DNA of 64,000 bases, from the NCBI GenBank assembly GCA_001001345.1, contig LCKI01000001.1, positions 339 to 64,338 on the forward strand. Reading direction: 5' to 3'. This DNA comes from Parcubacteria group bacterium GW2011_GWC1_45_14 (GTDB lineage Bacteria; Patescibacteriota; Minisyncoccia; Moranbacterales; GWC2-37-73). Shown here piece after piece: positions 1 to 64,000 of this stretch. Numbering within the stretch: position 1 is the first letter of the stretch; every line of letters starts with the position of its first letter. The notes beneath the pieces are model-generated. The model was not told the origin of the DNA, did not search any database, and was given only the letters and a program-made list of their open reading frames with translations. The translations under genes were made by a program, and so were the position numbers.

Positions 1-5
1 TTTCC

Positions 6-1403
6 CTACCTCTTCGGCAGGCAAGCTTCCAGGCTCCATATGTTAGCTTTGGTTATTTCCGCTTTCACTATTTTTCCTACCAGATTTTTCCTATCGGATA
101 GCAACTTCACGTTTTTGAGCGTCCTCGTTTTTCCGAAATAAAATTTTATCCCGTGATCAGGCGAGCCTGATTTTACGGGGCCATCTTTTTCTTTTTCTAT
201 GAGAACCTCGATTTTTCTGCCGACATATTTTTTATTGTTGGCGAGCGCCGTCTTTTTGAGGATTTCGTTGAGGGATTTCTCGCGCCACTCCTTTTCCTTG
301 ATCGAAACGTTGTCTTTCATGTTCCAGGCGGCCGTTCCTGGGCGCGGGGAATATTGTCCGAAAAAAACCATATCGAATTTGGATTTTTCCATGACCATAG
401 CGGAATTTCCGAATTGTTTTTTTGTTTCCCCAGGGAAACCGACGATGATATCGGTCGTGATGGAATAGGGAGCATCCGGTTTGTATTTCTTGAAAGAAGT
501 TTTTATTTTCCTGATTAGTCCTAGGTAATGCTTTTGTGTATATTTCCTGTTCATTCTTCGGAGCACGCCGTCGTCTCCGGCTTGGATAGGAAGATGGATA
601 TTTTCGCAAACCTTCTTCAGTTTCGTGATAGTTTCGATCGCCACACTGTCCATATCCTTGGGATGAGAGGAAACAAAATGGATCCAGAATTTTCCAGGAA
701 TTCTGTCTACTTTCTTGAGAAGTTTGGCAAAGGATATTTTTTTATCCGCCTCATCGGCAGATGAATTCTTACTGCTGCTGCAGTAAGAATTCACATTTTG
801 CCCAAGAAGGGTGATGCTCTTGTATCCCTTTGCGACTAAGTTTTTTATTTCAGAAACTATCTCTTCTGCCGGCCTGGAAACCTCGCGTCCGCGCGCATAG
901 GGAACTACGCAATATGAACAGAAATTGTCGCACCCGGTCATTATGGGCACGTATGCGGAAAAAGTGTTTTTGTATTTAGGATTTATTGATAAATAACCTA
1001 TATGCTCTTTATTGTGGAGGGTATTTTGCATCTCGTATTTTGTATCTTGTATTTTCGAATCCATACTAAATACTTGATACAGGATACTTGATACTTTTTC
1101 ACGGAAATCTTTGATTTCCGTGAAAAGATCGACGTCCTTCATTCTGCGGTGGATATCTTTCCTGTTAGCCAGGCATCCCGTGACTACTATTTTTATTTTC
1201 GGATTGTCTTTTTTGAGATTTCTGACTAGCCCGAAAACCCGGTCTTCCGCCATCTGGCGGACTCCGCAGGTATTCAGGATTACCAAGTCGGAGTCTTCTA
1301 TTTTTTCAGCAAGATCAAAACCGCTGCTTTCCAAAAAAGAAGATACGCGTTCGCTGTCGGAAACGTTCATCTGGCATCCGAAAGTTTTTATGAAATAGGT
1401 CAT
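6..1403 (-). CDS. miaB: tRNA-i6A37 methylthiotransferase MiaB (radical SAM MTTase); start moved to MTYFIKTFGCQMN
   Basis: N-terminal MTTase motif FGCQMN, radical SAM CDNFCSYCVVPYARG, C-terminal TRAM-like region; ATG at 1401-1403. Confidence 0.85.
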   Translation of the reverse strand: MTYFIKTFGCQMNVSDSERVSSFLESSGFDLAEKIEDSDLVILNTCGVRQMAEDRVFGLVRNLKKDNPKIKIVVTGCLANRKDIHRRMKDVDLFTEIKDFREKVSSILYQVFSMDSKIQDTKYEMQNTLHNKEHIGYLSINPKYKNTFSAYVPIMTGCDNFCSYCVVPYARGREVSRPAEEIVSEIKNLVAKGYKSITLLGQNVNSYCSSSKNSSADEADKKISFAKLLKKVDRIPGKFWIHFVSSHPKDMDSVAIETITKLKKVCENIHLPIQAGDDGVLRRMNRKYTQKHYLGLIRKIKTSFKKYKPDAPYSITTDIIVGFPGETKKQFGNSAMVMEKSKFDMVFFGQYSPRPGTAAWNMKDNVSIKEKEWREKSLNEILKKTALANNKKYVGRKIEVLIEKEKDGPVKSGSPDHGIKFYFGKTRTLKNVKLLSDRKNLVGKIVKAEITKANIWSLEACLPKR

Positions 1404-1460
1404 AGTTATATTTTTTATAGGGCAGTTCATAATAACAGGAAAACAGGATCGATGCAATGA

Positions 1461-2231
1461 TTAGCGGCATTTGAGATACATTAAAAACTCCTTTTTTCCT
1501 TTTCCTCCCAGAATAGGAGAGTCCGTGATTCCTATGATTTCAAACCCTAAATCTTTGGAGAGATTTTTTATTTTTTCGATGACTTCTTCGTGGAGATTTT
1601 CTTTGTTCACTATACCTTTTTTGATATGCTTTTTTCCTACTTCGAATTGCGGTTTGATGAGCGTGACGATTTCCCCTTTGGTTGAAATCAGTTCAGCGGC
1701 TTTCGGTAGGATATGCGAGAGGGAAATGAATGAGACGTCGATGCAGATGAAATCCAAAAGCTCGGAAAAATTTTCCTTGGATAGGTTTTTGATATGGGTG
1801 TTTTCCATATTCACGACCCTCTCGTCGCTCCTCAGTTTTTCCGCCAATTGTCCGCTACCCACGTCGACGGAGTAAACTTTCTCAGCCTTGTTTTCCAGTA
1901 GAACCTGGGCGAATCCTCCGGTACATGCTCCAAAGTCGGCGCATATTTTATTTTTGACGTCGATGTTCCAATGCTCCAATGCATGTTCCAGTTTCAAGCC
2001 GGCGCGCGAAACCCAGGGAATGTCCTGTTTAATTATTTCAATTTTTGAATTCTCATCCACTTGCTGGGTGGGTTTTGTCGCGATTTTGCCATTCACCCTG
2101 TTAAATTGCTCCGCACCGCCTTCAGCGGATTTAACAGGGTAAATCAAAACACCCCCGTCTTTAATGAGGTTTTTGGCGCGCTCCCTTGATTGCGCCAAGC
2201 CATTTTTTACCAGTAATGCATCCAGTCTCAT
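1461..2231 (-). CDS. tlyA: TlyA-family rRNA 2'-O-methyltransferase (S4 domain + FtsJ-like MTase)
   Basis: S4-like N-terminus (RLDALLVKNGLAQSRERAKNLI), FtsJ motif DFGACTGGF; contains in-frame repeat insertion at 2091-2143. Confidence 0.8.
   Translation of the reverse strand: MRLDALLVKNGLAQSRERAKNLIKDGGVLIYPVKSAEGGAEQFNRVNGKIATKPTQQVDENSKIEIIKQDIPWVSRAGLKLEHALEHWNIDVKNKICADFGACTGGFAQVLLENKAEKVYSVDVGSGQLAEKLRSDERVVNMENTHIKNLSKENFSELLDFICIDVSFISLSHILPKAAELISTKGEIVTLIKPQFEVGKKHIKKGIVNKENLHEEVIEKIKNLSKDLGFEIIGITDSPILGGKGKKEFLMYLKCR
2091..2143. repeat. Palindromic nested-hairpin element copy A, inserted in-frame inside tlyA (encodes YPVKSAEGGAEQFNRVN)
   Basis: ttcaccctgttaaat ... atttaacagggt inverted arms with internal hairpin, same family as copies at 11359, 14846, 14921, 42951, 56444, 62888. 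Confidence 0.6.
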
Positions 2232-2243
2232 ATTATTCGAAAA

Positions 2244-2268
2244 GAGAGCCGCCCGGGAAGCGGCTCTC
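2244..2268 (-). terminator. Hairpin gagagccgc-ccgggaa-gcggctctc followed by U-run on minus strand, downstream of thrS
   Basis: perfect 9-bp stem, T-rich tract on minus strand. Confidence 0.4.
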
Positions 2269-2285
2269 TGGAAAGAAGTTATTTC

Positions 2286-4043
2286 TTAGAGGGATTTGTT
2301 GGAAATTTCCTTTGTCATTTTTTCCACGAAATCTTCAAGTGAAAGAGTTTCTTGTATTTTTTCTCCGCGCTTTCTGATGGTGACGGTTTTGGATTCCTGT
2401 TCTTTTTCTCCGATAACTATCATGTAAGGAGTCTTCTGTTTTTCCGCTTGGGAAATCCGCTTGCCAAGCGATTCCGATTCAAGACTCATTTCCACGCGGA
2501 CATCTTTTTCCAAAAGTTTTCCTTCAACCTTTTTTGCATATCCTTCGAATTTCTCGCTAACAGGTATGATCGCGACCTGGACAGGGGAGAGCCAGAGCGG
2601 GAAGGCGCCAGCAAAATGTTCAATCAGAAGCATCAGGAATCTTTCATATGATCCAAGGATGGCACGGTGGACCATGACGGGATTGATTTCTTTTCCGGTA
2701 TTGTCCGTGTATACGAGATCGAACCTTTTCGGCGTGGCGAAATCCAGCTGTACGGTCGGTATCTGGATTTCCCTTCCCATGGAATCTTTGAACATGAAAT
2801 CGAGCTTGGGTCCGTAGAGAGCGGCTTCACCTTCGCGTTTTTGCGCATCAAGTCCCATCTCATCGGAAATTTCCTGAAGCATCTGTTCGCACTTGTCCCA
2901 ATCCTGGGGGTCACCGATATATTTTTCAGGATGGGCATAGTCTCGCACTGAGAGGGATACCCAATGGTTTCCCCACATTCCGAGCGAGCTATAGAAATCT
3001 TTGATTATCTCAACCATGTTTTTCATTTCCTGTTTCACTTGGTCGACGGTACAGAACGAATGTCCGTCTTCGACGGTAATCGCGATCACGCGATTGAGTC
3101 CTCCGATTTCACCAGGCTTCTCATCGCGGTACTGTTTTTCCGATTCCATATATCTTATTGGAAGATCGCGATATGATCTTGGTCGGGAAGCGAAAATCTG
3201 GGTTTGGTGTGGGCACTGCACCGGCTTCATTACGTAATTCTGTTTGTAGTGCGATTTGACCTGGAAAAGTTCGTCGCCGAATTTCTGGGCATGTCCGGAT
3301 TTCTCATAAAGGTCTATTTTGGCCAGATGGGGAGTGGAAACTTTTTGGAATCCGTAACCCCTGCAAACCTTTTCGATGTGTTTTTGTAGTTCCTCTTTTA
3401 TGGTAGTTCCTCTCGGAGTGAAGAGCGGTAATCCCGGTCCGACGAGATCGGAGAAGGCGAAGAGGTCCAATTCCTTGCCAAGTTTTCGGTGGTCCCTTTT
3501 GGCGGCTTCTTCCAACTGCTGGAGGTATTCTTTGAGTTTCTTTTTATTTTCAAAAACTACTCCATAAATCCTTTGGAGCTGGATATTGTTCTCATCTCCT
3601 TTCCAATAGGCTCCGGAAATCCTGGTGAGCTTGAGCGCCTGCGGGTCTATTTTTCCGGTCGAGTCGATGTGTGGTCCTGAGCAGAGGTCGATGAAATCAC
3701 CGGATTTATAAATCGAGACATTCTCGTTGCCTTGCGTGATAAGGTCGTTGATGATTTCAACCTTGTAACTTTGTCCGATCCCTTCGAATTTTTCCTTAGC
3801 TTCCTGCGCCGAAAGTTCGGCCCGTTCGAATTCGTGGTTTTCCTTGATGATCCTTTGCATCTTTTCTTCGAGCAGGGGAAGATCTTCAGGGATGAGGGTT
3901 CGGGGGAGTTCGAAGTCATAATAGAATCCGTTTTCGATCGCCGGTCCCATGGCGAATTTGGCTTCGGGAAACATCTCAAGAACGGCAGCTGCTAATACGT
4001 GCGCCGAAGAATGCCTTAAGATTTCCAATTTGTCTTGCTCCAT
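2286..4043 (-). CDS. thrS: Threonyl-tRNA synthetase, short form lacking N-terminal TGS domain
   Basis: starts just before HSSAHVLAAA editing-domain motif; class II aaRS catalytic and anticodon-binding regions. Confidence 0.9.
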   Translation of the reverse strand: MEQDKLEILRHSSAHVLAAAVLEMFPEAKFAMGPAIENGFYYDFELPRTLIPEDLPLLEEKMQRIIKENHEFERAELSAQEAKEKFEGIGQSYKVEIINDLITQGNENVSIYKSGDFIDLCSGPHIDSTGKIDPQALKLTRISGAYWKGDENNIQLQRIYGVVFENKKKLKEYLQQLEEAAKRDHRKLGKELDLFAFSDLVGPGLPLFTPRGTTIKEELQKHIEKVCRGYGFQKVSTPHLAKIDLYEKSGHAQKFGDELFQVKSHYKQNYVMKPVQCPHQTQIFASRPRSYRDLPIRYMESEKQYRDEKPGEIGGLNRVIAITVEDGHSFCTVDQVKQEMKNMVEIIKDFYSSLGMWGNHWVSLSVRDYAHPEKYIGDPQDWDKCEQMLQEISDEMGLDAQKREGEAALYGPKLDFMFKDSMGREIQIPTVQLDFATPKRFDLVYTDNTGKEINPVMVHRAILGSYERFLMLLIEHFAGAFPLWLSPVQVAIIPVSEKFEGYAKKVEGKLLEKDVRVEMSLESESLGKRISQAEKQKTPYMIVIGEKEQESKTVTIRKRGEKIQETLSLEDFVEKMTKEISNKSL

Positions 4044-4411
4044 AAATTTTTAACGGCAATTTCAAATGCCAAATTGTAAATTTCAAATCAATGTCTTAAT
4101 TGCAAAATGTTTTAAGATTTGTCATTTGAGAATTTAAAATTCATTTGGAATTTGAAATTTTTAATTTGTAATTCTTATAAATAAAAAACACCCTGAAATA
4201 TGAGAATAGGAAAAATTAATTTTCCAATATCGAGGCTTCCGGTTTCGTTCGGAGGCGGTTCCACTCGATTTCCCATAATTTCTTGGGCACTTTATGCGCC
4301 TATTCGTAGGCCGCTTGAACGGAAGCTCCGCGGATGGTTGGGCCGCATCTGCGCTTCATTCGATTGTGGTTTTATTATATGGAAATATGACCCATTTGTC
4401 AATAAGTATAG

Positions 4412-7400
4412 CTAAGCAAGTTCCACGCTGCCATGCAGGACGATGGATTTCAACTCCTCGATGATTTCGTCCGTGTGTTCTATGGAGAACGGAGTCTGAA
4501 GCTTGGTTTCATTGTGATGGAGAACGACCTTGGTGTCACCGCTTTTGCAGTCCTTGAAAAATTTCCCTAGCCGATGGATGATTTCCGGCGTGGCGTTGTG
4601 GGGAAGTTTTATAAGAAGGCTTCCTGTGGGAGCTGTATGGTTTTGAGATGGCTGATCCGTCGAGGGTGCTGGCGGAGGAGTCTGGTCGTCATCGTTCTTG
4701 TTTTCCTGGTGATACGTTTTTTGTGTCAGCCTGATGCGCATGAATTCGTCGACTTCGTGGCGGTTAAGCTCGTTCGCTTCGTCGGCAATGAGTTTGAAGG
4801 ACCCGTCCTTGTCCGAGAGGCGTCCTTCGGCGATTATCATCCTTTCTTCCTCCCAGGCGCTTTGGGTCTTTTCCAATACCCTTGGAAAAACCAAAAGCTC
4901 AATCCTGCCCTTGGTGTCCTCGAGCGTGACGAAAAGCATGGTTTCATGGCGCTTGGTCAGAATTTTCTGGACTTTCTGGATGACGCCCCCGACCTTGATT
5001 CTTTGTCCGACCATTTCCTTGGAGAGGCTGGCAATCGGAGTAGCGGCTTCGTCTAGGAAATCTTGGAATTCGGCGACCGGGTGGTCTGTCACATAGAGTC
5101 CCAGGAGTTCTTTTTCCCATTTCAATCTTTCTTTTTTCGTGGAAGGTTCGCATTCCGTCATTTGTATAGTCGGCGACTCCAGGATTTCCGCGCCGAAAAG
5201 ACTCACCTGGTTTGAATCTTTATTTTTCTGGATATTTTTGGAAAAGCTTATGATATTCTCGATGTTCTCGATAATCTGTTTCCTTTCTCCAAGATCGTCG
5301 AGCGCGCCGACTTTCGCCAGGGCTTCAATGGATTTTTTGTTGAGGTCTTTGGTTTGCACGCGTTCGACAAGGTCGGCCAGCGATTTGAATTTGCCGTTCG
5401 CTTTCCTTTCTTTGACGATCTCTTCTGCGACGACATGGCCGACGTTTTTGATGGCGTTAAGTCCGAAGCGGATCCTGTTTTTGCCATCGTCTCCTAAAAT
5501 CACCGCGAAGTTTTCAAAACTTTCATTGACGTCCGGAGGGAGGACTTCGATTCCCATGTCGCGCGTTTCGTCCACTTCGATAGCGATGCGGTCGATGTTG
5601 TCCTGGTCGGAAGTGAGGAGCGCAGCCATGAAAGCTTCGGGGTAGTGCGCTTTTAGATATGCCGTCTGATAACCGATGAGGGCGTAGCAGGCCGCATGCG
5701 AACGGTTGAAACCGTAGCCGGCGAACGGTTCGATGAATGAGAATACTTTTTCGCCGATTTCCTTGCTGACTCCGTTTTTGACGCAACCTTCCACGAATTT
5801 TATTTTCTGTTCCTGAATGAGGTCGAGGATTTTCTTTCCCATGGCTTTTCGAAGCACGTCCGCTTCTCCCATGGAAAAACCGGCCAAGGCCCTGGCGATC
5901 TGCATGACCTGTTCCTGGTAGACCGCTACTCCATAGGTGTTTTTGAGGATCGGTTCAAGCTTGGGGTGGACATAGCTGACCTTCCTGGTGCCATGCTTTC
6001 CGGAAATGAAGTCCGGAATCCAATCCATCGGTCCGGGACGATAAAGAGCCACCATGGCGATGATGTCTTCGATGACGGTGGGCTTGAGAAGCTTGAGATA
6101 TCTTTTCATCCCCGAGCTTTCGAATTGGAACACGCCGGTCGTTTTGCCGTCCTGGAAAAGCTTGTAAGCAAGCTCATCGTCGACCGGAAGTTCGTCGATG
6201 TTTATTTCGACTCCTTTGGTTTTTTTGATGATGCGGATGGCGTTTTGGATGATGGTGAGGTTTTTGAGTCCCAAAAAGTCCATCTTGAGAAGGCCGATCT
6301 TTTCCACGTAACTAGTTTTAGTGGAAGATGAATATTGGGTCACCGTCCCTTCGCGCGCCCCGGTGATGTTCTGGATGGGAGTGTATTCTGTTACCGGTTC
6401 TTTCGTAATCACAACTCCGCAGGCATGCATACCGGCGTGGCGCGAAACTCCTTCGAGTCGCATGGCGTTGTTGATGAGTTTTTTTGCATCCTCTCCGGAT
6501 TCATAATGCGTTTTGAATTCAGGTACTTCCTCCAGGGCTTTTTTAATGGAGGTGAACATTGGGATCATCTTGGAGGTCTTGTCGCAAAAATCATAGGGAA
6601 GTCCAAGTGCTCTTCCTGTGTCGCGGATGGCGGCTCGCGCAGCCATCGTTCCAAAAGTTATGATTTGCGCCACATGGTCGTCGCCATATTTCTTCCTTAC
6701 GTATGCAAGGACGTCGTCGCGTCTGTCGTCGGCGAAATCCATATCGACGTCGGGCATGGACACTCTTTCCGGATTAAGGAATCTTTCGAAAAGAAGGTCG
6801 TATTGTATGGGATCCACGTTGGTGATTCCTACTAGGTAGGATACGAAACTTCCGGCCGCGCTTCCTCTGCCTGGACCCACGACGATTCCGTTTTCTTTAG
6901 CCCAATTGACGAAATCCTGGACGATCAAAAAGTATGAGGAGTAGCCGCATTTTTCAATAACGGAAAGTTCATAGTCCATCCTTTCTTCGTGCACATTGGT
7001 GTGCTGTCCTTTGTATCTTTTCTCAAGTCCTTCCTTGGTGAGATGGCGTAAGTATGTGACATCGGTGAAACCTTCCGGAACTTCAAAATGCGGGAGCTGG
7101 GTTTCGCCGAGCTTGAGGTGGAAATCGCAGAGCTCCACGACTTTCTGCGTGTTCTCCAGAACCTCGGGGTGGTCCGGGAAACTGGATAGGACTTCCTCAG
7201 GGGATCGGAGTGAAAGATCGAAGTCCATAAGATTCATTCTGTCTGTTTCCTGTACCTTTCTGTTGGTTTGCACGCAAAGAAGGATGTCTTGAGCGGTCGC
7301 ATCTTCTTTTTTGACGTAATGCACGTCGCAGGTCGCCACGACCGGAATGTTGAGTTCTTTGGAGAGTTTGAATATCCCGTCGTTGGCTATCTTTTGGTTT

Positions 7401-7954
7401 GGGAAGTTGGGATGACTCTGTACTTCCAAAAAGAAGGACCCTTCGTCGAAAATGTCCATGTATTCCAAAGCGAGCTCCTTGGCCTTGTCGTAGTTTCCCA
7501 TCACTATTTGGGCAGGGATCTCTCCTTCCGCGCAGGCCGAAAGGCCCACGAGTCCTTCGCCATATTGGCGCAGAATCTTCCTGTCGATTCTGGGTTTGTA
7601 ATAAAACCCTTCCAAATGCGCGATGGAAACCAATTTCATCAGGTTTTTGTAACCCTTTTCATTTTTCACCAGCAGGATGAGGTGGTATCTTTTCCTGTCT
7701 TCGGCGGTCGGATTCTTCGAATGCAGATCGTTCGGCGTCACATACATCTCGCAACCCAAAATCGGCTTGATTCCTTTTTCCTTGGCCGTGATGAAAAGGT
7801 CGATTGCTCCGTAAAGCACGCCGTGGTCTGTCAGCGCTATCGAATCCATCCCGAGTTCTTTGGCGCGGTCCATGAGGTCGGGAATTTTCCCGAGGCCGTC
7901 TAACAGCGAGTAATGACTATGTACGTGTAAGTGGGTATATTTGGGAGTATTCAT
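4412..7954 (-). CDS. dnaE: DNA polymerase III alpha subunit
   Basis: PHP domain HLHVHSHYSLLDG, 1180 aa, conserved polymerase core. Confidence 0.95.
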   Translation of the reverse strand: MNTPKYTHLHVHSHYSLLDGLGKIPDLMDRAKELGMDSIALTDHGVLYGAIDLFITAKEKGIKPILGCEMYVTPNDLHSKNPTAEDRKRYHLILLVKNEKGYKNLMKLVSIAHLEGFYYKPRIDRKILRQYGEGLVGLSACAEGEIPAQIVMGNYDKAKELALEYMDIFDEGSFFLEVQSHPNFPNQKIANDGIFKLSKELNIPVVATCDVHYVKKEDATAQDILLCVQTNRKVQETDRMNLMDFDLSLRSPEEVLSSFPDHPEVLENTQKVVELCDFHLKLGETQLPHFEVPEGFTDVTYLRHLTKEGLEKRYKGQHTNVHEERMDYELSVIEKCGYSSYFLIVQDFVNWAKENGIVVGPGRGSAAGSFVSYLVGITNVDPIQYDLLFERFLNPERVSMPDVDMDFADDRRDDVLAYVRKKYGDDHVAQIITFGTMAARAAIRDTGRALGLPYDFCDKTSKMIPMFTSIKKALEEVPEFKTHYESGEDAKKLINNAMRLEGVSRHAGMHACGVVITKEPVTEYTPIQNITGAREGTVTQYSSSTKTSYVEKIGLLKMDFLGLKNLTIIQNAIRIIKKTKGVEINIDELPVDDELAYKLFQDGKTTGVFQFESSGMKRYLKLLKPTVIEDIIAMVALYRPGPMDWIPDFISGKHGTRKVSYVHPKLEPILKNTYGVAVYQEQVMQIARALAGFSMGEADVLRKAMGKKILDLIQEQKIKFVEGCVKNGVSKEIGEKVFSFIEPFAGYGFNRSHAACYALIGYQTAYLKAHYPEAFMAALLTSDQDNIDRIAIEVDETRDMGIEVLPPDVNESFENFAVILGDDGKNRIRFGLNAIKNVGHVVAEEIVKERKANGKFKSLADLVERVQTKDLNKKSIEALAKVGALDDLGERKQIIENIENIISFSKNIQKNKDSNQVSLFGAEILESPTIQMTECEPSTKKERLKWEKELLGLYVTDHPVAEFQDFLDEAATPIASLSKEMVGQRIKVGGVIQKVQKILTKRHETMLFVTLEDTKGRIELLVFPRVLEKTQSAWEEERMIIAEGRLSDKDGSFKLIADEANELNRHEVDEFMRIRLTQKTYHQENKNDDDQTPPPAPSTDQPSQNHTAPTGSLLIKLPHNATPEIIHRLGKFFKDCKSGDTKVVLHHNETKLQTPFSIEHTDEIIEELKSIVLHGSVELA

Positions 7955-8336
7955 TGAGTTTGATAAATCGTTTTAGGTTTTTGGAAACATAAGTCATTGG
8001 CAGTAGGTCCGGTTCTTGGTCGTAGGCCTTAGGTTGGAAATCGGTTAAATGGAAAAAAGAAATGGGTTCGGGAAAATAGAAATTTGAAATCGGAAAATCC
8101 TTTTTCTATTCTCCTTTTTCTTGAACCATCTTCCATTTTCTAATAAACTTTTTTCAAAATCCAATGACTAACGACTTTTCCCACGGCTAATGACCAATGT
8201 TGCTTATGACAAACAAAAAACCTCTATCGAAAATAGGGCCTGTTAACAATAAAATATAAAAATATTTTCCATATAATTTCTAATCTCCATAGCCCGGATT
8301 GCTCCCTGGGTTTTGCAAGATGTTTTTACTACAAGA

Positions 8337-8618
8337 TCAGTATAGCATATCGCCTGGGAAAAGAAAAAGAACCTGTCCGAATCGACAGGTTCTCGAGGTT
8401 AACACAAGCGACGCCTTTTTATTGGGAGGTGTCAGTGTTATCACAAGGCCGAGAAAATGGGCGGTCAGTATAACCTTCTTGCTATCGCAAAGGCAGAACC
8501 TGACGAATCTTTTCAGTGCGGTGTAAGAGGGGATGGTGATAAAACACGCCGGGGCTATCATCAAGATGATGATGATTGCGCAATCGGTAATCAGTAACGA
8601 TCTGCGAATAGCTTTCAA
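8337..8618 (-). CDS. Possible small hydrophobic Cys-rich protein with TTG start preceded by GGAGG; may instead be non-coding leader of dnaE
   Basis: GGAGG 5 nt upstream of TTG; hydrophobic N-terminus; no homology recognised. Confidence 0.2.
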   Translation of the reverse strand: MKAIRRSLLITDCAIIIILMIAPACFITIPSYTALKRFVRFCLCDSKKVILTAHFLGLVITLTPPNKKASLVLTSRTCRFGQVLFLFPGDMLY

Positions 8619-8694
8619 CTGGGCCTCCCTTATGATAGGATGTCATTGGTATGAAAGGAACTATTAGACACGGGAGTTAATATACTGAAAAAAT

Positions 8695-9408
8695 ATGGCT
8701 TTGTCAAAATCGACATTCGAATTGGAAAAGATCCTGGCGGAGAAAGGATATGAAATAATAATCGGAACCGATGAGGTCGGACGCGGTCCGCTTTGCGGTC
8801 CTGTTGTGGCGTGCGCGGTGGCTTTTCGCGGTAGCGGTTTTCCGGAGTTCGACTCCGAATCGGAGTCGAACTCCGGTACTCGAAAGATGTGGGATTTGGT
8901 CAGGGATTCGAAAAAACTTTCCGAAAAGCAGAGGGAAGAAGTGTTCGAATTCATCCATGAGCATTTCCATGTCGGCATTGGACTATGCGATCATCAGACG
9001 GTCGACCGCATCAACATTTTGGAAGCAAGTTTTCTTTCCATGAAAAAAGCCATCCAGGATTTGCGACGGAAAATGGAAATGGAAAATCCTAAAACCCAAA
9101 ACCTAGAACCTAAAACCTGCATTCTGGTAGATGGGAACAAGAAAATCCCGAATCTTTCCATGGAGCAGATGGCGGTTATCGGAGGGGACAAGATTGTGAA
9201 ATCCATTTCTGCGGCTTCCATCGTGGCCAAGGTGACTAGGGACAGGATGATGGAGGAATTCCATCAGAAGTATCCCCAATACGGCTTCGATAAGCACAAA
9301 GGTTATGGCACTAAGGTTCATATGGACGCCCTTTTGGAGCACGGTGCGTGCGAAATTCATCGCAAAAGCTTCGGCCCGGTCTCGAGGCTTGCCAATTTGA
9401 AGAAATGA
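8695..9408 (+). CDS. rnhB: Ribonuclease HII
   Basis: GTDEVGRGPLCGPVV motif; ends with TGA stop. Confidence 0.9.
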   Translation: MALSKSTFELEKILAEKGYEIIIGTDEVGRGPLCGPVVACAVAFRGSGFPEFDSESESNSGTRKMWDLVRDSKKLSEKQREEVFEFIHEHFHVGIGLCDHQTVDRINILEASFLSMKKAIQDLRRKMEMENPKTQNLEPKTCILVDGNKKIPNLSMEQMAVIGGDKIVKSISAASIVAKVTRDRMMEEFHQKYPQYGFDKHKGYGTKVHMDALLEHGACEIHRKSFGPVSRLANLKK

Positions 9409-9569
9409 TGATATCGTGCTAATGTTATACCAGCGGATAGCCTGCTTTTAGGTAGGCTGGGATAATGGAAATTTATCATTCATTTGTCGGTTCTAACATT
9501 TATAAAGGGCGCAATAGGAACATAGCTTTACGACCTTCATAAACTTTACGAACTTAATATTACAAAAAC

Positions 9570-9776
9570 ATGTCAGTACCAAAGCAAAGACACACCAAAA
9601 CCAGGCGCGACAGGAAAAGGAAGCGTTTCGAACTCAAACCGGTCGGAACGCAGGTTTGTCCTAAATGCGGAAAACCGATGTTGCCTCACAGGGCTTGCGG
9701 ATCTTGCGGATATTACAAGGGAAAAGAAGTCGTTAACACCGTCAAAAAAGCGACGAAGAAAGCTGCTAAAAAATAA
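9570..9776 (+). CDS. rpmF: 50S ribosomal protein L32
   Basis: MSVPKQRHTKTRRDRKRKRF, CxxC...CxxC zinc ribbon. Confidence 0.9.
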   Translation: MSVPKQRHTKTRRDRKRKRFELKPVGTQVCPKCGKPMLPHRACGSCGYYKGKEVVNTVKKATKKAAKK

Positions 9777-9862
9777 AAATAAAACGCATAACGCGTAGCG
9801 TGAAGCGCATGACGTAAGAAGTTTACGTTCCACGTTTACACGTTCCACGCTTTACGATAAAC

Positions 9863-10369
9863 ATGGCGAACCGGCACCTTCAAAGATCGATAGCGATGCA
9901 ATCCCTTTTCGAGTGGGATTTCAAGGGAAAAAAAGATGAGATGATCGGAGAGATCATCGATCGCAACGTGCACGAATTCGCGCCGGGAGTCAGCGAAGCT
10001 TCTTTCGTGGAGAAATTGTCCAGGGGAACGGTCAGTCATCGCAGCGAAATAGACCCTATAATCGAGAAATGCGCTCCAGAATGGCCGCTTGAGCAGGTGA
10101 CAGTGGTTGACAGGAACATTTTGCGTTTGGGTATCTTCGAGTTGATGTACGGAAATTACGACGAGGTTCCTCCGAAAGTGGCCATCAATGAGGCGATCGA
10201 GCTTGCCAAGACCTTCGGCGGTGAAAGCAGCGCCAGGTTTGTCAACGGCGTCCTTGGAACCATCTATCGCGAATTGGGCGAGCCGATGAAGGACGACGTT
10301 TCAAAGAACCACAAGAAGGAAGAAAAAGAGAAGGATACGGAAACTGAAATAGTTTCCGAAGCGAAGTAA
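9863..10369 (+). CDS. nusB: Transcription antitermination factor NusB with acidic/basic C-terminal tail
   Basis: RRxAxQxLF start, [12 protein letters not shown]...FVNGVLG. Confidence 0.85.
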
Positions 10370-10490
10370 ATACTTAAAGTCCTAATTTCAAATTTCAGAT
10401 TTCAAATCAAATCCTGATATTCAAACCTTCTGGTTTTGATAGCTGGCATTTATTTGACGATTGGCATTTGGATTTTGGAATTGAAATTCC

Positions 10491-11174
10491 ATGATTGAAT
10501 CTTTGTCCAAGAGAATCGGTGTCGAATTCGCCGAGATCTCGCTTTTGCAACAGGCCGTTACGCACAGATCATATCTTAATGAAAATAGGGATTATAAACT
10601 CGACCATAACGAACGGCTCGAATTTTTGGGTGACGCCGTTTTGGAGCTTATCGTGACGGAACATCTTTACAATAATTATGACAACCCGGAAGGCGAGCTC
10701 ACCGCTTGGAGGTCGGCATTGGTGAACGGTGAAATGCTGGCGGTCATCGCCAAGGGCCTGGGAGTGGAGGATTTCCTTATGATGAGCAAGGGGGAGAGCA
10801 AAGACACCGGCAGGGCGCGTCAATATCTTTTGGCCAACGCCATGGAAGCTATCATAGGGGCTATTTATATAGACCAGGGGTATGAGAGCGCGAAGAGATT
10901 CGTTTTGGATAACGTCGTGGTCAAACTTAAGGAGATTTTGGAAAACAAGCTTTATCTCGATGCTAAAAGTTATTTCCAGGAAAAAGCGCAGGAGAATGAA
11001 AAAGTGACGCCTTCATATAGGGTCATCAAGGAATGGGGGCCTGACCATGATAGGCATTTTGTCATAGGTGTTTATTTGGGAGAGAAGTTGGTGGCCGAAG
11101 GGGAAGGTACTTCCAAGCAAGAGGCGCAGCGGGAAGCCGCCAAGAAAGGATTGGAGGTCAAAGGCTGGCTATAG
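10491..11174 (+). CDS. rnc: Ribonuclease III
   Basis: ERLEFLGDAVLELIV signature, C-terminal dsRBD. Confidence 0.9.
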   Translation: MIESLSKRIGVEFAEISLLQQAVTHRSYLNENRDYKLDHNERLEFLGDAVLELIVTEHLYNNYDNPEGELTAWRSALVNGEMLAVIAKGLGVEDFLMMSKGESKDTGRARQYLLANAMEAIIGAIYIDQGYESAKRFVLDNVVVKLKEILENKLYLDAKSYFQEKAQENEKVTPSYRVIKEWGPDHDRHFVIGVYLGEKLVAEGEGTSKQEAQREAAKKGLEVKGWL

Positions 11175-11203
11175 CGTATTTCGGTATCTTTGGAAGTCGG
11201 CGG

Positions 11204-11236
11204 ATTTTTTCCGTCGACTTTTTTAATTTCCAGCCG
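11204..11236 (+). terminator. Rho-independent terminator after rnc
   Basis: aagtcggcgg-atttttt-ccgtcgactt stem then T-run. Confidence 0.45.
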
Positions 11237-11358
11237 CCTTTTCAGTTTGCAAATCGCATCAAAAAGGGGTAAAATTAAACCATAAACTGTTTGAATCATC
11301 AATTTATTTCAAGTATTCCATAAGCTGTTATTTAAGAAATAGCTCAAAAAAATAAAAA

Positions 11359-11427
11359 ACAAAAATTCACCCTGTGAAATCCCCGACGAGTCGGGGTCCG
11401 CCTCCAGCGGAATTTCACAGGGTAAAA
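11359..11427. repeat. Palindromic nested-hairpin element copy B, 5' of the amidohydrolase gene
   Basis: acaaaaattcaccctgtgaaat ... aatttcacagggtaaaa with two internal hairpins. Confidence 0.6.
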
Positions 11428-11437
11428 AACAAACAAG

Positions 11438-13033
11438 ATGTACGATATTTTGATAAAAAACGGCACGATCGTGGATGGCACAGGCAATCCGATGTATAAG
11501 GGGGATGTGGGCATAAAGGATGGATTGATCAAGGAGATAGGAGATTTGCATAACGAAAACGCGGAAAAAATCATCAATGCCTTGGGGAAATTGGTTGTCC
11601 CGGGGTTCGTTGATGTGAACAATCATTCCGATACTTATTGGCGAATTTTTATTGATCCGAATCTGGAAAGCTTGCTTCATCAGGGAATCACGACGATAGT
11701 AGGCGGGAATTGCGGATCATCCCTGGCTCCCCTGGTCAACAAGGATATTATCAAATCCATCCAAAAATGGGTCGATATCAAAGGGGTCAATCTTAACTGG
11801 CTTTCGGTTGGGGAATTTCTTGATGAGATAGAAAGACGGAAATTGCCGGTTAATTTCGCTACGCTCGTGGGGCATGGAACATTACGCCGGGGAATCATCC
11901 AGGATGAGGTCCGCGATCTCACTTCGTCCGAAATAGACATGATGGAGAAAATGCTCAAGGATGCGATGAAGGACGGGGCTATCGGCTTCTCCACGGGTCT
12001 TGTTTATACGCACGCAAAACGCGCTTCGCAAGACGAGATAATGCGCTTGGCCGAGGTGGTCAAAAAATACGAAGGAGTGTATACCACGCACGTCCGCGGT
12101 GAATCCGGAGAACTTATCGACGCTGTCGAGGAGGCGGTCAATATCGCCCAAAAGACTGGGGTGAAGCTCCAGGTTTCGCATCTTAAGGCCATGGGAGAGA
12201 GGCATTGGCATTTGATGGAAGAGGCTGTCAATCTGATCGAGACTGCTAGGATGAGCGGATTGGATATCAATTTCGACGTCTATCCGTATACCGCGACCGG
12301 GTCTGTTTTGTATATTCTGCTTCCGGACTGGGTTGCTGAAGGAGGAAAAAAACTCATGCTGCAAAGACTCAAGGATCCGGATATCAGGGCTAGGGCGATC
12401 AAGGAGATGAAGGAAGACGCCTTTGATTATTCTAAAATCGTGATTTCTATTTCCCCGTTAGACAAGACGCTGCGAAAAAAGAGTATCGCTGAAATAGCTA
12501 AAAGCCAAGGGAAAGGCATTGAGGAGGCTATAATCGACACCCTGATCGCCAGCGAGGGAAGAGTGGTTACCATGATGGAGGTCCTTAGTGAGAAAAATGT
12601 CAAAAACGCTATCCAAAATCCTTTTTCGATCATATCTTCTAATGGTAGCGGATATTCCATCGATCACCAGCAAACCGGAGAACTCGTGCATCCTAGGAAC
12701 TTCGGTTCTTTTCCGCGCGTGCTTGCTAAATATGTGAGGGCAAAGAGTCTTTTGAGTTGGGAGGAAGCTATCCGCAAGATGAGCGGGCTTCCGGCGGAAA
12801 AATTCGGCATAAGGAAAAGGGGAATTATCAAGGTGGATAATTTCGCGGATATCGTGGTTTTCGATAAAAACAATGTCGAGGATCTGTCCACGACCGACAA
12901 CCCGTACCAATATTCGAAAGGTATTGACTGGGTGGTCATAAATGGTAAGGTGGTAATTGACGAAACGAGGCTTACTGAAGCCAGGCCGGGTGCGGTCCTG
13001 CGGAGGGAGTCAAGGTCAATCTTTGAATTTTAA
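11438..13033 (+). CDS. Amidohydrolase, N-acyl-D-amino-acid deacylase (D-aminoacylase)-like; HxH metal motif replaced by NNH
   Basis: YDILIKNGTIVDGTG...VVPGFVDVNNHSD resembles D-aminoacylase N-terminus. Confidence 0.75.
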   Translation: MYDILIKNGTIVDGTGNPMYKGDVGIKDGLIKEIGDLHNENAEKIINALGKLVVPGFVDVNNHSDTYWRIFIDPNLESLLHQGITTIVGGNCGSSLAPLVNKDIIKSIQKWVDIKGVNLNWLSVGEFLDEIERRKLPVNFATLVGHGTLRRGIIQDEVRDLTSSEIDMMEKMLKDAMKDGAIGFSTGLVYTHAKRASQDEIMRLAEVVKKYEGVYTTHVRGESGELIDAVEEAVNIAQKTGVKLQVSHLKAMGERHWHLMEEAVNLIETARMSGLDINFDVYPYTATGSVLYILLPDWVAEGGKKLMLQRLKDPDIRARAIKEMKEDAFDYSKIVISISPLDKTLRKKSIAEIAKSQGKGIEEAIIDTLIASEGRVVTMMEVLSEKNVKNAIQNPFSIISSNGSGYSIDHQQTGELVHPRNFGSFPRVLAKYVRAKSLLSWEEAIRKMSGLPAEKFGIRKRGIIKVDNFADIVVFDKNNVEDLSTTDNPYQYSKGIDWVVINGKVVIDETRLTEARPGAVLRRESRSIFEF

Positions 13034-13160
13034 TAGCAACTCTAATTTACGAATAAACACCCTAATGACCCTAATGGGTTTTTCATTCGAGTCATTCGAG
13101 TGACCGCTGACACCATTAAGGATGGAAGCGGATTCGAGTCATTAGAGTCGCTTTATCAAT

Positions 13161-14558
13161 ATGAATCCATCTTTTTTCAAAAATAAGAAAATAACCGTTT
13201 TCGGACTCGGCCTTCACGGCGGAGGAGTTGGCACGGTTAAGTTCTTGGTCGCCAACGGAGCCAAGGTTATCGTAACCGACATCAAAACGAGGGAGCAATT
13301 GGCATCCTCTTTGGATAAACTTAAGGGGTTGAAGAACGTCGAATATATCTTAGGGCAGCACCGACCGGAAAATTTCACCAAAGTGGATATGGTCATCAAA
13401 ACGCCTCCAGTCCCCTGGACGGACAAGAACGTGAAGCTTGCCCTGGACGCGGGCGTGCCTGTCGAGGGCGATTCGAGTCTTTTTTTTAAGCTCTGTAAAA
13501 ATCCGATCATCGGAGTGACGGGATCGAAAGGCAAGACGACCACGGCGGTTTTTATTTATGAAATCCTTAAGTCTGCCGGAAAGCATGCGGTCAAAGTCGG
13601 AATCGGACAGACTTCGGTTCTGGATAAATTGGCTTTGCTCAAGAAGGATTCCGTCGTGGTTTTCGAGCTTTCCAGTTGGAGGCTTTCCGCGTTGGGTAGA
13701 TATAACCTCAGCCCCCAGATCGCAGTTTTTAAAAATATGCTTCGCGACCATCTCAATTATTACAAGACGATGGAAGCCTACATGAAGGACAAGAAAAATA
13801 TTTTCCTTTTCCAGAAGCCCAAGGATTGGTTGGTTATCAATGAGGATGATGAGCTGGTGAGGGAGGCGGCCAAGGAGGCCAAATCTCAGATATTCAGATT
13901 TTCCTATAATCCCGTTGAAAAAAACAAAGCCGTATTTATCGACAACGACGCCATCTTCCTTAATAACGGTATAGACGTGAAGAAGTTGATTTCGCTTTCC
14001 GAGATAAAGATTCCGGGAAGGCATAATCTTTCCAATATCATGGCGGCGATCTCCGCTTGCTATGCGTTCGGCATCGCTGCGGCGGAAATAAAAAAGGCGG
14101 TCCCTGACCTTAAGGGTGTTCCGCACAGATTGGAGTTTGTGCGAGAGTTCTCCGGGGTGAGGTTTTATAATGATACGGCGGCGACTATCCCGGATGCTAC
14201 CATTTCAGCGCTTAACTCCTTTGAGGCCCCGATCACCTTGATTGCCGGTGGCACCGACAAGGGATTGGATTTTGCCGAGCTTGGAAAGGAAATTGTTCAG
14301 AAAGCGAAAAACGTCATCCTGCTCAAGGGCAATGCGACCGACGATCTTCTGATAAGGATTAGGAAGAATTTTCCCGAAGGACAAGAAAAAGAAATAGAAA
14401 TCGTGGACTCGATGGAAGAAGCTGTTGGGAAAGCTGTCGAGGTGGCTACGGCGGGGGATGTCGTCTTGCTTTCCCCGGGCGCGGCCAGTTTCGGGCTGTT
14501 TCTTAATGAATTCGACCGAGGGGAGAAATTCCGCGAAGCGGTGAATAGGTTGAAGTAG
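13161..14558 (+). CDS. murD: UDP-N-acetylmuramoylalanine--D-glutamate ligase
   Basis: GVTGSKGKTTT P-loop, Mur ligase architecture. Confidence 0.9.
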   Translation: MNPSFFKNKKITVFGLGLHGGGVGTVKFLVANGAKVIVTDIKTREQLASSLDKLKGLKNVEYILGQHRPENFTKVDMVIKTPPVPWTDKNVKLALDAGVPVEGDSSLFFKLCKNPIIGVTGSKGKTTTAVFIYEILKSAGKHAVKVGIGQTSVLDKLALLKKDSVVVFELSSWRLSALGRYNLSPQIAVFKNMLRDHLNYYKTMEAYMKDKKNIFLFQKPKDWLVINEDDELVREAAKEAKSQIFRFSYNPVEKNKAVFIDNDAIFLNNGIDVKKLISLSEIKIPGRHNLSNIMAAISACYAFGIAAAEIKKAVPDLKGVPHRLEFVREFSGVRFYNDTAATIPDATISALNSFEAPITLIAGGTDKGLDFAELGKEIVQKAKNVILLKGNATDDLLIRIRKNFPEGQEKEIEIVDSMEEAVGKAVEVATAGDVVLLSPGAASFGLFLNEFDRGEKFREAVNRLK

Positions 14559-14686
14559 GATTTATTTGGCCGTGCCGCGTGATCATGAGTGAACGTTCTT
14601 CTGCGTACCCACGTAAAATAATTTCTGTTGAAATTATCACGTGGCTCGCGAAAATCATTCACAAATGAACTCATGATTTTACGCGG

Positions 14687-14715
14687 TTGCTTTTTGGGAA
14701 AAAGTGTGCTATAAT
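14687..14715 (+). promoter_or_regulatory. Sigma70-like promoter TTGCTT-17-TATAAT followed by 6-codon mini-ORF (MKGVSP) and hairpin/T-run
   Basis: -35 at 14687-14692, -10 at 14710-14715, terminator-like hairpin around 14735-14770. Confidence 0.4.
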
Positions 14716-14845
14716 GGATATACGAAGGTAAATGAAGGGTGTTTCTCCGTAAGGGGAGCCCTTTTTTGCTTTTATATGGCCCTCCTTCGCACGAGGCTTC
14801 GGGCGGGTAAAAAGAAAAATGAATATTTCAATAGAAAACGGTTCT

Positions 14846-14910
14846 TTTTACCCTGTTAAATAATCCTGCTTGGGCGGGATTGCCGCTTAACGGCATTTAA
14901 CAGGGTGAAC
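14846..14910. repeat. Palindromic nested-hairpin element copy C1
   Basis: ccctgttaaataat ... atttaacagggtgaac. Confidence 0.6.
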
Positions 14911-14920
14911 AAAAATAAAT

Positions 14921-14990
14921 ACAAAAATTCACCCCTGTTAAATTGCGCTTGTAGCGCACCGGCCTTGCCGGATTTAACGGGGCAAGAAAA
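14921..14990. repeat. Palindromic nested-hairpin element copy C2 (tandem with C1)
   Basis: acaaaaattcacccctgttaaatt ... gatttaacggggcaagaaaa. Confidence 0.6.
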
Positions 14991-15063
14991 TTCCGCCAAA
15001 AAGCGGAAAAACCATCATAAAGGCTAGATTCCTCGCCTTTGTCCCTTCGAGGGACTCAACATG

Positions 15064-15102
15064 AAAAAGAATCCTGATTTAAAAGGATTCTTTTTGTTTT
15101 TT
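15064..15102 (+). terminator. Rho-independent terminator upstream of murA leader
   Basis: aaaaagaatcct-gatttaaa-aggattcttttt then gttttttc. Confidence 0.5.
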
Positions 15103-15308
15103 CTGCGCGTTTTTCCGTGGCTGAGCGCGGTGGGATTTGTCTTGAAAAAAACATAGGAGTGCGGTACACTGGGCGTATGCCCGGATGGGTGGTTTTTGAG
15201 GTTACAATAGGAATTGTTGAGAGTTTTTGAAGGTAGTATAGGATAACAATAACTTCGTTATAAATAATTCCTTCGGGGGGAAACCTGAGACGGAATTTTG
15301 AAAAATAT

Positions 15309-16577
15309 ATGGATTATTTCGTCATCAATGGGGGCAAAAAACTTGCCGGTGAAATCGAAGTGCGCGGAAGCAAAAATGCGGCCGCCCCGATAATCGCGGC
15401 GACGCTCCTGACCAAGGAGCCTTGCGTGCTTTCCAATGTCCCGCTTATTGAGGATATCTTCAAGCTTCTTGAAATCATCAAGAGCATGGGAGCGGAGGTG
15501 GAATGGGTCGGGGAAAGGAAAGTGAAGATCACCGCCAAGGATTTGGACGTGGAGAAGATAGATTACGAACTGGTCAAGAAAATCAGATTGTCCGTGCTCC
15601 TGCTGGGATCGCTTTCGGCGCGTTTTGACAAATTCGAGCTGGCTAATCCTGGCGGATGCAAGATCGGCAAAAGGCCATTGGGAACACATTTCCATGCGCT
15701 GGAGGAATTGGGAGTCAAAGTTACTCAGGATGAGAAGTTTTATCTGGTGGATGCGAGCAAAAGGAAGGATGCGCAGATAATCTTGAGGGAGTTTTCCGTG
15801 ACTGCGACCGAGATTGCTATGATGCTCGCTGCCGGAATGCCGGGAAAGACGATAATCAAGATCGCTGCAGCCGAACCGCACGTGGAGGATTTGGGGAAAT
15901 TCCTGATCAGGATGGGCGCGAAGATAAAAGGCCTTGGGACGCACACTTTGGAAATCGAAGGAACCAGGAAACTTGACGGTGCAAAACACGAAATAATTCC
16001 GGATGCCAATGAGGCGGCGACGTTCCTGATCATGGGAGTCGCGACCAAGAGTCCGATTATCGTCAAGAACGCGCGCGAAGAACATTTGGATTTGGTGTTG
16101 GAGAAACTGCGCGAGATGGGAGCGGAATTTTTGGTTAGGAAAAATGAGATCCAAGTAATTCCGGCAAAAAAAATCAAGGCTCTTTCTAAAATCGATGCTA
16201 GGATTTATCCCGGAATTCCGACCGACGATCAAGCGCTGTTCGGCGTTTTGGCGACGCAGGCTGAAGGTGAGACTTTGGTATTCGATACGCTTTTCGAAGG
16301 AAGGTTTAATTATGTGACGGAGATTGAAAAGATGGGAGCGACCGTGAAAGTTCTCAACCCGCACCAGGCCGTCTTTACGGGACCGACGCCGCTTCGAGGG
16401 GAAACGATCACGAGCTATGACCTGCGTGCCGGAGCCTCGCTGATTTTGGCCGCGCTTTTGGCGAAAGGACAATCCGTGATCAAGGAGATTTACCAAGTCG
16501 ATCGCGGTTATGAAAAAATAGAGGAGAGGTTGCAAAAATTGGGAGCGGACATCCAAAGGGTGCCGGAAGGGGAATAG
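15309..16577 (+). CDS. murA: UDP-N-acetylglucosamine 1-carboxyvinyltransferase
   Basis: GGKKLAGEIEVRGSKNAA N-terminus; EPSP-synthase fold length. Confidence 0.9.
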   Translation: MDYFVINGGKKLAGEIEVRGSKNAAAPIIAATLLTKEPCVLSNVPLIEDIFKLLEIIKSMGAEVEWVGERKVKITAKDLDVEKIDYELVKKIRLSVLLLGSLSARFDKFELANPGGCKIGKRPLGTHFHALEELGVKVTQDEKFYLVDASKRKDAQIILREFSVTATEIAMMLAAGMPGKTIIKIAAAEPHVEDLGKFLIRMGAKIKGLGTHTLEIEGTRKLDGAKHEIIPDANEAATFLIMGVATKSPIIVKNAREEHLDLVLEKLREMGAEFLVRKNEIQVIPAKKIKALSKIDARIYPGIPTDDQALFGVLATQAEGETLVFDTLFEGRFNYVTEIEKMGATVKVLNPHQAVFTGPTPLRGETITSYDLRAGASLILAALLAKGQSVIKEIYQVDRGYEKIEERLQKLGADIQRVPEGE

Positions 16578-16641
16578 AAAAAAATTTCTAATTTCCATTT
16601 TTTAATTTTTAATCAAATCTAAATTTTAAATTTTCAATGGG

Positions 16642-17343
16642 ATGAAAGTGTGGAAAAAGAAAAAATTGACCGGTAAATATGGCAAGATCCAGGAGACAGT
16701 TGAAAAGGAACTTTCCTGCAGCGCGCACAATATTGACCACACTATGCGTGTTTATAATATGGCTCTCAATATTGCCAAACAAGAGAGAGATGTTGATTTG
16801 GACGTATTAAAAATGGCGGCGCTTCTTCATGATATTGCGAGAGTGAAGGAGGATGATGATAAAACTGGAAATGTTTGCCATGCCGAGGAGTCATCTAAGA
16901 TGGCGGAACCGATTTTGAAAAATTTGGGATATTCAGCAAATAAGATCGGAGATATAAAGCACTGTATCTTGTCTCACAGACACAGGACGAATAATAAGCC
17001 GGAGAGCATCGAAGCGAAAATACTTTTTGACGCCGATAAGCTGGATTCATTGGGGGCTATTTTCATGATAAGGGCCGGAGCGTGGATGGCTCGCCATAAT
17101 TGTCCGATTTTTCCCCAAATGGGTTTGAAAAAATACATAAAAATCAACCTGATTGGAGAAAAAGAAGATGGGAGGATAAAGGATCCAAGCAAGCATAGCT
17201 TGTATTACGAATTTGAAATAAAGAATAGGAAATTACCACAATTGATGTTTACGAAGACCGGTAAGAAGATCGCGCGGCAGAGGCTGAGATTCGATGAAAT
17301 ATTCCTAGATAGATTAGCAAAGGAAGTGGAGGGAATTTTATAA
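16642..17343 (+). CDS. HD-domain phosphohydrolase
   Basis: HxxxHD...D motifs (HTMRVYNMA...LLHDIAR...DADKLD). Confidence 0.7.
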   Translation: MKVWKKKKLTGKYGKIQETVEKELSCSAHNIDHTMRVYNMALNIAKQERDVDLDVLKMAALLHDIARVKEDDDKTGNVCHAEESSKMAEPILKNLGYSANKIGDIKHCILSHRHRTNNKPESIEAKILFDADKLDSLGAIFMIRAGAWMARHNCPIFPQMGLKKYIKINLIGEKEDGRIKDPSKHSLYYEFEIKNRKLPQLMFTKTGKKIARQRLRFDEIFLDRLAKEVEGIL

Positions 17344-17403
17344 AATTTGGTCATTGGAAATTGTTTAGGAATTAGAAATTAGTAATTAGAAATTTTTTAT
17401 CAT

Positions 17404-18411
17404 ATGTTCATCAGAAAAATGGGAATTGATTTGGGGACGGCGAACACCTTGGTGTTCGTTCCGGGAAGGGGGATTATCATAAACGAGCCGTCGGTGGTGG
17501 CGGTTTCATTAATCGATAATACCGTTTTGGCCGTGGGCAACGAGGCTAAGGAGATGCTCGGAAGGACGCCGGACACGATCGTGGCGTCGCGTCCGATGAA
17601 AGACGGCGTTATCGCGGATTACCGCGTGACGGAGGCGATGCTCCGTTATTTCATCAACAAGGTCAGCGGGAAAGTGCGATTCTTCAAACCCGAAATTATG
17701 ATTTCGATTCCGGCCGGAGTGACGTCGACGGAAAGAAGGGCGGTGGTGGACGCGGCGGTGAAGGCGGGAGCCAAGTCGGCCTATGTCGTGAAGGAGCCGC
17801 TCCTGGCGGCTATCGGCGCGGGAATCCCGATCCATAACGCGCAGGGGAACATGATCGTGAATATCGGAGGGGGAACTTCGGAAATCGCGGTTATTTCTTT
17901 GGGTGGGATCGTCGTGGCTAACAGCGCCCGCGTCGGAGGAAACAAATTCGACCAGGCCATTTCTGATTATATCAAGAGAAAGTACGGGTTGGCCGTTGGG
18001 GAAAGGACTGCGGAGGAAATCAAAATTGAGATCGGCAGCGCCATCGCCCAGGTCAAGGAGGAATACATGGACGTCAGGGGCAGGGATCTTATGGGTGGGT
18101 TGCCAAAGACGGTGAAGATTTCCTCCAATGAAGTGACGGAGGCTCTGCAAGACGAGCTCCGCGAAGTCATAAACGCGATCAAGAAAGTTTTCCAGGATAC
18201 GCCCCCTGAGCTTGCTGCGGACATCATGGACAAGGGGATGGTACTTTCCGGAGGAGGAGCTCTTCTGCGCAACCTTGATCAGCTCATCACTAAGACGATC
18301 GGCGTTCCTTGTTACGTGGCTGACGATCCTCTTTTCTGTGTGATTAAGGGAACCGGAATCTCGTTGGACAACCTGGAACTTTATAAGAGGACCATAATGC
18401 TTTCGAAATAA
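17404..18411 (+). CDS. mreB: Rod-shape determining protein MreB
   Basis: GIDLGTANTLVF actin-fold phosphate-1 motif, 335 aa. Confidence 0.9.
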   Translation: MFIRKMGIDLGTANTLVFVPGRGIIINEPSVVAVSLIDNTVLAVGNEAKEMLGRTPDTIVASRPMKDGVIADYRVTEAMLRYFINKVSGKVRFFKPEIMISIPAGVTSTERRAVVDAAVKAGAKSAYVVKEPLLAAIGAGIPIHNAQGNMIVNIGGGTSEIAVISLGGIVVANSARVGGNKFDQAISDYIKRKYGLAVGERTAEEIKIEIGSAIAQVKEEYMDVRGRDLMGGLPKTVKISSNEVTEALQDELREVINAIKKVFQDTPPELAADIMDKGMVLSGGGALLRNLDQLITKTIGVPCYVADDPLFCVIKGTGISLDNLELYKRTIMLSK

Positions 18412-18414
18412 AAT

Positions 18415-19515
18415 ATGAAAATCGGTATCGACGGCTCAAGGGCCTTCATAAAAAGACGGACGGGAATAGAGGAGTATTCTTATCAGGTCATTAAGAACTT
18501 GCGTCCGTGGCTCAATGAAGACGAGGTGTTTTTATATGTGCGCCATAATCAAGCGGTCGATTTCGATCTGCCGGAAAACTGGAAAATTAAAAAACTTTGG
18601 TTTCCGAGATTTTGGACCCAGATACGACTTTCCTTGGAAATTCTTTTGGGGTCGGTCGATAAGCTTTTCGTTCCGGCGCACACTGTGCCCTTTGTGCATC
18701 CTAAAAAAACGGTCGTGGTCATCCATGGCCTGGAGTATGAATTTTGCCCCAAAGCGTATTCTTTTTTGGAAAGGATATATATGCGGTTCGTGATCAAAAA
18801 TTCCTGCAAGTGGGCGAGCAAGGTTGTTTGCGTTTCGGAAAACACCAAGAGGGATGTGATGAAACTTTATGGCACAGAGGAAGATAAAATAGAAGTCGTC
18901 TATGAGGGATATTCCGGAAAAGACGGTGCGTCGGAGAGCGCCGGCATCCTCGGGCATGCCTCGAAGGAGAAATGCGATATCGGGGCGCCCTACATCCTTT
19001 TTGTCGGAAGGATAGAGGAAAGGAAAAACGTGAAGGGAATCATAGAGGCTTTCGAGATAGTGAAGGAGAAATACGGAGTGGAGCATAAACTGGTTCTTGC
19101 AGGTAAACCCGGTTACGGATACGGGGATATACGGAAAAGGATTGAGATTTCCAAATTCAGAAATGATGTCGTGGAGATGGGATATGTGAGCGATGAGGAG
19201 AAATGGGAAATCCTCAGGTGCGCCGACGTGTTCGTTTTCCCGACTTTTTATGAAGGATTCGGACTGCCTATTTTGGAAGCGCAGAACGCCTTTGTCCCGG
19301 TTGTTACCTCCAAGGTTTCTTCTATTCCGGAAGTGGCCGGTGACGCTGCCCTGTATGCTGATCCGAATGACCACCACACAATCGCCGAAAACATATACGT
19401 CCTCATTAGTAACAGGGAGGCCAAGGAGGACATGGTGAGAAGAGGGGTTGAAAACGTGAAAAGGTTCAGTTGGGCGGATTGCGCCAAGAAACTGGCGCTT
19501 ATGATCAAGGAATAA
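18415..19515 (+). CDS. Glycosyltransferase family 1 (GT4-type)
   Basis: EGFGLPILEAQ...PVVTS motif. Confidence 0.8.
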   Translation: MKIGIDGSRAFIKRRTGIEEYSYQVIKNLRPWLNEDEVFLYVRHNQAVDFDLPENWKIKKLWFPRFWTQIRLSLEILLGSVDKLFVPAHTVPFVHPKKTVVVIHGLEYEFCPKAYSFLERIYMRFVIKNSCKWASKVVCVSENTKRDVMKLYGTEEDKIEVVYEGYSGKDGASESAGILGHASKEKCDIGAPYILFVGRIEERKNVKGIIEAFEIVKEKYGVEHKLVLAGKPGYGYGDIRKRIEISKFRNDVVEMGYVSDEEKWEILRCADVFVFPTFYEGFGLPILEAQNAFVPVVTSKVSSIPEVAGDAALYADPNDHHTIAENIYVLISNREAKEDMVRRGVENVKRFSWADCAKKLALMIKE

Positions 19516-19561
19516 TATCGTCATCGACGGCTGAGAGTAGTGATTAGGAAGTAAAAAAAAT

Positions 19562-20677
19562 ATGGAAAATTTGAAAAAAATAAAAGTCGCCATTGTCCAT
19601 GATTTCCTGGTGCAAAGGGGCGGGGCGGAAAGGGTTCTGGAATCGATATCTGAAATGTTTCCCGATGCCCCGATTTATACGCTTCTTTATGACAAGGAAA
19701 AGATGAGGGGAATGCTGGAGGAGAGGGATATCAGGCCTTCATATCTTCAAAAGCTTCCGAAGTTTCTCAGAAAAAGGTATCAATGGTTACTGCCTTTTTT
19801 AGTGGTGATTCCGGAAACGCTCGATCTTCGCGATTTTGATTTAATCATCTCCTCTTCCGGGGCGTGGTCCAAAGGTATTGTGACGAAACTGGACACTGTC
19901 CATGTGGCCTATATCCATTCCCCGATGCGTTTCGTTTGGGATTATAACGAGAGGTATCTGAAAGAAAAGAAAGTCCGTAATTCTATGTTGAAGCGTTTGA
20001 TGTTTAGTTATCTGCGCATCTGGGATCGTTTGGCAGCCGAACGTCCTGATTTTTTGATCGCCAATTCGAAATTCACCCAGAGCCAGATCGCGAAATATTA
20101 CAGAAGGGAAAGCGCCGTCATATATCCGCCCGTGGAGATATCCGCGTCTGCCAGTAAGAAATCATCGGAAAAAATAAAGGATTACTTCCTTGTCGTCTCG
20201 AGGCTTTCGGGATACAAGAAAACAGACGTCATAGTAGAAGCTTTTAATAAACTGGGGCTGCCCTTGGTTGTCATCGGTGAAGGTGAGCAGGAAAAGCATT
20301 TGAGAAATATCGCGGGGGAAAACGTGAAGATACTTTCCTGGAAGGCTGACGAGGAGTTGGCGGAATATTATAGAGGAGCGCGGGCGTTCGTTTTTGCTTC
20401 CCAAGAGGACTTCGGAATGGCCCCGGTTGAGGCGATGTGCTTCGGTGTTCCGGTTGTCGCCTATCGGAGCGGTGGGGCGCTGGAGACCGTGGTGGAAGGC
20501 GTAAGCGGGGAATTTTTCGATGCCCAGACCCCTGAGGTACTCGCTGACGGAGTCAGACGTTTTTTGGAAAAAGAAAATTCCCACGACAGGGATGAGATAA
20601 AAAGATCTGCCGAGAAGTTTTCAAAAGAAAGATTCAAAGAGGAATTTGGAACATATATTGGACGTATTTTAAATTGA
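19562..20677 (+). CDS. Glycosyltransferase family 1 (GT4-type)
   Basis: EDFGMAPVEAMCFGVPVVA motif. Confidence 0.8.
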   Translation: MENLKKIKVAIVHDFLVQRGGAERVLESISEMFPDAPIYTLLYDKEKMRGMLEERDIRPSYLQKLPKFLRKRYQWLLPFLVVIPETLDLRDFDLIISSSGAWSKGIVTKLDTVHVAYIHSPMRFVWDYNERYLKEKKVRNSMLKRLMFSYLRIWDRLAAERPDFLIANSKFTQSQIAKYYRRESAVIYPPVEISASASKKSSEKIKDYFLVVSRLSGYKKTDVIVEAFNKLGLPLVVIGEGEQEKHLRNIAGENVKILSWKADEELAEYYRGARAFVFASQEDFGMAPVEAMCFGVPVVAYRSGGALETVVEGVSGEFFDAQTPEVLADGVRRFLEKENSHDRDEIKRSAEKFSKERFKEEFGTYIGRILN

Positions 20678-20700
20678 TTTAATCGGATGTCCATCAAGCG

Positions 20701-21600
20701 ATGAATTTTGTAGGAAATAAAAAAGCGGTAAGCTTCATAGAAAAGACACTCGAAAGGGGGGCGACCAGCCAGGCCTATCTTTTTTCCGGACCGGAAAGCG
20801 TGGGAAAATTTTTTTTGGCCCAAGCTTTCGCTAAAAGCTTGATAAACGAAGGAAGTTTGCGTTTTGAAGATAGCGGAGCCGGCGGGCTTGTCGTGGACTT
20901 GGTTGTCATCAAACCGGAGATAGAGGAGCGGAAGGGTGTTATCAAGGAGAGAGATATCACGATCGAAAGGGTCAGGGAGGCGCGCAAGGATCTCGCCCTT
21001 TTTCCTCATAGCGGGAAAAGGAAGGTTCTGATCGTGGACAACGCCCATAAGATGAACATCACTTCGCAAAACGCTTTCCTTAAGATTTTGGAAGAGCCGA
21101 ATTCCACCTCGGTCATAATATTGGTAACGCATGAGGATTCCAAGATTCTTCCAACCATCAAATCCCGCTGTCAGAAGGTGAATTTCGGATTGGTCGGGAG
21201 GGAAATGGAAATGGAGATGGGAAGCTTGGTCGGCGAGGATTTTGCTGGAAAATATGGGGCGCTTGCCATGGGAAGACCCGGGTTGCTTTTCGAGATGGCG
21301 CGGGAAAAGGAAAGACTGGAATATCATGTCGGATCCTATGAGCAATTCAGGAAGGTTTTCTCCATGGATCTCAACCAGAGACTTTCATTCGCGGAAAAGA
21401 TGTCCAAAGACGTGAATGCGGCGATCGGCACCCTCAACGTTTGGAATTGGATTTTAAGGAAAGAAGGTCTCGAGGACGGCGGTCGGGAATTGGGGGAGAC
21501 ATATCTGAAAATCTCCGCTATCGAAGACTCCATGGCGACATTGAAAAGCACCAACGCTAATCCAAGATTGGTTCTCGAGAACCTATTGATAAGTATTTAG
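20701..21600 (+). CDS. holB: DNA polymerase III delta-prime subunit-like AAA+ protein
   Basis: QAYLFSGPESVGK Walker A-like, VLIVDNAHKM, SRCQ sensor. Confidence 0.7.
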   Translation: MNFVGNKKAVSFIEKTLERGATSQAYLFSGPESVGKFFLAQAFAKSLINEGSLRFEDSGAGGLVVDLVVIKPEIEERKGVIKERDITIERVREARKDLALFPHSGKRKVLIVDNAHKMNITSQNAFLKILEEPNSTSVIILVTHEDSKILPTIKSRCQKVNFGLVGREMEMEMGSLVGEDFAGKYGALAMGRPGLLFEMAREKERLEYHVGSYEQFRKVFSMDLNQRLSFAEKMSKDVNAAIGTLNVWNWILRKEGLEDGGRELGETYLKISAIEDSMATLKSTNANPRLVLENLLISI

Positions 21601-21610
21601 AAACCTGACG

Positions 21611-22561
21611 ATGTTCCGATCTTCCAGAAAAAACAAAAATAAAAAAGAGCTCGAATATAAGAAGATGCGTTCCGTTTCCAAGAAGGAAGAGGGATTCAGG
21701 CTGCTGCGCTCGGCGTATAGGATACTTTTTTATTTCCTATTGGCGATGTTCGTGGCCGTCTCTTTCTATGTCGTTATCTTTTCGCCGTTCCTTGCGGTCG
21801 AGAAGGTGAAAATCGAAGGAACGAGGAAGCTTGGCTCAGTCGAAGTTTTGGCGGCTGCAAGCGCGGTTTATGACGGCAGATATCTGGGAATTTTCCCCAA
21901 GGATAATTTCCTGCTTTTTCCAAAAAGAGCCGTGATTAAAAAGTTGGAGGATGATTTCAAAAGGATACGGACAGTGGAGGTGAAGAAGACATTTCCAAGC
22001 GGCGCGCTTATTCGTGTTGAGGAAAGGGAATCCCTTCTTCTTTGGTGCGACACATCCGGGGAGTGTTTTATTATCGACGAGAACGGTTTTGCCTATCACA
22101 AAGTCGGATTGGATTCCAGAGAGGTCTTGGAGAATAACTTGATGAGAGTGCTTGGCCAGGACGACAGGAAGGTTTCCGAAGGGGAGAAAGTTTTGGACGC
22201 GGAAAAGGTTTCTTTTCTTATGGATGCCAAAGATGTCATGGAGAAATCCGCCGATATGAGGATAGTCGGTGAAGCTCGGGCTAAGTCCAGGATCGCGGAA
22301 GAGGTTACGCTCAGGAGCCTGGAAGGTTGGGATATTTTGGTCAGCACTTCTTTCCCCCTAGAAAGGGCGGGAAACTTTCTCAAGCTTTTTTTGGATAAGG
22401 AAATCAGCAGTGAAGACAGGGGCAAATTGGAATATGTGGACCTTCGGGTGGAGAACAGGATTTACTATAAATTAAAAAAAGAGGAAGAACAAAAGGAGAG
22501 TGAGAATAAAGAGGGAGAGAATGGCGGAGAAAGGCAGGACGCTGAAAATAAAAATGAATGA
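21611..22561 (+). CDS. FtsQ/DivIB-like cell division protein (single TM + POTRA)
   Basis: N-terminal TM helix then VEKVKIEGTRKLGSVEV POTRA-like start. Confidence 0.5.
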   Translation: MFRSSRKNKNKKELEYKKMRSVSKKEEGFRLLRSAYRILFYFLLAMFVAVSFYVVIFSPFLAVEKVKIEGTRKLGSVEVLAAASAVYDGRYLGIFPKDNFLLFPKRAVIKKLEDDFKRIRTVEVKKTFPSGALIRVEERESLLLWCDTSGECFIIDENGFAYHKVGLDSREVLENNLMRVLGQDDRKVSEGEKVLDAEKVSFLMDAKDVMEKSADMRIVGEARAKSRIAEEVTLRSLEGWDILVSTSFPLERAGNFLKLFLDKEISSEDRGKLEYVDLRVENRIYYKLKKEEEQKESENKEGENGGERQDAENKNE

Positions 22562-22621
22562 TCATAGGGCAGGCAACAAAAAAACAGCCACATGGGTGGG
22601 CTGTTTTTTTGTTACAAGTTT

Positions 22622-24448
22622 TTATTTGATATCCGTGACGTGGTAGATAAGAATGGAGGTTCCTACCTGGGCGACGGGGCTGTATTTTTTTAGCCAGCTG
22701 TAATTTTCTTCGACGCTTTTCCTTTCGTCGTGGAGACTTTCTTGGATAAAAAGTACTGAAATGGCGTACCAGCCATTTTCGACAGGCCTTCTGGCGTCCC
22801 ACCAGGAAATCACCTTGTCTTCTCCCAGGTAGTGATTGACGTCGCCTCCGCCGAAATAGTTCACCCTGATTTTGTCTATCCGGGGATTTTCTTCAAGGTA
22901 TGTCTTCAGTCGCTTAATGTCTTGCCCCCAGTCCGCGTTGGAATCGGTGACGTATTGGTAGCCACTGCTTGGTCCGCCGGCGACTTGATTGAAATAGGAA
23001 ATATAATACGGGTAGGATGCCACAGCTTCGATAATCAGCCAGAAGACCATTGTCACGATCATCACGTTGATGAAATTTTTCTTGTGATGGTCTTTTCTCC
23101 TGTAGGAGAAAATCTTTTTGGAGAGCAGAATATAGGCGAACGGGAATATAGGGAATAGATGACGGAAGCCGATATTGAGATTTCCAGTGATGCTGACGAA
23201 GGAATAAATGATTATGAATGAGAGCAGGGCAGTTTCCGTTATCCTGCTATGCAGAAACTCTCTCAGTAAGGTGATATTTTCCCTGGCTGATCTTTTGAAT
23301 GAGTGGGTTAGCGAGAAGAAAGATTCCTTAGCAACGACGGCTAAAGTAAAGAAAAGCAAAACGAGTATCGGCAGGGGCTCTTTCATGAGAAATACCAACG
23401 GGAAGTAGGATGCTTTGGCATCATTGGAAACTTCTCCCATGAAATAAGTTACGTTTCCGCCGGCGACCCGCTGGAAGACGCGGGCTACTCCGAAGAGATA
23501 TTCCCCCAGGGGCTGCAGGATCTCATGCTCATTGATTGCGAAGAGGGCTTTTCTGGTATAGATAGTTTTGATATTGGAATCATTGGCTTTGAAATAGTGA
23601 TTTATGCCGTCGTTCATGACTTCCACTGGCATGCCGGACGTGTTGAAAGCGTAAAGGGCCCAGACCGCGGCGATGGAGACGGCGAAAACCAAAAATCCCT
23701 TAAATACGTATTCGAAGAATTCGCCGATTTTTTTCCTTTCAGGCTTGGTTTTTTTGATAAGGGGATAGCCGACAACTAGCAGGAAAAAAACGGGGAAGGC
23801 GATCACTGAGGAGAATTTTGCCAATTGCAAAAGTCCCAAGAAGAGTCCGGCCAGAAAAACGTTTTTCCAGGAAGGTTGCTTGATGAACTTGAGGAAATAG
23901 TAAAAGGAGAAAGTGATGAAAGCCGCGATTCCCAAATCCGTCGTCACGAGATGGTTGTGTCCCAGGACATTGGGATTGAAGGCGTAAAGAGCCAAGGCTA
24001 AGAGGGCGGCCGGAATAGAGGCGATTTCCTTCGTCCATCGGAAGATGAAAAGTCCGAGAGCCAGGGCAAGCAGGATAAACGGCACACGGGACCAGAAGAT
24101 TACCCGGTCTGGATCGTTGCCTGAACCGTAGAGGAATTTCCTGCCGGCATTCCATTGGTTGTCCGCCACGTTATCGGTCGTCCAGGAGCTGTGGGTCGTG
24201 TCGAAATTGAGATCCAGGAACTGCAAGGGTAGACCTGCTAAATCTTTGAGTAGCGGAGGATGCTCCGGATTGAGGCGCATGTCATGCTCCGAAAGATATG
24301 AATATGACGCCGGGATATGCGCGACTTCGTCATATGTCGCTCCGTCGTTTTTCGCATTGAGCAGGGAAACTGCCAGGACGAAGGACATCATTGTCAAAAC
24401 TAATTTTTTAGAGTGTCTCTTGAGGAAGTAGTCGATTTTTTGCAGCAT
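22622..24448 (-). CDS. GT-C family membrane glycosyltransferase (PMT/ArnT-like, GT39/GT83)
   Basis: multi-TM, YDEVAH acidic loop near N-terminus. Confidence 0.7.
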   Translation of the reverse strand: MLQKIDYFLKRHSKKLVLTMMSFVLAVSLLNAKNDGATYDEVAHIPASYSYLSEHDMRLNPEHPPLLKDLAGLPLQFLDLNFDTTHSSWTTDNVADNQWNAGRKFLYGSGNDPDRVIFWSRVPFILLALALGLFIFRWTKEIASIPAALLALALYAFNPNVLGHNHLVTTDLGIAAFITFSFYYFLKFIKQPSWKNVFLAGLFLGLLQLAKFSSVIAFPVFFLLVVGYPLIKKTKPERKKIGEFFEYVFKGFLVFAVSIAAVWALYAFNTSGMPVEVMNDGINHYFKANDSNIKTIYTRKALFAINEHEILQPLGEYLFGVARVFQRVAGGNVTYFMGEVSNDAKASYFPLVFLMKEPLPILVLLFFTLAVVAKESFFSLTHSFKRSARENITLLREFLHSRITETALLSFIIIYSFVSITGNLNIGFRHLFPIFPFAYILLSKKIFSYRRKDHHKKNFINVMIVTMVFWLIIEAVASYPYYISYFNQVAGGPSSGYQYVTDSNADWGQDIKRLKTYLEENPRIDKIRVNYFGGGDVNHYLGEDKVISWWDARRPVENGWYAISVLFIQESLHDERKSVEENYSWLKKYSPVAQVGTSILIYHVTDIK

Positions 24449-24604
24449 GGATTTTGTCTTTTAAATTTATTATCAAACGAAGTGAGTGAAATGGAAATTA
24501 ATTTCCATTTCCGAACGAGTGCAGATACCAAAAGGTTCAATACCTCGCAGCTCTGCTGCGTGATCCCAAAGAGTCCAGGGCTCTGCCCTGGGGTATGATA
24601 CCTT

Positions 24605-26170
24605 TTATTTTTTGATTTCCCAAAATTTGTCACCCGGAAATTCCTCATGTTCAATAACCTTGTATTGGGGTGAAATTGAGCGGACTTTCGTTATGATATC
24701 ATCTTCTTTGTCATACATGACAACGACGAAATCGCCTTTTGGATCAAGCGAAAGGAAATCTTCCTTGTAGAGATAGGAGATATTAGGCATTTGGGGATTG
24801 AGGTATTTTATCGGAATCCTTTCCATATTGCCGGAAATTACGTATTTTTGAGTTTCGACTGGGATGGTCTGGAGATGATAGGCGATGTCCTTGAGATTCG
24901 CATTGAAGGATGAATGCTGCTTCGGGTTATTTTGGAAAAAAACGAAATATTTGAGGGTGTTGAAGAGTCCGATGAAAATTAGCGCGCCGACTAAAATAGA
25001 AAAGATTGTTATTTTCATCGAAGAATAGGTGTGCTTGGAAAGTTTTCCCAAAAGCCAAAGGAAAGGGATGGTTGCCAAGATCATCACGACCGGCAAGGTG
25101 CCGATAGCGCGCAGGGCATGAGGGAGTCCTTCAGCAGTCAGGAATTCGGGAGCGAGCATGGCGAAAAACCAAGCAAGAAGGAAAAAGTATAGGTAGAGTT
25201 TTTCATCATGTACGTCATGTTTGAATCTGAGCCAGAGCAGGTGCAGAGCCTTGGAGATGACATAGATTATTCCGGTAAGGAAAGCGATTCCCATGACGGG
25301 GTCCAAGATCGGATAGGGAGGGTAGTTGTGACGCCAATTTTGGTCTCCCCAGAAGTTATATTTGACCAGGCTCAGGCCGAAACTTCGCAGTCCCGTCTGG
25401 ATGAGGCTCCCTTCGTTCATTTCCGGGGAGAAGATGGAAACGGAAGCGGAGCGCGACTCGAGATATTCCGGGTGGTTATAAAACTCATACACCATCGGCG
25501 AGAGCGAGATGAAGACGGCGACGGAAAAAATCAGGATTTGTTTCCAGAAACTTCGCAGGAAATGTTTCTGGGTAATGAGCATGAAGACGAAAAGGGCGGC
25601 GATGATCGCCGGAGCGATGCGGAAGGCGATGTAGGTGTGAAAGCCTAGGCCGAAAATGAGTCCGGAGATTATGAAGTCGGAATATTTCTTGGTGCGGAAT
25701 CCTTTGAGCAGGAAATAGGAAGAGAAGGTCATTATTAGGGGGACCATGATGGCGCGGAAACCGATGCGGGAGAAGTTTATCGCCCAATAGGAAAAGGTCG
25801 TCAGATAGGCGCTGATAAGCCCTGCCCGCTGGCTGCGGAAGATTTCTTTGGAAAGCAGATATACGCCGAGAACCGTGAGTGTGCCGAAGATTATCGACGC
25901 GAGTTTGAGCGCCATGACGGTGCTGCCGAAGAATTTGATGCTCAGCGCTTGGATGTTTATGAAAAGGCCTTCGCGCCCGTTGTTATCGATGTAGAAAAGT
26001 TGGTAATTTCCGGAGCTGTTGGCGTCCTGCGCGTTGATGCCATTGACCGCTTCATCCGGATATATTCCGGAAGGCAGATCTTCGATGCCGGTGAAACGGA
26101 GGAAGAACGCGCAGACGACGATGGCGAAGAGCAGGACGTAGTTAAGAATTTTTTTTTGTTTCGGTTTCAT
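24605..26170 (-). CDS. GT-C family membrane glycosyltransferase (ArnT/PMT-like)
   Basis: multi-TM, PDEAVNG loop motif. Confidence 0.7.
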   Translation of the reverse strand: MKPKQKKILNYVLLFAIVVCAFFLRFTGIEDLPSGIYPDEAVNGINAQDANSSGNYQLFYIDNNGREGLFINIQALSIKFFGSTVMALKLASIIFGTLTVLGVYLLSKEIFRSQRAGLISAYLTTFSYWAINFSRIGFRAIMVPLIMTFSSYFLLKGFRTKKYSDFIISGLIFGLGFHTYIAFRIAPAIIAALFVFMLITQKHFLRSFWKQILIFSVAVFISLSPMVYEFYNHPEYLESRSASVSIFSPEMNEGSLIQTGLRSFGLSLVKYNFWGDQNWRHNYPPYPILDPVMGIAFLTGIIYVISKALHLLWLRFKHDVHDEKLYLYFFLLAWFFAMLAPEFLTAEGLPHALRAIGTLPVVMILATIPFLWLLGKLSKHTYSSMKITIFSILVGALIFIGLFNTLKYFVFFQNNPKQHSSFNANLKDIAYHLQTIPVETQKYVISGNMERIPIKYLNPQMPNISYLYKEDFLSLDPKGDFVVVMYDKEDDIITKVRSISPQYKVIEHEEFPGDKFWEIKK

Positions 26171-26304
26171 TTTGTTTTATGTTATGTAAACATGCTTTTT
26201 ATTTGGTTTCATTGTAGCATTTTTTTCGTTTTCCCAACAGAAGCTTCGGTGTGAAAAAATCACGTAGGAATTCGGATTATTTTGTGGTATAATTTTGAAG
26301 AAGA

Positions 26305-29300
26305 ATGCGTCTGAAATTTTTTCGATTAGAAATAAAAATGGCCCAGGAAAACAAAGACATAACAATAATGAACGTGGAAACCGAAAAGATGAGGGCGCTT
26401 AACGCTTTTATTGAAGACGTGTTGAATCGGAAAATAAGATTGTTGAAGAGCGGCCAAGTTGACGGTGCGACCGTCACGTTCGAGGATTTCAAAATCAAAG
26501 GCTCCGATATCCCTCAGAACAAGCTACCGAACAACAGCGAGGACACGATTGAGCTGGAAAAACGTATCCAGAAATCTAATAGGATATTGCGCAAGGCTTA
26601 TGAGAGCATTTTGGAAGCCGGAATAAGCCAAGCAATGGAAAGGGAAATAGAGGAAATTTTCGAGTCCATTTTTATGGATGGGGCGCTTTTTGGAAAGTTG
26701 TACAAAGCTGACCAGGAGCTTATTAGAAAGGCGAATGAAGAGGGGATAACGGGAGATTTGGAAGATCTTTTCATAAAATCCGTCGCCAAGGAAGGGATCG
26801 GGAAAATGGGAAGGGAGGAATTGAAAAAACTCATCAAGGATTTTTGCACGGACAGGGGAAATCTTGAAAAGATAGTTACCAAAGATGAAGATAAAGACAA
26901 GATGATCGATGCGATAGTAAATCTTACTGGTCTTTTTGGTAGTTCCAGGGGAGAAACCGGGGAGAATAAACAGGAGCCGACAAAAAACGAAATATTGGAG
27001 AAATATCTCAGCTACCAGGATACTGATTTGCTGGATGAAAGAAAAAAATCCATGCTTGAGTCGACGATGAAAGGGGTGAGCGCGCAAAAATATGCCGAGG
27101 CATTATTGGAGATTTCTCGGAATGGGGATATGGCGGAGGTAGAAAGATTGGTAAAAGGCATGAAAGCAGAGTGTCTGAATGCGTTAATTGCTTTAAAAAT
27201 TGAAAAAACAAAGTACGCCGACAGTGATAGTTGGGCGATGTGGGATATAGCCAAACAGTATCACTTTTACACCCACCCGAGCGAAAATGACCCAAGATAC
27301 TTATTGGCGAATCCATTGGAGTCCGAGGAAAAAATTGAGGAAATCATAGACAGGCACATAGGATGGGAGCTGTATGCTTATTTCAGTAAAAATGGGGTTG
27401 ATGTGGTGAATATCGTAGGCGATGGCGAAAAAAAGAAAAAGATCCTGGATATTCTGACAGGAGAAAAGAATGCTTCAGGGGGGATAAGTTCGTTTAATTT
27501 AGCCGTGCTTGGAAAGTTATTAAAATCTGAAATTCCAGGATTTAAGCATGAAAAGATGCTGAGTGTTGACGGTGGAAATCCGGATGGAAAAAAAGACAAG
27601 GATGCTTCCGACGGCAAGGAGGAGAAAAAAACAAAGGAGGAGGTTCCATTGGATAAAAATTCCCTGTTGGAAAAAGGCAAGACCGCATCTGCGGAACTGG
27701 ACAAGCTCTGGAAGAAGCTCCCTGATTATCCCAGGATGGAGCCGGAGTTCGAATCCGTTTTCCGAATACTTGATATGGAAGGTGAAAATTACTTCGATTA
27801 TCTTTGCAAAAAAGACGAACAATCCTCCGATTGGAAAACTCTGGATGAAGAGGGAAAGAATAAAAAGATCAATAACAGGGTCGAGCACGTCGAAACCATA
27901 AGGGGTATGGTCAAGAAAAAGTTGCTGGAGCTCGGCATAGAATTGGAGGACCCTAAGAAAAAAGAGAAGGGGGCTGATAAAAATGAGGGATCGGCCGAGG
28001 AGCGGAAAGATGATGGCAAGAAAGCTGAAGATATGAGCGAAGAGGTTACTGAGAGGGTGAAGATCTTAAAGAAGGAAGTGGAAATCGCCAGAAAGGAGTA
28101 TTTGGAAACGGACTATAGGAAAAAGAACTCCCTGAGAAGAATCTATGCGTTTTTGGGAGCTAGTTTCAAGAACAAAGAAGAAAAGACCCTGGAAAAAGAT
28201 CTGGATATCGCATGGCATAGGGCCCATTATGATAACAAGCTTTTCGATCTGCAAAAGGTGATGCTTGACGATGCGAAAGAGAGAGGCGTGTCCGACAAGG
28301 AACTTGCTGAGATAGGCATATATTTCAGAATGGAGCAGAAGATAAACATGGCTGAGGTCCATGATCAGGTGAAATCCGAGCAACAAGACAAGAAGTTGTC
28401 GGGATTCATTGAGAAGAAAGCGCTTGAATTAACCGATTTTTACAAGACTATGCCGCTGGGCAAGAAGCTCTTGATTGCCGGAGTGTTTTTGGGTGGCAGT
28501 GTCGTGACCGCTGGAGTCGGTGGAGCTGCTGCTGGGGCTTTTATTACAACAGCTACCGGAAGAAAAATGCTGATGGGCATGTTCGCCGGAGTGGGAGTCA
28601 CTCTCGGACTTGAAGCGAGGGGAAAAAAGAGCGAGAAAGCCGCAATCGAGAAAGAGAAGGCGGGGTTTTTGGAATCCATTAAAAACATGAATGAGGAAGA
28701 AAAATATAACTTCATTGCGGGCAATATAAAGAACATATCGATCAAAGACGGGGAATTAGCTATCAATAAGATCAAAAATCAAGATATCCGCCAGAAGATT
28801 GCCGGTGTGTCCGCGGGATTTGCAGCCACCGTCCTTCCCGGCATTGTCAGTTCTTATGCCGGGGAAGCGTATGCCGGGATACTTGAAAAAATCTCCCCAG
28901 AAAGCGTTCCGGCTCCGCCAGTTATGTCCGAGGTGGTCCTTGAGGTCAAAAAAGGCAGCAGTTTCGAGGGAACCATCATAAAGCATCTTTCGGATCCCAA
29001 TTCTGAGATATACAAACATCATCCCGAGCTTAAAAATGTCGATCCCGGAGTCATCGCCCATAGATTAGCTTTGGATTTCGCGCACGATCATGGGACCGGG
29101 CTTCCGGATTTGGTAAATCCTGATGACAGGATAAGCATAAAATTCGATCCGGCCGCTTTGAAGATAAATGGAACGCTTGAGGATTCCGTCAGGATAGATA
29201 TTGAGAGCCATTTGGAGCCCGGAAAGACCTCTGAGATTACTAAGGCGGTTCCTGCTGAAATTCCGAAAGTCGTTCCGGCTACGGAGGTGCCGGCTTCCCC

Positions 29301-29907
29301 GGAGACCCCTATTTCGGAAGAAAAAAATATTATTAGTAAGAATAATTCTCGCTTGGAGAGCGTTATGCAGGAGCCGCAAGGAGCGAATACTGAAACTCCC
29401 GCCGCGGAAAATCCGGTAGAGCAACAACCTGATGAAAATTTAGGGACTTCTTCAGGGGAGCGGCAGGTTTCCACGGAAAGGGAAGCGACGCAGGAAAACA
29501 ATGCCCCGGCTTTGGCAGTGGAAAAAAACTTCACAGAGAACAATTCCTTTGGAACGAAGAATGGAAAAATAGGCTTCAGCTATGACAAAGACGGAAAGAT
29601 AACCGCGATCCTGCAGGAGGTTTTAATTTCCGGACTGGAGGGCAATGAAAACCTGACTCCTGATTTCAGGAAAATTGTAATGGAAACCGGTAAATTGAAA
29701 AATACGTCCATGGCTATGAATATAGCAAATATGGGAAGCAGGGAGGTTTCCAATTATATGGAGGCATTCGAAGAACTCAAAAAAGGCGGGCACGACAAAG
29801 AGGCCAGGGCCGTGCTGGATAGGATTTATGGCATAGTTCTGGGAACGGAAAAGCATCTTGGCGTTAAGATTTTCGACAGATCAAAATTGCCTTTAATGGA
29901 AAAATAA
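26305..29907 (+). CDS. Giant (1200 aa) charged/coiled-coil hypothetical protein with central Gly/Ala-rich TM hairpin (aa ~715-760)
   Basis: long ORF, K/E-rich, no recognisable domain; hydrophobic segment LLIAGVFLGGSVVTAGVGGAAAGAFITTATGRKMLMGMFAGVGVTLGL. Confidence 0.6.
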   Translation: MRLKFFRLEIKMAQENKDITIMNVETEKMRALNAFIEDVLNRKIRLLKSGQVDGATVTFEDFKIKGSDIPQNKLPNNSEDTIELEKRIQKSNRILRKAYESILEAGISQAMEREIEEIFESIFMDGALFGKLYKADQELIRKANEEGITGDLEDLFIKSVAKEGIGKMGREELKKLIKDFCTDRGNLEKIVTKDEDKDKMIDAIVNLTGLFGSSRGETGENKQEPTKNEILEKYLSYQDTDLLDERKKSMLESTMKGVSAQKYAEALLEISRNGDMAEVERLVKGMKAECLNALIALKIEKTKYADSDSWAMWDIAKQYHFYTHPSENDPRYLLANPLESEEKIEEIIDRHIGWELYAYFSKNGVDVVNIVGDGEKKKKILDILTGEKNASGGISSFNLAVLGKLLKSEIPGFKHEKMLSVDGGNPDGKKDKDASDGKEEKKTKEEVPLDKNSLLEKGKTASAELDKLWKKLPDYPRMEPEFESVFRILDMEGENYFDYLCKKDEQSSDWKTLDEEGKNKKINNRVEHVETIRGMVKKKLLELGIELEDPKKKEKGADKNEGSAEERKDDGKKAEDMSEEVTERVKILKKEVEIARKEYLETDYRKKNSLRRIYAFLGASFKNKEEKTLEKDLDIAWHRAHYDNKLFDLQKVMLDDAKERGVSDKELAEIGIYFRMEQKINMAEVHDQVKSEQQDKKLSGFIEKKALELTDFYKTMPLGKKLLIAGVFLGGSVVTAGVGGAAAGAFITTATGRKMLMGMFAGVGVTLGLEARGKKSEKAAIEKEKAGFLESIKNMNEEEKYNFIAGNIKNISIKDGELAINKIKNQDIRQKIAGVSAGFAATVLPGIVSSYAGEAYAGILEKISPESVPAPPVMSEVVLEVKKGSSFEGTIIKHLSDPNSEIYKHHPELKNVDPGVIAHRLALDFAHDHGTGLPDLVNPDDRISIKFDPAALKINGTLEDSVRIDIESHLEPGKTSEITKAVPAEIPKVVPATEVPASPETPISEEKNIISKNNSRLESVMQEPQGANTETPAAENPVEQQPDENLGTSSGERQVSTEREATQENNAPALAVEKNFTENNSFGTKNGKIGFSYDKDGKITAILQEVLISGLEGNENLTPDFRKIVMETGKLKNTSMAMNIANMGSREVSNYMEAFEELKKGGHDKEARAVLDRIYGIVLGTEKHLGVKIFDRSKLPLMEK

Positions 29908-29929
29908 ACACTAAAGTATCATAAAAAAT

Positions 29930-30241
29930 ATGGACGAGTCAAAAAATACGGCGTCCGAATCCCTGGATCAGCTCGTGAGGGAATTGGGAATCGACACTTT
30001 GCCCGAAGACAAGCGCAATGATTTACTGATCAAGATGACCGAGGTGCTGCTGAAGCGCATTTTTCTCGAGACGATGGAAAAGCTCGGGGAGCAGGGAAGG
30101 GATGAATATGAGGAAATCATGCAAAAAAACCCCCAACCGGAGGAACTGGAGGCTTTTTTTGCCGAAAAGATAAAAGATTACGAAGACATGGTCCAGGGAA
30201 TTGTGGCTGATTTCAAAAAGGAAATGCTTACTATTAAATAG
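29930..30241 (+). CDS. Small acidic helical hypothetical protein (103 aa)
   Basis: ORF in operon context between giant protein and ATPase. Confidence 0.45.
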   Translation: MDESKNTASESLDQLVRELGIDTLPEDKRNDLLIKMTEVLLKRIFLETMEKLGEQGRDEYEEIMQKNPQPEELEAFFAEKIKDYEDMVQGIVADFKKEMLTIK

Positions 30242-30305
30242 ATGGCAAGGAAGCGACAATTTGTATATAATGGTCATATAACAAATAACGGATTTTAGAA
30301 ATATT

Positions 30306-30755
30306 ATGGAACCGATAAAATCGAACTTGGAGCCGCTCGAGGAGAAGGATATCAACTTGGAACGGAAGCTCAAAAAAGAGGATGTGGGCGGATTGGGATT
30401 CGAAAGGGATGAAGATGTTTTCAGAGTTGAAAAAGAGGTTGCTAGTGAAAAGAGCGGCGCGGAGAAGGACGCCGCTTATTCCCAGATAATGTCCAAGTTG
30501 GGGGATGATACGCCCGGTAGCGGCATTTCCAATGATGATGTTTCCGGTGATGCCAAGGATGTCTCCCAAAGAACGGATGCTGAATCGCAGATAAGCCATC
30601 TCGTTGACATAGCAATGGTCAAGGGCGTCGTCCACGCCGTGAAGGTGGCTCAGCATATCGAGGATAATTACGTCCTGGATACGTTCCATGACAAGCTTAT
30701 GGCGGAGGATTTGCATGATGCGCTTGTCCATAAAGGATTACTGAAGAATATTTAG
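30306..30755 (+). CDS. Small acidic hypothetical protein (149 aa)
   Basis: operon context. Confidence 0.45.
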   Translation: MEPIKSNLEPLEEKDINLERKLKKEDVGGLGFERDEDVFRVEKEVASEKSGAEKDAAYSQIMSKLGDDTPGSGISNDDVSGDAKDVSQRTDAESQISHLVDIAMVKGVVHAVKVAQHIEDNYVLDTFHDKLMAEDLHDALVHKGLLKNI

Positions 30756-30788
30756 ACCGGGTTTAAAAAACAAAAATAAAAACAACAT

Positions 30789-33266
30789 ATGCCAACTTTC
30801 GATCTTAATCTGGTGCTGATGCCTCTTACCGTGGCTTTGGCCACCCTCTCTTTTTTGACGGGAGGATATTTGGTTTTGCGGAGTTTTTTTAATTTTCGCG
30901 CCCAAATCAACAGGTCCGTCAACATGGATCTCGAGATAATAAAGATCGCCAAGGTGTTTAAAAACAAGCAAGAACAGGAAGACCCGGAATCTTGGAAGGA
31001 TGAGATAGGGGCCATGGAACAGCTTTTGGGAACGCTTTCCAATATGAAGGACAAGAGCTCTTTTTTTGGCAGATTTCTCTATGGCGAGCCCCATGTAACC
31101 TTGGAATTGGCTCAACCCGCCAACAGCGAGGAGATCCTTTTCTATATGGCTATCCCTAAGAAATTCAGGGAAAGCATAGAGAAACAAGTACACAGTTATT
31201 TCCCGGAGGCTTCGATAGAGAAAGTTTCGGATTACACTATTTTTTCCCCGGGAAGCTTCACTGCCGCCGCCGTTTTGGGACTGAAAAACACTCACGCCTT
31301 GCCGGTTACGACATATGAAGATATGAACGTCGATCCTTTGAATGAGATTTCCAATGCTTTGAGTAAGTTGCATGATTTCGAGGAGGGAGCGGTCATTCAG
31401 TTGGTTCTTCGTCCAGCTGGGACTGCCTGGCGCAAGTTGGGTAGGGATATAGCTCATCGGATGCAACAAGGAAAGAGACTTAAGGACGCCCATGAGGAGT
31501 CATTTATTCTTAATGCTGGAAAAGAAACTATAAAGATATTGCAAAACAGGCCTACTGATTCCGGCTATGGAAACGAAGGGTCGGTCCAACTCACTCCAGA
31601 GGAACAGGAGTTAATTAAGGACATTGAGAGAAAAGCGAATAAAGTGGGATTCAATGTTAATATACGCATCTTGTCTTCCGCTAAGACCCAGCAGCGGGCT
31701 GATGACATCCTTTCCCATCTGGAAAACTCCTTCTCTCAATTTGAAAACGCGGAAGCTAACCATTTTGTTATAAAAACAAGAACCAAAAGCAAAAAAGTTG
31801 CATTCGATTATATATTTCGGAATTTTGATGAGGACAATTCGATGATCCTCAGTACGGAGGAAATAGCCAGTATCTTCCATTTCCCGATTTCCACCACTGA
31901 AACACCGAAGATAAAGTGGCTCAAGGCTGGGGCTGCTCCGCCTCCCCTTAATATACCCAAGGAAGGTTTGCTTTTGGGATACAATGATTATCGTGGGGTG
32001 AAAACAGATATAAGGATGACCGACAGCGATCGAAGGAGACATTTATATACCATAGGTCAGACCGGCGCAGGTAAATCAAATTTCCTGCAGGAGCTGGCCA
32101 AACAGGATGCGAGAAACGGGAAGGGTTTCTGCTTTATTGATCCGCACGGTGACGCCATTGAGGACATCCTCACGGCAATCCCCAAGGAGAGGGCGGAGGA
32201 TGTTATCGTGTTCGATCCTTCGGATATGGAGAGGCCGTTCGGCCTTAATATGTTGGAATATGATCCGGCCAATCCGCAGCAGAAAACTTTCGTGATCAAT
32301 GAGATGATCGGCATCTTTGACCAATTGTATGATTTGAAATCGACAGGAGGGCCGATGTTTGAGCAATATGTCAGGAATGCCATGCTCCTTATCATGGAGG
32401 ATCCAGATTCGGGTTCCACTTTGATGGAAATTTCTAAGGTTTTGGCTGACGAAGACTTCAGGCGGATGAAGCTTTCCAAGTGCGCCAATCCGGTTGTGAG
32501 GGATTTCTGGGTAAAGGAGGCGGAGAAAGCCGGAGGGGAAGCGGCACTGGCCAACATGGTCCCTTATATTACCTCCAAACTTACCACTTTTATTTCGAAC
32601 GACATGATGCGTCCGATAATAGCGCAGCAGAAAAGCACGCTCAATTTCCGCGAAATCATGGATGATGGCAAAATACTGCTCGTGAAGCTTTCCAAAGGAA
32701 AGATCGGGGAAATAAACGCGCACTTGCTGGGCATGGTCATCGTGGGAAAGATCCTAATGAACGCGCTGGCCAGGGTTGATATGGCGGAAGACGAGCGAAA
32801 GGATTTCTATCTTTATCTGGATGAATTCCAGAATGTCACCACGGAATCAATCTCCCAGATCCTTTCCGAAGCGAGGAAATACCGCCTGTGCCTCGTAATC
32901 GCGCACCAATTCATAGGACAACTTAGCGAGGACATATCCAAGGCGGTTTTTGGTAACGTGGGCTCGATGTGCGCATTCCGCGTGGGCCCGGAAGACGGGG
33001 AATTTTTGGAGAAACAGTTCGAGCCCATATTCAAAGCCAATGATCTGGTCAATGTCGACAATTACAATTGTTTCACCCGCATGCTTATAAACAACGAGCT
33101 TTCTAAGCCCTTTAGCATGAAGACGTTCCCTCCGACAGCCGGGGATCAGAAGGTTGCAAATTATCTCAAGGAGCTTTCCAGGTTGAAATACGGAAGGGAT
33201 GCCAAAATCGTGAATAGGGAAATAATCGAAAGGACCAAGCTCGCTGAAAAGATGAGAGACGCGTAG
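30789..33266 (+). CDS. Membrane-anchored FtsK/HerA-superfamily ATPase resembling type IV coupling protein (VirD4/TraG/TraD-like)
   Basis: two N-terminal TM helices; Walker A GQTGAGKSN; FIDPHGD; Walker B YLYLDEFQN; ARKYRLCLVIAHQFIGQL (RKYG...Q..QL TraG-D_C-like). Confidence 0.6.
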   Translation: MPTFDLNLVLMPLTVALATLSFLTGGYLVLRSFFNFRAQINRSVNMDLEIIKIAKVFKNKQEQEDPESWKDEIGAMEQLLGTLSNMKDKSSFFGRFLYGEPHVTLELAQPANSEEILFYMAIPKKFRESIEKQVHSYFPEASIEKVSDYTIFSPGSFTAAAVLGLKNTHALPVTTYEDMNVDPLNEISNALSKLHDFEEGAVIQLVLRPAGTAWRKLGRDIAHRMQQGKRLKDAHEESFILNAGKETIKILQNRPTDSGYGNEGSVQLTPEEQELIKDIERKANKVGFNVNIRILSSAKTQQRADDILSHLENSFSQFENAEANHFVIKTRTKSKKVAFDYIFRNFDEDNSMILSTEEIASIFHFPISTTETPKIKWLKAGAAPPPLNIPKEGLLLGYNDYRGVKTDIRMTDSDRRRHLYTIGQTGAGKSNFLQELAKQDARNGKGFCFIDPHGDAIEDILTAIPKERAEDVIVFDPSDMERPFGLNMLEYDPANPQQKTFVINEMIGIFDQLYDLKSTGGPMFEQYVRNAMLLIMEDPDSGSTLMEISKVLADEDFRRMKLSKCANPVVRDFWVKEAEKAGGEAALANMVPYITSKLTTFISNDMMRPIIAQQKSTLNFREIMDDGKILLVKLSKGKIGEINAHLLGMVIVGKILMNALARVDMAEDERKDFYLYLDEFQNVTTESISQILSEARKYRLCLVIAHQFIGQLSEDISKAVFGNVGSMCAFRVGPEDGEFLEKQFEPIFKANDLVNVDNYNCFTRMLINNELSKPFSMKTFPPTAGDQKVANYLKELSRLKYGRDAKIVNREIIERTKLAEKMRDA

Positions 33267-33395
33267 CAGGCTTATCGGTTTACCTTCTTTTGATTCTCAT
33301 TAGCTTGCTTTCCCTGCTTCTTTTTCGAAATAGAAAAAACTACCCTTGCAGAAAGGGTAGTTTTTTTATGGGTGGCAGTCAGGTATTTCTGATCC

Positions 33396-35723
33396 CTATA
33401 AGTCCATGGCATCTATTTCTCCAGGCAATATCAGGTAAGCCTTTCTCCTTTCTTCATCCACGGAGAATCCTTCGGCGTTCGCGATGGCTTCGTGGTGGTA
33501 TTGCTTGATTAGTTTGCCTTCCTTGTCGAATTGGATGAGTCTGGAGTTGGGTATATCCAAGACATATATGCCGTTCATGGTTATATCAGTGACGATATTC
33601 TCAAAGTTTATCGGGGTATGGGAATTTTCCAGTGAAAAGCCCGTATCCTTTCCTCTGAAAAGTTGCTTGATGCCATTTCCGGTGGCTAAATATACGTTGT
33701 CGTCAATAGTCATGTCCTTAATTGAGGATAGGTCGATTTCCTCCTTAAGCCAATCCGTTTTTTCTCCGAATCCGCCTTCCGCTCTCGGATAACGATATAT
33801 TTGGTCGTTTTTCGAGTCTAGCAGGTATACGTAGGTCAGGTAGGTGGATGCGAAATCGATCTGAGAATTTTCAGGGAGTGTTATCGTATTATCTTTCAGC
33901 TCCAAGGACACGGGGCTGAAGGAGATGACCTTGTCCTTATCAGTCAGAACAAGAATAAGGTTTAGGTCGCTCATGTAAGTGGCAAGTTTTCCTGGGCCAT
34001 ATTCTTGTGGCCAGGAGAAATCCCGAGCTTCGCTTCCATTTAGTACCGTTATTTTCCTCTCATCTACCGCATAAAGGGATCCTTCCAACGGAAAGGCGTC
34101 GATAACGCCGGAAATTTCACGTATTTTTTCTATTTGCTCAACGAAGGAGATGTTTTTTTCTTGCGAATATTTTTCATTGTCGGATATTTGCGTCATCGGA
34201 AGGGTTTCTATGGAAGTCGCTGGCTCTTTTTCAAAATTTATTTTAGAGAGCGCAAGTGGGACCGTCACGATGAGCAGCAGCGTCGAAAAAATAAAAAGCT
34301 TCTGTTTGAGGGTCATTGATGGCAAGAGTTTTTTTATTTTGGAGAAGCTCGGGAGAAGCTCGGAGAAACTGAAAGCATTCCTGTTGTCTTCTTGGCGGGA
34401 TATTTCCGCCTTGGCCAGGTTTATTTTTTCAAACAAACTCGACTCCGAAGCAATTTCTTCCGGGTTTTCCTTCGGAGCTGATTTTCTTTTGGGAGTAATT
34501 TCAGTCCGGGAAATTTTTTGTTCGGCTTGGAAAGAGTCCTCGCTTTCTCGGTATATTTCTTCCAAGGCCTCTTTTTTCTCCCTTCTTGATCGGTCAAATT
34601 CTTGCTTCTTTTTATCTACCGCCTCCTTTAACACGTCGAATTTTCCAGCATAATCGTATTCCGATATCCTGGATGAAATCCGTTTGGTTTTTTTCCAAAG
34701 AGATGATGACTGCTTGGCAAAAAATTCTTTCGCTCCATATGACAGGTCATATAACATCTCCTTGGCCATTTGCGTCCGTTCATGCATGGGACTGCTCGTC
34801 TCCTCATTTCCTTCATCCCCTTGGATATAGATGTGGCCGGTCTTCTTGTCCGTGTATTCTTTTTCGGCTTCCGCCAGATACTCCTCTATGGAAATATCTT
34901 CCGATTCTTCCATTGGAGAGGATGAAGACTTTCGGTTTTTTTTCGCGAAAGCCTTCTCGCTGAAAACGTTCAGATCTCTGGATGCATGAGTTGCTGGTTT
35001 TTCTCTTTTGGGGATGATCTTCCGGGGTTCGTCTATGTCTACCACTATGGTTCCGGCCAAATCCAATTCGTTGGTCAGCGCGGTCCTGAGGAATTGGGCG
35101 AATTTGTCCTTGTCGAACCGCTCGATGTTTTTTTCCAGATCTGCAACCGAAAGTATGTTGAAAAGATCGTCGGAAGTGATTATGAGTTTGTCGCTTTTTT
35201 CCAGTTTCCCGCTGGAAACGTTGATGAAGGTCTTCAGAGGGTGCGGCTCGGGCAATTCAGGAGCCAAGCCTTCGGTTATATCGGTAAGTGAGATGTTTCT
35301 GGAAAGCAATATCTTGGCATTTCCGGTCACGGTGAAGTGGATGTTGTTTTTTTCCAAAACACAGATAGCGGAATCAAGTTTCCCGAGCCAGTTTATATTC
35401 CCATGTTTGACCAACTCAGAGAGCGCTAAATTGACCTTGTGTAAAGCGGAATCGAAGCTTTCTTGGACCGGACGCTTGGGATTGAGATAATATTCTTTTT
35501 TGAGGACGGAGTTGAGGAAGTTGACCACGTAGGCTGAGTCCTCGCTGTACTCCCTTATTTCGAAAAATCCGACCAGTAGGCCCAGGGGCTGCTGGGTTAT
35601 GTTTTCAGGATGGTACTGAAAAATTTCAATATAAGGCTTAAGATTGGCGTTATTGACGACTAAAATGGGGGAAATTTCCTTTTCCATATTCATTGTATTC
35701 TTACTGCCAAGGAATCCTGGCAA
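33396..35723 (-). CDS. Hypothetical bitopic membrane protein: cytoplasmic N-terminal domain, one TM, large C-terminal extracytoplasmic domain
   Basis: 775-aa ORF, TM LFIFSTLLLIVTVPLAL mid-protein. Confidence 0.55.
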   Translation of the reverse strand: MPGFLGSKNTMNMEKEISPILVVNNANLKPYIEIFQYHPENITQQPLGLLVGFFEIREYSEDSAYVVNFLNSVLKKEYYLNPKRPVQESFDSALHKVNLALSELVKHGNINWLGKLDSAICVLEKNNIHFTVTGNAKILLSRNISLTDITEGLAPELPEPHPLKTFINVSSGKLEKSDKLIITSDDLFNILSVADLEKNIERFDKDKFAQFLRTALTNELDLAGTIVVDIDEPRKIIPKREKPATHASRDLNVFSEKAFAKKNRKSSSSPMEESEDISIEEYLAEAEKEYTDKKTGHIYIQGDEGNEETSSPMHERTQMAKEMLYDLSYGAKEFFAKQSSSLWKKTKRISSRISEYDYAGKFDVLKEAVDKKKQEFDRSRREKKEALEEIYRESEDSFQAEQKISRTEITPKRKSAPKENPEEIASESSLFEKINLAKAEISRQEDNRNAFSFSELLPSFSKIKKLLPSMTLKQKLFIFSTLLLIVTVPLALSKINFEKEPATSIETLPMTQISDNEKYSQEKNISFVEQIEKIREISGVIDAFPLEGSLYAVDERKITVLNGSEARDFSWPQEYGPGKLATYMSDLNLILVLTDKDKVISFSPVSLELKDNTITLPENSQIDFASTYLTYVYLLDSKNDQIYRYPRAEGGFGEKTDWLKEEIDLSSIKDMTIDDNVYLATGNGIKQLFRGKDTGFSLENSHTPINFENIVTDITMNGIYVLDIPNSRLIQFDKEGKLIKQYHHEAIANAEGFSVDEERRKAYLILPGEIDAMDL

Positions 35724-35876
35724 TAGAATGTGTTTTTGTCATTGTTTTTTCGAGGATATGTCTCTTGTATTATAACATATTTTCCATCGGGAATTCATCC
35801 TTTCGCTCTCTTGTCATTATATAATAATAATCATCCGAAGCCAAACGGAAAAATGATGCTTATTTGGAGCGAAATA

Positions 35877-35905
35877 TTTACTTTTTGCGCAAGGGGCTTT
35901 ATAAT
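35877..35905 (+). promoter_or_regulatory. Sigma70-like promoter TTTACT-17-TATAAT upstream of 35963 gene
   Basis: -35 35877-35882, -10 35900-35905. Confidence 0.4.
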
Positions 35906-35962
35906 GGCAACATGATGTGTTGAAAAAGGAGAAAAGTCTAATATTTATTAAATGAAAACGCT

Positions 35963-36568
35963 ATGTCTGAAATTCTAGAGACGCTATTCGGTTCCAAGGC
36001 CAAAACCAGGATATTGAGATTTTTTTTACTTAATCCCGATGTGGAATATTCGATTCTTGATATAGCGCAAAAAAACATGTTGACAGGGCCCCAGGTAAGG
36101 AAGGAGCTGAACGCTTTGAAAAAAATCAAATTTGTCACTGAAAAAAGCCGCAAAAACCAAAGACACTTCATCCTGAACAAGAATTTTCATTTCTATCCCG
36201 AGCTCAAGGGATTGATCGCCAAGTCCAATATCTATCCTCAGTGCAGGAGCCTGGGCAAAATAAAAGCGGTAGGGGATGTGAAACTTGCTCTGATAAGCGG
36301 AATCTTCCTTAACCATCAAAAGAGCAAGGTTGACATGATCTTGGTCATCAACAATGTCAGCAGGGGGAAGTTGAAGAATGTGATGAATAATCTCGAAGCG
36401 GAAGTGGGCAAGGAAGTCAGCTTCGTGCTGATGAACAGCGAAGAGTTCAAATACCGGCTCGACATGCTAGACAGGTTCTTGATGGAGTTCTTGGAGGGTC
36501 CTTATGATGAGATAGTGAACAAGATTCCCGGGCTCAAGCGGATCGTGATGGGTCTTAAGAAATACTGA
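35963..36568 (+). CDS. Putative winged-helix transcriptional regulator-like protein
   Basis: N-terminal KTRILRFFLLNPDVEYSILDIAQ wHTH-like. Confidence 0.45.
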   Translation: MSEILETLFGSKAKTRILRFFLLNPDVEYSILDIAQKNMLTGPQVRKELNALKKIKFVTEKSRKNQRHFILNKNFHFYPELKGLIAKSNIYPQCRSLGKIKAVGDVKLALISGIFLNHQKSKVDMILVINNVSRGKLKNVMNNLEAEVGKEVSFVLMNSEEFKYRLDMLDRFLMEFLEGPYDEIVNKIPGLKRIVMGLKKY

Positions 36569-36640
36569 TTGTCGAGCGAGTGATGACAACAAATCAGTGA
36601 GTGCCCATTTATTTTTTCAATTAATTTTCAAATATAGGAT

Positions 36641-37765
36641 ATGACTTTGACTTTTTTGATATCGATTTCGATACTTTTGCTGGCGGTAGTCCTATGGTTC
36701 GTTTTCGATTTGAAAAAGAGGGTCGTTTTGAGTACGGAAAATCGTGAGGAGCGCGACAGAATGGTGGCTATGCAGGAATCACTCCGGCATATCGTCGATG
36801 AAAACCGCGAGCTTCGCAAGGAGATAGATTCGAAGCTCTCCCAAACCCATCGCGCCGGTCAGGATCAGATGACCCAGACGATACGCACAGTACAAGGGAT
36901 TACCGAGCAATCCGCAAAACTTATCAGTAACGTCACGGAAAAACTGACGAAACTGGATGAAACCAACAGGCAAGTGGTTAATTTCTCCGCCCAACTCCAA
37001 AACCTTCAGGATATCTTGAAAAATCCCAAACAGCGAGGCGTTCTGGGCGAATATTTCCTGGAAGAAACACTCAAGAACGTGCTTGGTCCGAAATCGTACC
37101 AGATGCAATATAAGATGGGAAAGAGCGAACGGACCGAACAGGATCTGATAGTGGACGCGGTCGTTTTCGTCAAGGACAAGATAGTGCCCATAGATTCCAA
37201 GTTCTCCCTGGAGAATTATGAGAGGATTTTGAATTCCGCCGACAGTGCGGAGCGCGAAAAGTTCGAGAAATTGTTCAAGCAAGATTTGAAAAATCGCATC
37301 GACGAAACTTCGAAATACATCCGTCCTGAGATGGGGACTATGGATTTCGCTTTCATGTTTATACCGTCGGAGGCGATTTATTATGATTTATTGGTGAATA
37401 AGGTGGGTACTGGCCAGGTGAATACGCGGGATCTGATCGAATATGCCTTCCAGGAGAAAAAGGTCATCATCGTTTCCCCAACCTCTTTCTTGGCTTATCT
37501 GCAGACGGTTCTGCAGGGGCTCAGGGCCTTTCAAATAGAGGAGAGCGCCAAGGAGATCCGGACCAACGTCGGCAAGCTCCAGCAGCATATCGCGAAGTAC
37601 GACGAATATTTCAAGAAAATAGGGAACAGTCTGGGAACCACGGTGAACCATTATAATGCCGCCCACAAGGAATTTGAAAAAGTCGACAAGGATGTCGCAA
37701 GGATAACGGAAACCGACAAGGTGATCGAACCGCTCGCACTGGAAAGGCCGTATGAGAATATGTGA
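36641..37765 (+). CDS. rmuC: DNA recombination protein RmuC
   Basis: N-terminal TM, coiled coil, C-terminal RmuC domain (FAFMFIPSEAIYYDLL). Confidence 0.8.
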   Translation: MTLTFLISISILLLAVVLWFVFDLKKRVVLSTENREERDRMVAMQESLRHIVDENRELRKEIDSKLSQTHRAGQDQMTQTIRTVQGITEQSAKLISNVTEKLTKLDETNRQVVNFSAQLQNLQDILKNPKQRGVLGEYFLEETLKNVLGPKSYQMQYKMGKSERTEQDLIVDAVVFVKDKIVPIDSKFSLENYERILNSADSAEREKFEKLFKQDLKNRIDETSKYIRPEMGTMDFAFMFIPSEAIYYDLLVNKVGTGQVNTRDLIEYAFQEKKVIIVSPTSFLAYLQTVLQGLRAFQIEESAKEIRTNVGKLQQHIAKYDEYFKKIGNSLGTTVNHYNAAHKEFEKVDKDVARITETDKVIEPLALERPYENM

Positions 37766-37786
37766 CCGATGTCTCGGATGTTTTAA

Positions 37787-38182
37787 ATGTGCCCCGGATA
37801 TTTTATTAGGCTGAAAATGAAAATAAAATCATTCATAACGCAGGAATTTTTCAGAAATGCTATCGTCCATTGGGTGTCGATAGCTTCTTTTCTAATCAAC
37901 GGCGTCTGTTGGGGCGCGCTCGTGTTTTTCATCAGACCTGTTGATTTTCCCATCATATTGCATTATAATGTCTACTTCGGGGTGGATATTATAGGTGCCT
38001 GGTGGCAGGCGTATTTCCTACCCTTGATAGCATTAGCCGTGATGGCTGTTAATATGGTTTTGGCTTATTATTTTTATAAGCACGGGGAAAGGATGATTTC
38101 ATATATATTGCTGCTGGCCGCGTTTTTAGTCCAAATTAGCGGCGCAATAGCTATAGGAGGTATAATAAGGATAAATTACTAA
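37787..38182 (+). CDS. Small polytopic membrane protein upstream of GT2
   Basis: hydrophobic 131-aa ORF. Confidence 0.4.
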   Translation: MCPGYFIRLKMKIKSFITQEFFRNAIVHWVSIASFLINGVCWGALVFFIRPVDFPIILHYNVYFGVDIIGAWWQAYFLPLIALAVMAVNMVLAYYFYKHGERMISYILLLAAFLVQISGAIAIGGIIRINY

Positions 38183-38184
38183 AA

Positions 38185-39867
38185 ATGTTCAAATTTCCAG
38201 ATCCAAAAACTAAAGACCCCAAACAATGGAAGATCCAGCGAAGATTGGAAGTGATTCCTGGAATCTTAACCTGGCTGACTATCCTGGGGATGTTTTTCCT
38301 CTCATTCGTTGTTCCGGTATGGGTAGCCGTATTTATCATAGCCTTTGACGTCTATTGGATTTATCGGACGATTTTCATTACTACTTATTCCGTAGTGGCT
38401 TATAGGAAATTCCAGGAAGGAAAAAGCACTGATTGGTGGGAGAGGTGTCAGAACATCGTCGATCCGACTAAATACGCCAGGGACATTTCCGCCAGGATTT
38501 TGCAGATGGAGGGACAGCTCAAGGAAGGATTGCGTTTCGGAGAAAAAAGGAAGGTCAGGAAGGAGATAAGGAGGCAAAAAAAATTCCTTCAGACCGTCAG
38601 GGAGATAGAGAAAAACAAGGACCAAATTTGGGACTGGAGAAAGATCGTGCATGTCGTGATGCTTCCGACGGCCAACGAGCCGGCCGAGGTCATCGAACCG
38701 GCCATCCAAGCCATCGCCGACAGCAATTTCCCGAACCAACAAATCATCATTCTGTTGGCTACCGAGGAAAGGGAGAATGAGAAGCAAAGGACGGAAAAGG
38801 TGGAGTTTCTCAAAAACAGGTTCAAGGGCGTTTTTAGGGATTTTCTGGTGACGACCCACGAGGTCGCGGCGGGAGAACTAAAGTGCAAAGCTTCAAACGC
38901 CACTTATGCGGCCAAGAAATTGCAGGCATATTTGGACGAAAGGAGTATAGACTATAAAAAAGTCGTCTTTTCTAATTTCGATTGCGACAGTGTTTGTCAT
39001 CCGCAATATTTCGCCGCGCTTACCTATGAATATATAACCGATCCCAAAAGACTCCAGCGCTCATACCAGCCCCTTCCCATGTATCACAATAACCTCTGGG
39101 ACACGAACGCGTTCGTGCGCGTCATCGTGACCAGTTCCTCTTTCTGGCACATGTATCAAAGCACCAGAATAGAAATGGTGACTTTTTCGTCGCATAGCGA
39201 ACCATTCGACACTTTGGTCAAAGTGGATTTTTGGCCGGTGAACGTGATAAGCGAAGACTCCATAATCTATTGGAAATGCTACTCCTATTACCATGGGGAT
39301 TATATGGTAAAACCGATTTACCTGCCGATTTCCCTAGATGCCGTGTTGGCTCACACTTACTGGCAGACGATCAAGAACCAATATAAGCAGAAAAGGCGCT
39401 GGGCATATGGAATCGAGAATTTCCCAATGATCATGAGGGCCATCTGGCCTGATAAAAAAATCAAGCTTTCGAAAAAGCTGGGAATCGCTTCTGAGATGCT
39501 CGAAGGGCATCATTCCTGGGCGACATCATCTTTCATTCTGGCTATTCTCGGTTGGCTTCCTCTTATTTTCGGGGGAGCGGCCTTCAATCAAAGCGTGATC
39601 GCCCACAATCTTCCATTCGTCACGAGGTATCTTATGATGTTGGCCATGGGAGGACTCATCGTTTCGATGTTCCTCAGTTTCTTCCTCCTTCCGCCGCGTC
39701 CAGCCAAATATTCCAAAAAGAGATATATCTATATGTTCTTGCAATGGTTCTTGGTTCCGGTCATAGCCCCAACACTGGGAGCTATGCCCGCGATCGATTC
39801 TCAAACCAGGATATTGTTCAAGAAATACTTCGGGGAATTCTGGGTTACTGACAAGATCAGGAAGTAG
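38185..39867 (+). CDS. Membrane glycosyltransferase family 2, processive type with QxxRW motif
   Basis: DxD-like FDCDS, KQKRRWAYG (QxxRW), flanking TM helices. Confidence 0.75.
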   Translation: MFKFPDPKTKDPKQWKIQRRLEVIPGILTWLTILGMFFLSFVVPVWVAVFIIAFDVYWIYRTIFITTYSVVAYRKFQEGKSTDWWERCQNIVDPTKYARDISARILQMEGQLKEGLRFGEKRKVRKEIRRQKKFLQTVREIEKNKDQIWDWRKIVHVVMLPTANEPAEVIEPAIQAIADSNFPNQQIIILLATEERENEKQRTEKVEFLKNRFKGVFRDFLVTTHEVAAGELKCKASNATYAAKKLQAYLDERSIDYKKVVFSNFDCDSVCHPQYFAALTYEYITDPKRLQRSYQPLPMYHNNLWDTNAFVRVIVTSSSFWHMYQSTRIEMVTFSSHSEPFDTLVKVDFWPVNVISEDSIIYWKCYSYYHGDYMVKPIYLPISLDAVLAHTYWQTIKNQYKQKRRWAYGIENFPMIMRAIWPDKKIKLSKKLGIASEMLEGHHSWATSSFILAILGWLPLIFGGAAFNQSVIAHNLPFVTRYLMMLAMGGLIVSMFLSFFLLPPRPAKYSKKRYIYMFLQWFLVPVIAPTLGAMPAIDSQTRILFKKYFGEFWVTDKIRK

Positions 39868-39931
39868 CGGCCGGCTTGAATCATCCCGCACTTAGGCGAA
39901 AATCCGATATTAATATTCGCGGATAAATCCA

Positions 39932-40963
39932 ATGGATCATTCTCTATATCTTTTGCCTTTTCTCTCTTCTTTTTCGATAGCCTTGGCATTGTTACTTTTT
40001 TTGCTTTTTGCGAAAGGATTCGTTCCGGAAAAAAGAAAGGCAGCTAGGCATATCCACGGGAAGGGAGTTTCCAGGCTCGGGGGTATCGCTATTATTCTGT
40101 CGTTCGGAGCTTCTTTGCTTTTGGACCCCAATCTTTTCATCTCCCGTCCGCTACAGGGGGTGTTGATAGCGCTTGTCTTCGTTTTCATAGTCGGCTTATG
40201 GGATGATGCCAGGGAACTGGATTGGAGGGCTCAGATTTTTTTTCAAATAGCTATCGTCGTCTTCATTTTTATCATGGGGGTGAGGGTGGAATATGTCTCC
40301 AATCCCCTTGGCGGAGTTTTTGAGTTGAATCCTGAGAAATTCTTTCTACCTAGCCTTTTGCTGATAGTGGCTTGGGTTATCATCCTTATGAATTCCATGA
40401 ATTGGGTGGACGGGGTGGATGGTCTCAGTGGGGGAATAACGCTTATCGGAGCAATCACTATTTTTTTGCTCAGTCTGAAGCCGGAAGTGAATCAGCCCCC
40501 GGTGGCCATCATAGCGGCGTCTTTGGTCGGAGCAGTGTTGGCCTTTCTTATTCTCAATTTCCACCCATCAAAAATTCTCGCAGGCACGAGCGGTTCCATG
40601 TTCATGGGCTTCATTCTGGCTATCTTGGCCGTTTTTGCGGGAACGAAAATAGCCACGGCCCTCTTGGTTATGGCTATACCTATTGCGGATGCTTGCTGGG
40701 TGATTTTTGAAAGAATCAGAAGCGGCCAGTCGGTGTTCGAGGCGGACAGAAGACATCTCCATCACAAGCTTTTGGAGCTGGGCTGGAGCCAGCGGAAAAT
40801 CTGCCTGTTTTTTTATATCATTACCGCTCTTATAGCCGCGGTAGCGCTCAACACCAGGACGATCGGCAAAGCAGTGACGATTCTGCTGGTTGCAGTCATA
40901 ATGCTTGCCATGCTTTATTATATAAATAGGAGAACCAATTCCGTTACAAATAAGGTTATTTGA
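39932..40963 (+). CDS. Polyprenyl-phosphate N-acetylhexosamine-1-phosphate transferase (MraY/WecA family)
   Basis: LWDDARELD and NSMNWVDGVDGLSGG motifs. Confidence 0.8.
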   Translation: MDHSLYLLPFLSSFSIALALLLFLLFAKGFVPEKRKAARHIHGKGVSRLGGIAIILSFGASLLLDPNLFISRPLQGVLIALVFVFIVGLWDDARELDWRAQIFFQIAIVVFIFIMGVRVEYVSNPLGGVFELNPEKFFLPSLLLIVAWVIILMNSMNWVDGVDGLSGGITLIGAITIFLLSLKPEVNQPPVAIIAASLVGAVLAFLILNFHPSKILAGTSGSMFMGFILAILAVFAGTKIATALLVMAIPIADACWVIFERIRSGQSVFEADRRHLHHKLLELGWSQRKICLFFYIITALIAAVALNTRTIGKAVTILLVAVIMLAMLYYINRRTNSVTNKVI

Positions 40964-40966
40964 GAC

Positions 40967-41419
40967 ATGCAAAGAATTAAAAAATACATGGTCGTTTGGG
41001 CGGTTTCAGCGGTGCTCATGGTGGTCCTGGTCTTTTTCGCATACCCTGGTTCTTATTCTGTTCATGGCAATGCCGTGAAAAACGCTTCTTTGGATGGGGA
41101 AAATTTGCGCGTGGAAATCGTGGATACGGCGGAAAAGATGCGGCAGGGACTAGGGGGAAGAAAGGGGATTTGTGAGAGATGCGGCATGCTGTTCGTTTTT
41201 TCCGAAAGTGGCAAGCATTCTTTTTGGATGAAGGGCATGGAATTCCCATTGGACATCCTTTGGTTGAGAGACGGAAAAGTGGTGGCGATAGAGGGCGGTG
41301 TTTCCCGTGATTCGAGAGAAATTTTTTCCCCCGATGTCGTTTCTGACCAGGTCCTGGAACTTAACGCTGGCATGGCCGACGGACTTGGCATAGGGATCGG
41401 CAGCGAACTGGCGCTTTGA
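40967..41419 (+). CDS. DUF192 domain protein
   Basis: MEFPLDILWL motif. Confidence 0.65.
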   Translation: MQRIKKYMVVWAVSAVLMVVLVFFAYPGSYSVHGNAVKNASLDGENLRVEIVDTAEKMRQGLGGRKGICERCGMLFVFSESGKHSFWMKGMEFPLDILWLRDGKVVAIEGGVSRDSREIFSPDVVSDQVLELNAGMADGLGIGIGSELAL

Positions 41420-41534
41420 TCCAATAAACAGCCAACATAAAACCCCGCATTTGCGGGGTTTTATGTTATCTATAAAGATTTGAATTTCTTGTCTTAAAGA
41501 ACGATGTCGTCAGATTTCCCGACACTGGCAATCC

Positions 41535-42131
41535 CTATGACAGGGAGGTTACTAGCGCTGAGTATTTCTGCAAATTCTGGAGCTGCTTCTCGTTCAGGTT
41601 TTTGGACTGTCCGATAGCATTCTGGATCAGTTCCTTGGAGAATTCTATCGTCGTTCCCGGGTGTACTCTTTCCTGGAATCCGACATTCTTCCTGAGGTAA
41701 TCTTCGATGTAGATCTTGTGTTCCTTGGTCAATGCTGAGTCCGGATTCTTTTCGAGGTAATTGGCGAGAGCTCTACGTGCCAAATGGGTCACGCCGTCTC
41801 CCTTCACTGCTGTTTCTACGAATGAAGATTCCGTTTCTTTGCTCACAGGAGCCTGTACTTCTTCGGCAGCTTTTGGGGTTTCCGTTCCGGCAACCTGTTG
41901 TCCGGCCTGTTCTCCTTCAATCTCGACGGTTCCTTGTTCCTGCGTCTCGGTCTGCTGTTGGGAACCTTCTTCGACTACCGCAAGCTTTTCTGATCTTTTG
42001 GAGTAAGAATAGATTCCTCCGGCTATAGCTACCACGATAATGACGCTCACGATGATACGCAGATTATCCTGAAACCATCTTTTTGCTGCATCAGCCTTGG
42101 TTTCCTGTGACTGGGGTGTTGTTTCTTCCAT
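41535..42131 (-). CDS. Hypothetical single-TM protein
   Basis: RBS GGAAGGAAGG upstream of ATG at 42131. Confidence 0.5.
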   Translation of the reverse strand: MEETTPQSQETKADAAKRWFQDNLRIIVSVIIVVAIAGGIYSYSKRSEKLAVVEEGSQQQTETQEQGTVEIEGEQAGQQVAGTETPKAAEEVQAPVSKETESSFVETAVKGDGVTHLARRALANYLEKNPDSALTKEHKIYIEDYLRKNVGFQERVHPGTTIEFSKELIQNAIGQSKNLNEKQLQNLQKYSALVTSLS

Positions 42132-42950
42132 ATTTTCACCTTCCTTCCTAGTTTAATCATTAATGGCCGAATGCTTTCGTTGAAGCGCCCTTAAAGCTCC
42201 GAAGAGCTTCTCGACCCACTCTTTCCTTCATTGTATAAGAGGCATATTTGCGCGTCAACTAGACAATGTGGGCATTTATTGTCGTAATAAAGCGGCAAAG
42301 AACACCTTATCATTCGCTGATTGCCTACCCTAATAGTCAGATATTTTCCCGAGGAAGCAGGGAGGAGGTGATCGGGAATCGAGAAGAAACCGGAGGCAAA
42401 TTTTCGAAAAAGGGCGTAGCTGATCATAAGAGAAATAGCGGATATTTTTTTTCAATATTTTTTTAAAAAAAATAAAGTGAAAAAATGCCTTGCTAAAATT
42501 TTTTTTGAAAAATTCTGACAAGGATAATGTTCGATCCCACGAATGATCCCTGGAGGAGTGGCGGATTGGTTGGGCGGATACACTGCGTGACTTTTTCACC
42601 TTACCTGATATTATCCAGTAAAAATCGATGTTAAAAACATTTTGAAAAAATAAAAATCATTTAAAAATTTTTTTCACCTCCCGTAACTTTTTACGCGGTG
42701 AAACGGGTGGGTGTGGATAACTTTTTTGCATTGCTTTTTTAAAAAAATAACTTATACTTAAGACATGAGAAAATTATTTTTGAAAAATATTTTTAAAAAT
42801 AATTTGTAGTAAGTTCTGTGAAAACAAAATTTAAAAATTAAAATAAAATTTTTTATACCGGTGCATCAAATGATGTTGTCGGGAAAAAAATAAAAGCTGT
42901 CGAAGATGCGGTGTGCGGATGTTGGTCTTGCGTCTTTCTCAAAGATAAAA

Positions 42951-43025
42951 ACAAAAATTCACCCAGTTAAATAATTTTGCTTTTGGCAAAATTTCCGCAA
43001 AGCGGAATTTAACGGGGCAAGAAAG
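42951..43025. repeat. Palindromic nested-hairpin element copy D
   Basis: acaaaaattcacccagttaaataat ... aatttaacggggcaagaaag. Confidence 0.6.
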
Positions 43026-43106
43026 ATTATCTGAAAAAAAGACGCGGGGCTAACAGCTTCGTATACTACAGGATTTCTGACAGTATTTTAGAAGGAGGTG
43101 ACTATC

Positions 43107-43244
43107 ATGGCAAAGAAAAAAGTAGCTAAAAAAGCAGTAAAAAAGGCTGTAAAAAAAGTTGCAAAGAAGAAAGTTGCTAAAAAAGCTCCTAAAAAAGCTG
43201 TAAAAAAAGTAGCAAAGAAGAAGACTGCAAAAAGAAAAAAATAG
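43107..43244 (+). CDS. 45-aa Lys/Ala-rich histone H1-like basic protein (MAKKKVAKKAVKKAVKKVAKKKVAKKAPKKAVKKVAKKKTAKRKK)
   Basis: GAAGGAGG RBS 7 nt upstream, followed by terminator; below ORF-track length cut-off. Confidence 0.55.
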   Translation: MAKKKVAKKAVKKAVKKVAKKKVAKKAPKKAVKKVAKKKTAKRKK

Positions 43245-43290
43245 TATTTTGAATCTCACTAAGCTTAAATGCTTTTAGTGCGCACAAGCA

Positions 43291-43316
43291 AAAAACCACC
43301 AAATGGTGGTTTTTTG
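43291..43316 (+). terminator. Rho-independent terminator after small basic protein
   Basis: aaaaaccacc-aaat-ggtggtttttt. Confidence 0.5.
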
Positions 43317-43348
43317 CGTTATCGCTGCCATGTTTTAACGCCTTGAAA

Positions 43349-44269
43349 TCAATACGTCAAAGTGACTTTCGCCACCCTCCATTTTCCGGCCAGATCTTTT
43401 TTAAATTCCGTTTTCGCCTCGGGAAAGATTTCTTTTATGAGATCTTGAAGAGATGTTTTTTGCTCCGGACTTATTTCCATGTAGCATGTGACGTGTGCCA
43501 TTCGGCATGCAAGCGATTCCTTTATCTGGCTAAGAAGTTCCTCGTAGTGGCCCAGGCCTTGCTTGGGACTATACAGCGCCGATTTCGGTTCGAAATCCTT
43601 CACATCCTTGGGCGCGCTTTCGTAAATATCTTTTGAGAGATAGGGGAGGTTTGCCAGAATCACTATTTTAGAATTTCTAATTTCTAATTTCAAATTTCGA
43701 ATGAGCGGCTCGAGCAGGCTTCCATGCAGAAAGTCTACATCGTCAGCTACCTTATGGAGCTTGGCGTTTTTCTGGGCAACTTCCAATGCATCTTCACTCA
43801 TGTCGATCCCAAATAATGAGACGTGCTTATTGTTTTTCAATTCATGCGCAAGTGAGATTATGATGTTTCCTGATCCTGTTCCGATGTCGGCGACCGCGAT
43901 GCCGTCGCTTTGGCTGCGCAGCCCATCTTCGTCATGTTTCGTCGAGGCAAGCATGTTGCGTAGCAGTTTCAGTGAATCCTCGACGAGTATTTCCGTTTCC
44001 GGGCGGGGAATCAGGGTGTGCTTGTTGACGGAGAAATCCAATCCGTAAAATTCCTTGTGCTCCGTGATGTAAGCGAGCGGCTCACCCTTGATTCTTCTTC
44101 CTATATTTTTTTCAATTACGGATGACTGGTGACTAGTAACTGTCGCCTCCGGATGCGTTAAAATAAATTCCCTCGGCTTGGCAAGGGAATTTGCGATGAT
44201 AATCTCGGTATCGAACGCGTCCAGCTTATTTTTGTATTTTTGGATGATATTTTTGATCGTCATTATCAT
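43349..44269 (-). CDS. prmC: Release factor glutamine N5-methyltransferase PrmC/HemK (NPPY variant LANLPY)
   Basis: [12 protein letters not shown] motif, LANLPY, adjacent to prfA with 4-nt overlap. Confidence 0.85.
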
Positions 44270-45345
44270 TGCTTATCCGAAGAAAGGAGTTTCTTGATAT
44301 TTTCTTCTTGGAGTTCGTTTAGGATATCCTCCAGGTTTCCATCAAGCACTCCCTCGATGTTGCTCCAGGATTGCTTGATGCGGTGGTCGGTAATCCGGTC
44401 TTGCGGGAAATTGTATGTCCTGATTTTTTCGCTGCGGTCGCCTGTTCCGATCTGGCTTTTTCTTTCATCGCCGAGTTCCTTGGCCTTCCTTTCCTCTTCG
44501 GCCTGGACAAGTCTCGATCGCAGGACCTTCATGGCCTTGTCCTTGTTCTTGTGTTGGGATTTCTCATCCTGGCAGGAGACTATGAGGCCGGTCGGGATAT
44601 GCGTGATGCGGATAGCTGATTTGGTGGTGTTGACCGATTGTCCACCGGGACCGGAGGAGCAGAAGGTATCTATGCGCAGATCATTCGGGTTGATTTTGAA
44701 TTCAACTTCTTCGATTTGAGGAAGCACCGCTACTGTCGCGGTGGACGTGTGGATCCTGCCCATCTTTTCGGTTTCCGGAATCCTCTGCACGCGATGCACT
44801 CCGGATTCATGCTTGAGACTCCTATATACCGGGACGTCGCCGGTCGAATTTATTTCAAAAACTATTTCTTTGAACCCTCCGAGGTCGCTCTGGTGCGAAT
44901 CCATGACGGAAACCTTCCAGCCCCTCTTTTCTGCGTACTTTGAATACATCCTGAAAAGGTCTCCGGCGAAAAGGGAGGATTCATCTCCTCCGGCTCCCGC
45001 GCGGATTTCCATGATCACGTCTTTGCTGTCATTGGGGTCTTTCGGGAGCAGCATGAACTCGAGCTCCTTTTCCAACCCTTCCTTCTTTTTAGCCAGTTCG
45101 ATGCTCTCCTCCATGGCCATCTGTTTCATTTCCTCGTCAGTTTCCATGTTCATAATCTCGGCGTTTCCCTTCATGTCTGATTCGATCTTTTCCAATTCCT
45201 CAATTGTCCTGATGGTTTCGGAAAGTTCGGATTGCCTTCTTCCCAGAGTAGCCATCTTTTTGGGATCGGAAACTATCTCAGGGGAATTGAGTTGGTCGGA
45301 GATGTCCTGGTATTCTTTTTTGATTGCGTCTATTTTGTTCTTCAT
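44266..45345 (-). CDS. prfA: Peptide chain release factor 1 (GGQ; tripeptide motif reads PET instead of PAT/PVT)
   Basis: [26 protein letters not shown]. Confidence 0.9.
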
Positions 45346-45715
45346 ATGGATACTGTGTCGATAATGCGAATTTATGGGGAATATGATATGATTAAACCAT
45401 AAAATACGCGTAAATACAGTTTATCTTTCAAAAGGGGGAAAGTCAATGAAGGAGGATGAGGGAGTGTTATCCAGGCTTTTCGCGATAGGCTGGAGAGGCG
45501 AAAAAGGTCAGCTGAAAATCGAAATTTAATAATCAATGAAAAAGCTTATGTTCAAAGATAAAATAGCTTTACTGATAAGGAGGATTATCGGTGGATATTC
45601 CAATCACATAGGGAAGTTGGAAAACGAGCAGAATAAGCTCATCGACGAATTCGTCCTGAAATTGGAAGAAAAAAAGAAAGAAAATTTAAGGAGAGAAATT
45701 GATAAATAAACACAT

Positions 45716-46831
45716 ATGTTCAAATTGGATGAAAATTTTCAAACAAAAAAAGATCCTTCAGTCGGGAGCAACAAGCTTGAAAGAGGGTTCGCGGAAAAAA
45801 CTTTGGAAAAAGATGTCCTGGGTATGGAGGACAAGGCGCTCGAATTGAAAAAAAGAGGGGATGCGAGATTGGAAGAAGCGCTCGAATTATGCGGATTGGA
45901 AACTGAACAAATAGCGAGAATAAAGAAGGAATTGAAAATCGATGAGAAAATGAGAGATATAAACATACGGGCAAACAATTCCCTGGCCCGCGCTTTTCAT
46001 TTCGTGAAAAAGACGATCACTGTCGGCCTGGCATTTCTGGCCTTTTCGGGAGATGCGATGACCGGCCAAGCGCAAACCGATGGGTATGAAAAAATATTAG
46101 AGGAAGTGACGATGAGAATGAAAGAGATCGCTTCGGATAGCGCCAAGGAAATCAGGCGTACGCTGCAAGAGCATATCGCAAGCAAGGAGTATTTGGACAA
46201 GCTGGCGCTTGAGTTTGATGGGGACCTTGGGATGGCGGAAGATGCTCAAAAAAGAAGATTGGAATATTTGACCTCGACAAGCTCCGAATTTATGAGTTAT
46301 GACGATATCCAGATTGAAATGACCAGAAGAGAAGGCTCCTTTGAGATCCCAAGGTGGCTTGCGGAATTGAGTTTCATAAAAAAAGATTTCAAGACCGTTG
46401 CTTTTTACAGTACTTCTGAACATAGCGCGTTTCTTCCATTGGGTGAAAACAGGGAAGCGGTCGAGCATGAGCTTCTGCATGCCAGCACGAAAGGCCGAAA
46501 GGATATATCCGGGACTGCTAAAAAAATGCTTCGCGATTCCTATGATCCGTTGCATGACGAAGAAAGTGACAGGTATCATATCAACCCGACGGAAAGATTG
46601 GTCAGGAAACAGATGCTGGATCTGGAAATGGAAGAACTCGGCATCAAGGGGTATGGGGAAAAATTCACACATGACCATTATGAAACCCTAATCGACCTAT
46701 ATAACAAAGGGGAATTATCCCAAGGCGCCCGCGAATTCATTGAGACGACCAAGGCGGAATATTTCGAAGAGATTTTCAACGGGATAGCCGGTTTCAGTTT
46801 TGATTCTCCCGAGGTGGAAAATATTTCCTAA
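45716..46831 (+). CDS. Hypothetical protein with one TM segment
   Basis: long ORF, no recognised domain. Confidence 0.45.
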   Translation: MFKLDENFQTKKDPSVGSNKLERGFAEKTLEKDVLGMEDKALELKKRGDARLEEALELCGLETEQIARIKKELKIDEKMRDINIRANNSLARAFHFVKKTITVGLAFLAFSGDAMTGQAQTDGYEKILEEVTMRMKEIASDSAKEIRRTLQEHIASKEYLDKLALEFDGDLGMAEDAQKRRLEYLTSTSSEFMSYDDIQIEMTRREGSFEIPRWLAELSFIKKDFKTVAFYSTSEHSAFLPLGENREAVEHELLHASTKGRKDISGTAKKMLRDSYDPLHDEESDRYHINPTERLVRKQMLDLEMEELGIKGYGEKFTHDHYETLIDLYNKGELSQGAREFIETTKAEYFEEIFNGIAGFSFDSPEVENIS

Positions 46832-46865
46832 AAAGGAAATATTCATTTGTTTGCAATAAAAAACC

Positions 46866-46896
46866 CGGCCGATGTGGCCGGGTTTTTCGAAGTCGG
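46866..46896. terminator. Bidirectional terminator between convergent genes
   Basis: aaaaaacccggcc-gatgt-ggccgggttttt. Confidence 0.5.
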
Positions 46897-46902
46897 AATA
46901 AC

Positions 46903-47181
46903 TTATTTCTTTTTCTCTTCTTTTTTGACGGCAGGCTTCTTCGCGACCTTCGCTTTTTTGGAAGCTTCCTTTTTGGCTTCGGATTTTTCCGCGAGCTTCT
47001 TGAAGCGGTCTACGCGTCCGGTCGTGTCCAAAGTCTTTTTCTTTCCGGTATAGAAAGGATGGCACTGTGAGCAGATTTCTATATTCATCTCTTTCTGCGT
47101 AGCTCCGGTAGTCAAAACCGCTCCGCAAGAGCAGGTTATTTTCGCTTCGTCATAAAACTTCGGGTGGATATTCTTCTTCAT
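46903..47181 (-). CDS. rpmE: 50S ribosomal protein L31 with Lys-rich C-terminal extension
   Basis: [10 protein letters not shown]...CSCG...[11 protein letters not shown]. Confidence 0.9.
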
Positions 47182-47498
47182 GGATGTTCTCTGTGAATTG
47201 CGAATCCATACGATATATACGGATCCGAATAGATGATAATATTGTTACTAGGGCAATTTAGCACGTCTTATCAGAATTGACAAGGGCCAAAGGTCTGCTA
47301 TACTGAAGCTCGTACTCACTATTTGAATAAAAAACATATTTTTTCCCGGTCTCTTCCTGCCCCGAAATATCGGGGTTGAGGCTCATATAAAGGAAAAAAT
47401 AGGTGATTACTCCCGCTCCAAGAAGGCGGATGTTAATAAATTAAGGAAAATCCCAACTGAATAAATTCGCTTTTTTTGAAAAAGCGGGGTTTGGCGGG

Positions 47499-48287
47499 AT
47501 GAAAACGATGAAAAAAGAAGAAAAAGCCCCGGTGGCTGCGACTGCGGTTGCGAAAAAGGAAGAAGGAGCTGAGAATTATTTCTCGACTCTCGATTTTTCC
47601 GCGTTGGAAGTGAGTATGGAAGAAATGCTCAAGGCGGGTGTCCATTTCGGTCACCAGAAATCAAGAAGGAATCCGAAGATGAATGAATACATCTTCACGA
47701 CGAAAAAGAGCATAAATATCATCGACCTCTCGAAGACCCAGCAGAAGGTTTCCGAGGCGCTTGAATTCATCAAGGAGCTTAGGAAAGAGGGAAAGCACAT
47801 TCTATTCGTGGGAACGAGACCCCAGGTGAAGAACTTGGTGGTTTCAGCCGCCAAGTCTGTCGAAATGCCATATGTCGTTGAGAGATGGCTCGGTGGAACA
47901 TTTACGAACTTCAAGAACATCAGATCAAGGACGAGATACCTCGTTGATTCCCAGGCTATGATGGAGAAAGGGGAATTTCAGAAATACACCAAATTCGAAA
48001 GAATGAAGAAGGTGGAAGAGCTTGAAAAAATGGAAGAAAGGATGGGTGGAATAAAGCACATGAGCGAGCTTCCAGGAGCTATTTTCGTAACCAGCGTTAA
48101 GGAGGATAGGATCGCCATCAATGAAGCGCAGAAAATCGGCATCCCTGTGATCGGAATCTCCGATACGAATACGGATCCGACCCTTGTCGATTATCCTATT
48201 CCAGCGAACGATGACGCTCTTTCATCCGTCAAGTTGATTCTGAGCTACGTCTGCAAGGCCCTGTCGACAAGCAAGAAACAGGCATAA
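47499..48287 (+). CDS. rpsB: 30S ribosomal protein S2 with N-terminal extension
   Basis: VHFGHQKSRRNPKM. Confidence 0.9.
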   Translation: MKTMKKEEKAPVAATAVAKKEEGAENYFSTLDFSALEVSMEEMLKAGVHFGHQKSRRNPKMNEYIFTTKKSINIIDLSKTQQKVSEALEFIKELRKEGKHILFVGTRPQVKNLVVSAAKSVEMPYVVERWLGGTFTNFKNIRSRTRYLVDSQAMMEKGEFQKYTKFERMKKVEELEKMEERMGGIKHMSELPGAIFVTSVKEDRIAINEAQKIGIPVIGISDTNTDPTLVDYPIPANDDALSSVKLILSYVCKALSTSKKQA

Positions 48288-48339
48288 ATAAATTTGAAAT
48301 TTGAATTGAAAAATTAAGAATTTAAAATTGCATACGAAT

Positions 48340-48918
48340 ATGTTGGAAACAATAAAGAGAATAAGGGAAAGGACCGGAGCCGGAGTCGTGAATATTAAAA
48401 AAGCTCTCGACGAGGCCCAAGGAAATGAAGACAAGGCCATTGAAATCCTCAGAAAACAAGGAGAGGGAAAGGCTCTTAAAAAGGCTGACCGCGAAGCCAA
48501 GGAAGGCGTAGTGGTTTCCTATATCCACTCAAACAACAGGGTCGGAGCATTGCTCAAGCTTCTTTGCGAAACCGATTTCGTCGCCAGGAACACCGAGTTT
48601 CAGGAATTGGCCAAGGATATCGCCATGCACATCACCGCGATGAATCCTCAATTCGTGAAACCGGAGGAGGTCCCATCGGAAGCTGTTGAGAAGGAGAAGG
48701 AAATTTGGAAAGCCCAGCTGGCCACGGAAGGCAAGCCTGAGAATATGATGGAGAAGATCATGGAAGGTAAAGAGAAGAAATTCCGCGAGGAAATCTCCCT
48801 TTTGACCCAGTCGTTCGTCAAAGACCCTTCGGTAAGTATCGGAGAATTGATCAATGAGAAAATCGGGAAAATCGGAGAGAATATCCAGATAGGAGAATTT
48901 GTCCGTTTTGAGTTATAA
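48340..48918 (+). CDS. tsf: Elongation factor Ts (short form)
   Basis: IKRIRERTGAGVVNIKKALDEAQG UBA-like N-terminus. Confidence 0.85.
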   Translation: MLETIKRIRERTGAGVVNIKKALDEAQGNEDKAIEILRKQGEGKALKKADREAKEGVVVSYIHSNNRVGALLKLLCETDFVARNTEFQELAKDIAMHITAMNPQFVKPEEVPSEAVEKEKEIWKAQLATEGKPENMMEKIMEGKEKKFREEISLLTQSFVKDPSVSIGELINEKIGKIGENIQIGEFVRFEL

Positions 48919-48961
48919 TACGAAGGAAGGAGGTCTGACTCTTTTTGAATAAGATTCGCTT

Positions 48962-49741
48962 ATGATGAAATATCTGGTGAAAGTGTATAGCTGGGAGAAT
49001 CCCCATTTATGTTATGGTGAAGACGGATTTGAACGAGGAGACAGGGTTGTTTTGAAAAAAGAAGAGTTCCAAAATGAGATAGGCACGGTTGAAACCGTCG
49101 CCGTCGACACCAAAGAGAAACCGGAATGTGCCATTGCCAGAAAAGCTACCGAAAAAGATGTCGAAGTTTTCGAGAAGAATGAGGAGAAGAAAAAAGAGAT
49201 TCTGGGAACATGCAAAGAGGAGGTGAAAAGATTGGGATTGGGGATGAAACTCGTCGATGCCAGGATAAGCCTGGACTCAAGCAATGTCGTCATCGCGTTC
49301 ACTGCCGAAGAGAGGGTGGATTTCCGTGAACTGGTCAAGAACCTTTCCAAGATATTCCGAAGGAGCGTGAGGATGCACCAGATCGGATCTCGTGACGAGG
49401 CCAGGAATCTTGGTGGCTGCGGGGTGTGCGGAAGGGGATTGTGTTGCAAGAGGTTTTCAGGAAGTCTGCCCAGCATTTCGATCGATATGGCGAGGGTCCA
49501 GCAGATCGCGCACCGCGGGAGCGAAAGGATTTCCGGAATTTGCGGAAGATTGATGTGTTGTCTCTCATATGAAGCCAAGCAGTATCAGGAACTCATGGTG
49601 GGAATGCCGGAATTGCACTCTAGCGTGAAGACGCCGGAAGGAAAAGGAACGGTCATTGAATTAAATCCTCTGACGCAGGAAGTAAAGACAAGATTGATTG
49701 ACGGTAAATACGCCACTTTCAAGAAAAAAGACATAAGCTAG
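48962..49741 (+). CDS. PSP1 C-terminal domain protein (YaaT/RicT-like)
   Basis: CGRGLCCKRF ... GICGRLMCCLSYE Cys motifs. Confidence 0.7.
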   Translation: MMKYLVKVYSWENPHLCYGEDGFERGDRVVLKKEEFQNEIGTVETVAVDTKEKPECAIARKATEKDVEVFEKNEEKKKEILGTCKEEVKRLGLGMKLVDARISLDSSNVVIAFTAEERVDFRELVKNLSKIFRRSVRMHQIGSRDEARNLGGCGVCGRGLCCKRFSGSLPSISIDMARVQQIAHRGSERISGICGRLMCCLSYEAKQYQELMVGMPELHSSVKTPEGKGTVIELNPLTQEVKTRLIDGKYATFKKKDIS

Positions 49742-49759
49742 TTAAAAAAACATCAATAC

Positions 49760-50491
49760 ATGCTGTACTATATTGTTCCACCGATAATAATAGTTCTAAG
49801 TCTCGCTTTTTTGATATCCTTCCTTTTTCGGAAGTTTTCAGCGGCTGGACGCGCGAATCTCGATTTGTTGGAGGACATGAATGGTGCCGAAGCGGCTAGA
49901 GCGGGAGGAAGCAGGGTGGGATCTTTTTTTTCACAGTTTTGGTTCCGGATCCTGGAAAGGATGACCCAACATCTGAAACTTCTTTCCTTGAAGATGCATA
50001 ATGCTAGTAACAATTGGTTCCACTCTGTAAGAAACAAGCGCGAAAGGGTTCATATGGCAGAGGTGGAAAGGTCTAATGAGGGCGGCGTGGCTGAGCTAAG
50101 GCAAGAAAGGAAAGATTTTGCCCCAGCTGAAAACATCAAAACCGAGACGGCCAGTGGATCGAACGAAGAGATAGTTATCAGGAGGAAACCCAGGTTGGAA
50201 AATTTTTCCATCAAGCAAAGGATTGTGCGCAAGAGGTTTATGCCCGTGAAAAAAGAGGAACCGGCGAAGCCTGCGCCTATGGAAAAAAACAGACTGGAGG
50301 ACGCGCTCATCAAGAGGATCGCGGTGAACCCCAAAGACATTGAGGCCTACGAGAGACTGGGGGATTATTATTCTGATATAAAGAATTTCAAGGACGCCGT
50401 CGAATGTTACAAGCAGGTTACTAAATTGAGTCCGCGCAACCTTAAAGCGAAGGTTAAACTCAGGAGCCTGGAAAGAATTTTGAAAAGGTGA
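49760..50491 (+). CDS. Membrane-anchored TPR-repeat protein
   Basis: N-terminal TM, C-terminal AVECYKQVTKLSPRN TPR-like. Confidence 0.45.
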   Translation: MLYYIVPPIIIVLSLAFLISFLFRKFSAAGRANLDLLEDMNGAEAARAGGSRVGSFFSQFWFRILERMTQHLKLLSLKMHNASNNWFHSVRNKRERVHMAEVERSNEGGVAELRQERKDFAPAENIKTETASGSNEEIVIRRKPRLENFSIKQRIVRKRFMPVKKEEPAKPAPMEKNRLEDALIKRIAVNPKDIEAYERLGDYYSDIKNFKDAVECYKQVTKLSPRNLKAKVKLRSLERILKR

Positions 50492-50526
50492 TAGAATGAA
50501 TTTTGTTCGGCTTTGGCCGGATAAGC

Positions 50527-50598
50527 GCCACCCTAGCTCAATGGTAGAGCTACTGTTTTGTAAACAGTGGGTTATCGGTTCAAATCCGGTGGGTGGCT
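50527..50598 (+). tRNA. tRNA-Thr(UGU)
   Basis: cloverleaf: acceptor GCCACCC/GGGTGGC, anticodon loop TTTGTAA, T-loop TTCAAAT. Confidence 0.7.
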
Positions 50599-50605
50599 CA
50601 GGAGT

Positions 50606-50641
50606 AGTATTTAGTATTTAGTATTTAGTATTTAGTATTTT
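50606..50641. repeat. 7-bp tandem repeat (gtattta)x4.5 followed by a hairpin aatactgtatacaagatacagtatt
   Basis: direct inspection. Confidence 0.7.
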
Positions 50642-50682
50642 TATACCGAATACAAAATACTGTATACAAGATACAGTATTTT

Positions 50683-50765
50683 GGGTAGTTGGCGGAGTGG
50701 TCAATCGCAGCTGACTGTAAATCAGCCGACTTCGGTCTTCGGGGGTTCGAATCCCTCACTGCCCA
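50683..50765 (+). tRNA. tRNA-Tyr(GUA) with long variable arm
   Basis: acceptor GGGTAGT/ACTGCCC, anticodon loop CTGTAAA, T-loop GGTTCGAATCC. Confidence 0.8.
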
Positions 50766-50862
50766 CCGCGTAAAATCATGAGCTTTGCGAGTGATTTAAG
50801 CGCCCCGTGATAATTTGCGAAAGCGAATTATTTTACGGGGATATACCATTAAAAATAAGCTC

Positions 50863-51156
50863 ATGATCACGCGGCACGGCCGTGAGGGATTCTACTATGT
50901 ATATGTCATAGAAAATGACCATGATTTGAGTTGGTATATTGGATTTACGATTAATTTTGGAAAAAGATTGCAGGAGCACAACTCCGGTAAATCACCGTAT
51001 ACTTCCAGGAAACAGGGAAAACGGAGGGTTATATATGCGGAGTGTTATCTTTCCAAAAAAGATGCGTTGTCAAGGGAGGAATTCTTGAAATCCGGTTCTG
51101 GTAGAAGATTTTTAAAGAACCAATTAAAGAACTACTTGCACGCGACGCCGTTGTAG
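50863..51156 (+). CDS. GIY-YIG nuclease domain protein (YhbQ/UPF0213-like), stop overlaps 5' end of tRNA-Thr(GGU)
   Basis: FYYVYVIEN...WYIGFTINFGKRLQEHNSG. Confidence 0.6.
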   Translation: MITRHGREGFYYVYVIENDHDLSWYIGFTINFGKRLQEHNSGKSPYTSRKQGKRRVIYAECYLSKKDALSREEFLKSGSGRRFLKNQLKNYLHATPL

Positions 51157-51415
51157 CTCAGTCGGTAGAGCGTATCCATGGTAAAATTTTGCCCACCGCA
51201 TGGGAAACCAAGCGGTGAATCCCGAATAACGGTTAAAGGCCTCGCATAAGGTTCAGACCGTGGCGTCAGCAAGGCGCCCGAACGACTGACAAGGGGAGCT
51301 GCGTCCGAAAGGATATGCTCAATATACAGTCTAATCCTCTACGATATATGTTTGTTGGAAAAATAGAGGTGTTAAATGAAGGATAAGGTCCGCGGTTCGA
51401 TCCCGCGCAACGGCT
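51147..51415 (+). tRNA. tRNA-Thr(GGU) interrupted after anticodon by ~196-nt group I intron
   Basis: 5' exon GCCGTTGTAGCTCAGTCGGTAGAGCGTATCCATGGT, 3' exon AAGGATAAGGTCCGCGGTTCGATCCCGCGCAACGGCT form a complete cloverleaf when joined. Confidence 0.6.
51183..51378 (+). ncRNA. Group I self-splicing intron (Azoarcus tRNA-Ile-like IC3 architecture)
   Basis: follows exon U, ends with G; CCGCATGGGAAACCAAGCGG (P3/P4-like), GGTTCAGACCG and ATATACAGTCTAA (P7 strands CAGAC/GTCTA). Confidence 0.55.
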
Positions 51416-51424
51416 CAGGGAAAA

Positions 51425-51457
51425 AGTAATCAGTAATCAGTAATCAGTAATCAGTAA
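51425..51457. repeat. 7-bp tandem repeat (gtaatca)x4.5 following tRNA-Thr(GGU)
   Basis: direct inspection. Confidence 0.7.
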
Positions 51458-51505
51458 GCGTTAAACAATAACGAATAACCGATAATTGATAATAAATTTA
51501 TTTTT

Positions 51506-51667
51506 ATGGGACACATCAAGGACACGATGGCGAAGATGCGATGCTCCGAATGCAAGGAGATCAACTATTATTCTTCACGCAACAAGAAGAAAGTGAAGGA
51601 GAAACTTGAGATGAACAAGTATTGCAAGAGATGCCAGAAGCATACGCTTCACAAGGAAATGAAATAA
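51506..51667 (+). CDS. rpmG: 50S ribosomal protein L33
   Basis: [44 protein letters not shown]; below ORF-track cut-off. Confidence 0.8.
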
Positions 51668-51733
51668 CCTGTCAGTCGCGACTGACGGGTTAAACCCGTT
51701 GCTCGCGAGCGACGGGTTAGCTCCTTCTGACTT

Positions 51734-51982
51734 ATGCATTACGTCTATCTTCTTAAATTGGAAAACACCAAAAAGAATTTTTATATTGGTTGTACTTCTG
51801 ATTTGAAGAGGCGTTTACGTGAGCATCAGTCTGGGAATACTCAAACGACAAAAGGAAAAAATCCCAAACTTATCTATTATGAAGCATTTTCCGATAAGGA
51901 TTTGGCTCAAAAAAGAGAAGAGGGATTGAAAACAAGCGGATCCGTTTATAATGCGCTGATAAGAAGGTTGGGATTAAGATAA
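51734..51982 (+). CDS. Second GIY-YIG nuclease domain protein, flanked by 20-nt direct repeats
   Basis: HYVYLLKLEN...FYIGCTSDLKRRLREHQSG. Confidence 0.6.
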   Translation: MHYVYLLKLENTKKNFYIGCTSDLKRRLREHQSGNTQTTKGKNPKLIYYEAFSDKDLAQKREEGLKTSGSVYNALIRRLGLR

Positions 51983-51986
51983 GATT

Positions 51987-52055
51987 GCGGGCATCGTATA
52001 GTGGTAATACGGCGGTCTCACCAGTCAGTCGCGACTGACGGGTGTCTCCAAAACC
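51987..52055 (+). pseudogene. Pseudo tRNA-Trp: 5' half (to anticodon loop) carrying 26-nt palindromic insertion with ctc duplication, no T-arm/3' half
   Basis: identical to 52088-52120 of intact tRNA-Trp then accagtcagtcgcgactgacgggtgt insert. Confidence 0.45.
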
Positions 52056-52087
52056 TCCATTTTTAAAAATTGTGATTATATAAGTCT

Positions 52088-52158
52088 GCGGGCATCGTAT
52101 AGTGGTAATACGGCGGTCTCCAAAACCGTTAACGTGGGTTCGATTCCTACTGCCCGTG
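52088..52158 (+). tRNA. tRNA-Trp(CCA)
   Basis: anticodon loop CTCCAAA, T-loop GGGTTCGATTCC, acceptor GCGGGCA/TGCCCGT. Confidence 0.75.
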
Positions 52159-52162
52159 CAAT

Positions 52163-52210
52163 AAAATAAAACAGGTACTTATTCAAATAAGCACCTGTTT
52201 TATTTTATTT
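52163..52210 (+). terminator. Strong rho-independent terminator after tRNA-Trp
   Basis: aaaacaggtacttatt-caa-ataagcacctgtttt plus T-run. Confidence 0.55.
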
Positions 52211-52335
52211 GTATTGATGCGTAGGAATCGAAGGGTATTTCAAAAAGGCAAACTGCTTTGCGTTTTTGAAAACCCAGGCTTTGAAGGAGGAAATGAGGCA
52301 TGTGCTTGCAAAGCACGCCGAATGACGGGTGAAAA

Positions 52336-52355
52336 GGATTCCTACTGCCCGTGCA
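52336..52355. repeat. 20-nt direct repeat of tRNA-Trp 3' end (gattcctactgcccgtgcaa), att-site-like
   Basis: identical to 52141-52160. Confidence 0.45.
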
Positions 52356-52497
52356 AATTAATGAAAAAACGCTTATTTAGGGCGTTTTTTTGTATCTTCT
52401 ACTTCTATAATATTTTTTAATATTGACAATTTTTTTAAAACCTTGTATATTTTCATGAAAGTTTTGTTCCTTAAACAATTTCGAGAGGAGAAGCGCC

Positions 52498-53496
52498 ATG
52501 CCTAAAAATAGCTTTTATTTTCAGTGGCATATCACTGATTTTTGCGGCAATCGTTGCACACATTGTTATTTGAATGATTTCAATAAAACCAAGGTCTCCT
52601 TACGAACAGCGCGAAAGATCATGGATGACATGCAAGATTGTTGTAGTGAGCTTGATGCTGAAACAATCTTATCCATAACTGGAGGTGATCCACTTACTCA
52701 TCCAAACATTTGGGAAATTCTTGAGCAGGCGAGAAAATTTGTTCGCAAGTTGGCTGTTTTGGGAAATCCCGAGTTACTTAATGAAAAAAGTATAGGGAAG
52801 CTACAGAGTATAGGAATTGATTGGTATCAAGTTTCCCTGGATGGCTTACAGCAAACCCATGACAAAATTCGTAGTCCGGGAAGTTTTCAAAGAACCGTTG
52901 GTGGCATTAGGAGATTGGTAGATGCGGGCATTACGGTTGTTGTGAATTCGACCATTTCGGATTTGAATCTTAATGAAATGTCGGATGTCATGAGGTTGTG
53001 CTATAACTTGGGTGTTGGAAAATGGTCGTTTGCTCGTTATGTTCCAAATAGTGGAACGTGCGGACTAACAGCCAGGGAATATAACAATTTCCTGAAAGAA
53101 GTGTATCGTGAATCAATTGATCTAGCGGGAGAAAAATCAACCTTCATTTCAGGGGATTCCCTGATGAATTCTGCTATTGATAGACCTCAAGATTGTGATA
53201 GTATTGTAGGAGGATGTGCGCTCGGTGGCTCCGCAATGTGCATATTGCCTGATAATACTGTTATGTCTTGTCGTAGACACAAGGAAAGTTCCTTGGGCAA
53301 ATGGATGAAAAAGGGCGATTTATTGGAACTTTTTCTTTTTCATCCAAAAATGCAAGAGTATCGGAAAACAGAGTTGATTGAAGGATGTGGAAAATGTGCA
53401 TTTAGGTTTCAGTGTCGCGGATGTCGTGCATTAGCACTTGCTCAAAGCGGAAACACATTTGGGAAAGATCCCCAATGTGTCATTACTGACAGCTAA
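52498..53496 (+). CDS. Radical SAM / SPASM-domain peptide-modifying enzyme
   Basis: CGNRCTHC (CxxxCxxC) near N-terminus, C-terminal Cys clusters CDSIVGGCALGGSAMC...GCGKCAFRFQCRGC. Confidence 0.8.
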   Translation: MPKNSFYFQWHITDFCGNRCTHCYLNDFNKTKVSLRTARKIMDDMQDCCSELDAETILSITGGDPLTHPNIWEILEQARKFVRKLAVLGNPELLNEKSIGKLQSIGIDWYQVSLDGLQQTHDKIRSPGSFQRTVGGIRRLVDAGITVVVNSTISDLNLNEMSDVMRLCYNLGVGKWSFARYVPNSGTCGLTAREYNNFLKEVYRESIDLAGEKSTFISGDSLMNSAIDRPQDCDSIVGGCALGGSAMCILPDNTVMSCRRHKESSLGKWMKKGDLLELFLFHPKMQEYRKTELIEGCGKCAFRFQCRGCRALALAQSGNTFGKDPQCVITDS

Positions 53497-53519
53497 TAGC
53501 TGGGAAAGGAGAATGAGTG

Positions 53520-53639
53520 ATGCCTAAGCGGAAAAAAGCGAATGTGGCAGCTGCCAAAAAAGAATTGCAGCGGCAAGGGTTCATTTCCAAGGCTTCGGCC
53601 GAAACTTGCGCCATCTGCACCGGCATGGATGGGGACTAG
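53520..53639 (+). CDS. Candidate RiPP precursor peptide (39 aa, MPKRKKANVAAAKKELQRQGFISKASAETCAICTGMDGD)
   Basis: AAGGAG RBS 8 nt upstream of ATG, 24 nt after rSAM stop, C-terminal CxxC. Confidence 0.45.
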   Translation: MPKRKKANVAAAKKELQRQGFISKASAETCAICTGMDGD

Positions 53640-53715
53640 GAAGCATTCTGGTCTCAAGACGGGAGAGGAGGCAAATGCTTCTTCTCCCGTTTTTTATTAA
53701 TACTTCAGTATCAAT

Positions 53716-54309
53716 ATGAATAAAAAATATTTAAAAGTTGAAAGTTTTTATAATTCTAACTCCCAAGGTTATGCGGAAAATTCGGCAGTTATTTTGCGTG
53801 AACAGGTAGGATATTTTCTTTCTAGTATTCCTGATAATGGTCGTATTCTAGATGCCGGTTGTGGTCCTGGTCATGATACGGAATTTTTTTCAAGAAAAGG
53901 ATTTGACACTACAGGTATAGACTTCTCTGTCGAGATGATTGAATTTTGTCGAAAACATAGAAAGGGTGGCGTTTTTAGAAAGATGAATATGTTAGATATG
54001 GGCAGGAATTTTCCCAGAAATTATTTTGATGGAATCTGGATGTCGTCATCAATTACGCATCTGGAAGACAGGGATATTATTAAAGTATTAAAACAAGCAA
54101 AGAACATTCTCTTGGAAAATGGAACGTTGGCAATTATTATAAAAAGAAAGTTCAATAATAAATTGCAGCCAAGAGAAATATTATTCAGGCAATTTTATAA
54201 AAAAGAAATCATAAGTCTATTAAAATTGTCGGGTTTTTCAAAAATTAAATTAACAGATTTTGAAGCTTTGAATAAGAAATGGCTTTTTGTTCTTGCGAAT
54301 AAAGCTTAA
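53716..54309 (+). CDS. Class I SAM-dependent methyltransferase
   Basis: ILDAGCGPGHD motif I. Confidence 0.8.
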   Translation: MNKKYLKVESFYNSNSQGYAENSAVILREQVGYFLSSIPDNGRILDAGCGPGHDTEFFSRKGFDTTGIDFSVEMIEFCRKHRKGGVFRKMNMLDMGRNFPRNYFDGIWMSSSITHLEDRDIIKVLKQAKNILLENGTLAIIIKRKFNNKLQPREILFRQFYKKEIISLLKLSGFSKIKLTDFEALNKKWLFVLANKA

Positions 54310-54458
54310 TTCTTTTTATAATTTTCTTAATAGGCTGTTTGCGCGCTGCAATCTGACATCGATTCTGTCCCAATTTTCCAAAATATTGTTCCTAGTCGTA
54401 TCCATAGCCCGTGCAAACAGTAAAAATGCCTTTATATGGGCATTTTTGCGTTTTAGTC

Positions 54459-54487
54459 TTGACATAAACAAAAAATAGGAGTATAAT
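54459..54487 (+). promoter_or_regulatory. Consensus sigma70 promoter TTGACA-17-TATAAT
   Basis: -35 54459-54464, -10 54482-54487, followed by AAGGAGG RBS and ATG 54554. Confidence 0.55.
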
Positions 54488-54553
54488 ATATGGTCATGGA
54501 AATGACGATTTATAGTTTACTTAACCACGCACCTTAAAAAAAGGAGGAAGTGA

Positions 54554-55381
54554 ATGAAAGTGGAACTGCAAGAACAGGTCAGGAAGCTGGAGAAGGATAT
54601 CCGCCTGAAATCCGCTGAAGCCGCAAGAATTTCGGAGGAAAACGAAATTATCCGTGCGGAGGACGGACGTTTGCGTGAAACCATGAATTTTCGGGAACGC
54701 AATCTTGGCGGCTGGTTTGGCGGCGACAGGAATAAGGTGGCGAGGGTTCGCGAGCTTGAAATGAAATCCGCAGAACTTGATTCGCAGGCAAGCAATTTGG
54801 GGCAAGAGGCAGAAAAGTGCGAGAATGACCTGAAAGTCTTCATCGATGCCTATCTTCGGAATTGCGACGCGAGTTATCAGTCACTCGTCCAGCCTTACGA
54901 TAGGGCTGTCGAGATGAAAAAAGCCATCGCTGTTTTTCTGGAAAAAATCGACATCGCGCTTTCTGAAATCGGCGACGCGCAAGGAATGGAAACGATCGAT
55001 CTCTTAAGTAGCAACAAGGGGATAGCGGCTCTCTCTTACATGGAGAATTCCGAAGCAAGTGATGCGATCGACGAGGTCCGTGCGGCTGTGAAAATTTTCC
55101 AAGAGGCCGTTATCGCTTATAAGGATTCTTCTGGAGGTTTCCAGTCTTCCAAGATTGAAACGGAGATAGGCGACGGTATCGATCTCGTATTCGATTTCGC
55201 CTTGGAAGGTTTCGACTTCATGAGTATCTTCACCCTTTCCGCGTTAGGCGATGCGGAAGACGAATTGAGCGATGTTCGTGAAAAAGTGAACAAGTTTGAT
55301 GAAATCTTCTCCGATTATTTCGCAAAGATGGAGGAAGCCGTTACTTCCTATATCCGCAATGTCAGAGTTTCCTGCGCTTGA
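54554..55381 (+). CDS. Hypothetical coiled-coil protein, likely highly expressed
   Basis: consensus promoter, strong RBS, terminator hairpin at ~55405-55436. Confidence 0.55.
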   Translation: MKVELQEQVRKLEKDIRLKSAEAARISEENEIIRAEDGRLRETMNFRERNLGGWFGGDRNKVARVRELEMKSAELDSQASNLGQEAEKCENDLKVFIDAYLRNCDASYQSLVQPYDRAVEMKKAIAVFLEKIDIALSEIGDAQGMETIDLLSSNKGIAALSYMENSEASDAIDEVRAAVKIFQEAVIAYKDSSGGFQSSKIETEIGDGIDLVFDFALEGFDFMSIFTLSALGDAEDELSDVREKVNKFDEIFSDYFAKMEEAVTSYIRNVRVSCA

Positions 55382-55533
55382 TCGCTCAGGAAAAACATGC
55401 GACCCGTCACTTATCCAAGTGGCGGGTCGTTTTTAATTTCATTCGCTTCGGTTTTGGTATTTTTCAAAAATATAGGGAATCGGGATTTTTCGTGATAAAA
55501 TAATGGGGTAATAATCAGTCTGGTAAATTATAT

Positions 55534-56319
55534 ATGAAAAGGAATTTTTTTATCACCCTTTTTTCTTCCATGGTTCTTTTGACGGCCAATATTTCTTTTG
55601 CTGCTGATTGTGAATGGCCAAGCAGGCCTACCGATTATCAGACAACGGTTGAAAATTTTAGGAAGGCGGAAAGCCGTTGCGATCCGGACGATGCGAAGTT
55701 TAATTTGGAAGAATGCAGAAAATGTTGCGATAGGATAGACACCATAAAACACAGTGAGCCATGGGGCGGTGCGCATCCTGGTGAATGCAAGATATTGAAA
55801 GATCCGCCTACGACCAAGACAGTCAAAGTCGCCCCCATTGCTTCTCCGATTATCACGCCTGCAGTTAAAAGCGAAGCCGTAAAAGCAGTCGATGATAATG
55901 CCCAAATAGAACAGCAAAAACAAAAAGAAGAGCTTGAACGCCAGCAGGAAGAGATTATTCGAAAAAAAGAACAGATCAGGGATGAATTGGAAAAAGATGA
56001 GCTTGAAAAAGAAAATTTATTCAAAAACCAAAAAAATCTTGTCGCTTCCATTGAGAACAAAAAAGCCGCAATAGTCTTTTTGCTTGGTCCTGATTATAAA
56101 AACATAGGTCAGCTTAGAAGCGAGTTGGTAAAAAATTCCGCACTTTCAAAAAAGCTTCAGGAAAAGTTGAATGACGAAATGGACGAGGAGAGTAGGATTA
56201 TGATCCAAGAGGAAATCCAGCAAATATCAAGTCAGCAAGAAACTATAAATAATGTTATTGAAAAAAGTGAAAATGTTTTCAGTTTATTCGGATGGGCCTT
56301 TAAATTCCTTGGAAAATAG
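55534..56319 (+). CDS. Secreted Cys-containing coiled-coil hypothetical protein
   Basis: signal peptide MKRNFFITLFSSMVLLTANISFAADC. Confidence 0.5.
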   Translation: MKRNFFITLFSSMVLLTANISFAADCEWPSRPTDYQTTVENFRKAESRCDPDDAKFNLEECRKCCDRIDTIKHSEPWGGAHPGECKILKDPPTTKTVKVAPIASPIITPAVKSEAVKAVDDNAQIEQQKQKEELERQQEEIIRKKEQIRDELEKDELEKENLFKNQKNLVASIENKKAAIVFLLGPDYKNIGQLRSELVKNSALSKKLQEKLNDEMDEESRIMIQEEIQQISSQQETINNVIEKSENVFSLFGWAFKFLGK

Positions 56320-56443
56320 TGCCAATGTTCTTACAATGAAATTATAACGGACATGCATCATCATGATATGATGCATGTCCGTTTTTTTATTTTTTATGTC
56401 GTTTGTGGTAAAATAAAATCACTTGAAAAAACTTCATATAAAA

Positions 56444-56508
56444 ACAAAAATTCACCCTGTTGAATCCCCGATGCTTCGGGGTCGGCTGGGCCGAATTCAA
56501 CAGGGTAA
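56444..56508. repeat. Palindromic nested-hairpin element copy E, right arm abuts ATG of oxidoreductase
   Basis: aaaacaaaaattcaccctgttgaat ... attcaacagggtaa. Confidence 0.6.
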
Positions 56509-57873
56509 ATGAAAAAAATACTTTCAATCGGTTGCGGAGGAGCTGGAATGTTCAGTGCCATCGTCGCGACGCAACTGAGAAAGGGGGAATTTGAGGCGAT
56601 AGTGCTTTCGGATGAGAAGGATATCTATTGCCGTTGCACGACGCCGTATATCGTGACGGGAGAAGCCCAGCTATGCGACGCTATCCAGCCGGAGAGCATG
56701 ATCGAGAGTTATGGTCCGAAAATCGTGCATGAAAAAGCTATCAGTATAAATACTAAAAAGAAACACGTCCTTACGAAAGAAGGGCACATTTTCGATTATG
56801 ACTACCTGGTCATCGCTACCGGAGCATCTCCCTTTGTTCCCCAAATCAAGGGAATAGATTCCGAAAAGGTCTATACAGTCAGAAACAGTTCCGATATGGA
56901 ATGCATCCAAGGGTGCCTGGGAAAATCCAAGAGCGCGGTCGTGGTCGGCGCGGGAGTCATCGGGATCGAGATGGCGGGAGCGCTAAGAGCCAGAGGTCTG
57001 GACGTGAGTTTGGTGGAATACGCGTCCTCGCTTTCTTCCGGCATCGCCGACAAGGAATTTTCCAAAAAAATAATCTCCCACCTGGAAGAGAATGGAATAA
57101 GGACGATGTTCAGAAGCAAAGTCGTGGAGATCAATGACGCATCAAGAAAAAGAAAAGAAATAGTTATTAAAAAAGGAAGGAATCAGGAGAAACTGGTCGC
57201 CGATTTCGTGGTAGTGGCGGCGGGAATACGCCCCAATTTGGATGTCATCGAAGGAACGAAGATCAAAGCCAATCAATTCGGGATATTGGTTGATGGGAAA
57301 ATGCAGACGAACGCGAAGGACGTCTATGCTTGCGGAGATTGCGCTGTGCCTATTTCGGCGGTGACTGGAAAAAACGAGCCGAGCTCGCTGGCTTCAAGCG
57401 CTATCCAACAGTCCAAGATCGTCGGCTACCAGATGGCCAGTTTTCCAATCAAATATGCCGGCTCGACCGGGGCGTTCGCTTTCCAGACGCTCGGAAAAGA
57501 ATATGCGGCTGCGGGACTGACCGAGGAGGAAGCGCGCAAGAAATTCAGGTGGGTGGTCGTTGGACGCGCCGCGACTACGGATGTGTATAAGGATTTGGAA
57601 CGTAACAAGCCCTTGGACGTGAAACTGATCTTTGCCGGACCCAAGATGAGGTTGGTCGGTTATGAAGGTTTCGGCAACGGAGTGATCGCCTCGGCGGAAG
57701 TGGCCAGTTTCGCGATCGGACTCCGTCTGAATATCTTGAAAGTCCTGAAATTCAACTACATCGCTCATCCGAGCCTGACTCCTTGGCCGTTCATGAATCC
57801 GATTATCATGGCGACCGAGGACGCGGTGGGGAGTATTATGAAAAAAATCAAGGTTTTTTTCGGGAAAAAATAG
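56509..57873 (+). CDS. FAD-dependent pyridine nucleotide-disulfide oxidoreductase (NADH oxidase/CoA-disulfide reductase family)
   Basis: GCGGAG FAD motif, VVVGAGVIGIEMAGAL NAD motif, redox Cys YCRCTTPY. Confidence 0.8.
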   Translation: MKKILSIGCGGAGMFSAIVATQLRKGEFEAIVLSDEKDIYCRCTTPYIVTGEAQLCDAIQPESMIESYGPKIVHEKAISINTKKKHVLTKEGHIFDYDYLVIATGASPFVPQIKGIDSEKVYTVRNSSDMECIQGCLGKSKSAVVVGAGVIGIEMAGALRARGLDVSLVEYASSLSSGIADKEFSKKIISHLEENGIRTMFRSKVVEINDASRKRKEIVIKKGRNQEKLVADFVVVAAGIRPNLDVIEGTKIKANQFGILVDGKMQTNAKDVYACGDCAVPISAVTGKNEPSSLASSAIQQSKIVGYQMASFPIKYAGSTGAFAFQTLGKEYAAAGLTEEEARKKFRWVVVGRAATTDVYKDLERNKPLDVKLIFAGPKMRLVGYEGFGNGVIASAEVASFAIGLRLNILKVLKFNYIAHPSLTPWPFMNPIIMATEDAVGSIMKKIKVFFGKK

Positions 57874-57895
57874 TAGTGTCTTTTAAAGCAGCTCA

Positions 57896-57925
57896 TTAGA
57901 ACACCCTTTCGGGTGTTTTTGTTGG
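57896..57925 (+). terminator. Rho-independent terminator
   Basis: aacaccc-tttc-gggtgttttt. Confidence 0.5.
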
Positions 57926-57998
57926 TAAAATAAGAGAAATATACAAATTTTACCAGTGTATTAAAATTGTAGGTTTAAATCGCATTTTAATCCCATCT

Positions 57999-58298
57999 AT
58001 GTTTGGAATAATAAGAACATTGGTAAATATAGTTTTCGGAGTGATTGAATTTCTGTTATTGCTCCGTTTCGTGTTCAAGTTTTTCGTTGCGAACCCTGGT
58101 ACCCCTTTCGTGTCTTGGATTTATGGTGCGACGGCCTCACTGGTAAGACCATTCGCAGGAATCCTTCCGGACTTTAAACTGGGAGGATTCGTGGTCGATT
58201 TTGCGACATTGGCAGCGCTGATCGTTTACGCCTTCATAGGTTATCTGATTTTACAATTATTTTCCCATATTGGCCCCGGATATTATCGGGATCCGTGA
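57999..58298 (+). CDS. YggT-family membrane protein
   Basis: two TM helices with FLLLLRFVFKFF and C-terminal Pro-rich pattern. Confidence 0.55.
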   Translation: MFGIIRTLVNIVFGVIEFLLLLRFVFKFFVANPGTPFVSWIYGATASLVRPFAGILPDFKLGGFVVDFATLAALIVYAFIGYLILQLFSHIGPGYYRDP

Positions 58299-58343
58299 AT
58301 ATAGCCTAGATTTTTTTAAGGTAATTTCTTTAATAACAAACAT

Positions 58344-58493
58344 ATGTTGTGGACAATAGCCGTAATCTTATTCGTGCTCTGGCTCTTGGGATTTATAACG
58401 GCAAGCTCTTTCGGTGGATGGATCCATGTGCTGCTGGTCATAGCGCTCGTGGTAATCGTGATACAACTTCTTCAGGGCAGGAAAATTTTGTAG
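58344..58493 (+). CDS. lmo0937-family small membrane protein (49 aa, MLWTIAVILFVLWLLGFITASSFGGWIHVLLVIALVVIVIQLLQGRKIL)
   Basis: MLWTI..ILxVLWLLG...IHILLVIA signature, terminator downstream (58521-58552). Confidence 0.55.
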   Translation: MLWTIAVILFVLWLLGFITASSFGGWIHVLLVIALVVIVIQLLQGRKIL

Positions 58494-58739
58494 CATCATC
58501 CTTGCTGATGATAACAAGAAAACACCTCTTTCGGGGTGTTTTTTTGCTTGCCCATAAATGGAAACCTGAATCGAAGGAAATAGTTTTGCCATTGTAATAT
58601 AAATATTAATCATTTCGGCAAAAATATGCCGCATAAAAATATAGAGGAATGTAAAAAAGACGCGAAATCCGGCAAATGGAAAAAAAGGGAATGAAGTGCC
58701 CGCGCTTTTTTATTTTTCTAACAATTAAATTTCAAACAT

Positions 58740-59069
58740 ATGGAATTTCTAATAGCATGGCTAGTATCCGCGGTCGTCATATTGTTGCTATCCTATCTCT
58801 TGCCCGGAATTACCGTCGCAAGCTTCGTCAGCGCTTTGCTGGTGGCTTTGGTATGGGGGCTGCTCAATGCCTTCATCAAACCAGTCCTTCTGTTTTTGAC
58901 ATTGCCGATCAATATACTGACGCTCGGACTCTTCACTTTCGTCATCAACGCTCTTCTGGTGATGCTGGTCGCCGCCATCGTTCCCGGTTTCAAGGTGGAG
59001 AATTTCTGGTGGGCCCTTCTCTTCAGTATCCTGCTGTCGCTCGTCATATCTTTGGTCTCTAGTTATTGA
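58740..59069 (+). CDS. Phage holin family 4 / DUF360 membrane protein
   Basis: four TM helices, LPGITVASFVSALLVALVWGLLNAFIKP. Confidence 0.6.
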   Translation: MEFLIAWLVSAVVILLLSYLLPGITVASFVSALLVALVWGLLNAFIKPVLLFLTLPINILTLGLFTFVINALLVMLVAAIVPGFKVENFWWALLFSILLSLVISLVSSY

Positions 59070-59282
59070 ACAGGGGATGTCTTTGATTGGCGCACCATCT
59101 GACGGTGCGCCTTTCGTTTTTGCGTTGTATAACTGCCTTATAGGATTAATCTTCAAGCAATAGGAATGAAAAAACAAAAATAGGAAGTATGAAAGAAAAA
59201 TCCAGGCAAGGAAATTATTTTCGGCAACAAAAAACACACCCTTCCGCCGGTTGGCGGAGGGTGTGTTTTTTAAAATCGGGAT

Positions 59283-60533
59283 TTATCCGATGAAGGTCAG
59301 GGCGACTCCGGTCTTTCCGGCGCGTCCGGTCCTGCCGATACGGTGGATGTAATCTTCGAAGGTCGCAGGGACATCGAAGTTGATCACATGTGAGACGTTC
59401 GGGATATCGAGTCCTCTTGAGGCGACGTCGGTCGCGACCAAAATCTGGACGATATTTTCCTTGAAAAGTTTCAAGGCTTTCTGTCTTTTAGCGTGGGACT
59501 TGTCTCCGTGGATGGATTCAGCTTTGAATCCTTTGTGATGCAAGGCCTTGGAAAGCTTTTCCGCTCCGTGTTTGGTCCTGGAAAACACCAGGACTTTTTG
59601 AAAGTGGGTCTGCGCCAAAAGGTTATGCAGCACCTCGATCTTGTCCTCTCCGCGGGCGATGCGGATAACGTCCTGGTCGACTTGTGCGGAAGTATCCCTC
59701 TTTCTGATGGAAATCTTTTCGGGATTGTTCAAGAACTCGCCGGTAAGCCTTTCGATTTCAGGCGCAAGCGTGGCTGAGAAAAGTAAAGTCTGTCTTTTCG
59801 GGGAAACCAGTGAGAGCAGATAACGGACATCCGGAATGAATCCCATGTCGAGCATCTGGTCCGCTTCATCCAAAACGACGTTGGCGAATCGGTCAAGCAT
59901 CAATCTTTTCCTTTGAATGAGATCTTTCAGTCTTCCTGGAGTTCCGATCACGACGTTGTGCCTTGAGCGGAGCTTGTCGATCTGCGGTCGGATGTTAGCT
60001 CCACCGACGACGACTACCGAGTTGATGTGAAGTCCCCTGGAGAACGCCACGAACTCCTCCTGGATCTGGATGGCCAGTTCCCTGGTAGGGACAACGACCA
60101 GGAGTTTCTCATGCGGGTTACTTAGCATCTTATTGATCATAGGCACCAAAAACGCTCCGGTCTTTCCGGTTCCCGTGTTGGCCAAGCCGATCACGTCCCT
60201 TCCCTCCATGATAAGTGGAATGGTTTTTTCCTGGATCTCCGTCGGGGTTTCGAACCCTCTCTGGGCGATTATCGTTTTGAGGCGCTGGTCAATCGGGAAA
60301 TCAGGGAAAAGAGTCTTGGCGATATATTTGTCCTCGGCGACCGGTCCGGCCGACTTGTTGATGAATTTGTTGATGTCGATCGCTTTACCTGCGAATCTGC
60401 CGCCTCTTCCGCCTCCTCTGTTGAAGCTGTTACCTTTTCCTCCCTGGTAACCTGCTCCCGGACCTCTTCTTTTGGCGCCTCTTGGCCCTGTGCTTGATCT
60501 GGGCCCGTTCGGTTTAAAGTTTCTGCTCTGCAT
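59283..60533 (-). CDS. DEAD-box ATP-dependent RNA helicase with Gly/Arg-rich N-terminal extension
   Basis: Q-motif, GTGKTGAF, DEAD, SAT, HRIGRTGRAG; alternative TTG start at 60569. Confidence 0.85.
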   Translation of the reverse strand: MQSRNFKPNGPRSSTGPRGAKRRGPGAGYQGGKGNSFNRGGGRGGRFAGKAIDINKFINKSAGPVAEDKYIAKTLFPDFPIDQRLKTIIAQRGFETPTEIQEKTIPLIMEGRDVIGLANTGTGKTGAFLVPMINKMLSNPHEKLLVVVPTRELAIQIQEEFVAFSRGLHINSVVVVGGANIRPQIDKLRSRHNVVIGTPGRLKDLIQRKRLMLDRFANVVLDEADQMLDMGFIPDVRYLLSLVSPKRQTLLFSATLAPEIERLTGEFLNNPEKISIRKRDTSAQVDQDVIRIARGEDKIEVLHNLLAQTHFQKVLVFSRTKHGAEKLSKALHHKGFKAESIHGDKSHAKRQKALKLFKENIVQILVATDVASRGLDIPNVSHVINFDVPATFEDYIHRIGRTGRAGKTGVALTFIG

Positions 60534-60781
60534 TGTGTTTTTGGCCTGAAAAGTCAGGGCACATAACAAGTAAGGGGACCGATAACGGTTCCTTGTTTAT
60601 ATTTGCCAGGCTCTAGGCCGATGATTGTTGTTGTAGCTCCCCGCCTCTTCGGCGGGGCTCAAAAAGTAATCCCGCTTTCGCTTGGATAAGTCCTCTCGCT
60701 GCTAAACAATGAAAATTAAAATCTATGTTTAGATACACGAGATAGTTCAAGGTATTAACATAGATGCTTATAGTAGCACGC

Positions 60782-60810
60782 TTGACTTTTCTTGTCAATG
60801 GGAGTATAAT
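60782..60810 (+). promoter_or_regulatory. Sigma70-like promoter TTGACT-17-TATAAT followed by ~220-nt structured leader
   Basis: -35 60782-60787, -10 60805-60810. Confidence 0.5.
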
Positions 60811-61038
60811 ATACAAAGAGGATGAAGAGGGGATTGGCAGTCCTTTTGCGCCTAGGATAAGGCATAATCTTCGGAAAATTCAAGAGCGGCCTCGATGGAA
60901 AAATCGGGGAAAGCGGGTGGAACCGCGGGCATGAAAGCTCGTCCCGGATATATCAAGAGTAATTTTGATGTGTCGGGGATGGGCTTTTTTTATTTGCTTA
61001 TCTCCCTACAAAAATACAAATCGATTACAAATTTACAA

Positions 61039-61434
61039 ATGTGCGAAGATAAAAATATAGATAAAGTTATATACAAGGAATTGAGCTATGAGGTGATGGG
61101 GGCGGTGTTCGAGGTATACAACGAGCTAGGCTATGGTTTCAAGGAGAGATTCTATGAAGACGCTATCGCAAAAGAATTTGACAGGAAGAATATAAACCAC
61201 AAGAGGCAGGTTCCCTATAAATTAAAATATAAGGATGAGGTGATAGGGCTATACAGATTTGATTTTTTGGTGGAAGACAAGATTATAATAGAATTGAAAA
61301 GAGGCGATTTTTACTCTAAGCAGAATTATACGCAAGCCCTCCAATACTTGAAAGCTACTGGATTGAAATTGGCGATTTTAGTGAATATAACCCAACAAGG
61401 AGTTAAATATAAAAGGATACTGAATATAAAATAG
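61039..61434 (+). CDS. GxxExxY family protein (PD-(D/E)xK-like)
   Basis: VMGAVFEVYNELGYGFKERFYEDAIAKEFDRKNI ... DFLVEDKIIIELK ... YLKATGLKLAILVN. Confidence 0.65.
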   Translation: MCEDKNIDKVIYKELSYEVMGAVFEVYNELGYGFKERFYEDAIAKEFDRKNINHKRQVPYKLKYKDEVIGLYRFDFLVEDKIIIELKRGDFYSKQNYTQALQYLKATGLKLAILVNITQQGVKYKRILNIK

Positions 61435-61491
61435 ATATTTTGTATATTTGTAAATTTGTAATTAATTCGTAATTCGTTAACATTAAAAAAT

Positions 61492-62907
61492 ATGGCGGAG
61501 AAAAAGGAAAACATGATGGAAAAAATCGTTTCGCTTTGCAAAAGGAGGGGTTTTGCGTTCCCTTCATCCGAAATCTACGGAGGGTTCGCGGCTATCTATG
61601 ATTACGGGCATTACGGAACGCTTCTCAAAAACAATATCCGCGACGCCTGGTGGAGGCATATGGTGCAATACAGGGATGACGTCGTCGGTTTGGACAGCGC
61701 GATCTTCATGCATCCCACGACCTGGAAAGCTTCCGGGCACATAGACAGCTTCGATGATCCGCAGATCGATTGCAAGAAATGCAAAGCCAGGATGAGGGCG
61801 GACCATGTCTTGGAGCTTTTCGGCATCAGCGCCGACAAGGCCCCCTTGGATTTCATCAATGTCGAATTGGGGAAATTGCGCGAACTTGGAAAATTGAAAT
61901 GCCAGACTTGCGGTTCGGATGAATTGACTGAGGCGAAAAGATTTTCCTTGATGGTCAAATCGAATCTGGGATCCCCGACGGATGCCCTCAGTGAGGAGAA
62001 TGTGGTGTATTTGCGTCCGGAAACTTGCGGAGGGATATACTTGGAATACAAAAACACTTTGGATTCGACCCGCGTGAAACTCCCTTTCGGAATAGCCCAA
62101 GTGGGAAAAGCGTTCAGGAATGAAATCGTGGCGAGGCAGTTCGTTTTCAGGACGAGGGAATTCGAGCAGATGGAGATGCAATACTTCCTGCACCCGAAGG
62201 ATATGAAGGAGAAATATGATATGTGGAAGCAGGTCAGATGGGATTGGTACAAGGAATATGGCATGGGCGAGGATGATGTCAGGTGGTACGAGCATGAGAA
62301 ATTGGCGCACTACGCTTCGGAAGCCTATGACGTCGAATATAATTTCAAATCCTTGGGAGGCTTCAAGGAAGTGGAAGGAATCCATGCTAGGGGCGATTGG
62401 GATCTTTCCCAGCACAGCAAGTTCTCCGGAACCGACCTGAGTTATTTCGATGAAAAGACTGGAGAGAAATTCATTCCCCATATTATGGAGACATCAGTGG
62501 GTCTCAACCGTCTGTTTTTGATGTTTATCGACAAGGCTTACACTGAAGAGGAAATCAGCGGTGAGATAAGGACCGTCCTTAAGTTCGACAAGAGGTTGGC
62601 TCCGATTAAGGTCGCCATCTTCCCTTTGATGAAAAACAGGCCCGAACTGGTCGGAAAAGCCAGGGAAATCTATGACAATCTCAAACTCAGTTTCATGTGC
62701 GAATTCGACGACAACGGAAATGTCGGAAAAAGATACCGCCGACAGGACGAGATCGGAACCCCGTATTGCGTAACCGTGGATTTCGATTCTCTGGAAAAAG
62801 GCGACGTGACGGTGCGCGACCGCGACACGATGGAGCAGGAAAGGGTGAAAATAGAAGAATTGGAAAATTATTTCACGGAGAAGTTTAATGTTCACCCTGT
62901 TAAATAA
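61492..62907 (+). CDS. glyQS: Glycyl-tRNA synthetase, alpha2 dimeric type
   Basis: KRRGFAFPSSEIYGGFAAIYDYGHYGTLLKNNIRDAWW N-terminus; last 5 codons and stop supplied by repeat copy F. Confidence 0.85.
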   Translation: MAEKKENMMEKIVSLCKRRGFAFPSSEIYGGFAAIYDYGHYGTLLKNNIRDAWWRHMVQYRDDVVGLDSAIFMHPTTWKASGHIDSFDDPQIDCKKCKARMRADHVLELFGISADKAPLDFINVELGKLRELGKLKCQTCGSDELTEAKRFSLMVKSNLGSPTDALSEENVVYLRPETCGGIYLEYKNTLDSTRVKLPFGIAQVGKAFRNEIVARQFVFRTREFEQMEMQYFLHPKDMKEKYDMWKQVRWDWYKEYGMGEDDVRWYEHEKLAHYASEAYDVEYNFKSLGGFKEVEGIHARGDWDLSQHSKFSGTDLSYFDEKTGEKFIPHIMETSVGLNRLFLMFIDKAYTEEEISGEIRTVLKFDKRLAPIKVAIFPLMKNRPELVGKAREIYDNLKLSFMCEFDDNGNVGKRYRRQDEIGTPYCVTVDFDSLEKGDVTVRDRDTMEQERVKIEELENYFTEKFNVHPVK

Positions 62908-62956
62908 TTTTGCTTAGGCAAAATTCCTGCGCTGCAGGATTCAACGGGGCAAGAAT
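62888..62956. repeat. Palindromic nested-hairpin element copy F overlapping glyQS stop
   Basis: ttcaccctgttaaataat ... attcaacggggcaagaatc. Confidence 0.6.
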
Positions 62957-62974
62957 CAAAACGATAAAACAAAA

Positions 62975-63004
62975 AGCAGGATCCGACAAGGGTCCTGTTT
63001 TTTT
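62975..63004 (+). terminator. Rho-independent terminator after glyQS
   Basis: gcaggatcc-gacaa-gggtcctg ttttttt. Confidence 0.55.
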
Positions 63005-63056
63005 GTCGGAAATCGTGGTATAATAAATCAAATCAAAGACTTGAAACAAAAATAAA

Positions 63057-64000
63057 ATGAACACTTTCGGTTACGTGGCGCTTTTCAATGCTCTTGTCCT
63101 TTTCGGACTGGGATTGATTGTATTTTTCGGAGCGAAAAAAAATAGGATACATAGGATTTTGGCGACAATCATGTTTCTTATCGCCCTTTGGAGTCTGGGA
63201 TTTTTCTTCTGGCAATTTTCTTCATCCGAAGCGGAAGCGATCGTTTGGATAAATCAGATGATGTTTTGGCCAATGTTCGTGCCGATTCTGTTTTTCCGTT
63301 TCATTCTTGAGTTTCTGGGGATTTTTGAAAAACATAAAATTTCTTGGATAATTGCCATATCAATCGCTACTATCTTGGGAATGGGTATAATCGGGGGGTA
63401 TCTGACAGAGGGAGCGGCTGGAAATAATTCTTTTATCGATTATGCTCCACTTGCCGGTGTTCTGTTTGTGCCCTATATCGCTTTCTTTGCCGTTTACTTG
63501 GCTTACGGGAGCGCCTTCTTGGTCATTAATCATAAAAGTGCCACGCCCATAAGGCGCCAGCAGATAAAGTATATTCTCTGGGGATCGTTGGGGGCATATG
63601 CTATGACCACGACGAACTATTTCATGTGGTTCGGCTTGGATATTCCGCCATTTGGAAATTTTGCGTTGGCAGCATCCCTGCTCTTGGTGGTGTATGCGAT
63701 CATTACCAAGCACCTTTTCGACATCAGGATAGTTTTTCGCAAATCGACAGTTTTTGTCGCCGCCCTCTTTTTCCTGGTGATATTCCTTCTTGTTGCTAAA
63801 TATCTGTCCATGACACATTTGCCTTCTTTCGGGATTTTGGCCGATGTTACGGTGTTATTGGTGGCGGTACTTGTTTTTCCAAGGCTAAAAAAACTGTTCT
63901 ATAAGTTTTCCAATAAATATTTCTCGACCTCCTTTTATGACAAGGCTAAATTAATTGGGGAGCTTACCGTTAAACTCAGTTCGACTTTGGACACCAGGAT
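63057..64000 (+). CDS. Polytopic membrane protein, 5' partial (runs off window); N-terminal multi-TM domain reminiscent of sensor kinase membrane modules
   Basis: uninterrupted + frame from ATG 63057 to window end, many hydrophobic helices; not in ORF track because no stop in window. Confidence 0.45.
   Translation, partial: MNTFGYVALFNALVLFGLGLIVFFGAKKNRIHRILATIMFLIALWSLGFFFWQFSSSEAEAIVWINQMMFWPMFVPILFFRFILEFLGIFEKHKISWIIAISIATILGMGIIGGYLTEGAAGNNSFIDYAPLAGVLFVPYIAFFAVYLAYGSAFLVINHKSATPIRRQQIKYILWGSLGAYAMTTTNYFMWFGLDIPPFGNFALAASLLLVVYAIITKHLFDIRIVFRKSTVFVAALFFLVIFLLVAKYLSMTHLPSFGILADVTVLLVAVLVFPRLKKLFYKFSNKYFSTSFYDKAKLIGELTVKLSSTLDTR

Follow-up and report, generated by a model that had tools for sequence, protein, structure and literature searches.

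The tlyA gene lies on the minus strand of the 64-kb stretch of DNA that was analysed (hereafter the window), from a Moranbacteria-like bacterium of the candidate phyla radiation, with miaB, thrS and dnaE as its neighbours, and carries within its coding sequence a copy of a short palindromic repeat. The gene and the insertion are located as follows:

1461..2231, minus strand: tlyA, 256 aa, with N-terminal S4 and FtsJ-type methyltransferase domains; TlyA-family rRNA (cytidine-2'-O)-methyltransferase
2094..2141, minus strand: net in-frame insertion, codons 31-46; a gap in the empty alleles L001 and L003

A profile search places the product in the TlyA family (224 bits against TIGR00478, cut-off 185.8), with both the S4 and FtsJ domains present, and the reading frame remains open despite the insert. 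The Pfam FtsJ match spans residues 73-254. The Pfam S4 match covers residues 1-30 only, equivalent to positions 1-30 of the 48-position profile, and its end coincides with the start of the repeat. By breaking the S4 match in this way, the insert illustrates how such sequences can mislead annotation.

The segment in tlyA is an in-frame insertion of a copy of a dispersed palindromic repeat. In a DNA alignment of the window tlyA with the sister alleles L001 and L003, the sole indel is a clean gap of 48 columns; the net insertion is 48 nt, or 16 codons (residues 31-46, YPVKSAEGGAEQFNRV), and reads TACCCTGTTAAATCCGCTGAAGGCGGTGCGGAGCAATTTAACAGGGTG on the coding strand, flanked by ATT and (A/G)A(T/C). 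When 74 TlyA sequences were aligned with MAFFT, the first 15 of the 16 insert columns were occupied only in the window protein and in P0002 and were gaps in the other 72, which come from several phyla. The last insert column holds the ancestral V/I in these 72 insert-free orthologues, a placement made by MAFFT, and N47, the residue next after the insert, falls at the D/N position of the ancestral V-(D/N)-G motif. An earlier note, made from sequence alone, had given the insert as 51 nt and 17 codons. This figure failed; it is one codon too long because N47 belongs to the ancestral motif.

Among close TlyA relatives, the segment is present in P0001, a protein relative found by search, and in P0002 (256-257 aa), which comes from a Candidatus Moranbacteria MAG (GCA_003508985.1), and is missing from P0003 and P0004 (241 aa). 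It is also absent from the solved TlyA homologues 3HP7 and 7S0S, as judged by comparison with the PDB entries. The filled tlyA allele was found in three assemblies, namely the window, the contig of P0001 and locus L002 of GCA_003508985.1. One could argue that the segment belongs to the ancestral TlyA sequence, or that it is a loop specific to the lineage or an artefact of assembly. The only point in favour of this explanation is the presence of the segment in an intact ORF. Against it stand the 72 of 74 orthologues without the segment, the clean 48-nt indel relative to the sister alleles, the membership of this DNA in a repeat family represented by six more copies in the window, and the occurrence of the segment in three independent assemblies. 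We consider the explanation virtually ruled out, and both an ancestral segment and an assembly artefact were rejected on the basis of the orthologue gaps, the sister-allele indel and the recurrence in assemblies.

The overall fold of TlyA is preserved in the predicted structure. An AlphaFold2 model based on the 74-sequence TlyA alignment has a mean pLDDT of 89.5 and superimposes with a TM score of 0.84 on 7S0S_B, full-length M. tuberculosis TlyA bound to the 50S subunit. The insert is the sole poorly predicted part of the model (pLDDT <50 at residues 37-44) and sits between the S4-domain strands at residues 28-31 (GVLI) and 49-51. The model thus predicts, with low confidence for the insert itself, an additional loop where the S4 domain runs strand-turn-strand, with the TlyA fold kept. 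TlyA carrying the insert probably still works, with a loop that is neutral or mildly costly, though retained function is inferred and we have no activity data.

With the exception of its length, the earlier note's account of this site held. It had placed a repeat at this position in tlyA, where we find CCCTGTTAAAT-22 nt-ATTTAACAGGG at 2096-2139, and had described the reading frame as preserved and the insert as lying inside the S4 domain, both borne out by the sister-allele alignment, Pfam and the model. The three checks it had proposed were also passed: in the orthologue alignment, 72 of 74 TlyA sequences lack the insert, so the segment is not ancestral; in the structure model, the insert is a low-confidence loop between two S4 strands; and in sister lineages, two tlyA alleles (L001 and L003) lack exactly the 48-nt segment.

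Read on the plus strand of the window, the element is TTCACCCTGTTAAAT-TGCTCCGCA-CCGCCTTCAGCGG-ATTTAACAGGGTAAA at 2092-2143, TT/AA ends included, and comprises the following parts:

2092..2106, plus strand: left arm, TTCACCCTGTTAAAT; 15-nt arm kept over 104 copies, pairs with the right arm
2107..2115, plus strand: inner mini-hairpin 1, TGC-TCC-GCA; predicted in the DNA fold, on both strands
2116..2128, plus strand: inner hairpin 2, CCGC-CTTCA-GCGG; a fold prediction
2129..2143, plus strand: right arm, ATTTAACAGGGTAAA; conserved over copies, pairs with the left arm

The family shares this plan, in which conserved 15-nt inverted arms, TTYACCCTGTKRAAT and ATTYMACAGGGTRAA, enclose two short hairpins of free sequence; elements are 52-65 nt long and their arms are 20-45 nt apart. 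The core palindrome of the tlyA copy has an expectation of 0 in dinucleotide-preserving shuffles. As single-stranded DNA, the tlyA element is predicted to fold into a three-way junction on either strand (-16.2 and -17.5 kcal/mol, z ~ -7), and every copy tested folds as a Y (z -7 to -8). An interior length of 22 nt is common to the tlyA copy and 10 others. For 66 of 104 copies, two hairpins are present when the interior is folded to its minimum energy, and most copies without two called hairpins have two mini-hairpins too weak for calling. The loops of the inner hairpins are mostly C-NNN-G triloops, and the interiors of copies within one genome differ completely in sequence. The arms co-vary, with complementarity kept in 100/105 and 103/105 copies at the degenerate positions (Fisher p = 4e-23 and 1e-14, not corrected for relatedness), and TT/AA are conserved beyond the search pattern, the counts among 104 copies being 93-97 at the left end and 75-86 at the right.

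Several observations bear on whether this structure operates in DNA or in RNA. The inner hairpins are of equal stability on both strands, and their order is not tied to an asymmetric arm position described next; these two features together favour a DNA-level structure. At that position, T.G (C.A when the opposite strand is read) outnumbers Watson-Crick pairs by 38 copies to 12, which could reflect either unequal ends of the element or a G.U pair. As an orientation marker this position was uninformative, given that no fixed order of the inner hairpins goes with it and no strand bias in stability was seen. No conserved unpaired nucleotides were found among the element copies.

The window contains seven copies of the family, the one in tlyA and six on the plus strand, all with the same arms, unrelated interiors and two hairpins each. 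The six are:

11366..11426, plus strand: family copy between rnc and an amidohydrolase gene; ends 12 nt before the start codon at 11438
14847..14909, plus strand: first member of a tandem pair of family copies located downstream of murD
14928..14986, plus strand: second member of the tandem pair of family copies, with the variant GGGGCAAG as its right flank
42958..43021, plus strand: family copy upstream of a lysine-rich small gene
56451..56509, plus strand: family copy adjoining the ATG of a CoA-disulfide-reductase-like gene; missing in L124 and L125
62891..62953, plus strand: family copy giving glyS its last codons and stop (...VHPVK*); at the same site in L124 and L125

The copies at 11366, 42958 and 56451 lie directly upstream of start codons, and the two tandem copies (14847-14909 and 14928-14986) lie between convergent genes. 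A search of the window proteins for further decayed inserts, using the PVK...FNRV peptide motif, gave the tlyA case only.

Beyond the window, one genome per species (596 Gb) was scanned with the pattern ACCCWGTKRAAT-N18-48-ATTYMACRGGG, and the arms were found in at least 120 contigs; a complete CPR genome, CP179888.1, is an example of a carrier. About a third of these contigs are labelled Patescibacteria and are spread over many candidate lineages; the other phylum labels are Bacteroidota (including the cultured Mesohalobacter halotolerans), Desulfobacterota, Omnitrophota, Cloacimonadota, WOR-3/Stahlbacteria and a few more. By our rough count, a few tens of chance matches to such a degenerate pattern can be expected in 596 Gb. 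The case for a family therefore rests on the complementarity of the arms, the TT/AA ends and the inner hairpins, and some matches with unstructured interiors may be due to chance or belong to a different family. With strict criteria applied, Patescibacteria show the strongest signal (23 of 43 loci). A WOR-3 group and a few others have unstructured interiors and could represent a different family with the same arms. By eye, subfamily traits track phylum, as for the TGTGGAAT arms with GC-rich hairpins in Desulfobacterales, and the GC content of element-bearing contigs differs by group; both observations argue against simple contamination of bins.

Searches of plasmid and phage collections gave chance-level partial matches only, and IMG/VR gave one contig, so the element is not phage- or plasmid-borne in those collections. 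No Rfam family was assigned to any copy in the window, in one tandem pair or in 11 loci from other phyla, with either gathering or E-value thresholds. The best Rfam match over a copy reached 20.8 bits against a gathering score of 55, and matches elsewhere in these sequences were to tRNAs and DUF805 RNAs only. In the literature we searched, we found neither the arm sequences nor a paper on RPE-like or MITE elements in candidate-phyla-radiation (CPR) bacteria, and the repeat family appears to be undescribed.

The insertion into TlyA is not a single event of its kind. In-frame copies occur in at least 11 proteins of other genomes, usually read HPVK...FNRV, the commonest reading being (V/I)HPVK(S/C)...(Q/L)FNRVK. 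The hosts include LepA (705 bits) and GatA (585 bits), RsmA/KsgA, whose match is split in two, and a DegT-type aminotransferase whose match is split at the insert, as well as TIM, HolB, two GT4 glycosyltransferases, a SAM methyltransferase, a CopZ-fusion membrane protein and a LeuRS-like protein. The earlier note had also claimed that the repeat behaves like the Rickettsia palindromic elements (RPEs). This held for behaviour, on the evidence of these at least 11 other housekeeping proteins; by size, sequence and host the element is not an RPE.

The arms themselves offer open frames. In one, xTT YAC CCT GTT AAA is read (I/V)(H/Y)PVK and TTT AAC AGG GTR is read FNRV; a second, TLLN...LTG, stays open if the flank supplies neither TAA nor TGA; in the third, both arms contain TAA, the exception being the TGTGGAAT variant, where this frame is read PCGI...IPQGE. 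We counted a copy as genic if it was spanned by an ORF with at least 45 codons on both sides, and only 13 of 105 copies met this definition. This number is well below what we would expect of gene-dense genomes and would fit selection that removes most genic insertions, although the genic expectation was not measured. The interior length is 1 mod 3 in 12 of the 13 genic copies, since the HPVK...FNRV reading requires such a length. The same length class is seen in 46 of 92 non-genic copies, an excess that is unexplained.

Two sites in the window, besides tlyA, could be compared with the relatives L124 and L125, which have 88% protein identity and were reached through the gene at 56509. At the first, the copy at 56451-56509 is missing from both: between identical anchors, our count from the alignment gives 69 nt in the window versus 16 nt in L124/L125, a net difference of 53 nt. 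At the second, the copy at the end of glyS (62891-62953) is shared; its inner stems are intact and its loops changed, and its arms have changed without compensation in the partner arm. In more distant Moranbacteria-like loci (22 loci, 70% identity or less), no copy was found. Presence and absence is thus shown at two loci, tlyA and 56451. Some of the insertions postdate the split from L124/L125, and one predates it and is decaying, as would be expected for a repeat that undergoes insertion followed by decay. The copies absent in relatives support recent activity of the family in the lineage of the window.

No target-site duplication was found at either polymorphic site (tlyA and 56451). At the junctions, a few additional changes separate both filled sites from the empty ones, and because of these the ends of the element cannot be fixed to the nucleotide. 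A-rich AAAAACAAAAA sites look favoured as targets.

A first rival to a mobile DNA repeat is that the family is a structured RNA motif, acting as an mRNA stabiliser, processing site or translational regulator, and that the tlyA copy is a by-product of its spread. In support, structure is conserved while the inner hairpin sequences are free, the T.G/C.A arm position (38 versus 12) resembles a G.U pair, the copies at 11366, 42958 and 56451 lie just before start codons, and the inner stems are kept in the 62891 copy shared with L124 and L125. On the other side, there is no Rfam match, the inner hairpins fold equally well on both strands, the asymmetric arm position comes without a fixed order of the inner hairpins, and no unpaired nucleotides are conserved. 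Copies also lie inside ORFs, at 3´ ends and between convergent genes; the 56451 copy is dispensable in close relatives, and the arms of the 62891 copy decay without compensation. We regard this rival as unlikely. A regulatory RNA role cannot be excluded, given the three intergenic copies just upstream of start codons.

The tlyA allele of L002 shows 0 differences from the window over alignment columns 1-180, which include the insert; beyond column 180 it follows the empty-type allele L003, to which it is identical in most 60-column blocks, while columns 301-420 contain 8 differences. This mosaic could have arisen by homologous recombination onto another backbone, or it could be a co-assembly chimera. 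Beside the indel, columns 61-120 contain 10 differences between filled and empty alleles, as against 1 in columns 1-60, and by our codon reading five of the 10 are synonymous. Clustering of this type might be expected if recombination homogenises the flanks but is blocked near the heterology, in which case the indel would be older than the flanks look. Within the insert, P0001 has one amino acid replacement, A to T. If this reflects a change from GCG to ACG, a single G-to-A substitution, mini-hairpin 1 would be broken, which fits drift; the DNA of P0001 was not read.

These data bear on a second rival, in which the insert has been co-opted, such that the loop alters the contact of the TlyA S4 domain with rRNA and is kept by selection. 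The position of the insert in an RNA-binding domain, the intact filled allele in three assemblies, the L002 insert on an otherwise empty-type backbone, and the 10 versus 1 substitutions beside the indel, which suggest that the indel is old relative to its flanks, can all be cited for it. However, the loop is predicted with low confidence, the insert is limited to a narrow lineage, the non-synonymous A to T change in P0001 fits drift, and the sequences are too few for a dN/dS test. We consider co-option very unlikely.

A third rival is that the arms are a binding or recombination site for a Xer-, integron- or telomere-resolvase-like recombinase, or an uptake-type signal, with spread by site-specific or homologous recombination and not by transposition. 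Several features point this way: the GTTAAAT and ATTTAAC motifs fit the attC box consensuses; the XerD arm of E. coli dif contains TGTTAAAT; arm conservation extends across phyla and no target-site duplication is present; and transfer by homologous recombination would be in line with the finding that L002 has the insert on an allele that is otherwise empty-type. However, the order of the attC boxes is reversed and many copies have GTG for GTT, the copies are scattered among housekeeping genes and do not form cassette arrays beside an integrase, the arms are 20-45 nt apart as opposed to 6-8 nt in dif, and an uptake signal common to many phyla is improbable. This rival is, in our judgement, very doubtful.

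We therefore return to a mobile DNA repeat. The explanation that best accounts for the data, and one we consider likely, is that the tlyA segment is a copy of a small, non-autonomous mobile DNA repeat defined by its structure. In this model, a copy entered tlyA in an ancestor of the strain group, and would have survived there through a length that is a multiple of three, a stop-free frame in the arms, and landing in a strand-strand turn of the S4 domain that lets 16 extra residues loop out. An unidentified enzyme that acts in trans and recognises either the arms or the folded form is probably responsible for moving the element, which leaves no target-site duplication. Movement through a folded single-strand or cruciform intermediate is inferred, as is the filter of selection on insertions. 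One observation sits awkwardly with this explanation, in that completely different inner hairpins in one genome are unusual for recently amplified MITEs. The differing hairpins could mean that there is selection on structure for a host function.

No candidate for the enzyme was identified between or beside the arms in the 120 loci and the window, and no long element with the same arms was seen. The 10 small window ORFs scanned against Pfam include no transposase or recombinase, one being a GIY-YIG protein. In a search for an autonomous partner, solo arms 0.1-2 kb apart had era, an outer-membrane protein or a longer Y-shaped variant between them and in no case a transposase, and all-against-all clustering of 713 ORFs from 120 loci revealed no recurrent protein family near the copies.

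A bolder reading of the same data is that the family represents an undescribed, multi-phylum class of mobile elements in which the 15-nt arm pair is the sole conserved sequence and encloses hairpins of any sequence, with a Y-shaped intermediate and an unknown enzyme acting in trans. Such elements would have repeatedly added new surface loops to essential CPR enzymes, because the arms are stop-free in two frames (all three in the TGTGGAAT variant); the recipients would be TlyA, LepA, GatA, RsmA, TIM, HolB, LeuRS and the tail of GlyRS. We lean slightly against this reading.

In-frame colonisation of essential genes by palindromic repeats has been studied mainly in Rickettsia. Our data document the same behaviour in the small, gene-dense genomes of uncultured candidate-phyla-radiation bacteria, with arms common to several phyla. 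Candidate-phyla-radiation lineages are known for odd insertions in conserved genes, and the element provides one way in which loops are added to proteins there. Its filled and empty alleles constitute a clean natural set for studying how proteins tolerate random inserts of 16-21 residues, and the 15-nt arms provide a sequence handle for finding the unknown mobilising enzyme.

How does the element compare with known systems? Candidates suggested by short sequence likenesses were set aside: attC identity for the reversed box order and the common GTG variants, dif and XerD arms for wrong spacing and order, parS on the same grounds and for sharing only six bases in one variant only, and the IS608 TTAC target for the symmetry of both element ends. 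The integron attC site is defined by the consensuses R' GTTRRRY and R'' RYYYAAC, in the order R''...R', and is found in cassette arrays with IntI nearby. Like attC, the element is defined by structure and has a variable interior, and its arm motifs fit R' and R''. Unlike attC, it has the boxes in the order GTTAAAT...ATTTAAC, with GTG for GTT in many copies, and its copies are scattered among housekeeping genes without cassette arrays or an adjacent integrase.

REP/REPIN-RAYT systems (Y1 HUH) and the palindrome-associated elements derived from IS200/IS605 are thought to move as folded single strands. The element resembles them in forming hairpins, in lacking target-site duplications and in its tandem or clustered copies. 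REPs carry a GTAG-type guide tetranucleotide, are extragenic and occur in genomes with a RAYT gene. In contrast, the element has no GTAG-type motif among its conserved positions or beside the stems, many of its copies are intragenic, and it is the outer stem that is conserved, not the hairpins. Neither the 10 small window ORFs searched with Pfam nor the surroundings of the loci revealed a Y1 transposase; the rest of the genome was not covered.

Further parallels are with RPEs and MITEs. RPEs are ~150 bp long and form 10 families, and nearly half of 44 copies lie within ORFs of R. conorii (PMC10969869). As with RPEs, we see dispersed palindromic repeats that are repeatedly found in frame inside unrelated housekeeping genes, an extra peptide tolerated by the host protein, and the absence of a known gene for mobilisation. 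The RPE criterion of repeated in-frame insertion into unrelated genes is met, whereas those of a length of ~100-150 bp and of a Rickettsia family and host are not, a verdict that rests on size and host without alignment to an RPE consensus. The element is 52-65 nt, as opposed to ~150 nt, and folds as a Y with two inner hairpins of free sequence; its hosts are Patescibacteria and other phyla, not Rickettsia; and only the 15-nt arms are conserved, so the added peptide is conserved only at its ends (HPVK...FNRV). With MITEs such as Correia/NEMIS, ERIC and Nezha it shares a short, non-autonomous, multi-copy and mostly intergenic nature, occasional in-frame copies in genes, and terminal inverted repeats, a feature met by the conserved complementary 15-nt arms. 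Unlike MITEs, it shows no target-site duplication at two polymorphic sites, its interior is not conserved between copies in one genome, and no parent insertion sequence with the same ends was found in the 120 loci and the window, whole genomes not being covered. The element thus acts like an RPE or a MITE, yet meets the membership criteria of neither.

The tlyA gene of GCA_003508985.1 (L002:363-1136, a relative's locus in which tlyA is filled) is a mosaic when compared with window 1461-2231. Across alignment columns 1-180, insert included, it does not differ from the window, and past column 180 it is nearly identical to the insert-free allele of the sister locus L003. The mosaic reflects either recombination or a chimera arising from co-assembly. 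Substitutions are concentrated next to the tlyA indel, with 10 differences in columns 61-120 compared with 1 in columns 1-60, and five of the indel-flank differences are synonymous (codons read by eye from the alignment). This cluster is listed below with the other features discussed.

Features discussed in the text (window coordinates)
2142-2165: substitution cluster, coding-strand flank directly upstream of the tlyA insert
61492-62907: glycine-tRNA ligase gene, 3´ end within element copy 62891-62953
11355, 42947, 56440 and five others: AAAAACAAAAA sites
6-1457, minus strand: miaB, neighbour of tlyA, with extra DNA at 1021-1095
4058-4173, 16583-16614, 17364-17394, 43658-43702, 48292-48322: AATTTC/TAATTT-type repeat

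An element copy also forms the end of the glycine-tRNA ligase gene, where the final ...VHPVK and the TAA stop both come from the copy. The arrangement is matched in the relatives' loci L124 and L125, whose genes read ...VYPVK and then stop.

The A-rich sequence AAAAACAAAAA occurs 8 times in the window (0.48 expected), and at three of these occurrences it is immediately adjoined by the left arm of an element. Given that a similar A-rich run is already present at the empty site in L124, these observations suggest that AAAAACAAAAA is a favoured insertion target rather than a piece of the element.

Among copies outside long ORFs at the arm-pattern scan loci, 46 of 92 have an interior length of 1 mod 3, giving a total that is a multiple of three; this exceeds the expected one third, and no cause was identified. 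The architecture tolerates larger interiors, since L110:5170-5323 is a version of ~150 nt with unchanged arms and two far longer inner hairpins.

The window miaB carries ~48 nt more than its L002 and L003 counterparts, at a divergent linker. This extra DNA is made up of GTATC/AGTATTT-type repeats, which are the inverted complement of the intergenic stretch between two tRNA genes at 50606-50674, itself containing five AGTATTT units in tandem. It is possible that a second repeat, unrelated to the tlyA element, was inserted in frame in this adjoining gene. A 113-aa GIY-YIG-domain ORF (50815-51156) adjoins tRNA genes and is followed by three copies of the 24-nt palindrome ACCTGTCAGTCGCGACTGACGGGT (51667-52043).

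The AT-rich intergenic AATTTC/TAATTT-type repeat, found repeatedly in both orientations, is a family distinct from the tlyA palindromic element. Immediately downstream of element copy 42958 lies a small gene (43098-43223) with lysine/alanine-rich repeats (AKKAVKK...) of 12-nt period, which is histone-H1-like in appearance.

Follow-up and report, generated by a model that had tools for sequence, protein, structure and literature searches.

The DNA analysed here (the window) is a stretch of 64,000 nucleotides in which murD and murA, both identified with the support of Pfam, are separated by a spacer of 750 nt. From the sequence alone, this spacer had been described as carrying a long palindrome, a promoter, a six-codon reading frame overlapping a hairpin, two tandem palindromic elements (C1 and C2), a further terminator and a second promoter before murA. 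Every one of these features was found where it had been placed or close by, but they are parts of different things (Table 1). The palindrome at 14610-14650 is real and lies in the middle of a longer imperfect hairpin, named H. The spacer as a whole is probably a composite of an ancestral small-RNA gene, an inserted block of hairpins with C1 and C2, the hairpin repeat H and a separate murA promoter, the C element being REP/MITE-like and having moved as folded DNA. Spacer length varies from 128 nt in the related genome L126 through 263 nt (L128), 515 nt (L254) and 750 nt (window) to 2.2 kb in L127. A terminator scan returned 9 terminator-like sites (1.4 expected). An assembly or adapter artefact was ruled out, as independent ENA, NCBI and Logan assemblies agree exactly on this locus, the interiors of the elements differ, and one copy lies in frame within a gene.

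Table 1. Features of the murD-murA spacer and copies of the two repeat families in the window
Feature	Position	Strand	Description
C element copy in the tlyA coding sequence	2091..2144	+ (tlyA on -)	48-nt in-frame insertion; covariance model
C element copy, rnc-amidohydrolase spacer	11365..11427	+	compensatory arm change GTGAAAT / ATTTCAC
murD-murA spacer	14559..15308		750 nt, flanked by murD (13161..14558) and murA (15309..16577)
Hairpin repeat H	14569..14687	+	imperfect palindrome of ~119 nt, preceded by the murD stop codon and followed by the -35 hexamer of the small-RNA promoter; includes 14610-14650
Sigma-70-type promoter of the candidate small-RNA gene	14687..14715	+	TTGCTT (14687-14692), 17 nt, extended -10 TGcTATAAT (14707-14715); read from sequence
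Predicted short transcript	14722..14770	+	conserved 5' end (GAAGGTAAAT / GAAGGGTG), then hairpin and T-run; includes the non-conserved mini-ORF MKGVSP (ATG 14732 to TAA 14752)
Lineage-specific inserted block, ~270 nt	14742..15013	+	boundaries good to about 5-8 nt; lies between the promoter with its 5' end and the small-RNA body
C1	14846..14910	+	P1 arms ACCCTGTTAAAT / ATTTAACAGGGT, hairpin A AATCCTGC..GCGGGATT, hairpin B GCCG..CGGC
C2, second tandem copy	14927..14987	+	other inner hairpins: TGCGC..GCGCA, CCGGC..GCCGG
Predicted small-RNA body	15019..15102	+	hairpin 1 15019-15040 (loop UAGAUUCCUC), hairpin 2 15041-15055, intrinsic terminator 15064-15102 (12-bp stem, then GTTTTTT)
murA promoter	15142..15170	+	TTGAAA, 17 nt, TACACT; promoter scan
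murA 5' untranslated region	15171..15308	+	hairpin and T-run 15178-15200 (terminator-like match); 77% identity to L127 over 82 nt
C element copy, intergenic	42957..43022	+
H, second copy	50765..50881	-	77% identity over 123 nt, E = 6e-12; compensatory stem changes
C element copy in a 5' leader	56450..56510	+	compensatory arm change GTTGAAT / ATTCAAC
C element copy overlapping the glyS 3' end	62890..62954	+	glyS takes its final ~5 codons and TAA stop from it

In L254 and L128 murD is followed by a strong promoter, a predicted small RNA of ~95 nt with two hairpins ahead of its terminator, the murA promoter and murA; this order is taken as ancestral. The window, L254, L128 and L127 share the promoter core TTGCTTTTT...TGCTATAAT without a single change, while the flanks diverge. 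The promoter was missed by a simple scanner because its -35 hexamer matches at 3 of 6 positions only. At 19 nt after the -10 box in L254 and L128 comes AAAGGCTAGATTCC..., and the same sequence begins at 15019 in the window; the series in both relatives is promoter, 19 nt, AAAGGCTAGATTCCT(C/T)GCCTTT, second hairpin and terminator. Hairpin 1 of the window is identical to that of L128 and differs by 1 nt from that of L254. Hairpin 2 keeps its pairing despite two-sided changes (TCTCC/GGAGA versus GTCCC/GGGAC). The terminator is found in all three genomes and also in the terminator scan. As in a stand-alone small-RNA gene, a promoter and an intrinsic terminator surround a conserved, structured, non-coding stretch, and this arrangement is intact in L254 and L128. 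The candidate is drawn from three genomes, and its promoter, terminators and RNA are all predictions from sequence. The sequence-only reading had left the choice between a regulated leader and an independent small-RNA locus. The second of these is borne out by conservation in the relatives; the first is not, the reading frame being absent from them. Conservation extends to the promoter core in four genomes, and the mini-ORF is in none of L127, L128 and L254.

Hairpin 1 has a loop that resembles an anti-Shine-Dalgarno seed; it contains UCCUC, complementary to the Shine-Dalgarno sequence GAGGA. With its 5' hairpin, its own promoter, a length of ~95 nt and an intrinsic terminator, the candidate is similar to trans-acting small RNAs with C/U-rich apical loops, e.g. 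the RsaE/RoxS type of the Firmicutes. The two have no sequence or Rfam similarity and, unlike the RsaE/RoxS type, the candidate was seen in three Moranbacteria genomes only and is interrupted in the window. A metagenome scan used a 16-mer of the loop (GGCTAGATTCCTCGCC), a pattern too short for this use: of at least 120 matches, those listed were chance matches in unrelated high-GC DNA except for the L128 contig. To our knowledge, almost no regulatory RNAs are known in Moranbacteria. The candidate is worth keeping for its conserved promoter and its anti-Shine-Dalgarno-like loop.

The block that parts the promoter from the small-RNA body in the window holds C1 and C2 and also gives rise to the hairpin previously seen as a mini-ORF plus terminator. 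The terminator-like site at 14741-14759 (terminator scan), which the mini-ORF overlaps, is followed by CCTTTTTT. The fold of the short transcript is unremarkable alone (z = -1.2). In L127 a homologous hairpin comes after the same promoter, without any ATG or ORF; L254 and L128 have neither ATG nor hairpin and run straight on into the small-RNA body. The proposed course of events starts from a free-standing small-RNA gene downstream of murD, with a strong extended -10 promoter and a ~95-nt RNA in which two hairpins precede an intrinsic terminator. Insertion of ~270 nt of hairpin-rich DNA ~20 nt after its start would have split this gene in the present lineage. The left edge of the insert and the old 5' end would together form the hairpin with its T-run, which probably halts most transcripts after ~45 nt. 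The MKGVSP reading frame would be an accident of the insertion junction, and the RNA body would have been left without a promoter of its own. A different hairpin repeat, H, would have landed just upstream of the small-RNA promoter.

H is a second repeat family, separate from the C element. Its DNA fold (-28.5 kcal/mol, z = -5.4) was matched in 0 of 200 shuffles. The second copy in the window adjoins tRNA-Tyr and a small GIY-YIG ORF. H is found at the same position in L254 and is absent from L126, L127 and L128. Reading 14569-14687 as an operator array was dropped, since the entire hairpin occurs a second time at 50765-50881.

The C element is 50-65 nt long and consists of CACCCTGTTAAAT, hairpin A, hairpin B and ATTTAACAGGGTA. 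There are exactly seven copies in the window (covariance model, filters off), and all score higher on the plus strand. The pattern CTGTTAAAT-N15-45-ATTTAAC has five matches in the window against 0.00 expected. All seven copies fold into the same three-way junction without unpaired junction bases, with DNA fold z-scores between -4.0 and -8.6. C1 scores 75.6 bits (E = 1e-18) with the covariance model, and its DNA fold is -20.8 kcal/mol (z = -7.7); the values for C2 are 48.6 bits, E = 3e-11 and z = -6.0. In strain L004, which is 99% identical, an additional 33-nt half element comes right after C2. The copy in tlyA corresponds to a 14-residue gap in the alignment of the product with the TlyA of the PDB, and 16 residues are missing at this point in orthologues of 88% identity. 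Comparison of the filled site (...ATT[48 nt]AAT...) with the empty site of L255 (...ATT|GAC...) gives no target-site duplication. The copy in the rnc spacer is missing from the same spacer in L126, L127, L128 and L254. It has AAAAAACAAA on either side; these A-rich direct repeats are ambiguous, lying in low-complexity sequence, and could be a duplication, in conflict with the tlyA site.

Among the matches listed by a genome scan are copies from Patescibacteria, Desulfobacterales, WOR-3, Omnitrophota, Bacteroidales and further phyla, in which the arms are the same and the inner hairpins covary freely. Contigs with matches include a 949-kb one of Doudnabacteria (CAVYGQ010000001.1, the source of L030) and a 608-kb one of Levybacteria (CAVRKE010000001.1, the source of L007); L007 scores only weakly with the covariance model and may hold a degenerate copy. 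Two back-to-back hairpins of free sequence are enclosed by arms of 11-15 bp (CACCCTGTTAAAT...ATTTAACAGGGTA), and either single strand can therefore fold as a three-way junction. The arms are nearly identical across distant phyla, while the two inner hairpins vary freely yet always fold. The interior is made up of exactly two abutting hairpins in 43 of 75 non-redundant copies, as against 0 of 3750 shuffles. In a model-fitted alignment, in which many copies are represented by both of their strands, 94% of cells are paired, two-sided changes are seen in 746 cells compared with 235 in shuffles, and helices 2 and 3 contain all four Watson-Crick pair types at each position. One arm pair covaries between T-A and C-G (96 and 22 strand-reads, respectively, versus 10 mixed). 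Triloops account for 78 of 127 loops. The left flank reads TT(C/T)A and the right flank T(A/G)AA, both in the window and in the cross-phylum copies. The insertion target appears to be situated 3' of ...AT/TT, in many cases following the A-rich AAAACAAAAAT. At the gathering score of Rfam 15, nothing but tRNAs was detected in the window or in 18 loci that carry the element. At E<=10 nothing credible was found in the spacer and the L254 small RNA, the best match in the latter being RT-14 with 25 bits against a cut-off of 48. The weak matches (a plant microRNA, Phe_leader and RT-14) were rejected as artefacts of a generic hairpin or terminator shape. A search of the literature by sequence and by topic gave no description of the C element, and the family is apparently undescribed.

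C1 and C2 had first been taken for local regulatory repeats; they are instead copies of a dispersed family that is polymorphic by insertion between relatives and between strains. The C element can sit in frame within genes, keeps its structure by compensatory changes, occurs in many phyla and leaves no target-site duplication at the single site where filled and empty states are comparable. It would be a selfish, REP/MITE-like element, and an enzyme encoded at another place in the genome would recognise its folded DNA hairpin and move it in that form; effects at the RNA level would be secondary. Candidates for the mover are an HUH/Y1-type enzyme and, given the GTTRRRY/RYYYAAC in the arms, a tyrosine recombinase. 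If mobile as folded DNA, the element would rank with the smallest mobile units known and would mark DNA exchange between bacteria of groundwater and sediment; the proposed enzyme, if real, would be relevant to how single-stranded DNA recombines. The in-frame insertions and donated stop codons affect gene calling in metagenome-assembled genomes.

A more far-reaching version of this proposal is put forward only tentatively. C1 and C2 would belong to an undescribed minimal mobile DNA of several phyla, a perfect three-way junction of 50-65 nt in which only the outer stem (GTTRRRY/RYYYAAC) is fixed. It would be moved as folded single-stranded DNA by a widespread enzyme, either an Xer/integron-type tyrosine recombinase, an HUH nuclease or a small GIY-YIG structure-specific nuclease, and would spread between co-resident Patescibacteria, Omnitrophota, Desulfobacterota, WOR-3 and Bacteroidota. 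Clustering of 314 neighbouring ORFs from 120 element loci gave no recurring family beyond housekeeping genes. No long arm pair, as expected of an autonomous relative with the same ends, was found in ~1 Mb of element loci, where the unpaired arms belonged to degenerate copies only. No Y1 transposase was present in the Pfam annotation of the called genes of roughly 3-24 kb (L001) and 44-64 kb (L131) of the window. Viral contigs gave one C element match, and the plasmids searched gave none. All seven copies in the window are co-oriented; elsewhere, orientation relative to local GC skew is 21 to 21, and replication-coupled single-strand transposition is therefore unsupported beyond the window.

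Among the closest known elements are the REP/REPIN sequences, mobilised by RAYT, an HUH Y1 transposase whose gene typically has REPs on its flanks. These are likewise multicopy, short, non-coding hairpin repeats, found for the most part between genes and frequently as tandem pairs, without target-site duplication and with a structure kept by compensatory change. Their enzyme is encoded elsewhere and most copies have no linked gene, as is proposed for the C element. REP/REPIN sequences have GTAG or CGTC at the 5' foot, and the C element has neither, its flanks being those given above. A REP is a single hairpin, whereas the C element is a three-way junction of an outer stem and two inner hairpins, with an interior that is hypervariable even inside one genome. 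REPs are lineage-specific, and the arm sequence of the C element is common to several phyla. REPs are also essentially extragenic; the C element is intergenic in 61 of 77 copies, but one copy lies inside tlyA and one over the end of glyS.

MITEs, which derive from DDE transposons, and the Rickettsia palindromic elements (RPEs) are similar in being small and dispersed with terminal inverted repeats, to which the arms CACCCTGTTAAAT / ATTTAACAGGGTA correspond. RPEs insert in frame into genes, as does the C element in tlyA; at glyS the C element donates a stop codon. The target-site duplication typical of MITEs is missing at the tlyA site, and the ~1 Mb of loci yielded no parent insertion sequence that shares the ends of the C element. 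RPEs are about 100-150 nt long. The C element is far smaller and, unlike MITEs and RPEs, has an interior that lacks sequence conservation. Integron attC sites share with it the 7-nt boxes RYYYAAC and GTTRRRY, which pair in the folded single strand, a variable yet structured centre and an occurrence in similar environmental phyla; some copies in Desulfobacterales even have an extra-helical G. The order of the boxes is 5'-RYYYAAC...GTTRRRY-3' in attC, but inverted in the C element, 5'-GTTAAAT...ATTTAAC-3' on either strand. The attC sites lie in cassette arrays next to an integrase, whereas C copies are scattered among, and in part inside, housekeeping genes, with no enriched integrase nearby.

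It is unlikely that the C elements are at root cis elements of RNA, spread by duplication and serving as processing sites (e.g. for RNase III), mRNA stabilisers or attenuators, as for REP sequences. The high proportion of intergenic copies and the strong covariation are consistent with such a role, as are the ~22-bp helix of hairpin A stacked on P1 and the position of several window copies in 5' leaders, right after an A-rich leader motif, AAAACAAAAAT. However, copies relative to co-directional flanking genes are 17 in the same and 10 in the opposite orientation, which is not a significant bias. Mismatches on the canonical strand are 26 G.T and 44 A.C and give no useful signal for an RNA strand, G-U not being in excess over A-C on either strand. 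Some copies are antisense within coding sequence, and the loops are mostly triloops. The arm sequence itself, and not merely its pairing, is conserved across phyla, which points to recognition of the sequence by a protein.

At the murD-murA spacer, the whole stretch from ~14722 to 15102 could also be a single functional RNA of ~380 nt, with C1 and C2 as recruited structural domains and a first hairpin that is leaky or regulated; this is considered quite improbable. A single promoter stands at its start and a single strong terminator at its end, the promoter scan detected no promoter for the body itself, and the folds of C1 and C2 are very stable. That hairpin 1 is perfectly conserved between the window and L128 would fit continued use by such read-through. 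Against it stand the hairpin with six Ts ~45 nt past the start, the retention of the short form alone in the closest relative (L127), the presence of the C1/C2 element in coding regions and unrelated spacers, and the 33-nt indel tolerated within this stretch in strain L004. A split small-RNA gene remains the preferred reading.

The conservation of the arm sequence across phyla could reflect binding by a conserved host protein rather than by the enzyme of a mobile element. In its explicit form this idea makes the arms double-stranded sites for a DNA-binding protein (an Xer-type recombinase, or one like ParB or LexA) with a role in chromosome organisation or recombination, and it is very improbable. 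A conserved protein would explain the cross-phylum conservation, the arms contain GTTRRRY/RYYYAAC, and TGTTAAAT is identical to what we take to be the outer 8 nt of the XerD arm of E. coli dif. However, the half-sites are reversed in order and 20-50 nt apart, unlike dif, attC and parS, copies occur within genes, and the compensatory arm changes and structured interiors argue for hairpin formation and not for two independent duplex sites. The resemblances to attC, dif, parS and the LexA box, with half-sites wrong in order or spacing, were kept as leads only.

That the promoter at 14687 drives a leader in which the MKGVSP frame, overlapping a terminator hairpin, attenuates murA or other cell-wall genes by coupling to translation can be practically dismissed: promoter, a weak Shine-Dalgarno-like GAAGG, ATG and the hairpin with its T-run are all there, but the idea fails because the ORF has no counterpart in any relative (L127, L128 or L254), the hairpin is located at the edge of a lineage-specific insertion with an ordinary fold, ~540 nt with two mobile repeats, the strong terminator at 15064-15102 and the conserved murA promoter lie between it and murA, and there are neither alternative antiterminator pairings nor regulatory codons. 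The result for this locus is a correction, in which the apparent leader-peptide attenuator becomes a probable accident of repeat insertion into a small-RNA gene, with the murA promoter kept. Transcription of murA would start from this promoter of its own. The arrangement TTGAAA-17-TAnAnT is also present upstream of murA in L126, L127, L128, L252, L253 and L254, that is, in seven genomes together with the window.

The source is a groundwater Candidatus Moranbacteria genome (Patescibacteria/CPR); its MurA cluster carries the name Moranbacteria, and the unchanged MurD protein is also found on contigs of GCA_003484185.1 and several groundwater metagenomes. Pfam confirmed both murD and murA. The best description of the 750 nt between them is a conserved small-RNA gene plus the murA promoter, among which hairpin repeats of two types have settled. 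All features named by a sequence-only reading of this spacer (palindrome, promoter, mini-ORF with its hairpin, elements C1 and C2, terminator and second promoter) are readable in the sequence. A scan counted 9 terminator-like sites (1.4 expected) and 5 promoter-like sites (1.3 expected). The Rfam scan proposed with that reading matched nothing in the spacer; its sole matches in the whole window are three tRNAs.

Positions of the features in the window
Feature	Position	Strand	Remark
tlyA	1461-2231	-	rRNA 2'-O-methyltransferase
C-element copy	2091-2144	+	covariance model; inside tlyA
C-element copy	11365-11427	+	covariance model; rnc-amidohydrolase spacer
murD	13161..14558		Pfam
Hairpin repeat H	14569-14687		119 nt, z = -5.4
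Palindrome	14610-14650		read from sequence; centre of H
Promoter	14687-14715		TTGCTT-17-TGcTATAAT, read from sequence
ORF MKGVSP*	14732-14752		overlaps hairpin + T-run 14741-14770
C element C1	14846-14910	+	palindromic; covariance model
C element C2	14927-14987	+	palindromic; covariance model
Small-RNA body	15019-15102
Terminator	15064-15102		12-bp stem, read from sequence
Second promoter	15142-15170		TTGAAA-17-TACACT, read from sequence
murA 5' untranslated region	15171-15308		GC hairpin + T-run 15178-15200
murA	15309..16577		Pfam
C-element copy	42957-43022	+	covariance model
tRNA-Tyr	50683-50767
Hairpin repeat H, second copy	50765-50881	-	77% identical
Small GIY-YIG ORF	about 50863-51156
C-element copy	56450-56510	+	covariance model
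glyS	61492-62907		glycyl-tRNA synthetase
C-element copy	62890-62954	+	covariance model; glyS 3' end
Motif AAAACAAAAAT	11356, 21630, 30767, 42948, 56441, 59171	+	exact occurrences

The spacer was compared with the murA neighbourhoods of relatives (MurA 80-87% identical; loci L126, L127, L128, L252, L253 and L254). Its length is highly variable, with 128 nt in L126, 263 in L128, 515 in L254, 750 in the window and 2.2 kb in L127. The window, L254, L128 and L127 share an unchanged promoter core, TTGCTTTTT...TGCTATAAT. Downstream of it in L254 and L128, 19 nt separate the -10 box from AAAGGCTAGATTCCT(C/T)GCCTTT; a second hairpin, TCTCC..GGAGA, and then the terminator come next. Promoter, ~95-nt RNA and terminator thus make up one compact unit. 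The window retains the body of this predicted RNA with an intact terminator; hairpin 1 matches its L128 counterpart at every base, and hairpin 2 reads GTCCC..GGGAC, changed on both sides, so that pairing is preserved. All seven genomes compared have the murA promoter, TTGAAA-17-TAnAnT. From these three conserved pieces the ancestral order is read as murD, then the small-RNA gene, then murA transcribed from a promoter of its own. The window has an additional ~270 nt (about 14742-15013), absent from L254 and L128, which part the small-RNA body from the promoter and the RNA's initial ~20 nt. The junction is an insertion hot spot. The L127 spacer holds two extra ORFs of 131 and 405 aa without a Pfam match (L127 7883-9556), and at the L252 junction a SulP/STAS (sulP-type) transporter gene is inserted on the opposite strand (L252 2151-3785).

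The sequence-only reading had taken the region for a regulated leader or small-RNA locus rather than simple spacer, with MKGVSP as a leader-peptide attenuator. The small-RNA locus stands; the attenuator was rejected. In L127, which is among the two closest relatives, the homologous hairpin and T-run stand behind the same promoter but there is no ATG, and L254 and L128 have neither the mini-ORF nor its hairpin. Since a strong terminator and the separate, conserved murA promoter lie between the mini-ORF and murA, attenuation is unsupported. The old RNA 5' end (GAAGGGTG) and the opening bases of the inserted block together make up the hairpin overlapping MKGVSP; the short transcript's fold does not stand out (z = -1.2). 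Plausibly, the upstream promoter would now make mostly a ~45-nt hairpin RNA, and the small-RNA body may be expressed only via read-through, or may be in the course of being lost; it is already lost in L127 and L126. The intact small RNA with its promoter (L254 3614-3740) gave a sub-threshold match to Rfam RT-14 (25 bits, cut-off 48, E = 0.27), and reverse-transcriptase ORFs lie ~10 kb away on the contig from which L128 comes; the match is probably due to chance. The murA 5' untranslated region (~138 nt), which begins with a GC hairpin and T-run, is 77% identical to that of L127 over 82 nt and may genuinely act as a regulatory leader for murA.

The palindrome behind murD is the centre of a hairpin, H, whose last base abuts the -35 box. 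The hairpin lies at the same place in L254, with identical blocks of up to 34 nt and diverged stretches between them. An operator array had been considered here and was dropped on finding a second copy elsewhere in the window, with compensatory stem changes, which makes H a second family of hairpin repeats. This copy adjoins tRNA-Tyr, and the start of a small GIY-YIG ORF falls within it; another such ORF lies ~0.9 kb beyond.

The noteworthy part of the locus is the three-way-junction element represented by C1 and C2 (the C element). The window contains 5 matches to the pattern CTGTTAAAT-N15-45-ATTTAAC (0.00 expected). A covariance model built from 15 copies and run without filters found exactly seven, all scoring better on the + strand. 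An outer stem P1 of 11-15 bp (CACCCTGTTAAAT / ATTTAACAGGGTA) encloses hairpin A (9-21 nt) and, directly next to it, hairpin B (~13 nt), with no unpaired nucleotides at the junction. All seven copies fold in this way as single-stranded DNA (z -4.0 to -8.6). The inner hairpin sequences differ from copy to copy, and P1 shows compensatory changes in two copies (GTGAAAT/ATTTCAC and GTTGAAT/ATTCAAC).

GTDB species representatives were scanned with GTTAAAT-N20-50-ATTTAACRGGG. Among the matches listed, fully palindromic ones, showing CCC(T/C) at the left side, which the pattern leaves unconstrained, come from many Patescibacteria lineages, Saccharibacteria, Desulfobacterales, Thermodesulfobacteriota, WOR-3, Omnitrophota, Bacteroidales, Calditrichota, uncultured Gammaproteobacteria and others. 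The unconstrained T/C base of the left arm covaries with the right-arm R (T-A 96, C-G 22, mixed 10 strand-reads). The interior forms exactly two abutting hairpins using every base in 43 of 75 non-redundant copies (shuffles 0/3750). In an alignment fitted to the model, where many copies are entered on both strands, pairing holds in 94.2% of cells (74.5% in shuffles), 746 are changed on both sides (235 in shuffles), and all four Watson-Crick pair types occur at every position of both inner helices. Most copies are intergenic (61/77), with no recurring protein family beside them; viral contigs gave almost no copies of the element and plasmids none. Groundwater Patescibacteria are reported to exchange genes with Omnitrophota, Bacteroidota and Desulfobacterota (PMC12455944), and as these partners are among the element-bearing phyla, horizontal spread is plausible, not proven.

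A strand-specific RNA role is argued against by the orientation relative to co-directional flanking genes (17 to 10), the G.T versus A.C mismatches on the canonical strand (26 to 44), copies lying antisense inside genes, and triloops (78 of 127 loops, often GC-closed GAA or AAA types). Insertion polymorphisms were seen at several sites. The tlyA copy lies inside the S4 domain: the Pfam S4 match ends at residue 30, PDB TlyA aligns with a 14-residue gap at the element, and exactly 16 residues are missing from orthologues at 88% identity. The empty site in the orthologue locus L255 reads ...TTAATT|GACGGT..., the filled site ...TTGATT[TACCCTGTTAAAT...ATTTAACAGGGTG]AATGGC..., an in-frame insertion of 48 nt; comparison of the two showed no target-site duplication. 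The last ~5 codons and TAA stop of glyS lie inside a copy, so the C-terminus has been remodelled by the element. The rnc-amidohydrolase spacer copy is absent in four relatives. Strain L004 (99% identical) has an extra 33 nt after C2 (L004 2011-2045; window ~14980), made up of CCGG, hairpin TGCGCTAGGGCGCA and ATTCAACAGGGCAAG; this 3' half of an element, with GGGCAAG at both borders, is a strain-level indel within the repeat cluster. From the evidence against a strand-specific RNA role and these polymorphisms, the element is interpreted as a REP/MITE-like mobile DNA hairpin.

The A-rich leader motif AAAACAAAAAT stands directly 5' of three window copies, and C2 is preceded by the variant ATACAAAAAT. 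Exact AAAACAAAAAT occurs 6 times (0.39 expected), and two occurrences without an element are in leaders just upstream of start codons. Its position before elements points to a favoured target or to a niche where insertions are tolerated, and the motif might serve in leaders, as a target for insertion, or in both ways. The left-flank preference and duplication-free tlyA site would fit single-strand (HUH-type) transposition. Against this stands the co-orientation result: all 7 copies in the window point the same way (p about 0.016), but elsewhere no bias relative to GC skew was found (21 to 21).

The element resembles several known systems in part and departs from every one of them in a defining trait: it lacks the GTAG tag of REPs and the target-site duplication of MITEs/RPEs, and its box order is the reverse of that in attC sites. 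Its arms contain GTTRRRY/RYYYAAC and presumably have TGTTAAAT in common with the XerD arm of dif; in attC and dif the half-site order is opposite to the element's, and both are leads only. No Rfam family matched it in 18 loci, a search by sequence did not find it in the searchable literature, and it appears to be undescribed.

Copies in WOR-3 (L031, L039, L046, L060, L123) have a 40-nt unstructured interior and the direct repeat AACCACAGA on both flanks, either a 9-bp duplication or a piece of a larger repeat, in contrast to the tlyA site. In Desulfobacterales (L082 4390-4590, L055 4740-4940, L100 1800-2000 and 4940-5200) the element is central in a ~190-nt inverted-repeat unit (for example TTCGTAAAAAGTCCA ... 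TGGACTTTTTACGAA), which suggests nested elements.

Follow-up and report, generated by a model that had tools for sequence, protein, structure and literature searches.

What are the palindromic repeats that lie in tandem between murD and murA in this Parcubacteria genome, and why do similar sequences recur along the same stretch of DNA? An earlier note, made from the sequence alone, had described a family of nested-hairpin repeats and likened it to miniature elements of the REP/BIME, Correia, or Rickettsia palindromic element (RPE) type, or else to a small structured RNA family. We examined these readings across the whole 64-kb stretch, hereafter the window, together with related loci from other genomes. 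The host belongs to the Candidate Phyla Radiation (CPR) and, within it, to the Parcubacteria/Moranbacteria lineage that was first seen in Rifle groundwater metagenomes. Few known genomes are as small or as streamlined as those of the CPR or Patescibacteria.

Seven copies of one palindromic element

The window holds seven copies of a single palindromic element of 52–64 nt, about one per 9 kb, which are scattered across 61 kb both within genes and between housekeeping genes (Table 1). The element is laid out as TTYA-CCCTGTTAAAT-hairpin-hairpin-ATTTAACAGGG-TRAA and folds into a 15-bp stem with two capping hairpins—that is, a near-invariant 11-nt inverted repeat, CCCTGTTAAAT / ATTTAACAGGG, extended by TTYA and TRAA, surrounds one or (usually) two short palindromes. 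The arms thus extended (TTYACCCTGTTAAAT / ATTTAACAGGGTRAA) are terminal inverted repeats of 15 nt with 11 nearly invariant positions, and the interiors that they enclose are strongly unlike one another between copies of one genome.

A covariance model (R1), built from 11 copies of this layout from ten sources (nine other loci and the window itself), was run over the whole window with filters off and returned exactly seven copies at 45–84 bits (E ≤ 2e-9), the next-best match scoring 19.7 bits. All seven coordinate pairs listed in the earlier note hold a copy, and its count of eight comes down to seven. Allowing up to two mismatches, we counted 15 occurrences of the arm ACCCTGTTAAAT in the window where 5.4 ± 2.3 would be expected, and none of 100 shuffles gave as many as 15.

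Folding of the seven copies bore out the architecture first described—shared arms, a closing stem of 12–15 bp, and one or two inner hairpins—with two hairpins in six copies and a single one in copy 1. Fold z-scores ranged from -3.4 to -7.0, 0 of 200 shuffles folding equally well, and in the folds of six copies the closing stem directly abuts both hairpins with zero unpaired bases at the junction. According to these predictions, a Y-shaped three-way junction could be formed by either DNA strand of the element or by its transcript. The paired arm changes that had been noticed were confirmed, copy 2 having GTGAAAT/ATTTCAC and copy 6 GTTGAAT/ATTCAAC, but they are not by themselves proof of selection on the structure, as had been suggested, because intrastrand template switching in palindromic DNA can produce them. 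Nor are the copies assembly artefacts, since independent assemblies (L001, L002, and L127) carry identical ones.

Table 1. Copies of the palindromic element and adjoining A-rich tracts in the window
Feature	Position	Strand	R1 score	Setting
Copy 1	2092..2143		45.0 / 43.7 bits on two strands	one hairpin; inside tlyA
Copy 2	11366..11426			5′ UTR of amidohydrolase gene
Copy 3	14847..14909	+	74.1 bits (+), 41.3 (-)	first of tandem pair, murD-murA spacer
Copy 4	14928..14986	+	47.6 bits (+), 34.8 (-)	second of tandem pair, murD-murA spacer
Copy 5	42958..43021	+	84.2 bits	upstream of 48-aa Lys-rich ORF
Copy 6	56451..56509		49.3 / 44.3 bits on two strands	abuts oxidoreductase ATG
Copy 7	62891..62953	+	66.5 bits	overlaps 3′ end of glycyl-tRNA synthetase gene
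A-rich tract ATAAAAACAAAAATTCA	11353..11369	+		17 nt, before copy 2
A-rich tract ATAAAAACAAAAATTCA	14915-14931			before copy 4
A-rich tract ATAAAAACAAAAATTCA	42945-42961			before copy 5
A-rich tract ATAAAAACAAAAATTCA	56438-56454			before copy 6

Presence and absence in related genomes

Alignments with related genomes showed sites that are filled in the window and empty elsewhere. The site of copy 2 is empty in four relatives (L128, L129, L130, and L131) whose amidohydrolases are 79–85% identical to that of the window, and no copy was found anywhere in these four within up to 20 kb of syntenic DNA. The sites of copies 3 and 4 are empty in the alignment with L129, and that of copy 6 is empty in L150, a Moranbacteria genome with an 88% identical oxidoreductase; at the counterpart of the copy 5 site, L150 has a different, degenerate palindrome.

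Copy 1 lies within tlyA (1461–2231, minus strand) as an in-frame insertion of 48 nt that encodes the 16 residues YPVKSAEGGAEQFNRV. These residues are carried by the window TlyA and by P0002 (locus L149). P0003 and P0004 (locus L148), though nearly the same as P0002 in the rest of their sequence, are without them, as are all of the more distant TlyA homologues aligned. In L149, tlyA resembles the window gene for its first 195 nt, a segment that includes the element, and resembles the L148 gene from there on; at least this one copy may have moved by homologous recombination. What these alignments record is insertion/deletion polymorphism, from which we infer transposition.

Copy 7 has an orthologue at the same position in L150, from which it differs by 10 substitutions. 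These spared the hairpin stems entirely (0/26 changed), altered four of the seven loop positions, and left five uncompensated changes in the arms. The adjoining DNA is roughly 11–13% diverged by an eye count on the same alignment, and at that divergence the chance of finding no change in 26 stem positions is about 0.03–0.05. Either selection on folding or templated repair inside the palindrome could account for the unchanged stems, which hint at a constraint beyond the needs of a purely selfish element.

Junctions and target sequence

Five comparisons of filled and empty sites revealed no consistent target duplication: AAAATTC is repeated at copy 4 only, the other four junctions being without a duplication, at least at the resolution afforded by relatives that are 5–15% diverged, where single-base duplications could go unnoticed. 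The cleanest junction is that in tlyA, where the filled (L149) and empty (L148) DNA differ by 48 nt placed between ATT and GAC/AAT, with no duplication. All five insertion points fall where a T-rich sequence meets an A-rich one (AATT·GAC, ATTTC·AAAAC, TCTTT·AAAAC, AATTC·CGCC, and AAAAA·CAAAA, the dot marking the point of insertion), with 0–3 nt of overlap between target bases and the element's TTYA/TRAA ends. This junction microhomology could stem from target recognition or from repair-mediated insertion.

The 17-nt left flank ATAAAAACAAAAATTCA, which in the window is found only beside elements, was considered as a part of the element and rejected. Empty sites in the relatives already have AAAACAAAAA(TTC), and the tract is therefore mostly target sequence. 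Across 57 CPR copies, only four bases (T-R-A-A) are conserved beyond CAGGG.

Copies beside and inside genes

The single copies of the window differ in their settings. Copy 2 ends 12 nt upstream of the amidohydrolase ATG (11438) and lies downstream of a promoter-like TTGCAA-N17-TAAAAT, copy 6 abuts the ATG (56509) of a pyridine-nucleotide disulphide oxidoreductase ORF, and a Lys-rich ORF of 48 aa (43098–43244, plus strand) begins 77 nt downstream of copy 5. At the end of the glycyl-tRNA synthetase gene (glyS, 61492–62907), the left arm of copy 7 provides the last codons, HPVK, and the TAA stop; the C-terminus of GlyRS is replaced by this copy. In the window TlyA, the Pfam S4 domain match ends at residue 30, and an AF2 model places the insert in a low-confidence part (pLDDT < 50 at residues 37–41) between strands 28–31 and 49–51 of the S4 domain, with the remaining fold intact. 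The TlyA stretch that insert peptides would span is LIYPVKSAEGGAEQFNRVNGK.

Insertion into genes extends well beyond tlyA, with at least ten housekeeping genes in other genomes holding the element in frame. Among the matches listed, about 106 copies lie away from a locus edge, and of these 13 sit inside long ORFs and 12 overlap ORF ends. Hosts confirmed by Pfam comprise GatA, KsgA, a GT4 glycosyltransferase, Pol III delta′, DsbD, MalK, ExbB, a class-V aminotransferase, and LeuRS. The encoded peptides are alike—9/13 in-ORF copies specify (H/Y/C)PVK...FN(R/G)(V/A) and 2/13 specify TLLN...LTG, while the copy at L110 begins with TLLN and ends with FNRV. Because the third reading frame of the element contains TAA, copies inside genes are biased in frame and orientation, and only the frames free of this stop survive there. 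Peptides of the YPVKSAEGGAEQFNR type are the products expected from in-gene copies if these are translated.

No recurrent neighbouring protein family emerged when 742 ORFs from 121 loci were clustered, and copies occur in both orientations. The window ORFs scanned include no transposase, and neither they nor the genes beside copies elsewhere yielded a candidate for mobilising the element. The 64-kb window and the 8–20 kb loci showed no RAYT gene, and about 1 Mb of loci yielded neither an arm pair enclosing a gene nor an autonomous parent element.

Distribution across phyla

An exact-arm pattern scan of one genome per species, in which the arms were fixed and the interior left free, found at least 120 exact-arm loci, which among the matches listed fall in Patescibacteria, Desulfobacterota, WOR-3, Omnitrophota, and Bacteroidota. 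The complete CPR genome CP179888.1 is one of the carriers. Counted from the record titles of those matches, there are at least 44 loci in Patescibacteria, at least 38 of Desulfobacterota type, at least 12 in WOR-3/Stahlbacteria, at least 9 in Omnitrophota, at least 4 in Bacteroidota, and at least 13 among singletons and unclassified records. Some of the singleton loci look like mis-binned contigs. A scan of viral contigs gave a single match (L126), and BLAST searches of plasmid and phage collections gave none.

The arms are near-invariant across lineages, whereas the interiors vary in sequence yet keep their hairpins in most lineages. Although the pattern left the interior free, about two-thirds of the copies among the matches listed have the two-hairpin fold, frequently with an AATT...AATT hairpin of 8–9 bp beside a G+C one of 5 bp whose loop is 3 nt long, and either of them may come first. 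The interior in WOR-3 is different and conserved, and in Desulfobacterales the core sits in a repeat of ~190 nt that has terminal inverted repeats of its own and unrelated flanks. The element measures 44–64 bp, and up to about 150 bp in variants. Longer variants of 113–150 nt have the same arms and are non-coding. Some variants have interiors of 100–130 nt, and in a 67% relative one of these occupies the same place in the 5′ UTR of the amidohydrolase gene. Some copies are in tandem or abut one another.

Alternative explanations

We weighed three alternatives to mobile DNA. The first is a structured RNA—a cis-regulatory 5′-UTR element or a small ncRNA, in which the three-way junction would bind a conserved protein or ligand. 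The very stable predicted folds and the strong covariation of the inner helices speak for it: in an alignment of 124 R1 hits, obtained by fitting to the model and with many copies entered on both strands, 94.8% of cells are paired overall and about 97% in the inner helices, where 14/14 pairs have changed on both sides. However, G-U pairs are rare in these helices, the palindrome is present on both strands, loop sequences are not conserved, and the junction has no conserved unpaired nucleotides. The position of copies 2 and 6 and of a variant at L137 directly before start codons, with the promoter-like site ahead of copy 2, would suit a 5′-UTR element, but neighbouring genes are unrelated, close relatives are without copies at the same genes, and many copies reside in the coding sequences of housekeeping genes, where ribosomes would unfold them. 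The copy 7 orthologue, with its stems unchanged and its loops changed, fits an RNA, as does a mild excess of the longer-hairpin-first strand in the sense direction relative to co-directional genes (20:11), against which stands the fact that both orientations are found; together, the wobble-pair signal (11 TTTA..TGAA against 6 TTCA..TAAA) and the orientation signal of an RNA-level function are weak. Rfam 15 searched at gathering thresholds matched three tRNAs only in the window, and at E ≤ 10 it returned only chance-level matches and no family, the best being a Phe leader whose 20.8 bits fall short of the cut-off of 55. We consider an RNA family improbable, and the suggestion of one in the earlier note is not supported. 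Hammerhead-like or other ribozyme junctions were rejected, as there is no unpaired conserved core.

According to the second alternative, the copies are retained by the host as terminators, attenuators, or stabilisers of mRNA ends, and thus resemble REPs in function. Many copies do lie within tens of bases of gene ends, copy 7 is at the 3′ end of glyS, and on the minus strand the stem of four window copies runs into TGAATTTTTGTTTTTAT; the flanking genes, however, lie on the other strand from that T-run, and the A-tract is pre-existing target. Of the 57 CPR copies, 17 have T-rich and 14 have A-rich outward flanks, hence no T enrichment, and a terminator scan did not flag copies 2–5, which lay in the regions scanned. 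Ordinary hairpin-plus-T-run terminators are moreover present close by, at 11192–11222, 14741–14759, and 15064–15095, with one more after copy 7. A host role of this kind is in our judgement highly improbable.

Least probable of the three are sites for a site-specific recombinase, either integron attC-like or Xer/dif-like: the arm TGTTAAAT is the same as the eight outermost bases of the XerD arm TTATGTTAAAT of E. coli, GTTAAAT / ATTTAAC fit the attC consensus GTTRRRY / RYYYAAC together with the XerD-arm core, structure is kept while the interior varies, as in attC, and copies may be tandem or abutting, but the attC motif order is inverted (GTTRRRY on the 5′ arm), all 15 bp of the stem are paired, leaving neither extrahelical bases nor an unpaired spacer, and copies are scattered in and among housekeeping genes rather than forming a cassette array beside an integrase, whereas for Xer/dif the stem amounts to one half-site only, too short for two, with its would-be crossover side outward, the arms are 22–48 bp apart and face the wrong way, and the window has no dif-like TTATGTTAAAT with one mismatch allowed.

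A probable mobile palindrome and how it might move

Because copies have empty sites in relatives, enter genes in frame, lie among unrelated neighbours in both orientations, and match nothing in Rfam, the family is best read as selfish DNA rather than an RNA gene, and its members are probably small non-autonomous mobile palindromic DNA elements of the same kind as MITEs, REPs, and Rickettsia palindromic elements. The likeness to REP/BIME, Correia, or RPE-type miniature elements that had been proposed at the outset is thereby supported.

For such mobile elements, a trans-encoded enzyme would recognise the conserved arms, and would most plausibly do so when they form the closing stem of a folded single strand. 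That stem is the likely substrate because the inner hairpins vary in sequence and cannot be the specific recognition element. Counting against the reading are the failure to find a mobilising gene in the window or beside copies elsewhere, and the near-identity of the arms across phyla, which is hard to explain without a conserved partner. The logic would be that of hairpin-dependent HUH/RAYT-type transposition, and given that target duplication is not consistent, an HUH/RAYT-like or comparable mechanism fits better than classical DDE cut-and-paste. Insertion would take place at T-rich·A-rich junctions (about TTY·RAA) without duplicating the target, and pairing in the inner hairpins would be maintained by selection on the ability to fold, by intrastrand template switching, or by both. 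Effects on the host—stable structure in a 5′ UTR, short loop insertions in proteins, and the replaced GlyRS C-terminus—would be by-products. Spread would in part proceed by homologous recombination, as the mosaic tlyA of L149 suggests.

A bolder and doubtful proposal, which we offer tentatively, is that the family represents an undescribed, cross-phylum class of hairpin-defined mobile elements, in which the invariant 11–15 nt closing stem of a Y-shaped single strand would be the recognition site, the partner would be an unrecognised HUH-type enzyme, another nuclease or recombinase, or a hijacked host function, and spread would occur without duplication into TTY·RAA-like sites. If this were true, the streamlined genomes of CPR bacteria and Omnitrophota would time and again acquire peptide insertions and new protein termini in essential genes from the element.

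Read as mobile DNA, the family would mean that a streamlined CPR genome still carries a selfish palindrome, even inside tlyA and at the end of glyS. The invariance of the arms across phyla points to a conserved trans-acting protein, which could be found by correlating the element with protein families. In practical terms, the element can serve as a marker for strain-level insertion polymorphism in metagenomes, and it can lead astray the calling of genes, the annotation of domains, and the search for non-coding RNAs.

Comparison with known systems

The earlier impression that the repeats match no known family was sustained in Rfam, in the plasmid and phage collections, and in the literature searched; within the incomplete coverage of that literature, queries for arm strings, CPR repeats, MITEs, and RPE analogues yielded no description of the family. 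Literature matches to the arm strings, including a paper on Picrophilus pPO1, were chance primer matches. TIGR-Tas arrays were set aside, tandem guide arrays being a different thing.

Structurally, one likeness is to elements of organelles. Mitochondrial double-hairpin elements are tiny mobile palindromes with two adjacent hairpins. Like the present element, they and the GC clusters and repetitive hairpin elements of fungi, algae, and sponges occupy AT-rich spacers and sometimes coding sequence, preserve structure over sequence, and have no known mechanism; a study of repetitive hairpin-forming elements in sponges deals with such a case (PMC2800124). They differ in being organellar and in having no shared invariant closing stem, and no homology is implied.

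With MITEs such as Correia/NEMIS, ERIC, and Nezha, the element shares terminal inverted repeats, small size, the lack of an ORF, multiple copies, positions near gene ends, and occasional in-frame fusions, to which presence/absence polymorphism of its copies can be added; the Desulfobacterales repeat of ~190 nt, with its own terminal repeats, has the form of a MITE. Unlike MITEs, it is without target-site duplication at 4/5 junctions, its interiors are not conserved between copies, and the loci examined contain no parent insertion sequence. Correia elements have 26-bp repeats and a TA duplication and are not known outside Neisseria.

REP, BIME, and REPIN sequences are likewise short, high-copy hairpin repeats that cluster or abut, are built as mosaics of modules, and show no consistent duplication, and for REP/RAYT systems, as for the present element, the hairpin in single-stranded form is the likely substrate. 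In one account, REPs are single imperfect hairpins of 20–40 nt with a GTAG or CGTC tag (PMC3733652). The ends of the new element are instead TTYA-CCCTG, with neither tag, and its hairpins are doubled and nested, a long invariant closing stem surrounding variable ones. REPs are also extragenic and specific, by family, to a species or genus, whereas the new element has in-gene copies and the same arms across phyla.

The closest parallel in behaviour is with the RPEs. Both are small palindromes without coding capacity of their own that are scattered in a reduced genome, both frequently enter unrelated housekeeping genes in frame, adding a conserved peptide that the fold tolerates (for RPEs, see PMC10969869), and for neither is the mobilising enzyme known. 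RPEs are about 100–150 bp long, alike along their whole length, and restricted to Rickettsia and close relatives, whereas conservation in the new element is that of its 11–15 nt arms, its interior is a Y-shaped double hairpin, and it extends over several phyla. Drawn from shared traits rather than from RPE sequences, the link is one of analogy and not membership, the new element being set apart by size, anatomy, and hosts, and likeness to RPEs at the sequence level is not to be expected. To our knowledge, the in-frame colonisation of essential genes had counted as a peculiarity of Rickettsia; a habit like that of RPEs now extends to the CPR and Omnitrophota, carried there by what appears to be a new, cross-phylum form of the MITE/REP/RPE kind.

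Sequences adjoining the window copies

The spacer between murD and murA, which holds the tandem pair of element copies 3 and 4, contains a second nested palindrome of ~125 nt (14568-14692) that is not akin to the element and that the element's covariance model matches only weakly (19.7 bits). Its predicted RNA fold is stable (MFE -46.6 kcal/mol, z -4.2). Because this palindrome is kept in L130 and missing in L129 and L131, all relatives with a 79-85% identical amidohydrolase, it looks, on sequence comparison, like an insertion, as do the element copies. Beside it, at 14700-14770, a promoter-like box TGCTATAAT is followed ~50 nt on by a hairpin-plus-T-run terminator GTTTCTCCGTAAGGGGAGC; this layout is also kept in L129 and may represent a tiny sRNA or leader transcript.

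Directly upstream of copy 2, the copy in the 5' UTR of the amidohydrolase gene, lies a stretch of ~67 nt (11286-11352) whose counterpart is missing in L128 and L129, two relatives of the same group. It includes CTGTTTGAAT...ATTTCAAG, possibly what is left of an earlier element copy. At copy 2's position in a locus with a 67% identical amidohydrolase (L137:9870-10000), we observed an element-arm variant with a 104-nt interior, preceded by AAAAATAAAAATTCA and adjoining the amidohydrolase ATG. Either this target was hit independently, or the variant is an ancient copy since lost from closer relatives.

A strong Shine-Dalgarno sequence precedes the small ORF that closely follows copy 5. This ORF shows an internal periodicity of 12 nt and is also kept in L150, a Moranbacteria relative; its product resembles a small protein of the histone-H1-like or DNA-binding kind. 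The L150 site matching copy 5 (L150:1390-1442; L151 and L152 too) carries a different palindrome, CCAATTC...GAATTGG, the right half of which is similar to that of copy 5, and which may be a decayed orthologue of this copy.

Possible recombination at tlyA

We compared tlyA of MAG GCA_003508985.1 (L149:354-560), which carries the element, with the empty locus L148 and with window 2040-2240. The first ~195 nt, including the element, are identical to the window, and the sequence thereafter is L148-like, a switch that would reflect either movement of the element-bearing segment by homologous recombination or a chimeric assembly.

Other repeats and a possible island

Many intergenic spacers carry short periodic AT-rich repeats of the AATTTCNAATTTC type. 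Neither the GIY-YIG ORF nor the palindromes near it showed any link to the element family. The block at about 52400-56320, which has a lower G+C (0.408) and is missing from the syntenic part of L150, comprises genes for a radical-SAM protein and a methyltransferase plus two ORFs that match no Pfam family; it is apparently a small island adjoining the tRNA at 52088-52158.

Additional features of the window
Feature	Window position	Strand	Context
AATTTCNAATTTC-type AT-rich repeats	4058-4172, 10377-10407, 16583-16613, 17364-17394, 43658-43702, 48292-48322		
Lys/Ala-rich ORF, 48 aa, MTIMAKKKVAKKAVKK...	43098-43244	+	just downstream of copy 5
GIY-YIG nuclease-domain ORF, 113 aa	50815-51156	+	flanked by tRNA genes
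24-nt perfect-type palindrome ACCTGTCAGTCGCGACTGACGGGT, three copies	51667-52043		near GIY-YIG ORF

A composite repeat in Desulfobacterales

In Desulfobacterales, the element core forms one module within a ~190-nt repeat bounded by outer inverted repeats, GACGGCTTCGTAAAAAG... or GAGGCTGATGGAAAAC... (loci L022, L024, L033, L045, L046, L060, L062, L091, L095, L111, L123 and others). There, the core has either been captured by another MITE or serves as a portable functional module.

Follow-up and report, generated by a model that had tools for sequence, protein, structure and literature searches.

Each of the two short GIY-YIG open reading frames in the tRNA cluster of the window (the whole 64-kb stretch of DNA analysed here) is probably the single gene of a compact, nuclease-only mobile cassette of about 0.35-0.5 kb that targets tRNA genes by a mechanism we infer. 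Such cassettes sit at the boundaries of tRNA and tmRNA genes in hundreds of CPR bacteria and in a few other phyla, and in the literature that we searched the GIY-YIG genes of CPR bacteria are nowhere described as being linked to the ends of tRNA or tmRNA genes or to hairpins. The evidence comes from the architecture of the cassettes, from hairpins whose arms covary, from exact junctions with tRNA genes and from the comparison of filled, empty and decayed sites.

Two nucleases of a single domain

An earlier note on this DNA had described two GIY-YIG-only ORFs in the tRNA cluster, and both are confirmed. ORF1 (50863-51156, plus strand; ATG at 50863, stop codon TAG at 51154-51156) encodes 97 amino acids, or a longer version from an alternative TTG start at 50815, and ORF2 (51734-51982, plus strand) encodes 82, belonging to a subfamily found just upstream of tRNA-Trp. 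Both match the Pfam profile PF01541 (GIY-YIG) above its curated cut-off of 22.6 bits, with 52.9 bits (E 4.8e-14) for ORF1 and 52.1 bits (E 8.3e-14) for ORF2, and beyond this domain the Pfam search of both ORFs gave nothing substantial. The two proteins share 40% identity; a Candidatus Moranbacteria protein matches ORF1 at 100% identity, and a metagenome protein matches ORF2 at 99%. The GIY tyrosine, the tyrosine and glycine of YIG, Arg27, His31 and Glu62 (Y5, Y17, G19, R27, H31 and E62 in ORF2 numbering) are invariant in a 30-sequence family alignment and are kept by both ORFs. The nuclease is under purifying selection: the catalytic residues of ORF1 and ORF2 are intact, dN/dS is 0.05-0.15, and synonymous sites among ORF1 orthologues are saturated.

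The earlier note had suggested placing the ORFs among either I-TevI-like or YhbQ-like proteins, and their closest relatives are UPF0213 and Slx1, not I-TevI. For both ORFs the best PDB sequence matches are the UPF0213 proteins BH0048 and EF2693, followed by SLX1 (1zg2 at E 3e-8 and 7e-6, 1ywl, then SLX1), and neither I-TevI nor UvrC is matched at E<=10. An AlphaFold model (pLDDT 92) has 1zg2 (BH0048), Slx1 and HIGLE as its best Foldseek matches, with I-TevI at rank 13 and UvrC at rank 16 or lower, both domains matching much more weakly. Judged by sequence and predicted fold, ORF1 and ORF2 thus belong to the UPF0213/YhbQ-Slx1 branch and not to the I-TevI/Seg branch. Each is a GIY-YIG domain alone, with no DNA-binding domain, and a bare catalytic domain of 82-97 amino acids is not expected to provide sequence specificity by itself. 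The NCBIfam search found no usable family, PADLOC and PHROGs returned weak generic GIY-YIG matches only, and the name usually given to CPR members is 'GIY-YIG nuclease' or 'excinuclease ABC subunit C'.

The ORF1 cassette and its hairpins at tRNA-Tyr

The docking tRNA of the ORF1 cassette is tRNA-Tyr(GUA) at 50683-50767 (plus strand; found by ARAGORN and matched by the Rfam tRNA model with 57.5 bits). Its discriminator base is A50765, and the next two bases, C50766 and C50767, are shared with a hairpin unit of which they are the first. This outer unit (50766-50874, plus strand) reads CCGCGTAAA-ATCATGAGC...GCTCATGAT-CACGCGG; it was detected by a strict covarying-unit scan that had 0 matches in 50 shuffles, its DNA fold has a z of -4.0, and it shares in the covariation of its family. 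Nested in its loop lies an inner unit (50803-50840, minus strand) that is inverted, reading CCCCGTG, a hairpin and TTTACGGGG on the plus strand. The start codon of ORF1 (50863) falls inside the 3' arm of the outer unit, so that the N-terminal 'MITRHG' is encoded by the DNA motif. Conserved cassette DNA stops at about 51139 (...AACTACTTG), and the last codons and the stop run into tRNA-Thr(GGU).

Strict hairpin units occur at just two places in the window. The second is an ORF-less copy of the ORF1-type pair at 14575-14686 (minus strand), with an outer unit around an inverted one at 14609-14644; beyond the pair come ATGATCACGCGGCACGGCC and the 3' end of a convergent murD-like gene. No tRNA lies nearby, and the pair is a cassette that is either solo or deleted. 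ORF1 itself is best explained as an old insertion at tRNA-Tyr that has been kept vertically, a reading we hold with the same moderate confidence as the cassette explanation of which it forms part.

The split tRNA-Thr(GGU) and intron homing

Directly downstream, a split tRNA-Thr(GGU) (51147-51415, plus strand) consists of exons at 51147-51182 and 51379-51415 and a 196-nt intron at 51183-51378 (position 36/37). The stop codon of ORF1 does lie within the first bases of this tRNA, as the earlier note had it, exon 1 starting at 51147, and the joined exons form a perfect tRNA-Thr(GGU). Rfam does not match the 196-nt insert as a group I intron even at E<=10; introns at position 36/37 of Thr(GGU) in Patescibacteria have been described as 'divergent group I introns' missed by Infernal (PMC13011429), and we take over the intron type from that work. 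The split tRNA is a neighbour of the ORF1 cassette and not part of it.

The earlier note had proposed that the ORFs are active or remnant parts of intron or mobile-element homing machinery. The intron version would make them I-TevI-like homing endonucleases of the tRNA-Thr(GGU) group I intron. Intron homing endonucleases do use GIY-YIG domains, ORF1 does abut the intron-bearing tRNA, and there are weak 'homing endonuclease' profile matches (TIGR01453 at E 0.0012, far below its cut-off; PHROG at 9e-6 and 5e-4). Against this, both ORFs lie outside the intron and lack a DNA-binding domain, ORF2 docks on an intronless tRNA-Trp, and fold and sequence are those of UPF0213/Slx1. Moreover, the order tRNA-Tyr, ORF1, tRNA-Thr(GGU) is the same in 4-5 relatives whose tRNA-Thr(GGU) is intron-free (L014, L021-L024), so the presence of ORF1 does not track the intron. 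This synteny, together with the UPF0213/Slx1 affiliation, refutes the intron-homing idea, to which we leave hardly any probability. The earlier note had itself named UPF0213-like proteins, syntenic in intron-free relatives, as the observation that would speak against its proposal; this is what we find, and it removes the intron part of the proposal. The other part, that the ORFs belong to a mobile element rather than being housekeeping genes, is broadly supported by their attachment to tRNA and tmRNA ends, cognate hairpins, switching of sites, filled, empty and decayed alleles and partial tRNA duplications, as described below.

A covarying hairpin unit at the ends of tRNA and tmRNA genes

A genome scan with a narrow alignment (A2) collected 80 ORF1-type loci by protein similarity alone. 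In 58 of them a tRNA or tmRNA on the same strand, of 14 kinds in all, ends no more than 450 nt upstream, and where a tRNA seemed to be lacking, the locus turned out to follow a tmRNA, a tRNA with an intron or the 3' fragment of a tRNA. The strict covarying hairpin unit, with the consensus CCN-CGWAAA, a variable perfect hairpin and CW'CGN'GG, is present in 69 of the 80; in 50 loci it begins at the tRNA end, right after the discriminator base, and supplies its own CC(N). All 51 unit-adjacent tRNAs carry CC at positions 74-75, compared with 20 of 68 other tRNAs of the same loci. The typical layout is a first unit, usually an inverted unit copy, a -10-like box and the ORF, and many loci have a TAnAAT box 7-12 nt ahead of the ATG, which suggests a separate promoter.

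The arms of the unit covary: 83.5% of cells are paired, and both sides have changed in 257 cells versus 94 in shuffles, with 0 of 500 shuffles reaching the observed value and slid controls far lower. G-T pairs are few. Motif density across the 80 loci is 10-25 times background solely in the 200 nt upstream of the ORF, and it is at background level in the flanks of 2.5 kb on either side and downstream of the ORF. Hairpins are thus nearly all upstream of the ORF and not at both cassette ends, and the right boundary is fuzzy. No Rfam 15 family matches the hairpin units, with thresholds of E<=1 for the window region and E<=0.1 for 13 loci; what Rfam finds in these regions is just tRNA, tmRNA and one group I intron.

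Could the units act as RNA? They might form a 3' trailer that supplies or protects the CCA end and directs 3' processing of the tRNA or tmRNA, the ORF being a co-transcribed passenger. Such a role would agree with a unit that starts at tRNA position 74 and gives CC(N) where neighbouring tRNA genes mostly have no encoded CCA, and with the pairing of its 5' arm with the downstream motif. We nevertheless consider it very unlikely, given that the unit occurs in both orientations and is inverted in 37 loci, that pairs of the G-U type are rare, that some units have no tRNA at all (14575-14686 in the window, L082 and L094), that the TAnAAT box suggests a separate promoter and that no Rfam family matches.

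ORF2 and the rearranged tRNA-Trp

Directly after the rpmG stop and upstream of ORF2 lie two palindromes (plus strand), ACCTGTCAGTCGCGACTGACGGGT at 51667-51690 and ACCCGTTGCTCGCGAGCGACGGGT at 51694-51717, variants that accompany ORF2-type genes in other lineages too. Downstream of the gene follows a pseudo-tRNA-Trp block (51987-52055, plus strand), made up of a copy of tRNA-Trp nucleotides 1-33 (51987-52019), the 25-nt palindrome ACCAGTCAGTCGCGACTGACGGGTG (52020-52044) and TCTCCAAAACC (52045-52055), a repeated piece of anticodon loop and stem. The ORF2 cassette docks on an intact tRNA-Trp(CCA) at 52088-52159 (plus strand), and the 8 nt ahead of this tRNA (ATAAGTCT) are similar to the end of ORF2 and its spacer (ATAAGATT). 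Further on, a displaced copy of the tRNA-Trp 3' end (52337-52356, plus strand) is an att-like relic of a different integration; in relatives this place is taken by a serine recombinase gene, which in L012 and L013 lies right beside tRNA-Trp, outside the cassette. The two partial copies bear out the tRNA-Trp rearrangement that the earlier note had pointed to.

Among ORF2-type loci with at least 55% identity, nearly all have a tRNA-Trp 1-16 nt past the stop codon or overlapping it, and more distant members lie ahead of tRNA-Ser, Glu or Gly. The block of pseudo-tRNA, palindrome and repeated anticodon piece is found, by a strict pattern, in at least 13 of 28 ORF2-type loci and is absent in the rest. 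The pseudo-tRNA is a 5' half, its anticodon loop split by the conserved 25-nt palindrome flanked by TCTC repeats, and L123 and L124 have tandem palindromes, each with TCTC flanks. Each nuclease subfamily has its own hairpin family. In other genomes the block stands directly before the ORF2 start codon; in the window the block lacks a following ORF, and this points to a second cassette from which the ORF has disappeared. The window, L014, L015, L017 and L020 have ORF2, L022 and L023 lack it, and in L024 it has decayed. As part of the same favoured explanation, and with the same confidence, we read ORF2 as a dispensable insertion at tRNA-Trp that is followed by the stump of a second one.

Movement between tRNA sites

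Cassettes have moved from site to site, both between genomes and within one. A cassette at a tRNA-Lys site (L008) is 86-87% identical to copies at Tyr sites and nested within their clade, its hairpins are near-identical to theirs, and the left boundary of the similarity is sharp. This tRNA-Lys site, occupied by a cassette in L008, has none in L188 (L182-L185, whose contigs stop directly at the tRNA, were left out of this comparison). Might the T arm have been co-converted between Tyr and Lys sites? We rejected this idea, since the empty site of L188 has the same T arm bar a single base, which shows the T arm to be tRNA-Lys's own. Within a single genome, L077 and L080, the Gln/Asn case, are 91% identical at different sites, and their DNA identity begins exactly at CA|CGAAAA. 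More generally, a cassette and its nearest relative occupy the same tRNA species in just 17 of 56 cases, and segments common to different sites hold only the hairpins and the GIY-YIG ORF.

These observations bear on an alternative, namely that the ORFs are ordinary housekeeping genes of the UPF0213/YhbQ type, with a role in DNA repair or of unknown function, whose place in tRNA clusters would, for instance, let them profit from the strong promoters of tRNAs, and whose hairpins are regulatory elements or terminators, nothing being mobile. The best matches are indeed UPF0213 proteins, dN/dS is low with synonymous sites saturated, ORF1 synteny is conserved across Moranbacteria, and the genes are kept in very small genomes. 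Against this, one and the same cassette with near-identical hairpins is found at different tRNA genes of close relatives and of one genome, some alleles are empty or decayed, the docking sites comprise 14 kinds of RNA gene including tmRNA, partial tRNA duplications flank the ORFs, hairpin units have both orientations and few G-T pairs, and a genome can contain several copies (two and a stump in the window). We therefore regard this alternative as unlikely.

Copies of the tRNA 3' end (12-16 of 16 nt) lie 8-62 nt past the ORF in 5 of 50 ORF1-type loci; at a threshold of at least 14 of 16 they are found in 4 ORF1-type loci versus 4 of 729 control windows. A transposon-like layout of duplication, inverted repeat, ORF, inverted repeat and duplication was seen in L038 and rejected as a general rule, since downstream hairpins are at background and tRNA 3' copies are found in about 10% of loci. 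The tRNA-Lys and tRNA-His sites of L186 contain other, non-coding inserts with 19-nt tRNA 3' duplications; tRNA genes here also gather other insertions, and some duplications may therefore stem from unrelated integrases. Taken further, this would make the ORFs and hairpins cargo or scars of larger integrase-driven tRNA islands, with the duplications as att sites and the nuclease playing no part in movement. The L186 inserts, the serine recombinase gene by tRNA-Trp in L012 and L013 and the tRNA-Trp 3'-end copy at 52337-52356 all fit such a scenario, which we still judge to be quite improbable: the great majority of 160 loci have no integrase nearby, segments common to different sites start and stop with the cassette itself, the left junction follows the discriminator base and is not in the T loop as in a typical att site, and each nuclease subfamily has its own hairpin family.

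Discussion

If the two ORFs are, as we favour, the genes of mobile cassettes, the nearest precedent by analogy would be SegB of phage T4, a free-standing GIY-YIG homing endonuclease in a tRNA gene cluster that recognises the T-psi-C stem-loop DNA of tRNA genes, with a 27-bp site, and drives the inheritance of its own gene (PMC2330249). The cassettes resemble it in having a GIY-YIG gene between tRNA genes, outside introns and tied to generic tRNA features, and they share with the Seg type a presence/absence polymorphism at a conserved locus (ORF2 in relatives; the tRNA-Lys site of L008 versus L188). SegB is much longer than 82-97 amino acids and carries DNA-binding parts, and the Seg type has a C-terminal DNA-binding region joined to the catalytic domain that ORF1 and ORF2 do not have. 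In contrast to SegB, moreover, the cassette proteins, with their catalytic domain only, are of the UPF0213/Slx1 branch, and the cassettes, which contain covarying hairpins, meet the tRNA exactly at position 73/74 or at its 5' end. They are also cellular and not of a phage; they are almost absent from viral contigs, and a phage origin was rejected, with one partial match in 2.9 million viral contigs.

With UPF0213/YhbQ/YazA (COG2827) and Slx1, the proteins share the domain, its size and its motifs (GIY, YIG, R, EH.SG, E). Slx1, described as the founder of a family to which YhbQ and YazA belong, has a zinc-finger domain and depends on Slx4 (PMC7017083). Unlike Slx1, the CPR proteins stand alone. 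We know of no association of YhbQ or YazA with tRNA genes, hairpin repeats or mobility.

Other comparisons concern the hairpins and the docking sites. As in REP/REPIN-RAYT systems and IS200/IS605 elements, a small nuclease-type gene lies by imperfect palindromes in inverted pairs, the upper stem conserves structure and not sequence, and insertion is beside a defined short sequence that follows a stem. Those systems, however, use HUH/Y1 transposases with covalent intermediates, whereas the sole ORF of the cassettes is a hydrolytic GIY-YIG nuclease, and REPs are dispersed in many copies, unlike units that are confined to two places in 64 kb and at background in the flanks of 80 loci. Integrase-driven tRNA islands, too, have tRNA or tmRNA genes as docking sites and keep the tRNA intact. 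The displaced partial tRNA copy that they leave as a direct repeat has a counterpart in some of the cassettes, as a 3'-end copy past the ORF (5 of 50 ORF1-type loci) or a 5'-half copy before it (at least 13 of 28 ORF2-type loci), and the other loci have none. Unlike these islands, the cassettes have no integrase, measure 0.35-0.5 kb with one nuclease gene, and have their junction at the discriminator base or in the anticodon loop, not at a T-loop att core.

As to mechanism, the nuclease, with its resemblance to the structure-selective Slx1, may cut tRNA-gene DNA, its own hairpins or both, and host recombination repair would then copy the cassette into the broken tRNA gene, conserved parts of the tRNA (the T arm or 5' half, for instance) providing short homology. 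Copying of this kind would account for the partial tRNA duplications and for the restored intact tRNA. A more far-reaching version, which we put forward tentatively as possible but doubtful, is that the cassettes form a hitherto unrecognised class of minimal mobile element that is guided by DNA structure and has, in about 0.4 kb, one Slx1-like GIY-YIG nuclease but neither a transposase nor an integrase or a reverse transcriptase. In this version the nuclease would recognise folded tRNA-gene DNA and its own hairpins, which mimic the tRNA end, and the cassette would be copied or pasted there. Position 73/74 of the acceptor end, or else the anticodon loop, would serve as the landmark, and the cassette would supply a CC(A) end or a new 5' half, keeping the tRNA functional.

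Strong purifying selection on ORF1 and its long-term synteny with tRNA-Tyr are unusual for a purely selfish homing gene, and would fit a host-beneficial role.

Our results also have wider implications. To our knowledge, UPF0213/YhbQ is a widespread family whose function is believed to be unknown; here, whole subfamilies of it are tied to the ends of tRNA and tmRNA genes, have covarying hairpins that differ from one subfamily to the next, and move between tRNA genes. This offers a substrate hypothesis for the family, namely folded tRNA-gene DNA or hairpins, and among autonomous DNA mobile elements that rely on a simple hydrolytic nuclease the cassette may be the smallest. Cassettes of this kind would account for pseudo-tRNA fragments, contig breaks and mis-annotations around CPR tRNA genes, and they bear on how extremely reduced genomes tolerate or exploit selfish DNA at essential RNA genes.

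Two GIY-YIG genes in a tRNA cluster

The window comes from Candidatus Moranbacteria (CPR/Patescibacteria), and a protein on Moranbacteria contigs matches ORF1 with 100% identity. A TPR gene is followed by tRNA-Thr(UGU) (50527-50599), tRNA-Tyr (50683-50767), ORF1 (50863-51156), a split tRNA-Thr(GGU) (51147-51415), rpmG for L33 (51506-51667), ORF2 (51734-51982), a partial tRNA-Trp copy, tRNA-Trp (52088-52159) and a radical SAM gene. As the earlier note had proposed, both ORFs are GIY-YIG-only: this is their sole domain match (E ~5e-14 and 8e-14), and both, 40% identical to each other, keep all the catalytic residues that are invariant across a 30-member alignment. The overlap of ORF1 with the intron-bearing tRNA is also real, its stop lying within the acceptor stem of tRNA-Thr(GGU). 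Both threonine tRNAs are directly followed by a 7-nt sequence repeated in tandem: (TAGTATT)n at 50605-50641 after tRNA-Thr(UGU) and (AGTAATC)n at 51425-51459 after the split gene.

The tRNA intron and the intron-homing idea

Excision of 51183-51378 restores a perfect tRNA-Thr(GGU). The intron, at position 36/37, is 196 nt long, lacks an ORF, is preceded by U at its 5' splice site and ends in G. Rfam gave no group I match to it even at E<=10; Patescibacteria Thr(GGU) inserts at 36/37 have been described as divergent group I introns missed by covariance models, and endonuclease genes are absent from most tRNA introns (PMC13011429). Relatives with a 53-82% identical ORF1 have an uninterrupted tRNA-Thr(GGU) in the order tRNA-Thr(UGU), tRNA-Tyr, ORF1, tRNA-Thr(GGU), rpmG. 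Since the close relatives L021-L024 are intron-free, the intron is a recent gain or loss in the window lineage.

In a sequence search of solved structures, both ORFs came out closest to the UPF0213 proteins BH0048 and EF2693 and next to Slx1, and no I-TevI or UvrC chain was returned even at E<=10. The predicted structure of ORF2 (pLDDT 92) matches BH0048, Slx1 and HIGLE best, with I-TevI and UvrC domains far lower. The suggestion that the ORFs are intron homing machinery is therefore refuted: the intron has no ORF, both proteins are nearest to UPF0213/Slx1 and not to I-TevI, and the intronless alleles sought in relatives were found with ORF1 present beside them, which goes against the intron idea on its own terms. 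The companion claim, that these are not housekeeping UPF0213 genes, probably holds: their link to tRNA ends, their hairpins and their site switching speak for it, while the UPF0213/Slx1 affinity and the synteny of ORF1 in intron-free relatives speak against it.

ORF1-type genes lie at tRNA ends together with a palindromic unit

Among 80 ORF1-type loci, chosen from 185,579 species genomes by protein patterns alone, 58 show a tRNA or tmRNA on the strand of the ORF that ends at most 450 nt upstream of it; at a density of ~45 tRNA genes per Mb, by our estimate, about 1% of randomly chosen genes would do so. The docking RNAs are of 14 kinds (Met, Gln, Asp, Tyr, Arg, Leu, Asn, Phe, Gly, Ile, Glu, Ser, His and tmRNA). 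Most seemingly tRNA-less loci follow a tmRNA (confirmed by Rfam in two, L025 and L089), an intron-bearing tRNA missed by ARAGORN, or a short piece of a tRNA 3' end.

Downstream of the tRNA, (G)CGTAAA or CGAAAA leads into a perfect hairpin of variable sequence, and CACG(T/C/G)GG or CTCGTGG marks the far side. These motifs are enriched 10-25x in the 200 nt 5' of the ORF and at background elsewhere within +-2.5 kb. All extracted instances, 52 forward and 41 inverted, align as one family, CCN-CGWAAA-[hairpin]-CW'CGN'GG, in which N and N' covary (A-T 42, G-C 21, C-G 8), as do W and W' (T-A 66, A-T 11) and all six pairs of the upper stem. Paired cells make up 83.5% of the alignment, as against 27-48% in slid controls, and both-side changes occupy 257 cells versus 94 in shuffles, none of 500 reaching the observed value. 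As the unit is found in either orientation and contains few G-T pairs, the pattern points to a palindrome acting as DNA rather than RNA; no Rfam family matches it. The forward unit starts directly 3' of the discriminator base, so that its first two bases are tRNA positions 74-75. These are CC in 51/51 unit-adjacent tRNAs (CCA 35, CCG 14, CCC 2) and in only 20/68 other tRNA genes of the same loci, and the unit therefore supplies its own CC(N).

In the window, an outer unit (50766-50874) encloses a nested inverted one (50803-50840). The pair has a DNA fold z of -4.0, and 50 shuffles of the window contained no unit. The ATG of ORF1 lies inside the 3' arm of the outer unit, so the conserved 'MITRHG' N-terminus is encoded as a DNA motif.

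Several further hairpins were seen. An ORF-less copy of the nested pair (14575-14686, - strand) lies away from any tRNA, adjoins the 3' end of a murD-like gene, is preceded by ...GCAACC, resembling the tail of a tRNA-Met 3' end, and is followed by a 'MITRHG' start. A second family, GTTAAAT-[10-40 nt]-ATTTAAC, has four copies in the window (2100-2135, 14855-14901, 14937-14978 and 42966-43013; 0.02 expected by chance), two of them just 5' of this solo pair. Tandem units occur in five loci (L056, L058, L061, L074 and L080, at 2254-2290 in the last, where a new cassette adjoins the ...GGTCA at the end of a pre-existing unit). Units generally end GGC-NNN-GCC-A, a candidate mimic of the tRNA acceptor end and possibly a fresh docking site.

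Both ORFs have a dN/dS of 0.05-0.15 wherever synonymous divergence can be measured, and saturation of synonymous sites is common, from which it follows that the proteins are functional and have long been at their present sites. This strong purifying selection and the long vertical retention of ORF1 speak against a purely selfish element, and ORF1 may be host-beneficial or domesticated. The cassette family hardly occurs in viral contigs, and some of its members, in genomes labelled Verrucomicrobia, Kiritimatiellae and Ignavibacteria, carry the same hairpin unit.

Cassettes move between tRNA sites

Hairpins and GIY-YIG ORF form a discrete cassette, docked exactly at a tRNA landmark, that has moved between sites. 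One cassette between tRNA-Lys and tRNA-Arg (L008) encodes a protein 86-87% identical to two Tyr-site copies (L021, L022), has nearly identical hairpins and nests within the Tyr-site clade; the copies branching deeper in this clade (L023, L024) share only 61-67% identity with those of the window, L021, L022 and L008. Similarity between the Lys and Tyr sites runs from ...ACC|GCGTAAA to ...AACTACTT (window ~51139). The corresponding empty site (L188) has tRNA-Lys, a 13-nt spacer and tRNA-Arg, with a flanking VanW protein 73% identical, and another locus (L186) carries a different non-coding insert after tRNA-Lys. Within a single genome, a copy after tRNA-Gln (L077) and one after a pre-existing unit beside tRNA-Asn (L080) share 91% protein identity, their DNA identity starting exactly at CA|CGAAAA and fading just beyond the ORF end. 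Site switching appears frequent, since only 17/56 cassettes share their tRNA species with their nearest relative. In 5/50 loci, the final 16 nt of the docking tRNA recur 8-62 nt 3' of the ORF (12-16/16 match); four of these five match at least 14/16, versus 4/729 control windows.

In each of four independently made assemblies of a close relative (L182-L185), the contig breaks inside tRNA-Lys where L008 has its cassette, consistent with a repeat or polymorphism confusing assembly. The L186/L187 contigs hold non-coding inserts after tRNA-Lys and tRNA-His (3335-3504, 3669-3913), each bordered by a 19-nt direct repeat of the tRNA 3' end and sharing a motif ending ...GAGCGAAGCGACGTGA, similar to an end that precedes the hairpin unit in L066; they may represent a second kind of small tRNA-targeting element.

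ORF2-type loci and the tRNA-Trp slot

Each nuclease subfamily is paired with its own cognate hairpin family. In 80 further loci from a metagenome scan, almost all those at least 55% identical to ORF2 have tRNA-Trp 1-16 nt past the stop or overlapping it, and more distant members lie just 5' of tRNA-Ser, Glu or Gly, or just 3' of tRNA-Gly or Trp. Many carry a copy of tRNA-Trp nt 1-33 5' of the ATG, its first 22 nt matching 22/22 in seven loci, followed by a 25-nt palindrome, ACC(C/T)GTCAGTCGCGACTGAC(G/A)GGTG or the GTCGCTCGCGAGCGAC variant, and then TCTCCAAAACC. The layout is pseudo-tRNA(1-34), palindrome, tRNA(31-43), ORF and intact tRNA; a strict pattern finds the pseudo-tRNA and palindrome block in 13/28 loci, and L123 and L124 have two tandem palindromes, each flanked by TCTC.

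In Moranbacteria, the slot between rpmG and tRNA-Trp is occupied by ORF2 in the window and three relatives (L014, L015, L020), empty in L022 (39-nt gap) and L023, filled by an unrelated ORF of ~700 nt in L021 (3120-3851), and reduced in L024 to a 27-codon ORF2 stump still flanked by a 23-nt tRNA-Trp 5' copy and palindrome. The window has both palindrome variants 5' of ORF2 (51667-51717) and, 3' of it, a pseudo-tRNA block with no ORF behind (51987-52055); the 8 nt preceding the real tRNA-Trp are similar to the 3' end of ORF2. We infer that this block is a second cassette that probably lost its ORF.

A tRNA-Trp 3'-end copy (52337-52356) lies 195 nt past the real one, with terminator-like hairpins between (region 52160-52366), and in L012 and L013 a large serine recombinase gene overlaps the tRNA-Trp 3' end. 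This suggests that tRNA-Trp is an integration hot spot and the 52337-52356 region a scar of a lost element.

Proposed mechanism and significance

The nuclease would make the break that starts cassette movement. Three points support this: its closest characterised fold relative, Slx1, is structure-selective; T4 SegB, a GIY-YIG enzyme in a tRNA cluster, targets T-psi-C stem-loop DNA and drives its own inheritance; and the partial tRNA duplications, with a start within the T loop in L045 and an end within the anticodon loop in the ORF2 type, fit break repair at those places from a cassette-bearing template. The near-identical T arms of tRNA-Tyr and tRNA-Lys could supply homology for the Tyr-to-Lys switch.

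In the full-text literature, mostly outside subscription journals, we found no GIY-YIG genes linked to tRNA/tmRNA ends or hairpin repeats in CPR, an absence that is not proof, and a recent survey of Patescibacteria tRNA introns never mentions GIY-YIG. The cassettes probably belong to a known kind of element, in which a free-standing nuclease gene of the homing type has tRNA genes as its targets, and there is a substantial chance that the cassette mechanism is new.
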